Origin: Escherichia coli
Lineage (GTDB): Bacteria; Pseudomonadota; Gammaproteobacteria; Enterobacterales; Enterobacteriaceae
Assembly (NCBI RefSeq): GCF_965641715.1
Contig: NZ_OZ282453.1
Reading direction: 5' to 3' (one strand)
Length of the DNA: 64,000 nucleotides
The notes beneath the pieces were generated by a model, which made no database searches, was not told the DNA's origin, and saw only the letters and a list, made by a program, of their open reading frames with translations. The position numbers were made by a program, and so were the translations under genes. Shown piece by piece: positions 1 to 64,000 of the stretch (the first letter of the stretch is position 1; the number at the start of each line of letters is the position of its first letter).

Positions 1-76
1 TTTCACCGCATTTCATTGCAACAATTATGAAACAAGGCTAAACCCAATATTCGGTTTCTTAACTTTGCGGTGCGCT

Positions 77-1663
77 ATGGCACATCCACCACGGCTGAAT
101 GACGACAAACCGGTTATCTGGACGGTATCTGTAACGCGCCTGTTCGAGCTGTTTCGCGATATCAGCCTCGAGTTTGATCACCTGGCGAACATTACCCCTA
201 TTCAGCTTGGCTTTGAAAAAGCAGTGACCTACATCCGCAAGAAACTGGCAAACGAACGCTGTGACGCCATCATCGCTGCTGGCTCTAACGGCGCGTACCT
301 GAAAAGCCGCCTATCAGTGCCAGTTATTTTGATTAAACCGAGCGGCTACGATGTGTTACAGGCACTGGCAAAAGCCGGAAAACTCACCTCTTCTATCGGC
401 GTTGTCACTTATCAGGAAACTATTCCGGCACTGGTGGCGTTTCAAAAAACCTTTAATTTGCGCCTCGATCAACGTAGCTACATTACCGAGGAAGACGCAC
501 GCGGGCAGATTAACGAGCTAAAAGCTAACGGCACCGAAGCGGTGGTCGGTGCGGGGCTGATTACCGATCTGGCAGAAGAAGCCGGAATGACCGGAATTTT
601 TATCTATTCCGCCGCCACCGTGCGCCAGGCGTTCAGCGATGCGCTGGATATGACGCGCATGTCGTTACGCCATAACACTCACGATGCCACCCGCAACGCC
701 CTGAGAACTCGTTACGTGCTGGGCGATATGCTCGGTCAATCACCACAGATGGAACAAGTACGGCAGACTATTTTGCTGTATGCCCGCTCCAGTGCAGCGG
801 TGTTGATTGAGGGGGAAACGGGGACGGGCAAAGAGCTGGCGGCCCAGGCAATTCATCGGGAATATTTTGCCCGCCACGATGCGCGACAGGGCAAAAAGTC
901 GCATCCGTTTGTTGCCGTCAACTGCGGGGCGATTGCCGAATCGCTGCTGGAAGCGGAGCTGTTTGGCTATGAGGAAGGGGCGTTTACCGGCTCGCGACGC
1001 GGAGGTCGTGCCGGGCTGTTTGAAATCGCCCACGGTGGCACGCTGTTTTTGGATGAGATTGGCGAAATGCCGCTACCTTTGCAGACCCGGCTGCTGCGGG
1101 TGCTGGAAGAAAAAGAGGTCACCCGCGTCGGCGGGCATCAGCCTGTTCCGGTGGATGTACGGGTCATTAGCGCCACTCACTGCAATCTGGAAGAAGATAT
1201 GCGGCAAGGGCAGTTTCGCCGTGACCTGTTTTATCGGCTGAGTATTTTGCGTCTGCAATTGCCACCACTGCGCGAGCGGGTGGCGGATATTCTTCCGCTG
1301 GCGGAAAGCTTTTTGAAAGTGTCTCTGGCGGCGCTCTCCGCCCCGTTTTCTGCCGCATTACGCCAGGGATTACAGGCAAGCGAAACCGTGCTGGTGCACT
1401 ACGACTGGCCGGGCAATATTCGAGAACTGCGCAATATGATGGAGCGACTGGCGCTGTTTTTAAGTGTGGAACCGACGCCGGATTTAACGCCGCAGTTTTT
1501 GCAGCTGCTACTGCCGGAGCTGGCGCGCGAGTCGGCGAAAATTCCCGCTCCACGCTTACTGACACCACAACAGGCACTGGAGAAATTTAAAGGCGATAAA
1601 ACAGCAGCGGCGAATTATTTAGGCATCAGCCGGACGACGTTCTGGCGGCGGCTGAAAAACTGA
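77..1663 (+). CDS. prpR: Sigma-54-dependent propionate catabolism regulator PrpR
   Basis: 528 aa from first ATG inside tool ORF 65..1663; N-terminus [20 protein letters not shown]+ Walker A GETGTGKE and GAFTG sigma-54 contact motif; C-terminal HTH. Confidence 0.9.
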
Positions 1664-1665
1664 AC

Positions 1666-1697
1666 TGCCGAATGCAGCGCGAACGCTTTATCCGGCA
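1666..1697. repeat. Single REP-like palindromic unit between convergent prpR and yahO
   Basis: tgccgaatgcagcgcgaacgctttatccggca closely resembles one palindrome of the REP units in the array at 8409..8953. Confidence 0.55.
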
Positions 1698-1763
1698 TAA
1701 ATTTCAATAGATGATGATCACCGATAAACTTACGCATCGGGGATGTTTACATAGGGTTCAGAA

Positions 1764-2039
1764 TTACTTCTTCTTATAAATATTTGCCGTGCCGTGGATC
1801 TTATTGTCAGTTTGACCGGAGGTCAGTACCAACACATCAGCCCCTTTTTCATCCGCTTTTTTGATCAAATCCTCTTTCGCATCTGCGGTCGACATTTCAT
1901 TACTGGTTGAAATATCACCTATTTTTTCATATTGCGATTCGACTTTTTCAAATTCCGCTTTAGTCATCAATTCAGCGGCATAGACATTGGTAACGGCAAA
2001 CGCTAACGCACCGACTAACATTTTAGAGATTATTTTCAT
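1764..2039 (-). CDS. yahO: Small periplasmic protein YahO (DUF1471/YhcN family)
   Basis: 91 aa with N-terminal signal peptide [21 protein letters not shown]; matches remembered YahO. Confidence 0.85.
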
Positions 2040-2185
2040 ATTACGGCTCCAGAGTTGTTATCACACTATCACCCACCCACATTATTGGGTTGATTAATAA
2101 TTAGTTCAGTCAAGGCATAAACGCCAGTAACCGGAAATAAGACACTTTGTGATCTCTCTCGCACCCGATTATTTTTGGTAGAAAT

Positions 2186-2857
2186 ATGATGAAGTTACTT
2201 CACTTATTTATGGATGAAATCACTATGGATCCTTTGCACGCCGTTTACCTGACCGTAGGACTGTTCGTGATTACTTTTTTTAATCCGGGAGCCAATCTCT
2301 TTGTGGTAGTACAAACCAGCCTGGCTTCCGGTCGACGCGCAGGGGTGCTGACCGGGCTGGGCGTGGCGCTGGGCGATGCATTTTATTCCGGGTTGGGTTT
2401 GTTTGGTCTTGCAACGCTAATTACGCAGTGTGAGGAGATTTTTTCGCTTATCAGAATCGTCGGCGGCGCTTATCTCTTATGGTTTGCGTGGTGCAGCATG
2501 CGCCGCCAGTCAACACCGCAAATGAGCACACTACAACAACCGATTAGCGCCCCCTGGTATGTCTTTTTTCGCCGTGGATTAATTACCGATCTCTCTAACC
2601 CACAAACCGTTTTATTTTTTATTAGTATTTTCTCAGTAACATTAAATGCCGAAACACCAACATGGGCACGTTTAATGGCCTGGGCGGGGATTGTGCTCGC
2701 ATCAATTATCTGGCGAGTTTTTCTTAGTCAGGCGTTTTCTTTGCCCGCTGTGCGTCGTGCTTATGGGCGTATGCAACGCGTTGCCAGTCGGGTTATTGGT
2801 GCAATTATTGGTGTATTCGCGCTACGCCTGATTTACGAAGGTGTGACGCAGCGGTGA
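2186..2857 (+). CDS. yahN: LysE/RhtB-family amino-acid exporter
   Basis: 223-aa hydrophobic multi-TM protein, matches remembered YahN. Confidence 0.85.
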   Translation: MMKLLHLFMDEITMDPLHAVYLTVGLFVITFFNPGANLFVVVQTSLASGRRAGVLTGLGVALGDAFYSGLGLFGLATLITQCEEIFSLIRIVGGAYLLWFAWCSMRRQSTPQMSTLQQPISAPWYVFFRRGLITDLSNPQTVLFFISIFSVTLNAETPTWARLMAWAGIVLASIIWRVFLSQAFSLPAVRRAYGRMQRVASRVIGAIIGVFALRLIYEGVTQR

Positions 2858-2873
2858 GCAGATAATTTACTCT

Positions 2874-3119
2874 CTACGTAATCAACCTGATTTGCCGAAT
2901 CCCGACCATCGGCGATGATAGCCCCCGTAATGCGTGGTCCTTATTTCCGATAAGTTTACTTGAGTCTTTAGCTTCCCATTTCAGCCCACTCTCCCCTGTG
3001 TGGGCTTTTTTCATTGGTCTGACCCGTCCTGAATAGCCAAACAATGGCAATGTTCCACTTTGCAGGGATGATAATAAGGGGATCTGATTCAGAAGAGTTT
3101 TGAAAAGTTGGACCGCCAT
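2874..3119 (-). CDS. yahM: Small uncharacterised protein YahM
   Basis: 81 aa from internal ATG of tool ORF 2874..3149; no recognisable motif; the yahN terminator hairpin lies on its antisense strand. Confidence 0.45.
   Translation of the reverse strand: MAVQLFKTLLNQIPLLSSLQSGTLPLFGYSGRVRPMKKAHTGESGLKWEAKDSSKLIGNKDHALRGLSSPMVGIRQIRLIT
2984..3011 (+). terminator. Intrinsic terminator downstream of yahN
   Basis: perfect 6-bp stem gcccac/gtgggc, 10-nt loop, then TTTTTT; about 125 nt after the yahN stop. Confidence 0.55.
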
Positions 3120-3531
3120 CGAGGCCTCGAACCCCGTACCATACAACAATCCTGGTTGTCGTCTGCTCTTCCTGATGAGCTAATGGCGGTTTTTGATATG
3201 AGCCTTACAGCATATTTTCTGTCAGGCTTGAGTGCGATGCGTAAGGTACAGAAAAGACCCCACACAAACATGATGGAATTATGATTTTTTTCATATGAAT
3301 GTCAACCCACACATTCACAAAACATCTGCATGAGATCATTTTTTATACACCGCATGGCTGCGAAACCACTACTGGTGCTTTTTTAAGCGAAGCGTCGCCG
3401 ATCACAACAAAATATCGGCGAAAAAGGCGGTGGAATGCCATTTGGCATACGGATATACAGATGAAATGATTACCTGCATTGCGATTCACTCTCTGGTGGA
3501 ATAACAACTTGCAGGTGGAACCCTTTCTGAA

Positions 3532-4347
3532 CTAAAGAGTGTAGCGGATTTTAACGTGCTTATTTACAGGATAATATCTGTCACCTAATTCCTGGACTCT
3601 ATTAGATATCCATTCATTTAATCGCGCATCATCTCTGTATGTTTTTACGTCCAGAACAGAGAGCAATAACATCACCAGTGATTCAGGAAAAACAGGGTAG
3701 ATATTTTTTAAGTGTAATAATAATCCATGCGCAAGTGCCTGCTTAATGGGCGCGTCTGTCTCCGGAATAGACGACATTTCGCGAAGCCATTTTTCCACAT
3801 GCATACACTCTTTCCCTTTAGGGAAAATTCTCAGCAAAGGCATATGGTGTTCAAGAAGAATACATTTGCAATCTGTTCGCACTGAATCGATAAACTGCAC
3901 TAATTTCTTAAGCCCGGTAAAGCGTCCAGCCTGCACGTTTGCTTTAATATCAAGAAACGCATCATCCTGGTCATATACCCAAACTGTCCCTTTTTGATTT
4001 TCAAGTATGCGAAAAACAAACTTAACCGGGTGATCAGGGTAATCCATCCAGTCATAAAATCCAGGGAAATCATTAAACTGCACATTTATGGTGAGTGCGT
4101 TATCGTCTGACCACTCACAGTCTCGTACGGCAGCCATGAGATGAATGAGTTTGTCGTCATCGACTAAATCATCACGACAATCATAAGGATAATCATAATA
4201 TTGTTTAATCAAAACCTTGAATATATCGACACAGGAAACCAGGGAGCTTTTGATATCCTCTGGTAACTGATTGTTTTTAACCGTATTAAGTATGCTTTGT
4301 TGCGTATATGGCATCAAATTATTGTGCGGAGCTTTTAATGATATCAT
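3532..4347 (-). CDS. yahL: Uncharacterised protein YahL
   Basis: 271-aa ORF with AT-rich codon usage; no recognised motif; position matches K-12 yahL. Confidence 0.7.
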   Translation of the reverse strand: MISLKAPHNNLMPYTQQSILNTVKNNQLPEDIKSSLVSCVDIFKVLIKQYYDYPYDCRDDLVDDDKLIHLMAAVRDCEWSDDNALTINVQFNDFPGFYDWMDYPDHPVKFVFRILENQKGTVWVYDQDDAFLDIKANVQAGRFTGLKKLVQFIDSVRTDCKCILLEHHMPLLRIFPKGKECMHVEKWLREMSSIPETDAPIKQALAHGLLLHLKNIYPVFPESLVMLLLSVLDVKTYRDDARLNEWISNRVQELGDRYYPVNKHVKIRYTL

Positions 4348-4589
4348 CGCGATCTCTCTTAAATAAAAATAAACGTCGCAGATAATAAAGCTCTGATTAA
4401 ACCAGGCACTATCAGAAATCGCTCATAACTAACGTGTGAAGTATTGTGTACTGGAGGGAGTTAATTTAACAATTTGAATTTACGTTATAGGTTTTACTGC
4501 TACTTTGATATTATTTCGCTCTCCTTAACTAAAAAGTTAAGTGGAGAGCGAAGTTAATATGTTAAACCACAGGGTATTTATTAATTTTT

Positions 4590-5639
4590 TCAGTCTGTTA
4601 GTGTGCGATTATCGATAACAAAACGATATTTCACATCACCACGCAGCATTCGCTCATAGGCTTCATTAATTTGATCGGCCCGAATCATCTCTATATCAGC
4701 CACGATGCCATGTTCGGCGCAAAAATCGAGCATCTCCTGAGTTTCTGGAATGCCGCCAATCATAGAACCGGCTATCGCACGGCGTTTCATGATCAGGTTG
4801 AAAACTTCCGGCGATTTATGCGGTGTCGCAGGCGCACCAACCAGCGTCATGGTACCATCACGCTTCAGCAAGGTGGTAAAATCGTCGAGATTATGTGGCG
4901 CAGCTACTGTATTCAAAATGAAATCGAAACTCTTCAGATGAGCCGCCATCTCATCGGCATTGCGTGAGTTAACAACTTCATCGGCCCCCAGGGCTTTTGC
5001 CGCTTCGCGTTTTGCCTCAGAAGTGGTAAATGCCACCACATGTGCCCCCATCGCGTGGGCCAGCTTAATCCCCATATGTCCCAGACCGCCGATGCCGACC
5101 ACGCCCACTTTTTTACCCGGCCCGGCCTGCCAGTGACGTAGCGGCGAATACGTGGTGATCCCTGCACACAACAAAGGAGCCACCGCCGCCAGCTGCTCTT
5201 GCGGGTGACGAATACGCAGAACATATCGCTCATGAACGACGATCTGTTGTGAGTAGCCGCCCAGCGTATGGCCCGGTTCGTCCGGCGTCGGCGAGTTATA
5301 GGTGCCGGTCATGTGATCACAGTAGTTTTCCAGCCCGTCTTCACACTCTTCGCAATGTTTACAACTGTCGACAATGCAGCCGACACCGACCAGATCGCCC
5401 AGCGCATGTTTTTCTACCTGATCACCAACGGCTACCACACGCCCCACAATTTCATGACCCGGCACGCAGGGGTAAACCGTCCCCGCCCACTCGGAACGGA
5501 CCTGGTGGAGATCGGAATGGCAGACGCCACAGTAAGCGATTTCGATTTTGACATCATTCGGTCCCGGTTCACGCCGGGTGATATCCATCGGTTCAAGTGG
5601 TTGTTTAGCGGAATATGCACCAACAGCTTTGATCTTCAT
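4590..5639 (-). CDS. yahK: Zn-dependent NADPH aldehyde reductase (cinnamyl-alcohol dehydrogenase family)
   Basis: 349 aa; Zn ligand motifs GHEIVG and CxxCxxC (CKHCEEC); Rossmann motif GVVGIGGLGH. Confidence 0.9.
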   Translation of the reverse strand: MKIKAVGAYSAKQPLEPMDITRREPGPNDVKIEIAYCGVCHSDLHQVRSEWAGTVYPCVPGHEIVGRVVAVGDQVEKHALGDLVGVGCIVDSCKHCEECEDGLENYCDHMTGTYNSPTPDEPGHTLGGYSQQIVVHERYVLRIRHPQEQLAAVAPLLCAGITTYSPLRHWQAGPGKKVGVVGIGGLGHMGIKLAHAMGAHVVAFTTSEAKREAAKALGADEVVNSRNADEMAAHLKSFDFILNTVAAPHNLDDFTTLLKRDGTMTLVGAPATPHKSPEVFNLIMKRRAIAGSMIGGIPETQEMLDFCAEHGIVADIEMIRADQINEAYERMLRGDVKYRFVIDNRTLTD

Positions 5640-6015
5640 TGTGTTTACTCCTGATTAGCTATGTGTATTTGGCGACGCCTGATATGTCATCGCGGCAAAA
5701 CGCGTCCATTGAATATAGCCAATATTTAAACCACCCGATCCAGCCCCAACATGCCGCGAGCCTGAATGAAACAGAGCAGCAACGTTCCCCATAAGGCGAG
5801 CGCCTATAAGTGTGATATTTGCTATCCGTAAAAGACTAAAATCGGCAAAACTGATGATCTTTTCACGTAGACAAATAGTTATCTACACAACGTCAATAAG
5901 GGCATATTCCTCAAAGATAATGTCCATTTCTGCCGACACACTCATATTCAGATTGCCCCACTCCCTGGGGCTTAAATCTCTTACTATTCACCGTTGCAGG
6001 CGTTTCAAATGCGCA

Positions 6016-7398
6016 TCAACCTGCCACACTCCCCCACACCAGTTGCCCTTTATGGAACGTTGCGGTTCTCGGCGAGATACGCGCCACCGCCTCGGCGGAA
6101 CAGGAGGCGTCCACCAGCACAAAGCTGGCGTCATCCTGCGCTTTTGGCCATACACGCTCGCCTTTTTCATTCAGCGGCAATACATCGCCAGTGGCTAAAA
6201 ACAGCGAACGGGAGAGGTTCTGTTCGTTAGGACGAATATAGAGCTGCGCGTAGAGATTGGCTTTTTCCAGCATGTCGCCCAGACCATAAGGCGACCAGTG
6301 GTCGATAACGCTGTCAGTGCCAGTCATCACTTTTACGCCTTTGTCGTGCAACTGTTTGAGCGGCATATGCAGCGTGCCAATCGGCACTGTCGAGGCGATA
6401 GAAATTTGCTGCACCGCCATCCGGTGCGCCAGTTCATCTACCTGTTGTTCGTTGAGCGTTGCCAGCGCAAAGGCGTGGCTGATGGTCAGCTTGCCCTTCA
6501 GCTGTGGCGTTTTCTCTACCGTTTCAACCATATAATTGATGGCCGCCACGCCTGCCGGAGTGGTTTCGTGCAGGTGAATATCGACGCCTTTGTCGTAGTC
6601 CAGCGCAATCTGGAACATGGTGTCGAGGGATTTTTCCATCGCGCCATCAACACTGGTCGGGTCCAGGCCGCCGACGTAATGCGCCCCCGCCTGCATCGCT
6701 TCACGCATCAAAGGTTCAGATTTCGACAGCAGCAAACCGTGCTGCGGGAAGGCGACGATTTCACACTCAAAGCCCGCCTGACGTCGCGCCAGCACCGCCT
6801 GCAAATTTTGCAGATTTTTCAGGCCGGAAACCGGTTCGATATTGCAGTGGCTGCGGGCAATGGTGGTGCCTTTCGACTGCAATAAATCAATCAGTTTTTC
6901 TGCCCGCTCCTGAGTGTACGGTTGCAGCTCCGGCAGCATTTTCTGCTCGAGTTTGATCATGTCCTGGATGGTGGTGCCTGCCGGACGATTGAGCGAGCGC
7001 CACGGCCCGCCGTAGAAGGTTTTGTCGAGATGAATATGCATGTCGCGGGTGGTGGGCAGCATCAGCTTACCGCCAGCGTCATAGTGCGGCAGCGTGGCGT
7101 CCGGATGCTGCTTGTTCTCGCGCAGGGCGACAATTTTGCCGTCCTGAATCTCCACGGTCTGGCGCGCCGTGCGGGTCTGCACCGCCACACCATTTTCGTA
7201 GTCAAAACCGGTTTCCAGCAGCACGTTGTCGAGATAGTAATGCGGGTCAGTGATTTTCATGGTGTTGTTCGCTTCGCAGTTTAGGGTGCCAGCTACCGCC
7301 GCATGGGCGAGCGGCACAGAGGTACCAAACAGCGCGGCGGCGGTGACCATCTTACCGCTCTGGCTCAAAAACTCACGGCGGCTATTGTTTTCTTTCAT
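6016..7398 (-). CDS. yahJ: Amidohydrolase-superfamily deaminase with twin-arginine signal
   Basis: 460 aa; N-terminal SRREFLS Tat motif followed by hydrophobic stretch and AHA; metal-dependent amidohydrolase-like body. Confidence 0.85.
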   Translation of the reverse strand: MKENNSRREFLSQSGKMVTAAALFGTSVPLAHAAVAGTLNCEANNTMKITDPHYYLDNVLLETGFDYENGVAVQTRTARQTVEIQDGKIVALRENKQHPDATLPHYDAGGKLMLPTTRDMHIHLDKTFYGGPWRSLNRPAGTTIQDMIKLEQKMLPELQPYTQERAEKLIDLLQSKGTTIARSHCNIEPVSGLKNLQNLQAVLARRQAGFECEIVAFPQHGLLLSKSEPLMREAMQAGAHYVGGLDPTSVDGAMEKSLDTMFQIALDYDKGVDIHLHETTPAGVAAINYMVETVEKTPQLKGKLTISHAFALATLNEQQVDELAHRMAVQQISIASTVPIGTLHMPLKQLHDKGVKVMTGTDSVIDHWSPYGLGDMLEKANLYAQLYIRPNEQNLSRSLFLATGDVLPLNEKGERVWPKAQDDASFVLVDASCSAEAVARISPRTATFHKGQLVWGSVAG

Positions 7399-7407
7399 CT
7401 TACGTCC

Positions 7408-8358
7408 TTACGTTTTAATAATGTGGGTGCCCGTTTCACCGCGCAGCGCCGCTGGCAGGCATTCCGGCGTGGTGATAATCACTTCTTTACCGCCCTGTTC
7501 CAGGAACGTCAGGCTGGCGATGATTTTTGGCAACATGCTGCCGGGCGGGAAATGTCCTTCCTGCATATAGCGAGTCATGGTGGCAATATCCACCCGATCC
7601 AGCGCCTGCTGCTCGGGTTTGCCAAAATGAATACACACTTTTTCCACCCCGGTGGTGATCACCAGAATGTCGGCGTGAATTTCACGGGCCAGCAGCGCGG
7701 TAGAGAGATCTTTGTCGATAACCGCGTCCACGCTTTGGTAATCCCCCGCTTCAGTACGCACTACCGGAATTCCACCGCCGCCCGCGCCAATTACGACAAA
7801 ACCTTGTTGGATCAGCGCTTTAATGGCAGGTGCTTCGACAATACGTTTCGGTTCCGGCGAGGCGACCACGCGGCGATAGCCCCGCCCGGCATCTTCAACA
7901 AAACACCAGTCAGGGTTTGCCTTTTGTAATTCGTCACGCTGGCTTTCACTGAAGAATGCGCCGATGGGCTTGGTGGGATGGGCAAAACCTGGATCGTTTT
8001 TATCCACTTCCACCTGAGTCACCACGGTGACGGCTTTCTTCTCGCCGTGACGCGCCAGCCGGTTATTCAGCGCCTGTTGGATCAGATAGCCGATGCCGCC
8101 TTGCGTATCTGCCACACAGTTCGCCAGCGGCGTTAAGGGCAGCCCTTCGCGCTCGTGGGCAATCTCCGCACGGCGTAAATCCAGCCCGACCTGCGGCCCG
8201 TTACCGTGGGTCAGCACAATGTCGTAATCGGAAGCCAGCATTTCCAGCACCGTATCGGCGACGGCTTTCACCGCCTCCGCCTGATGCTCAATCGACTGGC
8301 TGGCGTTATCTTTGATAATGCTGTTGCCACCAATGGCAACGACCACAAGCTCTTTCAT
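7408..8358 (-). CDS. yahI: Carbamate kinase-like protein
   Basis: 316 aa; amino-acid kinase fold with N-terminal VVVAIGGNSI motif, matches remembered YahI. Confidence 0.85.
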   Translation of the reverse strand: MKELVVVAIGGNSIIKDNASQSIEHQAEAVKAVADTVLEMLASDYDIVLTHGNGPQVGLDLRRAEIAHEREGLPLTPLANCVADTQGGIGYLIQQALNNRLARHGEKKAVTVVTQVEVDKNDPGFAHPTKPIGAFFSESQRDELQKANPDWCFVEDAGRGYRRVVASPEPKRIVEAPAIKALIQQGFVVIGAGGGGIPVVRTEAGDYQSVDAVIDKDLSTALLAREIHADILVITTGVEKVCIHFGKPEQQALDRVDIATMTRYMQEGHFPPGSMLPKIIASLTFLEQGGKEVIITTPECLPAALRGETGTHIIKT

Positions 8359-8408
8359 GTTGTTATGTCCGCTACAGAGGGTGATGGGGTTATGACCAAC
8401 GCCAGACT

Positions 8409-8953
8409 GCCTGATGCGCTACGCTTATCAGGCCTACAAATTCTCGTGCCACTCGTGGGCCGGATAAGGCGTTCACGCCGCATCCGGCAATGGTGACAAA
8501 TGCCTGATGCGCTACGCTTATCAGGCCTACAAATTCTCGTGCCATTCGTGGGCCGGATAAGGCGTTCACGCCGCATCCGGCAATGGTGACAAATGCCTGA
8601 TGCGCTACGCTTATCAGGCCTACAAATTCTCGTGCCATTCGTGGGCCGGATAAGGCGTTCACGCCGCATCCGGCAATGGTGACAAATGCCTGATGCGCTA
8701 CGCTTATCAGGCCTACAAATTCTTGCGCCACTTGTAGGCCGGATAAGGCGTTCACGCCGCATCCGGCAATGGTGACAAATGCCTGATGCGCTACGCTTAT
8801 CAGGCCTACAAATTCTTGCGCCACTTGTAGGCCGGATAAGGCGTTCACGCCGCATCCGGCAATGGTGACAAATGCCTGATGCGCTACGCTTATCAGGCCT
8901 ACAGATTCTTGCGCCATTCGTAGGCCGGATAAGGCGTTCACGCCGCATCCGGC
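8409..8953. repeat. Tandem REP/BIME array, about six copies of a 93-bp unit
   Basis: unit starts at 8409, 8502, 8595, 8688, 8781 and 8874; each unit carries two imperfect palindromes; copies differ at a few positions. Confidence 0.9.
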
Positions 8954-8966
8954 ATGAACATGTAGG

Positions 8967-10385
8967 TCAGACGCCGTAACGTTCGCACCAGCCAAGAATG
9001 GCTTTCTCGAAGCAGGCAAAAGGTGGATGCACAATGCCCGCGCCAATCATGCCGACGCCCGCATCTTTATGGGCGATGGCGGTGTTGATCACTGGCAGAA
9101 TGCCGCTGCTACCCACGCGGGTGATGTCGATTGCCGACGGCACGCCCATAAAACCAAGCAGCGGAATGGTGACGTTGGGGTTTTCGCCAAGGGTGATTTC
9201 GCGCATCTGACGGGAGAAATCGATAGCCTCTTCCACCGTGCCACCCACCAGCGCGACGATTGCAGGCGCGGTCGCCATGGCAAATCCGCCAATACCGTAG
9301 GTTTCGGTGATGGCACTGTCGCCGATATCCAGCCCCGAATCTTCCGGCTTATAACCGGCAAACATCGGGCCGATCACCTGCTGCGCTGGGCCGGTAAACC
9401 ACTGCCCCGGCAGGCCGCTGACCCGCAGGCCGAACTCGACGCCGTTACGCGCCATGGTGGTAACGACGGTGCTGTATTCGATGCCGTGCGCCGCATCCAT
9501 CGCCGCTTTACACATCGCCATCCACGTCGGGCCGGAGAAGTAATCGCTACTGGCAACAAACTCAAACACTTCGCGCTGTTGCGCGACGGAATAGCCCGCC
9601 TGGATAATCCCCGGCGTCAGCGCCTGAATCAGCAGCGTCGTCCCGGCGTTATTGCGGTTATGGCACTCATCGCCCATATGCAGCGCCTGCGCCAGCATTA
9701 AGCGCAGATCGATTTCGCCGATAATTTTCATCGCATCGCGCAGTATTGGTCCCTGCACATCACGCATCCAGTTCAGGCGGTCAATCACGCTCTGGTCGTT
9801 AGCGCCCATACGCAAAATCTTCGCCATCTGCTCGCTCATGTTGGTATAAGCGATGTTGCCGTAGGTTTTGTTTTTTACGATGTGCATAAACATCGAGGCC
9901 GAGGTAACACCCGCCATCGATCCCACGCAGTCGTGCTCGTGACACGGCGAGAAGGTGATCTCCCCGGAAGCCGCCAGTTCAGCCGCCTCGTCGAGATCTT
10001 TCGCCAGTCCTTCGAACACCAGCGCTCCGGTGACCGCGCCTTTCATCGCGCCGCACATTTTTTCCCAGGTGATCGGCGGCCCGGCGTGAAGAATGGTTTT
10101 CGGCGTCATGCCCGGCACCACGTTAATCGCCTGATCAAAACCAATCAGCACCGGATGCGACTGGATAATGCGCTCCAGCGCCTGCTGGTTAGCGGCGGCG
10201 ATTTTGTCTGCCAGCGGCGAATCGGCAATGTTATCCAGCGCCTGCACCACCTGCATATTGCCCTGCCCCGGCGGCGTCCAGTCGAGTTGAGTCACTTCTA
10301 CATGCTGCTTTTTAAGAAAATCGCTAAACATGGCGATGCCGACGTTAATAACGTTCAATGGTTGGCTAAACAGTGACTGGCTCAT
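8967..10385 (-). CDS. yahG: DUF1116-family protein, YlbE-like
   Basis: 472-aa ORF, matches remembered YahG; 1-nt overlap with yahF. Confidence 0.8.
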   Translation of the reverse strand: MSQSLFSQPLNVINVGIAMFSDFLKKQHVEVTQLDWTPPGQGNMQVVQALDNIADSPLADKIAAANQQALERIIQSHPVLIGFDQAINVVPGMTPKTILHAGPPITWEKMCGAMKGAVTGALVFEGLAKDLDEAAELAASGEITFSPCHEHDCVGSMAGVTSASMFMHIVKNKTYGNIAYTNMSEQMAKILRMGANDQSVIDRLNWMRDVQGPILRDAMKIIGEIDLRLMLAQALHMGDECHNRNNAGTTLLIQALTPGIIQAGYSVAQQREVFEFVASSDYFSGPTWMAMCKAAMDAAHGIEYSTVVTTMARNGVEFGLRVSGLPGQWFTGPAQQVIGPMFAGYKPEDSGLDIGDSAITETYGIGGFAMATAPAIVALVGGTVEEAIDFSRQMREITLGENPNVTIPLLGFMGVPSAIDITRVGSSGILPVINTAIAHKDAGVGMIGAGIVHPPFACFEKAILGWCERYGV

Positions 10386-11932
10386 CAGGCTTCCTCCCCT
10401 TTGCAGATAAATTCACGCGCCAGCAATCCGGTATTGGTGCTGCTGCTCGCCAGAATCACTCCGGCATCAAGCAGCATCTGGCTTTGTTGTTCTAACGATG
10501 GCGTATCAAGATCGGTACCCAGCACATAGGCGAGAATGATCAACTCTCGTCCTTCGGCAGCGGCGATCGCTTTCGCTTCTTTGATCGCCTCGATGGTGGA
10601 GCCGACCGGATCTTCATGCGATCCAAATCCGAGCACAAAATCCATCACGATCACCGCCACTTCTGGATCGCGCGCCTCTTCGAGCAAGCGACTGATGCGG
10701 TTGGTGGGGTCAATCATTGGATGCGGCTTGCCGTTGGTGAAGTCGTCATCGCCAAAGTCGAGGAAGGTGTGTTTGATGCTGCGGTTGATATCTTTCAGGC
10801 GGAATTCCGGATCGGGCTGAATGTTGCTGTAGACATCGCCATGTTTTTCCATCACCGCGAACATGGTTTCGTCGCACAACGTGCCGCCGCAGAACAGGCC
10901 ACGAATGTATTTCTGCTGCGGTTGCAGACGCGCACGCACATCCGCAATCAACGGCTGGTTCAGGGTATGCAGGTCGAGATGTTCTTGTTTCACGCCGGAG
11001 AGCATCACCGCTTTTAGCGCCGCTTCTTTGCTGCCGCGGGCAAACTGTAGCCCCTGCTCATCCACTGGCGTTTCGCCACGACCGAGGAAGCAGACCACCA
11101 CCGGCTTGCGGCAGGCGCGCGCACGTTCCAGCACTTTGCGGGCCACCGCAGGCGCAGGCGGTTTGGAGATCAGCGCAATGATTTCAGTTTGCGGATCGTT
11201 TTCCAGCATCCCGATGGCATCGAGCATCATCAGGCCGCCGATTTTCTCGCTCAGGTCGCGCCCGCCGGTGCCAATCAGTTGCGAAACGCCACCGCCAAAT
11301 TCATGAATGCGGACGCTCAACTCCTGGCTGCCGGTGCCGGATGCGCCAACAATACCGATGTTGCCGCGACGCACGGCGTTACCAAAACAGAGCGACGCGC
11401 CGTTGATAATCGCCGTGCCACAGTCTGGCCCCATCATCAGCAGCCCTTTTTCGTGGGCCAGTTGCTTGAGCGCCAGTTCATCTTCAACTGAGACGTTATC
11501 GGAAAACAGCATCACGTTGAGATCGTTTTGCAGCGCCTGACGCGCTTCGCGAGCGGCAAACAGACCGTTGACCGAAATCACCGCCAGGTTACTTTCCGGG
11601 ATATGCTTTTTGGCGCTGGCAATAGTGGCGTAACGCGCCTCGTGCGAGCCGCTTTGCGCTTTGGTGTTGAACAGTTCTTCAATCTCCACCAGCAACTGCT
11701 CGTTGTCCGCCCCCGATTTACCATTGATGACAATCATCAGGTCGCCGTTTTTCGCCTGCTCCAGCTCCGGCGTCAGCAGTCCTAAATTTTTCAGCACACC
11801 TTTGTTCATTTCGGTCGCCATCGCCACAAATGCCTGCTCGACGCCGTCGAGTTTATTTGCACGCGTGGAGATAGACATCAGCGAGACAGAATCAAAATAG
11901 GTATTCGGTTTAATGACTATTTTAACTGACAT
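10385..11932 (-). CDS. yahF: FdrA-like protein with succinyl-CoA synthetase alpha-type fold
   Basis: 515 aa; CoA-binding/ligase-like glycine-rich segments (GIVGASGTG); matches remembered YahF. Confidence 0.8.
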   Translation of the reverse strand: MSVKIVIKPNTYFDSVSLMSISTRANKLDGVEQAFVAMATEMNKGVLKNLGLLTPELEQAKNGDLMIVINGKSGADNEQLLVEIEELFNTKAQSGSHEARYATIASAKKHIPESNLAVISVNGLFAAREARQALQNDLNVMLFSDNVSVEDELALKQLAHEKGLLMMGPDCGTAIINGASLCFGNAVRRGNIGIVGASGTGSQELSVRIHEFGGGVSQLIGTGGRDLSEKIGGLMMLDAIGMLENDPQTEIIALISKPPAPAVARKVLERARACRKPVVVCFLGRGETPVDEQGLQFARGSKEAALKAVMLSGVKQEHLDLHTLNQPLIADVRARLQPQQKYIRGLFCGGTLCDETMFAVMEKHGDVYSNIQPDPEFRLKDINRSIKHTFLDFGDDDFTNGKPHPMIDPTNRISRLLEEARDPEVAVIVMDFVLGFGSHEDPVGSTIEAIKEAKAIAAAEGRELIILAYVLGTDLDTPSLEQQSQMLLDAGVILASSSTNTGLLAREFICKGEEA

Positions 11933-12785
11933 AATTCCCTCCGTAGGTTTGGCTCAGCGCACAACCATCGGCCATGCCATACAGCATGTCGCAGCCGGAA
12001 CTGGAGCCAATATGTTTAATTTTTTCTATTGCCTGAGTTGCGTTCCCAGGGATGTCATAAATAATGTTGTGAATAAAACGATGAATATTTTCCCGGCAGC
12101 GTTGTTGTAATGCGGCTTCCAGCGTTATGGCACTTAATAACGTGGTATTATTTCTGCCGCGTTGCAAGCCGAGATAAAATTCCTCTTTGTATTTTCCCGC
12201 CGGATGCCCGGAAATAAATAAAATAAGTGCCAGACCTGTTAAATAATCATCGGCTAATGGCGTAAGGCCAATCCCTAAGCCCATCATACTGGCGACCGCT
12301 GAGGCGATATTTTGTTTATCGTTTACTGTCTGAATAACTGCCCGTCGTTTAATATGTAATTCTTTATTTAACGCCTGATAAAACGGATTATCGCCGCGAT
12401 AATTAAACAGGGTTTCATTTTCCCCCAGGTGCTGATGAATAATGTCGTGCCACTGTTGCCAGGCGATAAGGTGAAAATTCACAGCGGTCATTTGCAAGGT
12501 TGGGGACAGCCAACGCCGACAACGACTCATCTCTATATGAAGATGTTGACCAACCGTAATACCTTGATCGTCAAACTGAACCTTATCACCATGCCGGAAC
12601 AGATCATCAAAGTGAGTGAGTGCCAACCGACAACTGTTTGGCGCATTGTCGTACTCTTCACAAAGCAGCGTCAGCAACTGCTGGCGAGCCGGGAGTGCGA
12701 TATTTACCGCTCTGGCAAAGACCTGTTCAACCTGTCCTTGCCCCCGCTGCGCCAGAAAATCCGCATCCGCAGTTAGCGCCCACAC
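11922..12785 (-). CDS. yahE: DUF2877-family protein, YlbF-like
   Basis: 287-aa ORF overlapping yahF start by 11 nt (translational coupling). Confidence 0.75.
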   Translation of the reverse strand: MWALTADADFLAQRGQGQVEQVFARAVNIALPARQQLLTLLCEEYDNAPNSCRLALTHFDDLFRHGDKVQFDDQGITVGQHLHIEMSRCRRWLSPTLQMTAVNFHLIAWQQWHDIIHQHLGENETLFNYRGDNPFYQALNKELHIKRRAVIQTVNDKQNIASAVASMMGLGIGLTPLADDYLTGLALILFISGHPAGKYKEEFYLGLQRGRNNTTLLSAITLEAALQQRCRENIHRFIHNIIYDIPGNATQAIEKIKHIGSSSGCDMLYGMADGCALSQTYGGNYVS

Positions 12786-12824
12786 ACACCGTTTTTCTGG
12801 TGTGTTGATAGCAAGCCTCCCGGT

Positions 12825-13430
12825 TTATGCACCTGCGGCAATCAGTAACTGCGCAATCTCTTCAAAGCCCCGTTCTCGCGCCAGTTCCAGTGGCGTTTTG
12901 CCATATTTATCGGTCAGATGCGGGCTGGCACCGTGTTCCAGCAATAACTGCACAATCGCCTGCTGTTTAATACCACCATCATTAAGCACAATCGCTTCCA
13001 GTAGCGGCGTCCAGCCTACATGGTTGGTCTGGTTAACGTTAATCTCCGTATACGCCAAAAGCTCTTTTACAATACTTAAATGGCCTTTTTCACAGGCAGG
13101 CGTCAGGCCGACACCGCCAAAACGGGTTACGCAATTAAGATCGGGTTTAGCCGGTAAAATAATTCGTAGTAGCGTTAAATCATCGTTCAGACAGCTAATT
13201 AAAAAAGGATTTAAACAGGTATGATCTTGTTTATTAATATCCGCTCCGGCGTCAATTAATGCCTGAACGCAAGCATATTGCTGATATAAACTTGCCAGCG
13301 TAATTGCCGTTTTCCCCTGACGGTCGCAGGTATTAATATCGACACCCAGCGCAAGGCAGTTTTTTACTTTATCGATATCACCCTGTTGTGCAGCCAATAA
13401 ATAGTCGGCAGGTAGATTTTTTATACTCAT
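12825..13430 (-). CDS. yahD: Ankyrin-repeat protein
   Basis: 201 aa with repeated ankyrin-like G-TPL/ALxxG..LL motifs. Confidence 0.8.
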   Translation of the reverse strand: MSIKNLPADYLLAAQQGDIDKVKNCLALGVDINTCDRQGKTAITLASLYQQYACVQALIDAGADINKQDHTCLNPFLISCLNDDLTLLRIILPAKPDLNCVTRFGGVGLTPACEKGHLSIVKELLAYTEINVNQTNHVGWTPLLEAIVLNDGGIKQQAIVQLLLEHGASPHLTDKYGKTPLELARERGFEEIAQLLIAAGA

Positions 13431-13687
13431 TCACATTCCCCTGGTTTTTGTGGCTGTTTTCGATGAATTGAGAATAGCAACGATAATCTGATAAAAGAAC
13501 CCGCTTAAATTTAATTCGCCGTATTTCGCCTTTTTGTTGAATGATGTTCAACAATCTTTTCGCAGTGTGCGGTAGTGCAATATTTGTTTCTTTGACCCGA
13601 TACCCTTTCACTCAATCAGGTTTTATTTCTCTATAGTCTGCACATGTAAGAGTAGCTTTCGTCCATGTCTAACCAGAGGGGAACAAG

Positions 13688-14185
13688 ATGAACGGACTCA
13701 CGGCAACGGGTGTCACCGTCGGTATTTGTGCAGGGCTTTGGCAGTTAGTGTCTTCACATGTCGGGCTCTCTCAGGGATGGGAATTATTAGGAACGACAGG
13801 CTTCGTCGCCTTTTGCAGTTTTTATGCCGCAGGCGGCGGTAAATCGGGGTTTATCAGAAGTCTGGCGGTTAATTATTCCGGGATGGTGTGGGCGTTTTTC
13901 GCCGCGCTGACTGCCGGTTGGCTGGCCACTGTAAGTGGACTGTCCGCGTTCTGGGCGAGCGTAATTACTACCGTACCCTTCTCGGCGGTGGTGGTCTGGC
14001 AAGGGCGTTTCTGGTTACTGTCATTTATTCCCGGTGGCTTTCTCGGCATGACGCTGTTTTTTGCCAGCGGGATGAACTGGACGGTGACGTTACTGGGTTT
14101 TCTGGCGGGTAACTGCGTGGGGATAATTTCAGAATATGGTGGACAAAAATTAAGCGAAGCGACGACTAAACGCGACGGGTATTAA
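13688..14185 (+). CDS. yahC: Small inner-membrane protein
   Basis: 165 aa, about four hydrophobic helices; divergent from yahD. Confidence 0.75.
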   Translation: MNGLTATGVTVGICAGLWQLVSSHVGLSQGWELLGTTGFVAFCSFYAAGGGKSGFIRSLAVNYSGMVWAFFAALTAGWLATVSGLSAFWASVITTVPFSAVVVWQGRFWLLSFIPGGFLGMTLFFASGMNWTVTLLGFLAGNCVGIISEYGGQKLSEATTKRDGY

Positions 14186-14276
14186 AAGTTATTCAAAAAT
14201 GATTATCTATCTTTAACCGATACCTCTACAGTCATAGCTGGAGAAATTCATAGTAGATAATGGCGAGAATGGTTTA

Positions 14277-15209
14277 ATGAACTCAATTTTTACCGAAGAG
14301 AATCTGTTGGCATTTACTACCGCTGCGCGTTTTGGCAGCTTCAGTAAAGCCGCAGAAGAGTTGGGTTTAACCACTTCCGCCATTAGCTACACCATCAAGC
14401 GTATGGAGACGGGGCTGGATGTGGTGCTGTTCACTCGCAGTACCCGCAGCATTGAGTTAACGGAGTCCGGGCGTTATTTTTTCCGCAAAGCTACCGACCT
14501 GCTGAATGATTTTTATGCCATCAAACGTAGCATAGATACTATTTCGCAGGGCATAGAAGCGCGTGTGCGCATTTGTATTAATCAGCTGCTTTATACGCCC
14601 AAACACACCGCGCGCTTATTACAGGTGCTGAAAAAGCAGTTTCCTACCTGCCAGATTACCGTGACGACCGAAGTGTATAACGGCGTCTGGGATGCGATTA
14701 TTAATAATCAGGCCAATATCGCCATCGGCGCACCCGATACACTACTGGACGGCGGCGGTATTGATTACACTGAAATTGGCGCGATTCGCTGGGCTTTTGC
14801 TATCGCCCCGGATCACCCGTTAGCCTTTGTGCCGGAACCCATCGCCGAAAGCCAACTGCGTCTCTACCCTAATATTATGGTGGAGGACACCGCGCATACG
14901 ATTAATAAAAAAGTGGGCTGGTTGCTGCACGGGCAGGAGTCGATTCTGGTGCCAGATTTCAACACCAAATGTCAGTGCCAGATTTTAGGTGAAGGGATTG
15001 GTTTTTTGCCGGATTACATGGTCCGTGAGGCGATGACGCAATCCCTGCTGGTTACCCGACAAATCCATAATCCGCGCCAGGATTCGCGCATGTTACTGGC
15101 GACTCAGCATTCTGCTACGGGTCAGGTGACGCAGTGGATTAAAAAACAATTTGCGCCAAATGGCATATTAACGGGGATCTATCAGGATTTACTGCATCGG
15201 GAGAATTAA
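14277..15209 (+). CDS. yahB: LysR-family transcriptional regulator
   Basis: 310 aa; N-terminal HTH (FTTAARFGSFSKAAEELGLTTSAISYTIKRME) and LysR substrate-binding domain. Confidence 0.85.
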   Translation: MNSIFTEENLLAFTTAARFGSFSKAAEELGLTTSAISYTIKRMETGLDVVLFTRSTRSIELTESGRYFFRKATDLLNDFYAIKRSIDTISQGIEARVRICINQLLYTPKHTARLLQVLKKQFPTCQITVTTEVYNGVWDAIINNQANIAIGAPDTLLDGGGIDYTEIGAIRWAFAIAPDHPLAFVPEPIAESQLRLYPNIMVEDTAHTINKKVGWLLHGQESILVPDFNTKCQCQILGEGIGFLPDYMVREAMTQSLLVTRQIHNPRQDSRMLLATQHSATGQVTQWIKKQFAPNGILTGIYQDLLHREN

Positions 15210-15250
15210 TCGCTGCCAACCTCCCGATGCGCTGTGAATAGCGGTTTACA

Positions 15251-16339
15251 TCAACCACCTGCTTTCATTACCCATTCAGAGATAAATTTATTACCCGGAA
15301 CTGGCGGGGAGTACAAATAGCCCTGCAAAAAGTGAACGCCTTTACCGATCATTAAATCCGCCTGCTCCTGGGTTTCTACCCCTTCCGCTACGATACTCAG
15401 ACCAGGCTTACGCGCCAGTTCGACAATATTGTCCACAATATGACCGGAGATTTCGTCGACACTCGCCATTTGCACAAACGACTTGTCAATTTTAATAAAA
15501 TCGACCGGAAACGCCTGCAGATAACGATAGGTCGCATAACCCGTACCAAAGTCATCCAGCGCAAAGGTAATGTTGTGCTGATGAAGGCTGTCAAATATCG
15601 CTCTGGCTTCTGGCGTTACCGGAATAGGGTTACGTTCCGTTAGCTCGAGAACCAGTTTGATTTTATCGTTTCCTAATTTCTTGACCAGGTTCAGGCATTC
15701 TTTTTCAAATCCCGCGGCCAAAAAACAACCCGCCGAGACGTTGATACCAATATGGAAATTATCCGGCAGCAAATGTTTTACCGGCATCAGAATATCCGCA
15801 GTCTGTTTCATCAGTTGGCGGGTCATTATGACAATAAGACCGGATGACTCCGCCAGAGGAATAAACTGATCCGGTGGGATAATTCCCGTTTGTGGATGTT
15901 CCCAGCGGACAAGCACTTCACAGCCCGTCAGTACCCCAGTCTGCGCGCAGAAAACCGGTTGGATCCACGGTTTGAATTCGTGGTTTTCCAACGCCAGACT
16001 GATGGCTTCAGGCGTGACGATATGGTGATAGTGATTATCATTAATATATCTATGACTATTACTACCCGTGGCGGATATGATCTCCGGATTGTACTGAAAG
16101 AAAATATCGCGCCAGAAAGTAATATCGCTCTGAATCCCCAGTTTCTCAAAGAGCTGTTTCTTTTGATGTGAAATTGTCTTTGCACTGCGATTTCTGTACT
16201 GTGATATTTCTGTTACAGACATTCCCTGCATCAGCAGCTTGAGTAGCAGTCGTTCTTTCTCGGATACGCTACCAGGCAATGACAAATGAACCGTTGTACC
16301 GAACTCTTGCAGAAAAACACGAAAATCACATGAATTCAT
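15251..16339 (-). CDS. pdeL: c-di-GMP phosphodiesterase PdeL (LuxR-type HTH plus EAL domain)
   Basis: 362 aa from ATG at 16339 (tool ORF starts 2 codons upstream at GTG); EAL-domain motifs; N-terminal LuxR HTH. Confidence 0.9.
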   Translation of the reverse strand: MNSCDFRVFLQEFGTTVHLSLPGSVSEKERLLLKLLMQGMSVTEISQYRNRSAKTISHQKKQLFEKLGIQSDITFWRDIFFQYNPEIISATGSNSHRYINDNHYHHIVTPEAISLALENHEFKPWIQPVFCAQTGVLTGCEVLVRWEHPQTGIIPPDQFIPLAESSGLIVIMTRQLMKQTADILMPVKHLLPDNFHIGINVSAGCFLAAGFEKECLNLVKKLGNDKIKLVLELTERNPIPVTPEARAIFDSLHQHNITFALDDFGTGYATYRYLQAFPVDFIKIDKSFVQMASVDEISGHIVDNIVELARKPGLSIVAEGVETQEQADLMIGKGVHFLQGYLYSPPVPGNKFISEWVMKAGG

Positions 16340-17170
16340 GAACACACCTTTTATCTTTTATCGCTGTTCAGTATGAGTGATTACCTGTGGATTCCTGAGC
16401 ACACATAAGGGGTAACCATAAACATTAGCGATGCCATACGTATAACATCCCACATCACTATCAAGAAGATTATCTTTACCTCTGATGCTCGCTCAAAAAC
16501 AGTTACGCTAAATACCTTAAAAAGGTAATCACAAGTCAAACTCAGGAGATAATCACGCAAGAATGCAATATTAAAATTCAGATACTCATTTTTGGTAATA
16601 AAGAAGTAGTTGGACTATTTCGATATTTATAATTTCCCACTACGTATTGATGCCCACTCATGAGTAAAGGCGCATTATATGAATTTAACAATCCAGATCA
16701 ACTGAAAATACCTCAACCTCATAAACACATAGCGTCAACATTCAATGACATAATGAGTAAAGATGTTGGTTATGCATACACGTCATTACTCTATGCCTAT
16801 CCCTTAACAACCTGCCTTTTAAGACTGAATCCATTCAGCAATAGATAGCCAACATTATAACAATGACAATAAAAACAATATTTAAAACAATCAATAAAAT
16901 ATCAGACACAGACAATTAAACCTTAAACAACAAACGGTCACATTGATTTTAGTTGATTTGCGCTACGCGTTCCCATGAATAAAGCGTCATTTCAAATTAG
17001 CACCAATATTTACATTAAATAAGACTAAGCTTATTGAACATTCACAACAGTCCAAACGTAGGTTTTGGGCTTCAATAGTTCTTTTCTTTTTTATTATCTG
17101 TTGCCTGGCAATCATCAATCGATACTAAGGGCTTAACCGTACAGATATAACGTATCAAGAGGTAAGAGAA

Positions 17171-17200
17171 ACCGCGCCATATGCAGACATGGCGCGGTTT
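17171..17200 (-). terminator. Hairpin terminator downstream of betT
   Basis: perfect 10-bp stem accgcgccat/atggcgcggt with 8-nt loop, 14 nt past the betT stop; T-rich flank. Confidence 0.6.
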
Positions 17201-17213
17201 TATGCAATAACAA

Positions 17214-19247
17214 TCACGCGTCCGGGAACATCACGCTATGGCCCGGCGCTTCACGATGGAGATGAATAAAGTTAAGGTGCCGCTCGTACTGGTCAAGAAT
17301 ATCGGTGATCACCTGCTCTTTGCTGTAGTCCATCAGGTCGTTGCCCTGGCTGCCTTCTAACAGGAAAGTTTCCAGCCGGTAGTAAGTCGATTTACCGCTA
17401 CGTGCGCGGTAGGTAAAGCCCGGCACCGAATATTGCTGCGGCCAAATCTGATAGACAAAGTTTTGCTCTTCGCCCATATGCACCAACAAATCCAGATGCC
17501 CCAACTGTTGTCCCTCTTCCGGCGGCAGGCTTTTTAGCTCCACGTACGCGCCGCGCAACCGCAACTCCTGCGCCACTTCTTCCATTGCCGGGTAACAGAC
17601 CGTCTCCATCATCTGTTTAGTGTAACGCGTGCCCGGATAATTCATCAGGCGCGAGAGACGTTTTTTCCAGCTCAGGCGATCCTGAAGCCCCAGCGGTCGC
17701 GGTGCGGTATCGCGGTTGGCACTTTCACGGCGGTAATCTTCTACCTTCAGAGATTTATACAACCCCGCCATCACGAAGAAGATCACAAAGCTGAACGGCA
17801 GCCCCATAATCACCGTGGTGTTTTGCAGCGCGGATATCCCGTTGGTCATCAGCATGCCGAGCGTCAGCAGGCCAATCGCCACCGACCAGAAGACGCGCAG
17901 CCAGCCGGGGGCGTCGCTGTTGATATCTTTAAGCTGCGAGGTGAAATTCCCCAGCACCAGCGCCCCGGAGTCCGCCGAGGTCACATAAAACAGCAGGCCA
18001 GTAATGGTGGCGACGGAGGCGCTAAAGGTAAACGCCGGATACTGCGCCAGCAGGCTGTAGAAGCCGCGCTCCGGATGGACCATCGCTTCCTCGGCAAATG
18101 CCGCTCCGCCGTGGATGATTTCATACAGCGCGCTATTGCCGAACACCGAGAGCCATAACAGCGTGAAGGTAAACGGAATAATCAACGTGCCCAGCACGAA
18201 CTGGCGAATGGTACGCCCACGCGAGATACGCGCCAGGAACAAGCCGACAAACGGCGACCATGCCACCCACCATGCCCAGAAGAAGAGCGTCCAGTTATTC
18301 ATCCACTCAACTGGACGGTCGAAGGCAAAACTGTTGAGCGTCATGCCCATAAAGCGATTCACATAGTCGCCAACATTCAGCACCAGTGCATTAAGCAGGA
18401 ACGAAGTGTCGCCCATAAACAACACGAACAGGATCAATCCCAGCGCCAGCGCGACATTAAGCTCCGATAACACGCGAATGCCCTTATCGACACCGGATGT
18501 CACCGAGATAGTGGCGATGATCACCGACAAGGCGATCAGTGCCGCTTTTGCCGCCATCGAATCGGGAATATCAAACAGTACGCTCAAGCCATAGTTAAGC
18601 TGCACCACACCGATACCGAGCGTAGTGGCAATACCGAAGATAGTGCCGATCACCGCTGCAATATCCACTGAGTGACCTATCGGCCCATTAATCCGTTTAC
18701 CGAAGATCGGGTACAGCGCCGAGCGGATGGTGAGCGGCAAATTATAACGATAGCTAAAGTATCCGAGCGCCATGCCCATCAGCGCATACATCGACCAGCC
18801 GGTTAAGCCGTAGTGAAACAGCGTCCAGACCATCGCCTGACGCGCGGCCTCAATCGTCTGTCCCGCACCTTCCGGCGGCTGCATATACTGCGTTACCGGT
18901 TCGGCTACGGAAAAGAACATCAGATCGATACCGATCCCGGCAGCAAACAGCATCGCCGCCCAACTCAGCAGGCTGAATTCCGGTTTGGATTGTTCTGGCC
19001 CGAGCTTCACCGAACCAAAACGCGAACAAGCGATACAGACCACAAAGACAATATAGAGCGTTGCCGCCAGCAGATAGTACCAACCGAAGGTTTTAGAAAC
19101 GCAGTCCAGCGTGCGGCCAATCCACAGGGCCGAGAAGTCGCGAAACAGGATCGTTGTCAGGGAAAACAACAAAATCAGTCCGGCGGAGGTGTAAAACACC
19201 ACCGGATTGATTTTGTCCTTTTCCCTGCTGTGTGAAAGGTCTGTCAT
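17214..19247 (-). CDS. betT: High-affinity choline transporter (BCCT family)
   Basis: 677-aa polytopic membrane protein matching remembered BetT. Confidence 0.92.
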   Translation of the reverse strand: MTDLSHSREKDKINPVVFYTSAGLILLFSLTTILFRDFSALWIGRTLDCVSKTFGWYYLLAATLYIVFVVCIACSRFGSVKLGPEQSKPEFSLLSWAAMLFAAGIGIDLMFFSVAEPVTQYMQPPEGAGQTIEAARQAMVWTLFHYGLTGWSMYALMGMALGYFSYRYNLPLTIRSALYPIFGKRINGPIGHSVDIAAVIGTIFGIATTLGIGVVQLNYGLSVLFDIPDSMAAKAALIALSVIIATISVTSGVDKGIRVLSELNVALALGLILFVLFMGDTSFLLNALVLNVGDYVNRFMGMTLNSFAFDRPVEWMNNWTLFFWAWWVAWSPFVGLFLARISRGRTIRQFVLGTLIIPFTFTLLWLSVFGNSALYEIIHGGAAFAEEAMVHPERGFYSLLAQYPAFTFSASVATITGLLFYVTSADSGALVLGNFTSQLKDINSDAPGWLRVFWSVAIGLLTLGMLMTNGISALQNTTVIMGLPFSFVIFFVMAGLYKSLKVEDYRRESANRDTAPRPLGLQDRLSWKKRLSRLMNYPGTRYTKQMMETVCYPAMEEVAQELRLRGAYVELKSLPPEEGQQLGHLDLLVHMGEEQNFVYQIWPQQYSVPGFTYRARSGKSTYYRLETFLLEGSQGNDLMDYSKEQVITDILDQYERHLNFIHLHREAPGHSVMFPDA

Positions 19248-19311
19248 CCAGTATCCCCACTGTTATTGTTACCATTTAAAATCAAATTCGTAACAATTAA
19301 GACACATTTTA

Positions 19312-19328
19312 TATTGAACGTCCAATCA
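19312..19328. promoter_or_regulatory. Candidate BetI operator dyad in the divergent betT-betI promoter region
   Basis: imperfect dyad tattgaacgtccaatca in the 128-bp divergent intergenic region; exact operator not verified. Confidence 0.3.
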
Positions 19329-19375
19329 ATAACCGCTTTAATAGATAAACAACGCTGATGAATGGAGTGGCGAAA

Positions 19376-19963
19376 ATGCCCAAATTGGGGATGCAGTCGA
19401 TCCGGCGCAGACAACTGATCGACGCCACACTGGAAGCAATAAATGAAGTGGGCATGCACGATGCAACGATCGCGCAGATCGCCCGCCGTGCAGGCGTTTC
19501 TACGGGGATCATCAGCCACTATTTCAGGGACAAAAATGGTCTGCTGGAAGCAACCATGCGCGATATCACCAGTCAGCTGCGTGACGCGGTTTTGAATCGA
19601 TTACATGCACTTCCGCAGGGCAGTGCAGAGCAGCGATTACAGGCGATTGTTGGCGGAAACTTCGATGAAACGCAGGTGAGCAGTGCGGCGATGAAAGCCT
19701 GGCTGGCGTTCTGGGCCAGCAGTATGCATCAGCCGATGCTCTATCGTTTACAGCAGGTCAGCAGCCGCCGCTTGCTGTCGAATCTGGTGAGCGAGTTTCG
19801 CCGCGAATTGCCGCGCCACCAGGCACAGGAAGCGGGCTACGGCCTTGCCGCGCTGATTGACGGATTATGGCTGCGCGCGGCACTGAGCGGCAAACCGCTG
19901 GATAAACCTCTCGCACACTCGCTGACCCGTCACTTTATTACTCAGCATTTACCCACCGATTAA
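19376..19963 (+). CDS. betI: TetR-family repressor BetI
   Basis: 195 aa starting [22 protein letters not shown] (tool ORF begins 6 codons upstream); TetR HTH. Confidence 0.9.
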
Positions 19964-19976
19964 CCGAGGAGACGTG

Positions 19977-21449
19977 ATGTCCCGAATGGCAGAACAGCAG
20001 CTTTATATACATGGTGGTTATACCTCCGCCACCAGCGGTCGCACTTTCGAGACCATTAACCCGGCCAACGGTAACGTGCTGGCGACCGTGCAGGCCGCCG
20101 GGCGTGAGGATGTCGATCGCGCCGTGAAGAGTGCCCAACAGGGGCAAAAAATCTGGGCGGCGATGACCGCTATGGAACGCTCGCGTATTCTGCGTCGGGC
20201 CGTTGATATTCTGCGTGAACGCAATGACGAACTCGCAAAACTGGAAACCCTCGACACCGGAAAAGCATATTCGGAAACCTCAACCGTCGATATCGTTACC
20301 GGTGCGGACGTGCTGGAGTACTACGCCGGGCTGATACCGGCGCTGGAAGGCAGCCAGATCCCGTTGCGTGAGACGTCATTTGTTTATACCCGCCGCGAAC
20401 CGCTGGGCGTGGTGGCGGGGATTGGCGCATGGAACTACCCGATCCAGATTGCCCTGTGGAAATCCGCCCCGGCGCTGGCGGCAGGCAACGCAATGATTTT
20501 CAAACCGAGCGAAGTCACCCCGCTTACCGCGTTAAAGCTGGCTGAAATTTACAGCGAAGCGGGCCTGCCGGACGGCGTATTTAACGTGTTGCCGGGCGTG
20601 GGCGCGGAGACCGGGCAATATCTGACCGAGCATCCGGGCATTGCCAAAGTGTCATTTACCGGCGGTGTCGCCAGCGGCAAAAAAGTGATGGCTAACTCGG
20701 CGGCCTCTTCCCTGAAAGAAGTGACCATGGAACTGGGCGGTAAATCACCGCTGATCGTTTTCGATGATGCGGATCTCGATCTCGCCGCCGATATCGCCAT
20801 GATGGCAAACTTCTTCAGCTCCGGTCAGGTGTGTACCAATGGCACCCGCGTCTTCGTTCCGGCGAAATGCAAAGCCGCATTTGAACAAAAGATTCTGGCG
20901 CGCGTTGAGCGCATTCGCGCGGGCGACGTTTTCGATCCGCAAACTAACTTCGGCCCGCTGGTCAGCTTCCCGCATCGCGATAACGTGCTGCGCTATATCG
21001 CCAAAGGCAAAGAGGAAGGCGCGCGCGTACTGTGCGGCGGCGATGTACTGAAAGGCGATGGCCTCGATAACGGCGCATGGGTCGCGCCGACTGTGTTCAC
21101 CGATTGCAGCGACGATATGACCATCGTGCGTGAAGAGATCTTCGGGCCAGTGATGTCCATTCTGACCTACGATTGGGAAGACGAAGTCATTCGCCGCGCT
21201 AACGATACCGACTACGGCCTGGCGGCGGGCATCGTGACGGCGGACCTGAACCGCGCGCATCGCGTCATTCATCAGCTGGAAGCGGGTATTTGCTGGATCA
21301 ACACCTGGGGCGAATCCCCGGCAGAGATGCCCGTTGGCGGCTATAAACACTCCGGCATTGGTCGCGAGAACGGCGTGATGACGCTCCAGAGTTACACCCA
21401 GGTGAAGTCCATCCAGGTTGAGATGGCTAAATTCCAGTCCATATTCTAA
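19977..21449 (+). CDS. betB: Betaine aldehyde dehydrogenase
   Basis: 490 aa; aldehyde dehydrogenase motifs ELGGKSP and catalytic-Cys region [12 protein letters not shown]. Confidence 0.92.
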
Positions 21450-21462
21450 CCAGGAGGTTTAT

Positions 21463-32396: not shown

Positions 32397-33260
32397 ATGG
32401 AGAATGTTATGATCAGGCAGAAGATTTTGCAGCAACTCCTGGAGTGGATTGAGTGCAATCTCGAGCACCCTATCTCAATCGAAGATATCGCACAGAAATC
32501 TGGCTACAGTAGACGCAATATCCAGCTCCTGTTCAGAAACTTCATGCATGTGCCGCTGGGAGAATACATTCGCAAACGAAGACTTTGCCGGGCAGCTATT
32601 CTTGTCCGACTGACAGCGAAATCTATGCTTGATATTGCACTATCTTTGCATTTTGATTCACAGCAGTCATTCAGTCGTGAATTTAAAAAATTATTCGGAT
32701 GCACTCCCCGAGAATACCGGCTCCGTGATTATTGGGATCTGGAAAATATCTTCCCTCCATTTTTAGCACGCCAACATCAAAAAACTGATTGCACATTAAT
32801 CCATTTCCCAGAAACACGTATTTTTGGCAATGCATTTAAATATGATGTTGAAATATCGAATAAATCACCGGATGAAGAAGTTAAACTGCGACGTCATTAT
32901 TTAGCCAGATATATGAAGAATTTTAAGACGGATATCTATTTCGTCTCAACGTTTAAACCATCAACAAAGTCGGTCGATTTACTCACAGTTGAAAGCTTTG
33001 CTGGTACGGTATGTGAACATGCTGACATGCCGAAAGAGTGGACAACGACCCGAGGACTTTATGCCTCTTTCCGTTATGAAGGAAACTGGAAACATTACTC
33101 TGACTGGGTGCGGAACATCTATCTAATAGAGTTGCCTGCAAGAGGGTTAGCCAGAGTGAACGGCAGCGATATTGAGCGCTTTTATTACAATGAAGATTTC
33201 GTAGAAAAGGATTGCAATGATGTTGTTTGCGAAATTTTTATCCCCGTTCGTCCTCTTTAG
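32397..33260 (+). CDS. ykgA: Rob-like AraC-family regulator (N-terminal HTH, C-terminal effector domain)
   Basis: 287 aa; AraC HTH in the first ~110 residues (SFSREFKKLFGCTPREYR); start could instead be ATG at 32409. Confidence 0.75.
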   Translation: MENVMIRQKILQQLLEWIECNLEHPISIEDIAQKSGYSRRNIQLLFRNFMHVPLGEYIRKRRLCRAAILVRLTAKSMLDIALSLHFDSQQSFSREFKKLFGCTPREYRLRDYWDLENIFPPFLARQHQKTDCTLIHFPETRIFGNAFKYDVEISNKSPDEEVKLRRHYLARYMKNFKTDIYFVSTFKPSTKSVDLLTVESFAGTVCEHADMPKEWTTTRGLYASFRYEGNWKHYSDWVRNIYLIELPARGLARVNGSDIERFYYNEDFVEKDCNDVVCEIFIPVRPL

Positions 33261-33288
33261 CCTGTAACTCCATCACATGAGATTTACC

Positions 33289-33364
33289 CTACCCTGCCAC
33301 CGTCTAATCGGTAGCAGGGTAGGTATTCAGTAAATAATGGCGCTGCGCATGTCAACGCCATTAT
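33289..33364. terminator. Two hairpins between convergent ykgA and eaeH (probable bidirectional terminator)
   Basis: stem ctaccctgc/gcagggtag (33289..33322) and perfect 10-bp stem aataatggcg/cgccattatt (33333..33364) with A/T-rich flanks. Confidence 0.5.
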
Positions 33365-33384
33365 TATTTATTACATCGTCGCTT

Positions 33385-36300
33385 TTATTTCTCCTCCGCG
33401 TCTTCAGTCTCTGCAGCAACGGCGTTAATTGTCACCTTCACAGGCGTCATTTCGTACCCGCCATACGTCAGTGCGTTGAATGTGAACGTATAGACACCTG
33501 GCTTGCTGGTACTAAATGTACGCGTGATTTTCCCACCTGAGAAATGGTCAGCCTTCGACGGCAGGAATTGATAATCCTTCTCCGTCACTCCTTCCGGAGC
33601 CTCAATGTCGACCCACATACTTCCTCCTACGGGATTGACTCCCGCCATCAGGGTAACCGTCATTGTTGCAGTAGTCTTCCCGTCCGCCACCAGAGAATCT
33701 ACACGTTCTGGAGATGCGGCGAGCACCGCGTTTTTATCATCCGCGACGAATTTAGATTCAGCAGTTTTCGTCGATACCTGACCGTTGGCCTGTTCCACTT
33801 TCGCCGTGAGTGTATATGTCGCTGCGATAGTGGTAGAGCCGGTGAAAACAGCCTGTCCTTGCTCATTAGTTTTCGCCGTCCCTTTAGGATCCAGAACTAA
33901 ATTTTCCGAGCTGGCAGTCAGCGTCACGTCGCTATCCTTCAACAGGTTGTTATTGGCATCAGTCACCGTAACTTTATACGTTTGTTTGGTTTTGCCATCC
34001 GCCACTGCACGGTTGCCAATCACCTCAATACTGGAGATGGTCGCCGTAGTCTTATCGGCCACAAACGTTACAGACTGCGCATTTGAAGGCTGGTCATTTC
34101 CTGCCGACGCCGTGATCTCATACGTTCCGGCAGTCACGGAGACCACTTTCAGTTCCGCTTTACCCTCCTTGTCGGCGTTCACCATGATATTACCGTCTGC
34201 AAGCGGTTTGACGCCCCGAGGCAGATTAAAGACGACCACAGCGCCAGGCAGAAGGTTGCCGTATTGATCCTTAACCGTTGCCGTCAGCGTAAAGGCATCA
34301 TTGTCGTTTGCCACTTTTGGCGTGCTGCCATCAACCTCCAGGGTCGCCTGACCGGTACTGAAATCCGCCTTGAATTTCACCGTAACCGTCTTCTGAGCAT
34401 TATTCACTGAGGCCGTGATGCTGTGTTCCCCGGCAACCGTTGACATAAGCTCAATGTCCACTTTCCCTGCCGCATTGGTTGTTACTGTATTCCCCGTCTT
34501 GCTGGTCACACCCTGCGGTAAAGTCAGCGTAACTTCTTGCCCCTGCAACGGGTTACCATAGCTGTCCACGACGGTCAGGGTTATCTGGTTAGCAGACTGT
34601 CCATTAGCCAGTTGGTTATTAACCTTCACTGTCATATCACGAATCTCAGCCTTAGATGCGTCACCTGCAACGTTCAGCACCAGTGGCTGAGCAACGGCAT
34701 TTTGGCCGTTCACTCGCGGCATCACAGACAACTGACCCGCGGCAGATCCCAGCGTTAAGGTCGACACGTAGACCCCATTACCTTTCTCTGTCCAGTTTCC
34801 TGCTGAAGGACGCTCACTCCCCGTGCTGGCGGCACCGCTAAACACTGGTGCATCTGGCTTCAGCCCGGTGACCGGGTTCCCGTACGCATCCTTCACGGTG
34901 AAGGTGAGTTCCGTCGTCGTTTTGACGGTCGGAGCCTTATTGTCCGCAACAAGCGTAGAGTTCGCTGATGACATCTCTCCGGCGATGACCGTCAACTGCG
35001 CGGCTTCGGTGGCTGCTGGCTGGCCGTTGAAGAGAGGCATGACGCGAAGCTCGCCCGTCTTTCCACCTGTAGTCAACGTAGCAACATAGGAACCGTTACC
35101 TTTTTCGGTCCAACTGGAAACGGTCGCCCCTTCAGAGGCGGTCCCCGTCAAACTTGCCGACAACGCAAGACCACTGATAGCGTTGCCATGCGCATCTTTC
35201 GCCACCAGCGTCACGGTTGTGCTTTCGCCGGCTTTTACGTGATCTTCTGCGACAGAGACTTTCGACTGGTTTGAAGATAACGCATCAGCCACCACGGTTA
35301 CTTTTGCCGCATTTGCTGCCGCATTCTGTCCATTTAGCTTCGGCATAACTTCTAATTCACCCGCCGTAGAGCCGAGAGTAATCTGCGCAGTCCACGTCCC
35401 ATCACCATTATTTGTCCAGCCCGATGCCGTAGAACCTTCAGCAGCGGCACCCGCTAATGACGGCGCTTCCGGCGTGAGGCTGGTCACAGGGTTGTCATAG
35501 GCATCTTTTACCGTCCAGATTGCCGTAACTGTACCCCCAACCACCGGTTTATCAGGATTCAGGGTGATGGACGAATGTGCTGCATCAAGCGGCCCGGCAA
35601 CAAACTTCAGCGTTTGTTGTAATGTGCCCAGCTGATACTGCTCGCTGAAAGCACGCACAACAACGTTTCCGGCACGGGTCGAAGAAACCGTGGCGCTGTA
35701 AACGCCTGGTTTTATTTCCGAAATGGCACCAACGGTTACACCATTAGTGTCTTGCGGAACAAATCGCAAGCGGCTGGCTTCTCCCGTCACCGGATTACCC
35801 TCGGAGTCCACCGCAGTCAACGTCAACGTATAGGCTTGCTGACCATCAGCAACCACGTCACCTGACGGCTCGTTAGCGCTCAGGGTGGAGTTTGCCACAT
35901 CCATCATCGTGGCCCGCAGTTCTGCAGTGACGGTTTTGCTCATGCCATCAACGCTAACAGTAATCGTTGCCTCACCTGACTGCGTTCCGGTAGTAAAGAC
36001 AGACTGATACACCCCTGCTTCAGTTTCGGTGAACTCACCCAGTGTTGGCTTTGCCTGTGATTTAGTGGCCTTCAGGGAACGAGTCACAATATTTCCAGCC
36101 GGTTTGAAAGTTAGTTCAGTCTTGATCTGATCTTTCATGCCCGTGACTGGCTGGCCCTCGGCGTCGCGCAGAGACAGCACCAGCGGTTTTTGCTCATTAC
36201 CGTTAGCAAGCATTTGAATACGGCTCTGACCGTCAAGCGTTAACGCCGTGCGATCGGCGCTCATACCTGCTCCGGTAATGACCACCTCTGTCTGCACGCG

Positions 36301-37635
36301 TTTTGAGGCATTGTCTTTGTTATCGTAGGCAACCGCAGAAATCGCATAATAATTGTCTTTGCCTGGACGATAAGCCGGGAGCGTTACTTGCCACTGACTA
36401 CCCTGACCGGTAATTTTGCCACCTTCAGCCAGTAATGACGGCGCTTCCCACTGCACATTTTTCAGTCCGTGAGTTGCTTTGCTGACCACAAGCCCCAGGG
36501 AAAGTGTCTGACCGCCCTTGCCTTCAATACGTTCAGGCAGAGCAATACGGATCACTTCAGATTTGCGGTACTCAAGAACGATGTTGTTATTACGCTCAAC
36601 CAGGTCATAGCGGCTGCCTGCCAGCATTCGACGCTCGCGAATGCTGTCTGTATCGAGTTGTTTCTCCAGAGGTTCGCCAATCCGATAATTAACTTCCAGG
36701 CCAAAGCGAGTGTCATTCTCACCACTCTTGCCCTGCTTATGCCCGGCACTCAGGGTCAGAAGAGGTACTGGCGTGTAATTCACTTCAGCGGTAATCGCAT
36801 GTGGATCTTTCTGGCGTTTATCTTTGCCAAACAGCCCGACTTCATCGCCATAATACTGCTCATACATCAGGCTTGCGCCAAGCTGCGGCCAGGCGGGTAA
36901 ATAGCCCTCAGCACGAATATCCCAGCCATTCGCCGGGCGTTCCTGATAATCCTCAACATCCGGCGATTTTTTCCAGCCAGAAGCCCGAATATAACCATTG
37001 GCGCTCAGTTTCAGATAATCGCGCCAGTATTCCGCACCAACACCAATGCGGGTATGACTACGGGATAAATCATGGTCGATAAAGGTGTTCACCCCCGCCA
37101 TCCAGTCATTTCCTGAAAAATGACGCCAGCCAAAACCAATATTTGACTGAGTACGATCGTCTGTACGATGTATTGCTCCCTGAGTGAACAACATATTTGT
37201 TGGCGTATCATAAATCGGATAAAGCATTTCCAGCGAAGAATCCTTCAGCGAGAAATCTTTATCGACATTCAGTTTGACGCGCGCAGTACCGTATTTCCCG
37301 AGCCACTCCTGTATTTCCTGGTTAGCTTTAGCGGTGGCCATTCCGGTAATAAAATTACGTGTCGCATCGCTATCTGGCTGACTGCTTAAAAATGTCCCGG
37401 CATTTGCGGCAAACGACGCGACATTTTTCTCCACGTTATTATCAGCAGTTACCGTAGTATTTCCCATGCTCAACCGTGGCTGAACAGCATGCTGCGCACG
37501 TGCCGCCATTACTGGGGTAAAAGTGACTGCGAGTGGAAAAAGAACCTGAACAGAGATATTTGCCCACGCCACGCAGCGGGCCAGAACTGAATAACGAAAT
37601 CGTGGTTGTTTATGACCTGTTTTATAACGTGACAT
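33385..37635 (-). CDS. eaeH: Intimin/invasin-family inverse-autotransporter adhesin (FdeC/EaeH), full length
   Basis: 1416-aa ORF; N-terminal signal and beta-barrel region, then many ~100-aa bacterial Ig-like repeats. Confidence 0.88.
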   Translation of the reverse strand: MSRYKTGHKQPRFRYSVLARCVAWANISVQVLFPLAVTFTPVMAARAQHAVQPRLSMGNTTVTADNNVEKNVASFAANAGTFLSSQPDSDATRNFITGMATAKANQEIQEWLGKYGTARVKLNVDKDFSLKDSSLEMLYPIYDTPTNMLFTQGAIHRTDDRTQSNIGFGWRHFSGNDWMAGVNTFIDHDLSRSHTRIGVGAEYWRDYLKLSANGYIRASGWKKSPDVEDYQERPANGWDIRAEGYLPAWPQLGASLMYEQYYGDEVGLFGKDKRQKDPHAITAEVNYTPVPLLTLSAGHKQGKSGENDTRFGLEVNYRIGEPLEKQLDTDSIRERRMLAGSRYDLVERNNNIVLEYRKSEVIRIALPERIEGKGGQTLSLGLVVSKATHGLKNVQWEAPSLLAEGGKITGQGSQWQVTLPAYRPGKDNYYAISAVAYDNKDNASKRVQTEVVITGAGMSADRTALTLDGQSRIQMLANGNEQKPLVLSLRDAEGQPVTGMKDQIKTELTFKPAGNIVTRSLKATKSQAKPTLGEFTETEAGVYQSVFTTGTQSGEATITVSVDGMSKTVTAELRATMMDVANSTLSANEPSGDVVADGQQAYTLTLTAVDSEGNPVTGEASRLRFVPQDTNGVTVGAISEIKPGVYSATVSSTRAGNVVVRAFSEQYQLGTLQQTLKFVAGPLDAAHSSITLNPDKPVVGGTVTAIWTVKDAYDNPVTSLTPEAPSLAGAAAEGSTASGWTNNGDGTWTAQITLGSTAGELEVMPKLNGQNAAANAAKVTVVADALSSNQSKVSVAEDHVKAGESTTVTLVAKDAHGNAISGLALSASLTGTASEGATVSSWTEKGNGSYVATLTTGGKTGELRVMPLFNGQPAATEAAQLTVIAGEMSSANSTLVADNKAPTVKTTTELTFTVKDAYGNPVTGLKPDAPVFSGAASTGSERPSAGNWTEKGNGVYVSTLTLGSAAGQLSVMPRVNGQNAVAQPLVLNVAGDASKAEIRDMTVKVNNQLANGQSANQITLTVVDSYGNPLQGQEVTLTLPQGVTSKTGNTVTTNAAGKVDIELMSTVAGEHSITASVNNAQKTVTVKFKADFSTGQATLEVDGSTPKVANDNDAFTLTATVKDQYGNLLPGAVVVFNLPRGVKPLADGNIMVNADKEGKAELKVVSVTAGTYEITASAGNDQPSNAQSVTFVADKTTATISSIEVIGNRAVADGKTKQTYKVTVTDANNNLLKDSDVTLTASSENLVLDPKGTAKTNEQGQAVFTGSTTIAATYTLTAKVEQANGQVSTKTAESKFVADDKNAVLAASPERVDSLVADGKTTATMTVTLMAGVNPVGGSMWVDIEAPEGVTEKDYQFLPSKADHFSGGKITRTFSTSKPGVYTFTFNALTYGGYEMTPVKVTINAVAAETEDAEEK

Positions 37636-38185
37636 TGAGATAATTTCCTGATGAACGAATTAACGAACATAGGCAGACACAAATAATGGCGTCTGCTTGT
37701 CAGAAAAACCGGGGATTTCCCGATTTCCTTTTCCGCAGAAAAGGAAATACCTTTATGTAAGAAAGTGCACCGCCACCTAATATATCCAGTGTCTGTAGCC
37801 ACTCATCAGGTGGTTGGGCGCGGGATTATATTTTTATTTATGGGTGAAAATTTAGCTTTTTGTGCAAGTCATTAAATAGATACCTAAGTTATATTTTTTA
37901 CTCTGCGGACAGTGAATAATTCATTATTCAGAGTGAATAATAATGGCCTGCCTTTAATTAACAACTATTGGAAATACGTCGAAGTAGGTATATACGCCAG
38001 GATAAACCGATATATTTTTTATGGATATTCATTTTCCTTTATCGGACTGTAAATTGCGGGGATATCGAACTTGTACTACTCATCTCAACACTCAAACAGA
38101 TTTATGAATTTCGTTCATAACCCCTGACAAATCCTGCCGTCTAATCGAGCTCTTCTCTTTACGTTATGCTTCTCATGAACGATAA

Positions 38186-41052
<2,867 letters not shown>

Positions 41053-41192
41053 CTATTATTTTAGCCACATTATTAGTAACAATGATAATCTGGCTGTATC
41101 GAAAATAATTCTAAACTTTCAGGAGATTTATTATGAATAAACGTATCCTCACGATTGTGCCATTCTTCTTACCGATATTCTGACACATATCA

Positions 41193-42119
41193 TCAATTTT
41201 CGAGTTTTACTCTTTTCTCCACCATAAAATCAATAAAAGCACGAACTTTAGAGGGCATTCTCACCCGTGATGAAACATAAATATAAAATCCAGGAAATGA
41301 AACAGCCCAATCCTCAAGAATCGGCTGTAACTTGCCCGCATTGATATGTTCAGCGATTGCAAAATCCAGATGTTGAATGATACCCGTTCCATTCAGCGCC
41401 ATTCGTATCATGCTTTCGTCATCATTAGAAATATACTTACCTGAAACCTCTATTTCGAACTCTTCATTACCCCCCACAACATTAGAAAACTCCCATGCAG
41501 AGAGTGCACCGCTACTTTTATGCCGCAACCGAAGGCAATTATGGTTACTCAGTTCCTGAGGCGTTTCAGGAATACCGTGTTCTTTTAAATAATCTGGCGA
41601 TGCCACAGTAACCAGTTTAATAAGCGGAGAAACAGGAACGGCAGTCATATGCTCATCCAGTCCTTGCTCAAGACGTATGCCCACATCACAGCCGTCCGCA
41701 ATAATGTTAGATAAACCGTCATCCATAATGAGTTCTATCTTTGTTTTGGGGTAACGAGTAAGAAACTCGCCAATATGAGGCTCAACAAGCATCCGTGCTG
41801 CAACACGGGAGGAATTTATTCTCAACAGGCCTGTAGGTTCAAGTTGGGTATCACCAACATCTTTCAAAGCATCATCAATTTGCCCCAAAGCCGACACCAG
41901 CACTTCATACAGACGCTGTCCTTCCTCAGTAAGCGACATATTGCGGGTCGTACGGTATATCAGCTTGGTGTTAAGACGTTCCTCAAGAGATTTTAAATTC
42001 TGGGACAATGCGGCCCGCGTAATACCCATTTCAGAAGCGGCTCTGGAAAAACTGCCGGCACGAACAATCAGCGCAAACCAGGCAAGAGAAGGCAAAATTG
42101 AAGGCTCTATTTTCATCAT
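41193..42119 (-). CDS. LysR-family transcriptional regulator
   Basis: HTH FSRAASEMGITRAALSQNLKSLEERL; start assigned to MMKIEP (tool ORF extends to 42182); divergent from the hydrolase gene. Confidence 0.75.
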   Translation of the reverse strand: MMKIEPSILPSLAWFALIVRAGSFSRAASEMGITRAALSQNLKSLEERLNTKLIYRTTRNMSLTEEGQRLYEVLVSALGQIDDALKDVGDTQLEPTGLLRINSSRVAARMLVEPHIGEFLTRYPKTKIELIMDDGLSNIIADGCDVGIRLEQGLDEHMTAVPVSPLIKLVTVASPDYLKEHGIPETPQELSNHNCLRLRHKSSGALSAWEFSNVVGGNEEFEIEVSGKYISNDDESMIRMALNGTGIIQHLDFAIAEHINAGKLQPILEDWAVSFPGFYIYVSSRVRMPSKVRAFIDFMVEKRVKLEN

Positions 42120-42275
42120 TGTAAACCTTAACTTAACACTGTGATAGATATTAGACCATTGATGATAACCAATACAAGTCATACTATTACGCCGTTCTCG
42201 ATATGAACACGAATGCCAGTTGCGGATAATAGAAATGATATTTAAATCTGTTTAGGCAAATCCCCGGAGCTTGAA

Positions 42276-43196
42276 ATGAAAACTGTTTCGATAAAACACA
42301 CTTACTGGGATATAGCTGCTGATATCTATTTCCCTGACGATTTTAATAGTGAAAAAAAGTATCCTGCCATTATCAGCGCCCATCCAATTGGAAGCTGCAA
42401 AGAACAGACATCGGGTAGTGTGTATGGTGCCGCCCTGGCAAAAGCTGGCTTTATCGTCATTGCTTTTGATGCCAGTTTTCAGGGTAGCAGCGGTGGGGAA
42501 CCGCGTTATCAGGAAGATCCAACAATGCGAGTAAAAGACTTCAGCATTGTCGTTGATTACCTTACCAGCTTACCTTACGTTGATGCCGGGCGTATTGGTG
42601 TACTGGGTATTTGTGGTGGAGGTGGATATGCCATTAATGCCGCAATGACAGAACGTCGAATTAAAGCTATTGGTACTGTCACGGGTGCAAACTACGGGCG
42701 TCTTATGCGTGAGGGATTTACAGCGTTTAATCCTATCGGAGCACTCGAAGCAATAGCGCAACAAAGAACAGACGAAGCTAACGGCGCAAAACTTCGCGTA
42801 GATGATTTACTCCCCTCTTCTCCGGATGCAGCTCTTGAAGCGGGATTAACAGAAATAGACCTTTTTGAAGCCACAGAATATTATCGTTCGCCACGAGGCT
42901 GTGCACCTAATGGGGTAAATCGTTCGCTATTCTCACATCAGACTGTTGCCGTGGGTTGGGATGCATTTCATCTTGCAGAAGTGCTGTTAACTCAACCAAT
43001 AATGGTTGTGGTGGGCGATAGAGTGGGCGCATTTGGTGCCTACCGTGACGGCTGCGAAATTATTGGCCGCGCTGCTTCAAAACATAAAGAGCTGGTCGTG
43101 GTTGAAGGTTATTCACATTACGACCTGTATGATAAGCCAGAACCTGTGAAACAGGCACTCGATAAATTAATTCCTTTTTATAAAACACATTTGTAA
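42276..43196 (+). CDS. Alpha/beta-fold hydrolase with Cys nucleophile (dienelactone-hydrolase-like)
   Basis: 306 aa; nucleophile-elbow motif GICGGGG; C-terminal GYSHYDLYD (His region); no signal peptide. Confidence 0.75.
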   Translation: MKTVSIKHTYWDIAADIYFPDDFNSEKKYPAIISAHPIGSCKEQTSGSVYGAALAKAGFIVIAFDASFQGSSGGEPRYQEDPTMRVKDFSIVVDYLTSLPYVDAGRIGVLGICGGGGYAINAAMTERRIKAIGTVTGANYGRLMREGFTAFNPIGALEAIAQQRTDEANGAKLRVDDLLPSSPDAALEAGLTEIDLFEATEYYRSPRGCAPNGVNRSLFSHQTVAVGWDAFHLAEVLLTQPIMVVVGDRVGAFGAYRDGCEIIGRAASKHKELVVVEGYSHYDLYDKPEPVKQALDKLIPFYKTHL

Positions 43197-43440
43197 TAAT
43201 TTTACAGGGAGATTTCTTATCTCCCTTATATTTATCCTTTACTGACTACACAACAATAATAAAATTACTCAAAAAGAAATTTCATTAAAGAAACAAAAAA
43301 GCAGCAACTCAATTATTAAGATTATTAGAAACCCTTTGAAGGGATTATAAATAAAGCCAGAAATCTTGGTTCCAAAGCTGGCAACAACTAACCAGTTAAA
43401 ACATACGCATCAAAATCAGATAAACATTTGAGGTATTGTT

Positions 43441-44583
43441 ATGACAAATAAACACCCATCATTGTTTTCTCCTTTTATGCTGACAGAAAAAATAAAGCTA
43501 CGTAATCGTATCGTTATGGCTCCTATGACGACCTGGTCAGCGAATCCTGATGGAACCATCTCTGAGCAAGAACTCGAATTTTATAAACGCCGCTCACAAA
43601 ATGTTGGTTTAGTAATAACAGGATGTACCTATGTCACGCCAAGCGGCATTGGGTTTACTCATGAATTTGCCGCGTATGACGACCGTTTCATTAACAGCCT
43701 TGAAAAGTTAGCAGCGGCAGCCAAAAGTGGGGGTGCTCCGGCTATTTTGCAGATTTTCCACGCCGGTAATAAAGCCATCCCGGAGCTTGTACCAAATAAC
43801 GATGTTATTAGTGCCAGCGCATCAAGCGTAAAATCTGGTGACTTTATGAAGAGAGTGGTACAAAGCAGGGAAATGACTGAAAACGAAATTCAGGAAACCA
43901 TTAGAGCATTCGGAGATGTCACAAAAAGGGCGATTAAAGCAGGTTTTGATGGCATTGAACTTCATGGTGCGCACGGATTCCTTCTACAGAATTTCTTCTC
44001 CCCTCTATTTAACCAGCGTAATGACCGATGGGGAGGAGATCTCGAAGGACGTATGCGCTTCCCGCTGGCCGTATTACAGGAAGTAAAAAATGTAGTCTAT
44101 GAATATGCGACAAAGCCCTTTGCCATCGGTTACAGAATATCTCCTGAAGAATCTGCAACAGGGGGGCTGCGGATAGAGGATACTTATAAACTCCTTGATC
44201 GGCTCATTTCATCCGGTATTTCGTATATACATACCTCGCTGGTCAGTATTAACGAAAGCTACCCTGTTGAGTCGCCAAATGGCCCCCGAACTATTGAATT
44301 GATTTTAAATCATATTGCAGGCAGAGTGCCGGTAATCGCTGCAGGTAAAATACGCACACCGTCTCAGGCTCAAGAAGCAATTTCCACTGGCCTGCCACTT
44401 GTTGCGATCGGTAAAGGGCTGGTGATAAATCCAGAATGGGTGACTTTAGCTGAATCAGGTAGAGGCCATGAAATTCAAACAACCCTTAATCCACAACTTG
44501 TTCCTGAATTAACCATTCCGGATAAACTATGGGATCAAATTCAGGCATCGAAAGGAACTGGCTGGTTTCCGTTAATGGATTAA
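43441..44583 (+). CDS. NADH:flavin oxidoreductase (Old Yellow Enzyme family)
   Basis: 380 aa; OYE motifs HGAHGFLLQNFFSP and DRWGG. Confidence 0.8.
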   Translation: MTNKHPSLFSPFMLTEKIKLRNRIVMAPMTTWSANPDGTISEQELEFYKRRSQNVGLVITGCTYVTPSGIGFTHEFAAYDDRFINSLEKLAAAAKSGGAPAILQIFHAGNKAIPELVPNNDVISASASSVKSGDFMKRVVQSREMTENEIQETIRAFGDVTKRAIKAGFDGIELHGAHGFLLQNFFSPLFNQRNDRWGGDLEGRMRFPLAVLQEVKNVVYEYATKPFAIGYRISPEESATGGLRIEDTYKLLDRLISSGISYIHTSLVSINESYPVESPNGPRTIELILNHIAGRVPVIAAGKIRTPSQAQEAISTGLPLVAIGKGLVINPEWVTLAESGRGHEIQTTLNPQLVPELTIPDKLWDQIQASKGTGWFPLMD

Positions 44584-45056
44584 ATATCTATTACTCTCCC
44601 GAGAGTAAAACTATCAAATCAATGAGTAACTGATACAGCCTCACAAATTCTTTCAGATAATTAACCCGTCACTGCGGCACGTTCTCTCATAAGGCGTGCC
44701 TGCAGTGTAATCCAGTATGTATCCGGCATAGTTGACGGTTTAATAGAGCTCAATTCCTCGCCCAGGTTACCAACAACGATATCTTGTATAACACCCCAGG
44801 AGATACGACATTATGATGAGATGCGATATGCTCCTCAGCGCCAATCAACGCCAGGACTGGGCCAGTCTTGAGATCAGACTCATTCCCGGAACTGACTTCA
44901 GGCGACATATATCAATGACGTTGGTGCAATAAAAGATAGCCGATGTAATACATCTATTCAAATTTGTGATACATATCAAAAAATTGGTTGACCAAACTCG
45001 TTATTTATATAAGGGCACTTACGAAGTGCGCTCTTTTTTAAAGCGAGGAAGTACCA

Positions 45057-45158
45057 ATGAAAGAGAATAAAGTACAACAAATCAGTCATAAACTGATTAA
45101 TATCGTTGTTTTTGTCGCAATTGTAGAATACGCCTATTTATTTCTCCATTTCTATTAA
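45057..45158 (+). CDS. ykgR: 33-aa small hydrophobic protein (YkgR-like)
   Basis: ATG with GAGG-type RBS (aagcgaggaagtaccaATG); MKENKVQQISHKLINIVVFVAIVEYAYLFLHFY has a single predicted TM helix. Confidence 0.5.
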   Translation: MKENKVQQISHKLINIVVFVAIVEYAYLFLHFY

Positions 45159-45491
45159 TAACGGCAATAAACTGTTCACTTCAGTGATATTTAAAATATG
45201 CATCCTCTCCCTTTTTGTAAGTAATTATTATATCCGTGGGAGAGGAATACACGCTGTCAGGTAATCAATCATACTGCGATAAATCATCGGCCAGTAAAGT
45301 GGAGATAACCTCCATTCTCGAAAAATCCATACTCTCAGCGAAACTATCATCAATCACTCATCCAGGCGTTTATGGGAGCGTCGCCAATGGCTGTTAACAA
45401 TGCCAGAGTTCCCCGTTGAGGAAATTCCACATACCACTAATGGTCACAGGGATTGGGTGTTGAAATGATCCGGATGAGCATGTATCTTTAT

Positions 45492-45513
45492 GGTTATGTT
45501 ATAACATAACAGG
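45492..45513. promoter_or_regulatory. Zur box upstream of ykgM-ykgO
   Basis: perfect 18-bp palindrome gttatgttataacataac, 9 nt upstream of the ykgM ATG, matching the Zur operator core TGTTATA-TATAACA. Confidence 0.8.
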
Positions 45514-45521
45514 CAAAAATG

Positions 45522-45785
45522 ATGAAGCCCAATATCCATCCTGAGTATCGTACTGTGGTGTTCCACGACACCAGTGTTGATGAGTACTTTAAAATCGGCT
45601 CGACTATCAAAACAGACCGTGAGATTGAGCTGGATGGCGTAACGTATCCGTACGTAACAATTGATGTCTCTTCGAAATCGCACCCGTTCTATACAAGGAA
45701 GCTGAGAACAGTGGCATCAGAAGGAAATGTTGCACGGTTCACCCAACGTTTTGGTCGTTTTGTTAGCACGAAAAAGGGGGCATGA
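45522..45785 (+). CDS. ykgM: Ribosomal protein L31 paralogue, type B (zinc-independent)
   Basis: 87 aa [18 protein letters not shown]; lacks the CxxC zinc ribbon of L31. Confidence 0.9.
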
Positions 45786-45925
45786 TGAAAGTCCTTAACT
45801 CTCTGCGTACCGCAAAAGAACGCCATCCAGACTGTCAGATTGTGAAGCGAAAAGGACGGCTATATGTGATTTGTAAATCTAATCCACGCTTTAAGGCCGT
45901 TCAGGGTCGTAAGAAAAAACGTTGA
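45785..45925 (+). CDS. ykgO: Ribosomal protein L36 paralogue (zinc-independent)
   Basis: 46 aa [46 protein letters not shown]; start overlaps the ykgM stop. Confidence 0.85.
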
Positions 45926-45976
45926 TTTAAAATTCGACGAATTAACGATATTTGTCTGATTAATAATCAGACCGGA

Positions 45977-46013
45977 TTAATGTTGGTGTATTTATTACAC
46001 CAGCATTAATTTT
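45977..46013 (+). terminator. Intrinsic terminator after ykgO
   Basis: 14-bp stem ttaatgttggtgta/tacaccagcattaa (one G-U pair), 5-nt loop, then TTTT. Confidence 0.6.
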
Positions 46014-46940
46014 CCTGGGGATGTATCTTCCTGTTCATTTAAGGTCAACTGCCTGACGTTTCTCTCCGAATATTCCATTATATTAATGTTGACTTGTTGA
46101 CCAGCTTCGCCCCTGTATGCTGGCATCAACCCTCTTTTAGACTGAACACGCCACTCAGTTTCCTCCCTTTGCGACGCAGCCTGCATTTACACTCAAACTG
46201 TTAAGATGATAAATGTGGTAAATCTGTTGGTACTGACATAAAAACGTTTACGCCACAGGAACGGCCTGATCCACCGGTAACCCCGTCGCCGACGTTCGAG
46301 TGCCAGTTAGAGTAACGCGCACAGATGACTGAATGCAGTGCCCTGGCAAAGAGGCCATCGTTCCGGTGACAACTGGCAGTCTTCGTTTAACTTCACTTAA
46401 TCTGGCTCTTAGGGGGCTTACCGGACAGATGACGTACTTACACCTGTTTAATTTTTCATCACTTATTGGGATGAACACCCATAACCATTTTGTGCGGCAT
46501 GTTAACCCATTAAAACACCTTACTGATTGGCAAATCATCTTTAATTATGACTCATGATAGTTTTATATTCTATTTCTTATCATTTAGACTTGTTTTTTTA
46601 CTAGTCCATTACACAACACATTAAGACTATTCCTAACATCTCAGGGCAAAGTTCCTGGCTAATATAAAATGCAAGTAAGAATTGAACGTTATATTGCCAA
46701 TAACCTTATGAAACTGAATGTCTTTTTCTTCTTATCAAAAAAGCAATATTTTCATTTTTTGTAAATATTGACTTAACCATGGAATTCATTTTCTGTTCAC
46801 ATATTGACACTCATCAGGAAAAAAACATAAATTTAAACCTAATCGAAATAATTAAAACTTAATCTCGTTTAACCTATATTGATATGTGCTACGTATCTTA
46901 TTTACTTCCGATTTACTAAAGAAACTGAATGTACCTGTAA

Positions 46941-47552
<612 letters not shown>

Positions 47553-47626
47553 ACTCCAGGCAAGTTAGTTTTAAAAAATGACTCACTGGGACATCACGTC
47601 CTCAATTCAACTCGGGAAGAAATACA

Positions 47627-48214
47627 ATGAAAAAAAAGGTTCTGGCAATAGCTCTGGTAACGGTGTTTACCGGCATGGGTGTGGCGCAGGCTGCTGATGT
47701 AACAGCTCAGGCTGTAGCGACCTGGTCGGCAACAGCCAAAAAAGACACCACCAGTAAGCTGGTTGTGACGCCACTCGGTAGCCTGGCGTTCCAGTATGCC
47801 GAAGGCATTAAAGGTTTTAACTCACAGAAAGGTCTATTTGACGTGGCTATCGAAGGTGACTCAACGGCTACCGCCTTTAAACTGACCTCACGTCTTATCA
47901 CCAACACATTAACCCAGTTGGATACCTCAGGTTCCACACTGAATGTGGGCGTGGATTATAACGGCGCGGCAGTCGAAAAAACTGGCGATACCGTGATGAT
48001 CGATACCGCCAACGGCGTACTGGGCGGCAACCTTAGCCCGCTGGCAAACGGTTACAATGCCAGCAATCGTACCACCGCACAGGATGGTTTCACTTTCTCC
48101 ATCATCAGCGGCACCACCAATGGTACCACCGCAGTAACCGATTACAGCACTCTACCGGAAGGCATCTGGAGCGGCGACGTTAGCGTACAGTTCGACGCGA
48201 CCTGGACCAGTTAA
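47627..48214 (+). CDS. ecpA: Major pilin of the E. coli common pilus (EcpA/MatB)
   Basis: 195 aa with signal peptide ending VAQA; Thr/Ser/Gly-rich pilin-like body. Confidence 0.9.
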
Positions 48215-48271
48215 TCTCTCTGATGTACCAGCAGGGGTAGCCCCCCTGCTTTATTCCTGGACGGAATTGTT

Positions 48272-48940
48272 ATGAAAAAGCACCTTCTGCTTCTCGCTCT
48301 GCTGTTATCCGGAATATCTCCGGCCCAGGCGCTGGATGTCGGCGATATATCATCGTTTATGAACAGTGACAGCAGCACGCTGAGCAAAACGATCAAAAAC
48401 AGTACCGACAGTGGTCGCCTTATCAATATCCGTCTCGAACGGCTCTCTTCACCGCTTGACGACGGGCAGGTTATCTCAATGGACAAGCCGGACGAGTTGC
48501 TACTCACTCCCGCCAGCTTGCTGCTACCCGCCCAAGCCAGCGAAGTGATCCGCTTCTTCTATAAGGGACCAGCAGATGAAAAAGAGCGCTACTACCGCAT
48601 TGTCTGGTTTGATCAGGCCCTCAGTGATGCGCAGCGCGATAATGCCAACCGCAGCGCTGTGGCCACTGCTTCCGCCCGCATCGGCACCATTCTGGTCGTC
48701 GCCCCCCGCCAGGCAAACTACCACTTTCAGTACGCCAACGGCACCCTGACAAATACAGGAAATGCGACGCTGCGGATCCTCGCCTACGGCCCCTGCCTGA
48801 AAGCCGCCAATGGTAAAGAGTGTAAAGAGAATTACTACCTGATGCCGGGCAAGTCGCGTCGTTTTACCCGCGTGGACACTGCGGATAACAAAGGACGGGT
48901 TGCACTTTGGCAGGGTGATAAGTTCATTCCCGTGAAATAG
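48272..48940 (+). CDS. ecpB: ECP periplasmic chaperone
   Basis: 222 aa with signal peptide; second gene of the ecp operon. Confidence 0.85.
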
Positions 48941-48965
48941 ATAGCTGTGCAGATGGATAACGACA

Positions 48966-51491
48966 ATGCCTTTACGACGGTTCTCCCCAGGACTGAAAGC
49001 CCAGTTTGCCTTCGGCATGGTCTTTTTGTTCGTTCAGCCCGATGCCAGCGCTGCTGACATAAGTGCGCAGCAAATAGGTGGGGTGATTATTCCGCAGGCC
49101 TTCAGTCAGGCGCTCCAGGACGGCATGAGCGTCCCGCTTTACATTCATCTCGCCGGTAGCCAGGGTCGCCAGGACGATCAGCGAATCGGCAGCGCTTTTA
49201 TCTGGCTGGATGATGGACAGCTACGCATCCGGAAAATACAGCTGGAAGAGAGTGAAGATAACGCCAGTGTCAGCGAACAAACTCGACAGCAGCTGATGGC
49301 TCTGGCGAACGCCCCGTTCAATGAGGCCCTTACCATCCCCCTGACTGACAACGCGCAGTTGGATCTCAGCTTGCGCCAACTGCTGCTGCAGCTGGTGGTC
49401 AAGCGCGAAGCGCTGGGCACCGTACTACGCTCACGTAGCGAAGACATCGGGCAGTCCAGTGTTAACACCCTCAGCAGCAATCTGAGCTATAACTTGGGCG
49501 TCTATAACAACCAGTTGCGTAACGGCGGGAGCAACACATCCAGCTATCTGTCGCTGAATAACGTTACTGCGCTGCGCGAACATCATGTGGTGCTCGACGG
49601 CTCGCTGTACGGGATCGGTAGCGGTCAACAGGACAGTGAATTATATAAAGCGATGTATGAACGCGATTTTGCCGGTCACCGATTTGCCGGTGGAATGCTC
49701 GACACCTGGAACTTGCAGTCCTTAGGGCCGATGACCGCCATTTCAGCAGGGAAGATTTACGGCCTTTCCTGGGGAAACCAGGCCAGCTCCACCATCTTCG
49801 ACAGCAGCCAGTCAGCCACGCCAGTGATCGCCTTTTTACCGGCGGCGGGCGAAGTACATCTCACCCGTGATGGGCGGTTACTAAGCGTTCAGAACTTCAC
49901 CATGGGCAATCATGAAGTGGATACCCGGGGTCTACCGTACGGTATTTACGATGTGGAAGTTGAGGTGATCGTTAACGGTCGCGTGATCAGCAAACGCACT
50001 CAACGGGTCAATAAGCTGTTTAGCCGGGGGCGCGGCGTCGGTGCACCACTGGCGTGGCAGATATGGGGCGGTAGCTTTCATATGGATCGCTGGTCGGAAA
50101 ACGGGAAAAAGACGCGACCAGCTAAAGAGAGTTGGCTGGCAGGTGCCTCGACCTCCGGCTCACTGAGTACGCTTAGCTGGGCGGCAACGGGATATGGATA
50201 CGATAATCAGGCGGTGGGTGAAACCCGTCTGACGCTGCCGCTTGGGGGAGCGATCAACGTTAACCTGCAAAATATGCTGGCCAGTGACAGCTCATGGAGC
50301 AACATCGCCAGCATCAGCGCCACTCTACCGGGAGGCTTTAGTTCGCTGTGGGTTAACCAGGAAAAAACCCGCATTGGCAATCAATTGCGACGTAGCGATG
50401 CCGACAACCGTGCAATCGGCGGCACACTCAACCTGAACTCACTGTGGTCGAAGCTGGGCACATTCAGCATCAGCTACAATGATGACCGCCGTTACAACAG
50501 CCATTATTACACGGCAGATTACTATCAAAATGTCTACAGCGGTCCCTTTGGTTCGCTTGGCCTGCGGGCCGGTATTCAGCGCTATAACAACGGCGACAGC
50601 AACGCCAATACAGGGAAATATATCGCTCTCGATCTCTCGCTACCACTGGGCAACTGGTTTAGCGCAGGGATGACTCATCAAAACGGCTACACCATGGCAA
50701 ACCTGTCAGCACGCAAGCAGTTTGATGAAGGGACCATTCGCACTGTTGGTGCCAATCTGTCACGAGCCATCTCCGGCGATACCGGTGATGACAAAACTCT
50801 CAGTGGTGGGGCGTATGCACAGTTCGACGCTCGCTACGCCAGCGGAACGCTGAACGTCAATAGCGCGGCGGACGGCTACGTCAATACCAATTTAACCGCC
50901 AATGGCAGCGTCGGCTGGCAGGGTAAAAACATTGCTGCCAGCGGGCGGACTGATGGCAACGCTGGGGTGATATTCAACACCGGGCTGGAGGACGACGGTC
51001 AGATCAGCGCCAAAATCAACGGGCGGATTTTCCCGCTTAACGGCAAGCGTAACTATCTCCCGCTCTCTCCCTATGGAAGATATGAGGTGGAGTTACAGAA
51101 CAGCAAAAACTCACTCGACAGTTACGATATCGTCAGCGGTCGCAAAAGTCATCTGACTCTCTATCCAGGCAATGTCGCTGTCATTGAGCCAGAGGTGAAG
51201 CAGATGGTTACCGTCTCCGGTCGTATCCGTGCGGAAGACGGCACACTGCTGGCTAACGCACGGATTAACAACCATATCGGCCGAACCCGAACCGATGAAA
51301 ACGGCGAGTTTGTCATGGATGTGGACAAGAAATACCCCACTATCGATTTTCGCTACAGTGGCAATAAAACCTGCGAAGTGGCACTGGAACTCAACCAGGC
51401 GCGCGGTGCCGTCTGGGTCGGTGATGTGGTCTGCAGCGGCCTCTCATCGTGGGCGGCGGTGACGCAGACAGGAGAAGAGAATGAGAGTTAA
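48966..51491 (+). CDS. ecpC: ECP outer-membrane usher
   Basis: 841 aa with signal peptide; size and position of the usher. Confidence 0.88.
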
Positions 51492-53124
51492 CCTACTGAT
51501 AGCGATGATAATCTTTGCGCTAATCTGGCCTGCAACCGCGCTCAGAGCTGCAGTGAGCAAAACAACCTGGGCGGATGCACCGGCACGCGAGTTTGTGTTT
51601 GTCGAAAACAACTCAGACGACAACTTTTTCGTCACTCCTGGCGGGGCGCTGGATCCGCGCCTGACCGGTGCCAACCGCTGGACCGGTTTAAAATACAATG
51701 GTTCAGGAACCATCTATCAGCAAAGCCTCGGCTATATTGATAACGGTTACAACACCGGCCTTTATACCAACTGGAAGTTTGATATGTGGCTGGAAAATTC
51801 ACCAGTTTCATCTCCTTTAACTGGCTTGCGCTGCATCAACTGGTACGCTGGGTGTAATATGACCACCAGTCTTATCCTGCCGCAAACCACCGACGCCAGT
51901 GGATTTTATGGCGCGACGGTGACCAGCGGCGGCGCGAAGTGGATGCACGGCATGTTGTCAGACGCGTTTTACCAGTATCTGCAACAAATGCCCGTCGGCA
52001 GCAGCTTTACAATGACCATCAATGCCTGCCAGACCTCTGTGAACTATGACGCCAGCAGCGGCGCACGCTGTAAGGATCAGGCCTCCGGCAACTGGTATGT
52101 TCGCAACGTCACCCATACGAAAGCAGCAAATCTACGGTTGATAAATACCCACTCGCTGGCGGAAGTATTTATCAACAGCGACGGAGTACCGACTCTGGGC
52201 GAAGGGAACGCCGACTGCCGGACGCAAACCATCGGCAGCCGTTCAGGATTAAGTTGTAAGATGGTTAACTATACCCTGCAAACAAACGGACTCAGCAACA
52301 CCTCAATCCATATATTCCCGGCGATCGCCAACTCGTCGTTAGCCTCGGCCGTCGGGGCGTACGATATGCAGTTCAGTCTGAATGGCAGTTCATGGAAACC
52401 GGTGAGCAATACTGCCTATTACTACACCTTCAACGAGATGAAGAGCGCAGACTCGATCTATGTTTTCTTCTCGAGCAACTTCTTTAAGCAGATGGTGAAC
52501 CTCGGGATCAGCGATATCAACACCAAAGATCTATTCAACTTTCGCTTTCAGAACACCACATCACCGGAGTCTGGCTGGTATGAATTTTCTACCTCCAACA
52601 CGCTGATTATCAAACCCCGTGATTTCAGCATCAGTATTATCTCCGATGAATATACTCAGACACCGTCGCGGGAGGGATATGTTGGCAGCGGCGAGTCGGC
52701 ACTCGATTTCGGCTATATCGTAACCACCAGCGGTAAAACAGCTGCCGACGAAGTGCTGATCAAGGTGACCGGACCCGCGCAGGTGATTGGCGGGCGCTCC
52801 TATTGTGTCTTCAGCTCCGATGACGGTAAGGCGAAAGTACCGTTCCCGGCGACGCTTTCCTTTATTACCCGCAACGGAGCTACAAAAACCTACGATGCCG
52901 GGTGCGATGATAGCTGGCGGGATATGACCGATGCGCTGTGGCTGACCACACCGTGGACTGATATCTCTGGCGAAGTGGGGCAGATGGATAAGACCACAGT
53001 CAAATTTTCGATTCCAATGGATAACGCCATTTCGCTGCGTACGGTAGATGATAACGGCTGGTTTGGCGAAGTCAGCGCTTCAGGAGAAATTCATGTTCAG
53101 GCGACGTGGCGTAACATTAACTAA
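51481..53124 (+). CDS. ecpD: ECP tip adhesin / minor pilin
   Basis: 547 aa with signal peptide; overlaps ecpC end by 11 nt. Confidence 0.85.
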
Positions 53125-53803
53125 GGCCCTGCTGACAGCGGTCTGTATGCTGGCGGCACCTTTGACACAGGCGATTTCGGTCGGCAATCTGACATTTTCG
53201 CTGCCGTCCGAGACTGACTTTGTCAGCAAACGTGTAGTGAATAACAACAAAAGCGCACGGATATACCGTATTGCCATCAGTGCTATTGATAGCCCGGGCA
53301 GCAGTGAATTGCGCACCCGACCGGTGGATGGTGAACTGCTTTTCGCCCCCCGCCAGCTGGCGTTGCAGGCTGGTGAGAGCGAGTATTTTAAATTTTACTA
53401 TCATGGTCCACAGGATAACCGCGAGCGCTACTACCGGGTCTCATTTCGCGAGGTCCCCACTCGTAACCAGACAAGACGCAGCCCAACCGGCGGCGAGGTC
53501 AGCACGGAGCCGGTGGTGGTGATGGATACCATTCTGGTAGTACGACCACGTCAGGTTCAGTTTAAATGGTCCTTCGACAAGGTGACAGGAACGGTAAGTA
53601 ACACTGGCAACACATGGTTTAAGCTACTGATTAAGCCAGGATGTGATTCGACCGAAGAGGAAGGCGATGCCTGGTATCTACGTCCGGGAGACGTGGTTCA
53701 TCAGCCTGAGTTACGTCAGCCGGGGAATCATTATCTGGTCTATAACGACAAATTCATTAAGATTAGCGATTCCTGTCCGGCTAAGCCCCCTTCGGTGGAC
53801 TAA
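53093..53803 (+). CDS. ecpE: ECP second chaperone
   Basis: 236 aa from ATG at 53093 preceded by aggagaa RBS (tool ORF starts 15 codons upstream); paralogous to EcpB (shared ERYYR and ILVV-PRQ motifs). Confidence 0.8.
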
Positions 53804-54115
53804 GACTTATCCATCGGTCGAGGGAAGAATTCCACCTCAGAGACTCAAAAATCGTTTAAATGATGTGGAAGCGATCGTCAATATCACCTGTAACGATGGG
53901 CTTTCCCATATGCACACCATAGTGTTCAGGAGACACGGAAAGGTACCAGGCAGCCTGCTAACGAGTGGTTTATTCACGAATTAGTACGTAAAATCGGTAA
54001 CGGCTGGAAATCATTCAATACTCACACTATCGAAAGTACACCAGCCAACCGCGGTACGTTCTTACATACGATGTACCGCTGTTCTCTTTACGATTTATAG
54101 CTGTACTGGTGAATT

Positions 54116-54445
54116 ATGAGCAATCTGAATCCATGCATGACGTGTGGTGCCTGTTGTGCATTTTTCCGCGTCTCTTTTTACTGGGCCGAAGCCGACGATG
54201 CTGGCGGCACTATTCCCGCCAGGCTCACTGAACAAATATCCCCTTTTCACCGATGCATGAGCGGTACCAATCAGAAAAACCCCCGATGTATTGCCCTTGC
54301 AGGAACCCCGGGCAAAAATGCCTGCTGCACGATATATAAAAATCGATCGTCCACATGCAGAGAATTCGCCATGTCTGGTGAGAACGGAGTCGTCAATGAG
54401 GCTTGCAATCGTGCAAGGGCTAAATACGGGCTGACACCGTTATAA
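54116..54445 (+). CDS. ykgJ: Cysteine-cluster protein (putative zinc/iron-chelating domain)
   Basis: 109 aa with [11 protein letters not shown] cluster plus further Cys residues. Confidence 0.8.
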
Positions 54446-54464
54446 ACATAAATTAATTGCACTG

Positions 54465-54497
54465 CCCCGCCAGCGATAATAGCGGGGCTTCGTTTTT
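54465..54497 (+). terminator. Intrinsic terminator after ykgJ
   Basis: stem ccccgc/gcgggg with 11-nt loop, followed by cttcgTTTTT. Confidence 0.6.
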
Positions 54498-54644
54498 CAG
54501 GGGTAACAAAACCCGAAACTTCTTCTATTTGCCAGCAACAATGCCTCTCTTCTGTAGCGTTCTTCGGATCTACATCATCCTAAAGTAGCGCGATATACTC
54601 ACTGACTATCTGAATCAGAATATAAAAAGCAATGTTTTTAACCT

Positions 54645-54676
54645 ATAAAAATGGCGCTGTATTTGCGCCATTTTTA
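54645..54676. terminator. Bidirectional terminator between convergent ykgJ and yagU
   Basis: 8-bp stem aatggcgc/gcgccatt flanked by an A-run upstream and T-run downstream. Confidence 0.65.
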
Positions 54677-54688
54677 TCATTCAATGCA

Positions 54689-55303
54689 TTATCTGTTTGA
54701 GCCTAAGGGGATCTCAGGGTCTGGCTCATGAGTAATTCTGTTTCGTAAATCTCTGCGAATAATTTCAATGGACCAGAACCAGACTAAATGTCCAAAAATT
54801 TCAGAAACATTCTCATACCACGGGAGATCAAACAGAGGTGGTGTCAGTCCCATGAGAGGGAATGAAATCATATGAACAAAAAGTTGGGCTAAAGCACCTG
54901 CCAGTAAGCCCTGCCAGAGTTTAATTTTTGGAAATACTTCAGCGACCACACAATAACCGACAGCAAACACTATCGAAAAGATAATGTGCGTAACACCAAC
55001 CCAGTTAAAGACATGCCCGGCAAAGGTATAAACAGCCGCATTGGGATCTGTCAGCCCCAGCCAGTCTCGAAGAAAAATATACGGAGGATTGAGAAAATTA
55101 CGCGAGCAATCAATTTGCCCAGCAGCCCTGATTAATGATTCCGGGCCACACGCTGCATTAAACATATCCACCGGGCTACGTGGCGGCAATGGAACTTCAG
55201 CCCCCCACTTCACAAATGCGGAAACAACGCCAGCAATCAGCCCAATGAATGCAGCAAGACCATAACGTCTGCGGTTCGGTGGAGTTTGTTCAAATATATT
55301 CAT
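54689..55303 (-). CDS. yagU: Inner-membrane protein (DUF1440)
   Basis: 204 aa with several hydrophobic helices; matches remembered YagU. Confidence 0.85.
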
Positions 55304-55400
55304 ATCTACCCTGCTTGTACCATTATGTTATACACCTCTTTAGGAGTATTCATAAAACAAGGTAAATGTAAAGAACTGTATTGTTTTGTATAACAAGATG

Positions 55401-55444
55401 GTTGTCTAATCGCCAAAGAATAGTTGTCTAATCGCCAAAGAATA
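55401..55444. repeat. Perfect 22-bp tandem duplication in the yagU-paoA divergent intergenic region
   Basis: gttgtctaatcgccaaagaata occurs twice back to back (55401..55422 and 55423..55444). Confidence 0.9.
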
Positions 55445-55742
55445 TAAGCACCATCATTTCTCCCTATTTTTATATTAGAAGTGACATAGATTTGCAGGGT
55501 GATGCAGAGCTGACAATCACAGGTTTCCTTATCGGTTTTTGCATCGTACAACTAAAGCAATAAACCAGCTCCCATCATCATCAACATCCCGGCGAACATG
55601 AATTTATTAGCCGGGCTCATAGCTGCATTCGCGTTTTAAGAATAATCCTCCTGCTGTCGCCGACTATGCTTAACGTTTAAAAAAGCATCAGCACTCTCGC
55701 AACGCACTCTTATTTTCCCCTTTAGAATACCGGAGGCCTGGT

Positions 55743-56432
55743 ATGAGCAACCAAGGCGAATACCCCGAAGATAATCGGGTTGGGAAGCACGAGCCGCACG
55801 ATTTTAGTTTGACCCGTCGCGATCTGATTAAAGTGAGCGCCGCAACGGCGGCGACCGCCGTGGTTTATCCTCATTCTACGCTTGCGGCAAGCGTTCCGGC
55901 AGCTACACCCGCGCCTGAGATAATGCCCCTGACACTTAAGGTGAACGGCAAAACCGAGCAGCTTGAAGTGGATACCCGAACCACGCTACTGGACGCTTTG
56001 CGTGAAAATCTGCATTTGATCGGTACCAAGAAAGGTTGCGATCACGGACAGTGCGGAGCCTGTACCGTGCTGGTCAATGGTCGCAGGCTTAATGCCTGCC
56101 TGACGCTGGCAGTCATGCATCAGGGGGCCGAGATCACCACCATTGAAGGACTGGGTTCACCAGATAATCTTCACCCCATGCAGGCGGCCTTTATCAAGCA
56201 TGATGGCTTCCAGTGCGGCTACTGCACCTCCGGGCAAATTTGCTCATCAGTAGCGGTGCTAAAAGAGATTCAGGACGGCATTCCCAGTCACGTCACGGTC
56301 GATTTGGTTTCCCCTCCAGAAAGAACTGCCGATGAGATCCGTGAACGTATGAGCGGCAACATCTGTCGCTGTGGTGCATACGCTAACATCCTTGCCGCCA
56401 TTGAAGACGCTGCGGGGGAGATAAAATCATGA
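55743..56432 (+). CDS. paoA: Periplasmic aldehyde oxidoreductase, 2Fe-2S subunit
   Basis: 229 aa; Tat signal [18 protein letters not shown]; two [2Fe-2S] cysteine motifs ([11 protein letters not shown] and [11 protein letters not shown]). Confidence 0.92.
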
Positions 56433-57385
56433 AGGCGTTTACCTATGAACGAGTGAACACCCCCGCCGAGGCGGCACTTAGCGCTCAGCGCGTACCCGGC
56501 GCAAAATTTATCGCGGGCGGGACCAATCTGCTGGACCTGATGAAGCTGGAAATTGAAACGCCCACCCACCTTATCGATGTGAACGGCCTCGGGCTCGATA
56601 AGATCGAAGTGACCGACGCGGGTGGGCTGCGCATCGGCGCACTGGTACGGAACACCGACCTGGCGGCTCACGAGCGCGTGCGTCGTGATTACGCGGTACT
56701 CTCCCGCGCCCTGCTCGCTGGCGCGTCTGGTCAGTTACGTAATCAGGCAACCACCGCAGGTAATCTGCTCCAGCGCACGCGCTGCCCCTATTTTTACGAC
56801 ACCAATCAGCCCTGCAATAAGCGCCTGCCCGGGAGCGGCTGCGCGGCGCTTGAAGGCTTTAGCCGTCAGCACGCGGTGGTAGGCGTAAGCGAAGCCTGCA
56901 TTGCCACCCATCCGAGCGATATGGCGGTCGCAATGCGGTTGCTGGATGCGGTGGTGGAAACCATCACGCCGGAGGGAAAGACTCGCAGTATCACACTGGC
57001 TGATTTTTATCACCCACCGGGGAAAACGCCGCACATTGAAACCGCCCTGCTTCCCGGTGAGCTTATCGTTGCGGTGACGTTACCTCCGCCGCTCGGCGGA
57101 AAACATATCTACCGTAAAGTGCGCGATCGCGCCTCCTACGCCTTTGCCCTGGTATCGGTCGCGGCGATTATTCAGCCTGACGGCAGCGGGCGCGTCGCGC
57201 TGGGCGGAGTAGCACATAAGCCCTGGCGCATTGAGGCTGCGGATGCTCAGCTATCCCAGGGGGCGCAGGCCGTATATGACGCGCTGTTCGCCAGCGCCCA
57301 TCCCACCGCTGAAAACACCTTTAAACTCCTGTTGGCGAAGCGAACGCTTGCCTCCGTACTGGCTGAAGCGAGGGCACAAGCATGA
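56429..57385 (+). CDS. paoB: Periplasmic aldehyde oxidoreductase, FAD-binding subunit
   Basis: 318 aa; CO-dehydrogenase medium-subunit-like; 4-nt overlap with paoA. Confidence 0.9.
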
Positions 57386-59580
57386 AATTTGATAAACCCG
57401 CAGGGGAAAACCCGATCGATCAGCTGAAGGTTGTCGGTCGTCCCTATGACCGCATCGACGGACCGCTGAAAACTACCGGCACGGCACGCTACGCCTACGA
57501 ATGGTTTGAAGAAGCTCCCAACGCCGCCTATGGCTATATCGTCGGTTCCGCCATTGCCAAAGGACGCCTCACCGCCCTTGATACGGACGCCGCGCAAAAA
57601 GCGCCGGGCGTACTGGCTGTCATTACCGCCAGTAACGCCGGGGCACTCGGCAAAGGCGACAAAAACACCGCCAGGCTGTTAGGCGGTCCCACTATTGAGC
57701 ACTATCATCAGGCCATTGCGCTGGTAGTGGCCGAGACCTTCGAACAGGCGCGAGCGGCGGCCTCGCTGGTGCAGGCGCACTATCGCCGTAATAAAGGAGC
57801 TTACTCCCTGGCGGACGAAAAACAGGCCGTCAGTCAGCCGCCGGAAGACACGCCCGACAAAAACGTCGGTGACTTTGACGGGGCTTTCTCCTCCGCTGCG
57901 GTGAAGATTGATGCTACCTACACGACCCCGGACCAGAGCCATATGGCGATGGAGCCGCATGCCTCGATGGCCGTCTGGGATGGAAATAAGCTTACTCTCT
58001 GGACCTCAAATCAGATGATTGACTGGTGCCGCACCGATCTGGCAAAAACGCTGAAAGTGCCCGTGGAGAATGTGCGTATTATCTCCCCGTATATCGGCGG
58101 AGGGTTTGGCGGCAAGCTGTTCCTGAGAAGCGATGCGCTGCTGGCGGCCCTCGCCGCCCGAGCGGTGAAACGTCCGGTTAAAGTGATGCTCCCCCGCCCC
58201 TCTATTCCCAATAACACCACGCACCGCCCCGCCACCCTTCAGCACTTGCGTATCGGTGCCGACCAGAGCGGGAAAATCACCGCTATCTCACATGAAAGCT
58301 GGTCTGGAAACCTGCCCGGCGGCACGCCGGAAACGGCGGTACAGCAAAGCGAATTACTCTACGCCGGGGCAAACCGTCATACCGGCCTGCGGCTCGCCAC
58401 GCTTGATTTGCCGGAAGGGAACGCCATGCGTGCGCCCGGCGAAGCCCCCGGTCTGATGGCGCTCGAAATCGCGATCGACGAACTGGCGGAAAAAGCGGGC
58501 ATCGATCCCGTCGAGTTTCGCATCCTGAATGACACTCAGGTTGACCCCGCCGACCCGACGCGCCGCTTCTCTCGCCGTCAGCTTATCGAGTGCTTGCGCA
58601 CCGGAGCGGATAAATTTGGTTGGAAGCAGCGCAACGCCACACCCGGACAGGTGCGCGACGGGGAGTGGCTAGTCGGCCACGGCGTCGCGGCGGGCTTTCG
58701 CAATAATCTGCTGGAAAAATCGGGGGCTCGGGTTCACCTCGAACAAAACGGCACCGTTACCGTGGAAACGGACATGACCGACATTGGCACCGGCAGCTAC
58801 ACCATTCTGGCCCAGACGGCAGCGGAAATGCTTGGCGTACCGCTGGAGCAGGTTGCGGTTCACCTCGGCGATTCCAGTTTCCCGGTTTCTGCGGGTTCTG
58901 GTGGACAATGGGGCGCGAATACCTCCACCTCCGGCGTTTACGCCGCCTGTGTGAAGCTTCGCGAAATGATTGCCTCGGCAGTCGGGTTTGATCCTGAGCA
59001 GTCGCAGTTTGCCGACGGCAAGATTACCAACGGTACCCGAAGCGCCACGCTAAATGAGGCCACCGCAGGCGGCAGACTGACAGCGGAAGAGAGTATTGAA
59101 TTCGGAACACTGAGCAAGGAGTACCAGCAGTCGACCTTTGCCGGGCATTTTGTGGAGGTCGGCGTGCATAGCGCGACGGGAGAAGTTCGGGTCCGGCGTA
59201 TGCTCGCTGTGTGTGCTGCAGGACGCATCCTGAATCCGAAAACTGCACGCAGCCAGGTCATTGGCGCAATGACTATGGGCATGGGCGCGGCACTGATGGA
59301 GGAGCTGGCGGTGGATGACCGTTTGGGCTACTTCGTTAATCACGATATGGCGGGGTATGAGGTGCCGGTCCATGCGGATATCCCAAAACAGGAAGTGATT
59401 TTCCTGGATGATACCGACCCCATATCCTCCCCGATGAAGGCCAAAGGTGTCGGTGAGCTGGGCCTGTGCGGCGTGAGCGCGGCTATCGCCAACGCGGTGT
59501 ATAACGCCACCGGTATTCGGGTACGCGATTATCCCATCACTCTGGATAAGCTGCTCGATAAGCTGCCGGATGTGGTTTAA
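57382..59580 (+). CDS. paoC: Periplasmic aldehyde oxidoreductase, molybdopterin subunit
   Basis: 732 aa; xanthine-dehydrogenase-family MoCo-binding large subunit; 4-nt overlap with paoB. Confidence 0.92.
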
Positions 59581-59589
59581 GGAGGAACA

Positions 59590-60546
59590 ATGTCATACCC
59601 GCTTTTTGATAAAGACGAACACTGGCATAAGCCAGAGCAGGCGTTTCTCACCGATGACCACCGGACCATTCTGCGCTTCGCCGTAGAGGCGCTAATGTCC
59701 GGTAAAGGAGCGGTGCTGGTGACGCTGGTGGAGATACACGGCGGCGCGGCGCGCCCGCTCGGGGCGCAGATGGTGGTGCGCGAAGATGGTCGTTACTGCG
59801 GTTTTGTCTCTGGCGGCTGCGTGGAGGCCGCTGCCGCTTTTGAAGCGCTGGAGATGATGGGCTCAGGCCGCGATCGCGAAATTCGCTATGGTGAAGGTTC
59901 GCCGTGGTTTGACATCGTTCTGCCCTGCGGCGGTGGGATCACGCTGACGCTCCATAAACTACGCACGGCACAGCCTCTGCTCGCCGTGCTGAACCGCCTG
60001 GAACAGAGAAAACCGGCGGGTCTGCGCTACGATCCGCAAGCACAATCGCTGGTGTGCCTGCCCACGCAAACCCGGACGGGCTGGAATCTCAATGGCTTTG
60101 AGGTGGGGTTCAGGCCATGCGTCAGGCTGATGATTTACGGACGTTCTCTTGAGGCGCAGGCGACCGCGAGTCTTGCAGCAGCCACAGGCTATGACAGCCA
60201 TATCTTCGATCTTTTTCCGGCCTCAGCCAGCGCTCAGATCGATACCGATACGGCGGTCATTTTGCTGTGCCATGATCTCAACCGGGAGCTGCCAGTGTTG
60301 CAGGCCGCGCGAGAAGCAAAACCCTTTTATCTCGGCGCATTGGGCAGCTATCGAACCCACACGTTACGTCTGCAAAAGCTCCACGAGCTGGGATGGTCCA
60401 GGGAGGAGACAGCGCAAATCCGGGCGCCCGTCGGGATATTCCCCAAAGCCCGGGATGCGCATACTCTGGCACTCTCCGTGCTGGCAGAAGTCGCCTCTGT
60501 ACGTCTCCATCAGGAGGAGGATTCATGCCTGCCCCCGTCGTCCTGA
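59590..60546 (+). CDS. paoD: XdhC-like molybdenum cofactor insertion chaperone
   Basis: 318 aa immediately downstream of paoC. Confidence 0.88.
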   Translation: MSYPLFDKDEHWHKPEQAFLTDDHRTILRFAVEALMSGKGAVLVTLVEIHGGAARPLGAQMVVREDGRYCGFVSGGCVEAAAAFEALEMMGSGRDREIRYGEGSPWFDIVLPCGGGITLTLHKLRTAQPLLAVLNRLEQRKPAGLRYDPQAQSLVCLPTQTRTGWNLNGFEVGFRPCVRLMIYGRSLEAQATASLAAATGYDSHIFDLFPASASAQIDTDTAVILLCHDLNRELPVLQAAREAKPFYLGALGSYRTHTLRLQKLHELGWSREETAQIRAPVGIFPKARDAHTLALSVLAEVASVRLHQEEDSCLPPSS

Positions 60547-60653
60547 TCCTTGCGGCCGGGCGTGGAGAGCGCTTTCTCGCCTCTGGGGGAAATACCCATA
60601 AATTAAGAGAAAAAATCTGCAGTAGCCGTTTTAGAAAATCACCTAAATCGTTT

Positions 60654-60683
60654 AAAAGAGCGCCCAACCCATAGTGGGCGCTC
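60654..60683 (-). terminator. Intrinsic terminator after the MFS transporter gene (minus strand)
   Basis: 9-bp stem gagcgccca/tgggcgctc with 8-nt loop; on the minus strand it is followed by a TTTT run. Confidence 0.55.
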
Positions 60684-60726
60684 ATCGCCTTGGGTAACTT
60701 ATTCAGCAACGCGCGCCCTCGCCGGA

Positions 60727-61920
60727 CTAAAGCGCACCGGCCTTCTGGCGTGCGGTAACAAAGGTCAGTACGCCCGCGCAAAGGAGCAGCACACTACTCA
60801 TGGCAAACGTACTCTGCCAGCCAAGGCGGTCAAACACGATGCCTCCTGCCGTTGATCCAAGGGCGATTGAGAGCTGAATCACCGCGACCATGAGCCCGCC
60901 TCCGGCTTCGGCGTTGTCAGGCAACGTACGCGCAATCCATGTCCACCATCCGGTTGGCGCGGCGGTGGCCAGCATGCCCCAGAGTCCTAACAGCAGCGAG
61001 ACCGTCCAGACGTGATGCCCGGTAAGCATCAGACCGATGGCAATGACGGCCATCAGTCCGGGTATGGCCATCAGCGTGGGGTAGAATTTTCTGTTGAGAA
61101 ATGTCGAAACAACCAGCGTGCCAATAAAACCGGCCACGCCGATAATCAGCAAAATCAACGACAAGCCTAAGGAATTAACCCGTGTCACCGACTCCAGAAA
61201 CGGGCGCACATAGGTGAATAGCGCAAACTGCCCCATGAAAAACAGGCCACAAGCTATCATGCCGACCACAACCATGCGGCGGCTAAATAAGCGGAATACC
61301 GCGCCACATGACGTGTGGCTTTTATTCGCATCCATGCTGGGCAGACTAATGCACTGCCAGATAAAGGCGACAACCGCCATGGGCACCAGGCACAAGAAAG
61401 CGCCTCGCCATCCGACCGTAGCCCCCAGATAGCTTCCCAGCGGCGCGGCCACGACCGTCGCCAGCGCATTACCGGCGTTGAAAATCGCCAGCGCACGCGT
61501 GACCTGATGCTGCGGCACCAGACGAATCGCCGTTGCCGCTGACATCGACCAGAATCCGCCAATGGCCACACCAATCATCGCACGACCGACCATATACATC
61601 AGATAACTGGTAGCCAGCGCAATAATAAGCCCCGATACGGCCATCAGAACCGTCATCCCCAGCAGCAGGAACTTACGATTCATCTTTCCAGCTAGCGTTG
61701 AAAGCGTCAGGCTGGTCAGAACCGCCAGCGCGCCGGAGATAGCAATCCCCTGCCCTGCCAGCCCCTCCGTCACGCCTAAATCGCGGGTAATCGGCGTGAG
61801 CAGGCTGACGGGCATAAATTCAGAAGCAATCAGCACAAACACGCACAGGGTCATGGCAAAAATACCGCCCCAGTATGCGCGCTGATGATGAGGTGATAGT
61901 GTTTGGCTTAGTGTCGACAT
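60727..61920 (-). CDS. MFS transporter (DHA1-like efflux type)
   Basis: 397 aa, about 12 hydrophobic helices; 76 nt downstream of the hydrolase gene on the same strand. Confidence 0.8.
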   Translation of the reverse strand: MSTLSQTLSPHHQRAYWGGIFAMTLCVFVLIASEFMPVSLLTPITRDLGVTEGLAGQGIAISGALAVLTSLTLSTLAGKMNRKFLLLGMTVLMAVSGLIIALATSYLMYMVGRAMIGVAIGGFWSMSAATAIRLVPQHQVTRALAIFNAGNALATVVAAPLGSYLGATVGWRGAFLCLVPMAVVAFIWQCISLPSMDANKSHTSCGAVFRLFSRRMVVVGMIACGLFFMGQFALFTYVRPFLESVTRVNSLGLSLILLIIGVAGFIGTLVVSTFLNRKFYPTLMAIPGLMAVIAIGLMLTGHHVWTVSLLLGLWGMLATAAPTGWWTWIARTLPDNAEAGGGLMVAVIQLSIALGSTAGGIVFDRLGWQSTFAMSSVLLLCAGVLTFVTARQKAGAL

Positions 61921-61995
61921 AGTGAAATTTCACAAAGATCAGGATAAAAGCCACCGGCCATAGACCGGTGGCTTTGCATCAATTCAGGAGAGGTT

Positions 61996-63132
61996 TTATT
62001 TCAGTTTGGCCTGGAAAAATTGTTCGAACTTCGCGAAAGGTATTTTTCCGGCCACGTTATCGTACAGGTCCACGTGATTTGCTCCTGGTACCACCACCAG
62101 CTCTTTGTCGTTACTGCCAACCACCTTGTAAGCATCTTCAGCAAAATAGCGTGAATGCGCTTTCTCACCGGTCACAATCAGCGTCGGGATGGTGATTTCA
62201 CTGGCGTAGCTCAACAGCGGCATATTCATAAATGACAGCGGCATCGTTGCCGTCCACGCCCCGGTAGAGTTAACGGAACGTTCGTGGAAGCCGCGCGGCA
62301 TGCGATAGTAGTCAAAGAACTCTTTCAGTACCGGATGAGGATTTGCCGGCAGCGTTTCTGGCAGAATACGCTCGCCCGCACTGACCTTGCCGTTGCTATC
62401 GACATTAATATCATGACCACCGTGAGCGAACGTTCCGCTCTGCGCATCCTTCCAGCGCTGTTCATTCAGATATTGCAGAACAGCACGACGGTCGGCGGTA
62501 GAATAACGGTCTTCGCCATCCCCCACACCATGGCCCATCGCCCGGCTCATGTCATACATCACGCTGGTAGCAACCGCTTTAACGCGGGTATCCATCGCCA
62601 CGTCGTTCAGCGCCATGCCACCCCAGCCACAAATACCGAGCAGCCCGATACGGTTGCGATCTACCTCTTTTTGCAGCCCTAAGAAATCCACCGCCGCGCT
62701 GAAATCTTCAGTGTTGATATCCGGTGAGGCGACGTTTCGCGGATAGCCGCCGCTTTCCCCGGTGTAAGAAGGATCGAACGCCAGGGTAACAAACCCTCGT
62801 TCCGCCAGCGTCTGCGCATACAAGCCGCTGGATTGCTCTTTCACCGCGCCAAATGGCCCACTGACCGCAATCGCCGCCAGCTTGCGATCGCCACGGTCTT
62901 TAGGCAGGTAAAGATCGCCCACTAAGGTGATGCCATATCGGTTCGGGAACGATACTTTACGGTGATCGACTTTCTGGCTCTCGGCGAACGTTTTATCCCA
63001 TTTATCGGTCATGGACACAGGGGCATTAGGATTGGTTGAATCAGCATAACTCATTGTCGTGACTCCACTTAATGATGCGAAAAGCAGCATGGCCGGCATC
63101 GCGGTTTTTAGCGTTCGGGTGAAGGCTTTCAT
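61996..63132 (-). CDS. Secreted alpha/beta-fold hydrolase with Cys nucleophile, paralogue of 42276..43196
   Basis: start set at MKAFTRTL; signal peptide ending SYADS; shares KEQ-SG-Y, AFD-S, GICGxGG and HxDLYD motifs with the other hydrolase. Confidence 0.75.
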   Translation of the reverse strand: MKAFTRTLKTAMPAMLLFASLSGVTTMSYADSTNPNAPVSMTDKWDKTFAESQKVDHRKVSFPNRYGITLVGDLYLPKDRGDRKLAAIAVSGPFGAVKEQSSGLYAQTLAERGFVTLAFDPSYTGESGGYPRNVASPDINTEDFSAAVDFLGLQKEVDRNRIGLLGICGWGGMALNDVAMDTRVKAVATSVMYDMSRAMGHGVGDGEDRYSTADRRAVLQYLNEQRWKDAQSGTFAHGGHDINVDSNGKVSAGERILPETLPANPHPVLKEFFDYYRMPRGFHERSVNSTGAWTATMPLSFMNMPLLSYASEITIPTLIVTGEKAHSRYFAEDAYKVVGSNDKELVVVPGANHVDLYDNVAGKIPFAKFEQFFQAKLK

Positions 63133-63318
63133 AAAAATCCCCATAAAAAACAACAGAGAGATACAGGTTTCCGACGGACAACGCTGCGGTGCTTTACTTT
63201 GATGGGGTCATTATAGTGAGCAGAATTAGTGCTGATTAGGGGGCGATTAATGCTAAGATTAATACCATATTGTTATAAATTAATGCGAAGATTGCCGGCA
63301 TGAAGGGGGGATGTTTCA

Positions 63319-64000
63319 ATGGCGAAAAGGGAGAACTACAACGAGCTGTACCTGTTTATGCAGGTGGTTCGAGAAGGCAGCTTTACCGCAGCGGCTCAGC
63401 GGCTGGGTCTTGCTCAGTCAGGAGTCAGCCGTTCTGTTCGCGAGCTTGAAGAAAGGCTGGGTGTCCAGCTGCTAGTGCGCACCACGCGTAAACTGTCGCT
63501 GACACAAGCAGGCGAGCAGCTCTACCAGAAGACGGCATCTGGATTTGAAATGTTAGATCTTGGGCTTGCCACACTGGCGCACTATCGAGAGACGCCCTCC
63601 GGCACGGTGCGTATCAATGCCAGCCAGCACGCGATTGATAAATGCCTGCTGCCAAAGCTGGCGGTATTTAAACAGCGATATCCTGATATCCGGCTTGAAC
63701 TGATAAATGAGAGCCGGTTCGTCGATATCATCGAGGAAAGATTCGATGCAGGTGTCCGCCTGGGGCCTGAAGTCGGCCAGGGTATGGTCGCGGTACGCAT
63801 CACGCCCGATATGGAGATGGCAATTGTGGGGACTCCGGAACATTTTCGTCGCTATGGTTTTCCGCAAACTCCGGCGGATTTAAAGGCGCATCCCTGTATC
63901 GCCTATCAGTTTGCCGACGGCAGCGTATACCAGTGGGAACTCAATCAGGATGATAAAAAAATCACTCATCGCCCTGAAGGGCAATGGGCCCTATCCGACA
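63319..64000 (+). CDS. LysR-family transcriptional regulator (3' end beyond window)
   Basis: MAKRENYNELYLFMQVVREGSFTAAAQRLGLAQSGVSRSV HTH; runs off the window end; divergent from hydrolase-MFS. Confidence 0.8.
   Translation, partial: MAKRENYNELYLFMQVVREGSFTAAAQRLGLAQSGVSRSVRELEERLGVQLLVRTTRKLSLTQAGEQLYQKTASGFEMLDLGLATLAHYRETPSGTVRINASQHAIDKCLLPKLAVFKQRYPDIRLELINESRFVDIIEERFDAGVRLGPEVGQGMVAVRITPDMEMAIVGTPEHFRRYGFPQTPADLKAHPCIAYQFADGSVYQWELNQDDKKITHRPEGQWALSD

Follow-up and report, generated by a model that had tools for sequence, protein, structure and literature searches.

Among the described systems closest to the locus analysed here is the PA2218 region of Pseudomonas aeruginosa PAO1. PA2218 is recorded as a "hypothetical protein" with a structure in the PDB (2HDW). 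The neighbouring genes are PA2219, or opdE, annotated as "membrane protein OpdE" (PMC12431658), and PA2220, or oprR, annotated as "probable transcriptional regulator" (PMC3922391). PA2218 is about 58-65% identical to the E. coli hydrolase over residues 19-375 of the latter, shares with it both the G-I-C-G-W-G-G elbow and the histidine motif G-A-x-H-V-D-L-Y-D, and lacks an insertion of approximately 17 residues that the E. coli enzyme carries around residues 240-256. OpdE is presumably an orthologue of the MFS transporter and OprR presumably a LysR-type protein; by this analogy, PA2218-PA2219-PA2220 looks like the same trio. In E. coli K-12, PgrR (YcjZ) and YcjY likewise form a divergent pair of a LysR regulator and a G-x-C-x-G alpha/beta hydrolase, with an intergenic region of 137 bp. 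PgrR is described as a repressor linked to the recycling of peptidoglycan. It binds between ycjY and ycjZ, and ycjY belongs to its regulon (PMC5934670). YcjY is 34% identical to the hydrolase over 316 residues. It has neither a signal peptide nor about 56 of the N-terminal residues and is thus cytoplasmic, whereas the hydrolase studied here is predicted to be exported; ycjY is followed by ymjD-ymjC-mpaA, whereas an MFS gene follows this hydrolase gene. A search for biochemical data on PA2218 and YcjY yielded none.

More distant similarities concern the enzyme or the transporter individually. Among the dienelactone-hydrolase-like alpha/beta hydrolases with a Cys or Ser nucleophile, the lactonase UilS shares with the hydrolase an alpha/beta fold and a nucleophile flanked by small residues. 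It is annotated as a dienelactone hydrolase, degrades acyl-homoserine lactones and is cytoplasmic (PMC11633161), whereas the present hydrolase appears to be exported. The match to the UilS family in NCBIfam is weak (61.8 bits, E = 8e-17, against a cut-off of 400 bits), and the N-terminal half alone aligns. The fungal enzymes DcsB (7D78/7D79) and GrgF (6LZH) are the next structural neighbours after the bacterial proteins that have no assigned function, with Foldseek E-values of about 1e-16 and TM scores of 0.60-0.78; by sequence, they match at E between 4e-9 and 7e-7 with 18-20% identity. Both are cytosolic, use carrier-protein thioesters and offer no genomic analogy to the locus. For the transporter, the best family matches are the DHA1-type pumps NepI, SotB (YdeA) and Cmx.

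The window, a stretch of 64,000 nucleotides of E. coli DNA, contains at positions 60727-64000 a three-gene cassette, comprising genes for a LysR regulator, a predicted exported Cys hydrolase and an efflux-type MFS transporter, next to the paoABCD aldehyde-oxidase genes. All three genes lie where the initial annotation had placed them, and as long ORFs with strong homology they are excluded as chance ORFs. In E. coli the module is flanked by the periplasmic aldehyde oxidoreductase genes paoABCD on one side and an SDR-LysR pair on the other. The regulator gene (63319..64000, plus strand) starts at ATG 63319 and runs past the end of the window, which holds its first 227 codons, all of them open, of a presumed 294. 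The HTH_1 domain (residues 8-66, 9.5e-24) and the LysR_substrate domain (residues 91-225, 4.3e-21, the match being cut by the window end) in Pfam identify the predicted product as an LTTR, which shares 41% identity with PgrR/YcjZ of K-12 from end to end. An interruption beyond position 64000, raised as a possibility in the initial annotation, was looked for in the closest genome, that of strain F2_81 (99.4% identical); there the 227 residues are all identical and the gene is intact at 294 aa.

The hydrolase gene lies on the minus strand at 61996..63132 and encodes a precursor of 378 aa. Its ORF (61996-63153) is open up to a TTG at 63153, and ATG 63132 is most likely the true start: the form conserved across genera is the one of 378 aa, not the 352 aa of the E. 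coli RefSeq records, which begin the protein at M27 and thereby lose the signal peptide. The signal peptide coding region (63043..63132, minus strand) corresponds to residues 1-30, MKAFTRTLKTAMPAMLLFASLSGVTTMSYA|D, with predicted cleavage after SYA. This leader combines a positively charged n-region with a hydrophobic core and the S-Y-A cleavage motif, and its n-, h- and c-regions are conserved in an alignment of 14 Enterobacterales genera. Distant homologues from other phyla have Sec-type or twin-arginine (RRxLLK) leaders, and in the AF2 model residues 1-33 have pLDDT below 50, as expected of a leader. The earlier description of the enzyme as secreted therefore holds as a prediction from the conserved, Sec-type leader, and the mature protein is probably periplasmic.

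Only weak alpha/beta-hydrolase matches were obtained in Pfam. The best PDB match is PA2218 (2HDW, E = 6e-125), and YcjY (5XB6) matches at 4e-43. The AF2 model (pLDDT 81.6, pTM 0.83) retrieves with Foldseek, in order, 2HDW, 5XB6, 7QJM, the DcsB thioesterase and GrgF, with a probability of 1.00 for 2HDW, 5XB6 and many alpha/beta hydrolases, so that the model has the alpha/beta-hydrolase fold. Members of the family share 84-97% identity within Enterobacterales and 50-66% between phyla. The predicted nucleophile is Cys168 (codon 62629..62631, minus strand), the sole cysteine of the protein. In the model its motif, G166-I-C168-G-W-G-G, forms the elbow after strand 157-168 and before helix 169-180, and it aligns with G-I-C-A-G-A-G of YcjY. 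His353, within G-A-N-H-V-D-L-Y-D, follows strand 343-348. C168 and H353 are invariant in alignments of 36 to 80 homologues over many phyla, which, with the predicted nucleophile in a G-x-C-x-G elbow, bears out the earlier naming of the enzyme as a Cys-hydrolase. No single residue stood out as the acid of a catalytic triad: both D194 and D355 show conservation in the family, but YcjY retains neither D194 nor H326, two residues that are invariant in the exported family. The recurrent neighbours of the family (aldo-keto reductase, SDR, cupin, FMN reductase and hexapeptide acyltransferase genes) are of a small-molecule redox/detoxification type.

The transporter gene (60727..61920, minus strand) encodes a protein of 397 aa of DHA1 or NepI-SotB-like efflux type. 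This form aligns end to end with orthologues from other genera, whereas E. coli RefSeq records annotate a shorter one of 375 aa. Pfam MFS_1 covers residues 24-355 (E = 3.8e-37), and a crude hydropathy scan gives about 11-12 hydrophobic segments, consistent with an MFS_1 fold with 12 predicted transmembrane segments. The top NCBIfam matches are the purine ribonucleoside efflux pump NepI (295 bits, cut-off 584), sugar efflux (175, cut-off 401) and Cmx/CmrA (136, cut-off 400), and the best PDB match is the sugar efflux transporter 6KKK (2e-21). The protein is thus related to exporters but, with scores below every cut-off, belongs to no named equivalog (NepI, SotB or Cmx). Residues 13-388 align to positions 15-389 of the 396-position NepI profile, and a score of about half the NepI cut-off marks the protein as a distinct subfamily. 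Strict and relaxed regular expressions for antiporter motif C (G-x8-G-x3-G-P-x2-G-G, TM5) gave 0 matches in the protein; on visual inspection, the stretch A-A-P-L-G-S-Y-L-G around residues 158-166 looks like a degenerate form of motif C. The initial annotation had described hydrolysis plus transport. The characterised relatives of the transporter are all exporters, so export combined with periplasmic hydrolysis is more likely than hydrolysis combined with uptake.

Inducible control, also proposed earlier, is supported by a conserved LysR-type T-N11-A box upstream of the hydrolase promoter. The predicted promoter (63210..63238, minus strand) consists of a -35-like TAATCA at 63233-63238, a 17-nt spacer and a -10 TATAAT at 63210-63215, and the stretch CTAATCAGCAC...CTATAATG is conserved in an alignment of 10 Enterobacterales genera. 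The -35 element matches the consensus at only 3/6 positions, so the consensus scan missed it. A poor -35 is usual for activator-dependent promoters, and 63210-63238 is taken as the probable hydrolase promoter. The T-N11-A box, ATAACAATATGGTAT, is an imperfect dyad at 63262..63276, with no strand assigned. Its centre is about 66 nt upstream of the transcription start predicted from TATAAT, in keeping with the position near -65 at which LTTRs canonically bind. Across 10 Enterobacterales genera the core, TTATAACAATnTGnTAT, shows little or no variation, in contrast to its diverging flanks, and the box overlaps TATAAA, a candidate -10 of the lysR promoter. It is therefore the predicted LysR site for the divergent hydrolase promoter.

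The hydrolase and MFS genes had been regarded as a two-gene unit with a gap of 76 nt. They are codirectional, with the MFS gene second, but the spacer measures 75 nt and is interrupted by a strong terminator-like hairpin (61947..61975, minus strand), AAAGCCACCGG / UCUAUGG / CCGGUGGCUUU, followed by UAUCCUGAUCUUU. The spacer folds with a dG of -28.1 kcal/mol (z = -5.69), a value reached by 0/200 shuffles, and this hairpin occurs once within the window. Hairpins differing in sequence, often with a U-run, lie at the same position in Kluyvera, Serratia, Enterobacter, Lelliottia, Hafnia and Psychrobacter. The pair is thus, as judged from these predicted structures, not a plain, terminator-free operon. 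A consensus scan of the 75-nt spacer found no promoter-like site, so read-through of the hairpin is the most likely source of MFS expression. A further terminator-like hairpin follows the MFS gene (60654..60683, minus strand), with GAGCGCCCA / 8-nt loop / UGGGCGCUC and then UUUU. Its 9-bp G+C-rich stem lies 43 nt past the stop codon and folds with a dG of -18.3 kcal/mol (z = -2.7 against mononucleotide shuffles), which makes the earlier suggestion that the transporter gene has its own terminator plausible. The scan did not flag it because just 4 U follow the stem, fewer than its T-run rule demands. Its sequence is peculiar to the junction in E. coli, with no conservation in other genera.

The complete trio is present in 912 of 5426 complete E. 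coli genomes, or about one in six, including O157:H7 and E. coli C. The arrangement noted earlier, with the LysR gene divergent from hydrolase and then MFS, is kept across gammaproteobacterial orders, in one betaproteobacterium and on plasmids; it was found in Kluyvera, Serratia, Phytobacter, Enterobacter, Lelliottia, Hafnia, Aeromonas, Psychrobacter and Vogesella. In sphingomonads, Devosia and Pseudomonas guariconensis, the MFS gene precedes the hydrolase gene, again with a LysR gene. Among 80 hydrolase loci, MFS orthologues with 44-91% identity adjoin the hydrolase in 23-24, both the MFS and a LysR gene lie within 3 kb of it in 19, and in three others an AraC_N regulator accompanies the same MFS. 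No such MFS neighbour is present in 56 of the 80, which indicates that the transporter is not obligatory for enzyme function. The trio also occurs as a unit on plasmids of Klebsiella, Salmonella, Kosakonia and Pantoea, the Salmonella plasmid copy adjoining a Tn3-family transposase and a recombinase gene, and a second copy of the module, 78% identical, lies on an E. coli island. The persistence of this layout across orders and on plasmids supports a self-contained module, as had been proposed, and a mobile one.

Synteny comparison confirmed the suggestion that the module may be missing from K-12, where paoD is followed by 55 nt, yagP and then the end of CP4-6 with intF. The loss is explained by a 6.1-kb deletion between two CATAA microhomologies, which took the module and four further genes. 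The gene yagP, described in the initial annotation as a LysR-type pseudogene next to paoD, does adjoin paoD and is LysR-derived, but its origin is a second LysR gene and not that of the module. It is a chimera in which a short MocA-like relic that follows paoD (23-25 codons, overlapping the end of paoD) is joined in frame to the C-terminus of this second LysR gene, which lies 3 kb further on and is 98% identical over residues 187-299; the view of yagP as a broken copy of the module's own regulator gene was accordingly rejected. The anatomy of the cassette is well supported, comprising its genes and their apparent intactness, export signal, catalytic motif, conserved synteny, conserved operator and promoter, conserved hairpin, mobility and absence from K-12 through deletion.

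The function of the module is tentatively read as inducible detoxification by export and periplasmic hydrolysis, an explanation that falls somewhat short of probable. It draws on the exporter-type relatives of the transporter (NepI, sugar efflux, Cmx) and the redox/detoxification-type neighbours of the hydrolase. It is weakened by the NCBIfam scores of the transporter, far under every equivalog cut-off, by the 56 of 80 loci in which the hydrolase has no MFS neighbour, and by the structures PA2218 (2HDW) and YcjY (5XB6), which have no assigned function. The opposite direction of transport would give a catabolic or scavenging system, in which the periplasmic hydrolase frees a usable product from a membrane-impermeant ester or amide, the MFS protein imports it and LysR responds to it by inducing the genes. 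LysR-activated divergent catabolic operons are common, the hydrolase is periplasmic by its predicted leader, and the direction of an MFS protein cannot be read from its sequence. The weak MFS matches do include symporters (sialate, aromatic acid and galactonate families), but these reach at most 43 bits, far behind the exporters, whose lead is matched by a sugar efflux transporter as best PDB hit. No downstream catabolic enzymes accompany the module on plasmids or islands, and scavenging is regarded as unlikely. The hairpin between the two genes, which could mean separate MFS expression, is also the starting point for regarding hydrolase and MFS as mere neighbours, with a terminator splitting unrelated units and LysR-hydrolase alone as the functional one. 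The hairpin with its U-run is strong and conserved, many LysR-hydrolase loci have no MFS gene (for example L007, L009, L010, and Leclercia, Enterobacter and Pantoea plasmids), and none accompanies the PgrR-YcjY pair of K-12. On the other hand, MFS orthologues of 50-64% identity adjoin the hydrolase across classes, even with inverted gene order, and the hairpin lies about 29 nt from the MFS start in a spacer with no promoter-like site, which implies read-through expression; a chance association is thus quite improbable.

Two other readings assign the enzyme a different chemistry. L,D-transpeptidases are known single-Cys periplasmic enzymes acting on murein, and by analogy with PgrR-YcjY the exported paralogue might have as its periplasmic substrate an acyl or peptide compound derived from murein or the envelope. 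Both members of the pair have a paralogue in the K-12 pair, the regulator in PgrR (41%) and the enzyme in YcjY (34%). PgrR is a repressor of ycjY-ymjDC-mpaA, genes connected with the recycling of murein peptides. The regulon of PgrR includes ycjY-...-mpaA (PMC5934670). One Klebsiella pneumoniae record in the plasmid collection, moreover, has the module beside an mppA-like peptide ABC-transporter binding-protein gene, mpaA and ycjG, as in the ycjY-pgrR neighbourhood of K-12. Yet YcjY itself has no demonstrated activity, the compartments of the two enzymes differ, since YcjY is missing the leader and roughly the first 56 residues, the genes that recur nearby in other loci are of redox/xenobiotic type and not murein genes, and an accessory, mobile module would be unusual for envelope housekeeping. 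This role is improbable, if marginally less so than a chance association of neighbours. The structural neighbours lead instead to an acyltransferase or thioester-offloading enzyme that would modify or release an MFS-exported compound in a small biosynthetic or secretion unit. The nearest characterised structures after PA2218 and YcjY are indeed the fungal polyketide thioesterase DcsB and the chain-fusing GrgF (PMC8902786), enzymes of acyl transfer and offloading and not degradative hydrolases, which also tells against detoxification; G-x-C-x-G is likewise the PHA-synthase-type box, noted for YcjY (PMC3709699). Identity to DcsB and GrgF is just that given above, however, the predicted periplasmic location is one where acyl-CoA and acyl-carrier-protein donors are absent, and no biosynthetic genes are linked, which leaves this reading the least probable of all.

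For the preferred detoxification reading, we infer the direction of transport, the inducer, the substrate class, the detoxifying role and the attenuated MFS expression as follows. LysR would bind the T-N11-A box at about -65 and repress its own gene and, upon binding a small cytoplasmic ligand, would activate the TATAAT hydrolase promoter with its weak -35. The intercistronic hairpin, either a leaky terminator or an RNA-stabilising element, would end or stabilise most transcripts, giving much hydrolase and little transporter. The MFS exporter would carry a compound of ester, lactone or thioester type out of the cytoplasm into the periplasm, where the exported Cys168/His353 hydrolase would cleave it via an acyl-thioester intermediate and so prevent its re-entry. 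For E. coli, the cassette is an apparently intact, horizontally mobile accessory unit, an ordinary and already annotated gene cluster, which may serve as such an inducible detoxification system.

The MFS transporter gene (60727-61920, 397 aa; Pfam MFS_1, 3.8e-37) and the alpha/beta hydrolase ORF (61996-63153; weak alpha/beta-hydrolase Pfam families only) lie on the minus strand, separated by a 75-nt spacer in the window. The divergent LysR-family gene begins on the plus strand at ATG 63319 and stays open for 227 codons to the window end, with matches to Pfam HTH_1 and LysR_substrate. The upstream neighbour of this trio is paoABCD (55743-60546, plus strand). Because ORF positions and Pfam profile matches agree, the coordinates and gene order of the initial annotation are right; its finding is real and its interpretation essentially right. 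The anatomy of the module is well supported.

The choice of hydrolase start bears on its predicted location. In an alignment of orthologues across Enterobacterales genera, the 378-aa proteins begin at the position matching ATG 63132 and share the leader MxxFTRKLTAAMPAMLLCASLSGVTTMSYA|D. Sec-type or twin-arginine leaders are also found in distant homologues from Bacteroidota, Melainabacteria, Helicobacter, alphaproteobacteria and other groups, and together these leaders argue for an exported family. TTG 63153 was rejected as the start, given the position of the orthologue starts and the GGGGA Shine-Dalgarno sequence preceding the ATG. The RefSeq (PGAP) records of E. coli O157:H7 and of F2_81, the closest genome, place the hydrolase start at M27, giving 352 aa without a signal peptide, and the transporter start at M23 (375 aa); in F2_81 these short forms occupy 9450-10508 and 8181-9308 of the extracted locus (L001). 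Records of E. coli CPF6 and of other genera carry the 378-aa hydrolase and the 397-aa transporter, the forms conserved across genera. The M27 start was rejected because the 26 codons before it are conserved as a signal peptide, and the RefSeq start is regarded as wrong, 26 codons late. This late start conceals the signal peptide, so that what is predicted to be a periplasmic enzyme appears cytoplasmic. A lipoprotein was also considered and rejected: the L-L-C-A-S of many orthologues is no canonical lipobox, and the window protein has F there.

The description of the enzyme as a secreted Cys-hydrolase is borne out at the sequence level by its leader and by its predicted catalytic residues. G-I-C168-G-W-G-G forms the nucleophile elbow; the protein has no cysteine other than C168, and both C168 and H353 are invariant across 80 homologues. 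In the AlphaFold model (pLDDT 81.6), C168 lies between strand 157-168 and helix 169-180, and H353 follows the last core strand. Homologues in Enterobacterales (Serratia, Klebsiella, Kluyvera, Buttiauxella, Citrobacter, Yersinia, Dickeya and others) are 84-97% identical and nearly all 378 aa long. Identity is still 50-66% between Enterobacterales and Bacteroidota, Melainabacteria, Campylobacterota, Elusimicrobia and Negativicutes, with approximately 40-70 invariant residues in the family. Among solved structures, the nearest is that of P. aeruginosa PA2218 (2HDW, E = 6e-125), deposited as a "hypothetical protein", followed by E. coli K-12 YcjY (5XB6, 4e-43). A literature search on PA2218, YcjY, yagP and GrgF returned almost nothing functional, and nothing functional for PA2218 or YcjY.

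Regulatory signals were sought by aligning the 186-nt LysR-hydrolase intergenic region with its equivalents from nine other Enterobacterales genera. Amid diverged flanks, this ten-genus alignment retains a conserved core, TTATAACAATnTGnTAT ... CTAATCAGCAC - N - CTATAATG. Part of the core is ATAACAATATGGTAT at 63262-63276, an imperfect T-N11-A dyad centred approximately 66 nt upstream of the predicted hydrolase transcription start, which is the position of a canonical LTTR recognition site. The predicted -10 element of the hydrolase (TATAAT, 63210-63215, minus strand) is preceded 17 nt upstream by a poor -35 element (TAATCA). From their conservation, 63262-63276 is a candidate LTTR site and 63210-63215 a predicted promoter. 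The dyad also overlaps TATAAA, a possible -10 element for the lysR promoter, an arrangement that would fit LysR autorepression.

Two hairpins may shape the transcript. The first, at 60654-60683 after the MFS stop codon, has a 9-bp G+C-rich stem followed by UUUU (dG -18.3, z = -2.7) and corresponds to the separate terminator initially ascribed to the transporter. The second, which had escaped notice, is much stronger and lies in the hydrolase-MFS spacer at 61947-61975, ahead of a U-rich tract. The 75-nt spacer has dG -28.1 and z = -5.69, and none of 200 shuffles folds as well. Only approximately 29 nt separate this hairpin from the MFS start, and the consensus scan found no promoter-like site in the spacer. 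A hairpin of differing sequence, mostly with a U-run, occupies the same position in Kluyvera, Serratia, Enterobacter, Lelliottia, Hafnia and Psychrobacter. A repeated REP-like element was rejected for E. coli given a single occurrence in the window; the Phytobacter counterpart does look REP-like. The simplest interpretation is that the spacer hairpin acts as a leaky terminator or 3'-end stabiliser, which would give a high hydrolase:transporter ratio. The consensus promoter and terminator scan missed the promoter with its weak -35, the terminator with four U residues and the spacer hairpin, where part of the U-run is taken up by the stem; the promoter and both hairpins are based on folding and cross-genus conservation instead.

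Conservation of the trio was assessed by a hydrolase scan using one genome per species, with the 80 best loci retained. LysR divergent from hydrolase-then-MFS occurs in Kluyvera, Serratia, Phytobacter, Enterobacter, Lelliottia, Hafnia, Aeromonas, Psychrobacter and Vogesella, and the inverted order MFS-then-hydrolase with a LysR gene is found in sphingomonads, Devosia and Pseudomonas guariconensis. Complete trios are also present in plasmid records of Klebsiella pneumoniae, Kosakonia and Pantoea. The trio of a Salmonella IncFIB plasmid (L087, 1026-8644) directly adjoins genes for a recombinase and a Tn3-family transposase, and its LysR and hydrolase genes are separated by an additional small gene of the YdgH/BhsA/McbA-like (DUF1471) type. 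E. coli CPF6 has, on an island, a second module copy that is approximately 78% identical (L004, 4631-8192). The recurring arrangement and the plasmid and island copies argue that the trio is a conserved, mobile unit, and the self-contained module proposed at the outset does recur across genera, on plasmids and on an island. The island copy neighbours a YeeP-like GTPase, Ag43, DUF932 and antirestriction genes, and approximately 27 E. coli records carry only the diverged (approximately 78%) version.

Other neighbours of the hydrolase recur among the 80 best loci: a cyclophilin-like PF18050 protein (20 loci), a hexapeptide acyltransferase (17), a cupin (12) and, at fewer loci, aldo-keto reductases, SDRs and an FMN reductase. 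The cyclophilin-like family 2 protein (PF18050, 9.5e-29; approximately 165 aa) is often encoded immediately downstream of the hydrolase or the MFS gene, as at L016, L018, L019, L022, L028, L031, L045, L075, L077 and L078, and a representative has a twin-arginine-like leader. This protein may be a fourth module component in many taxa; no PF18050 gene was found in the window or in the F2_81 locus.

Within E. coli, paoD is present in 3597 of the 5426 complete genomes and the full module in 912, including O157:H7, E. coli C and the best match, F2_81 (99.4%). In approximately 2000 genomes the match stops 55 nt past paoD and is followed by a "LysR substrate-binding domain" fragment, which is the K-12 state. 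Neither junction occurs in a further group of roughly 600 pao-positive genomes. In F2_81 the module LysR ORF extends 67 codons past the part visible in the window, to ...VIDTLKI-stop. After the module, F2_81 and O157:H7 continue with a ykgR fragment, a small hypothetical gene, an SDR gene, a second LysR gene and, beyond it, integrase or prophage-like genes; this distal part is complete in only 379 genomes. The ykgR fragment, just beyond the right end of the window, lies directly after the module LysR gene and lacks its N-terminus (L001 11888-11956; O157:H7 locus L003 11885-11953), the intact ykgR locus being far away. Past it the region is highly variable, which indicates an integration hotspot: it has the SDR-LysR pair and integrase fragments, with AbiE toxin-antitoxin genes and a reverse transcriptase gene in F2_81, and in O157:H7 prophage genes of the P4-like type.

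The module was expected to be missing in K-12, and the synteny comparison with F2_81 explains how. Homology extends to 55 nt past the paoD stop and resumes in the second LysR gene, with a 5-nt overlap. The K-12 junction is CCCATAA|G TGTATC, and its parents are CCCATAAA (window) and ATCATAAG (second LysR gene). The alignment and the junction point to a deletion of approximately 6.13 kb between CATAA microhomologies. The sequence absent from K-12 covers the MFS, hydrolase and module LysR genes, the ykgR fragment, the hypothetical gene, the SDR gene and 186 codons of the second LysR gene, which is intact in F2_81 (L001 13625-14524) and also in O157:H7.

The same comparison bears on yagP (K-12 locus L002, 11382-11792), which had been implied to be the pseudogene of the module LysR. 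This identity is not borne out: YagP (136 aa) matches residues 187-299 of the second LysR protein at 98% identity but the module LysR at only 28%, and K-12 homology jumps into the second LysR gene. A remnant of the module regulator was rejected on these grounds. The first 23-25 residues of YagP come from an ORF whose ATG precedes the paoD stop by 21 nt. In the window this ORF (60526-60606, plus strand) overlaps the paoD stop (60544-60546), encodes MPAPVVLILAAGRGERFLASGGNTHKL... and then decays. The 49-aa ORF gave no Pfam match because it is too short, and was identified through tblastn against the plasmid collection, where all 15 matches outside E. coli are N-termini of "NTP transferase / nucleotidyltransferase" genes. 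In one example from Pantoea dispersa, a 194-aa gene beside a molybdopterin enzyme, identity to the ORF is 59% over 27 aa. The ORF looks like what is left of a gene for a MocA-like molybdenum-cofactor cytidylyltransferase whose translation was formerly coupled to that of paoD. The yagP gene is an in-frame deletion chimera that joins this MocA-like relic, at His-Lys, to the part of the second LysR gene encoding residues 187-299. The CP4-6 end (297205) and intF lie just past yagP in K-12.

In the best-supported model, the module would work as follows. A cytoplasmic ligand, together with LysR, would activate the gene of the periplasmic Cys/His hydrolase, and read-through past the spacer hairpin would yield a smaller amount of a DHA1-type exporter. 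The hydrolase would then cleave, in the periplasm, the ester, lactone or thioester-type compound brought there by the exporter. As a whole, this chain of LysR-activated export plus periplasmic hydrolysis falls a little short of an even chance; transport direction, substrate class and a detoxification role are inferred. One rival is a catabolic uptake module. The transporter is a DHA1-like MFS protein whose best NCBIfam matches are all efflux pumps (NepI 295 bits, sugar efflux transporter 175, Cmx/CmrA 136), with scores far under the equivalog cut-offs. Its top match in the PDB is a sugar efflux transporter, and the protein is more likely to export than to import. The enzyme might alternatively act as an acyltransferase. 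Foldseek ranks 2HDW and 5XB6 at the top, followed by a Chloroflexus hydrolase, the fungal thioesterase DcsB and the chain-fusing GrgF, with PET hydrolases and lipases after GrgF.

An envelope or peptidoglycan-related role, like that of PgrR-YcjY, is suggested by the closest K-12 relatives. In this paralogous pair pgrR (ycjZ) is divergent from ycjY; PgrR is 41% identical to the module LysR over its full length and YcjY 34% identical to the hydrolase, and thus regulator and enzyme appear to have diverged together. In PMC5934670, ycjY-...-mpaA is listed in the regulon of PgrR, and PgrR binds the ycjY/ycjZ intergenic region. Unlike the module hydrolase, YcjY lacks a leader, and ycjY is followed by ymjD-ymjC-mpaA, with no MFS gene. 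In a Klebsiella pneumoniae record (L086, 4927-13181) the module lies beside an mppA-like peptide ABC-transporter substrate-binding-protein gene, mpaA and ycjG, and the equivalent K-12 neighbourhood (L088, 4931-10001) holds the pgrR-ycjY pair, so that one version, exported or cytoplasmic, may stand in for the other at a single locus. In the remaining rival, the two units are simply neighbours. Of the 80 best loci, 36 have a LysR gene within 3 kb of the hydrolase, 23 the MFS orthologue and 19 both, and at three loci the MFS gene is paired with an AraC_N regulator instead of LysR; in most phyla the hydrolase would function without the transporter. A candidate for the same trio is found in PAO1, where PA2218 is followed by PA2219 (opdE, a membrane protein; PMC12431658) and PA2220 (oprR, a probable regulator; PMC3922391); judged by gene descriptions, this looks like the same arrangement.

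Conservation this strong in a periplasmic accessory hydrolase would be consistent with a single ubiquitous substrate of defined chemistry; a common lactone, ester or thioester toxin from plants, the diet or microbes is one example. That the hydrolase and a dedicated exporter, with a periplasmic PF18050 protein in many taxa, form a previously undescribed plasmid- and island-borne "export-and-destroy" resistance system for one ubiquitous substrate is a speculative and rather improbable extension of this idea.

For E. coli, the module is routine accessory-genome content, a cluster of familiar design whose annotation already exists in over 900 complete genomes; the crystal structure of a close homologue of its hydrolase dates from 2006. 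One K-12 oddity is neatly explained: yagP is an in-frame deletion chimera and not a decayed module regulator. The module is also mobile and associated with pathogens (O157:H7, O55:H7, Klebsiella and Salmonella plasmids), and its regulator and enzyme are jointly paralogous to the little-understood PgrR-YcjY pair of K-12. Conservation of the hydrolase family is well above what is usual for accessory hydrolases and is the one feature that might reward work. If found, the substrate would annotate thousands of genes at once and might expose a transferable resistance or niche-adaptation trait.
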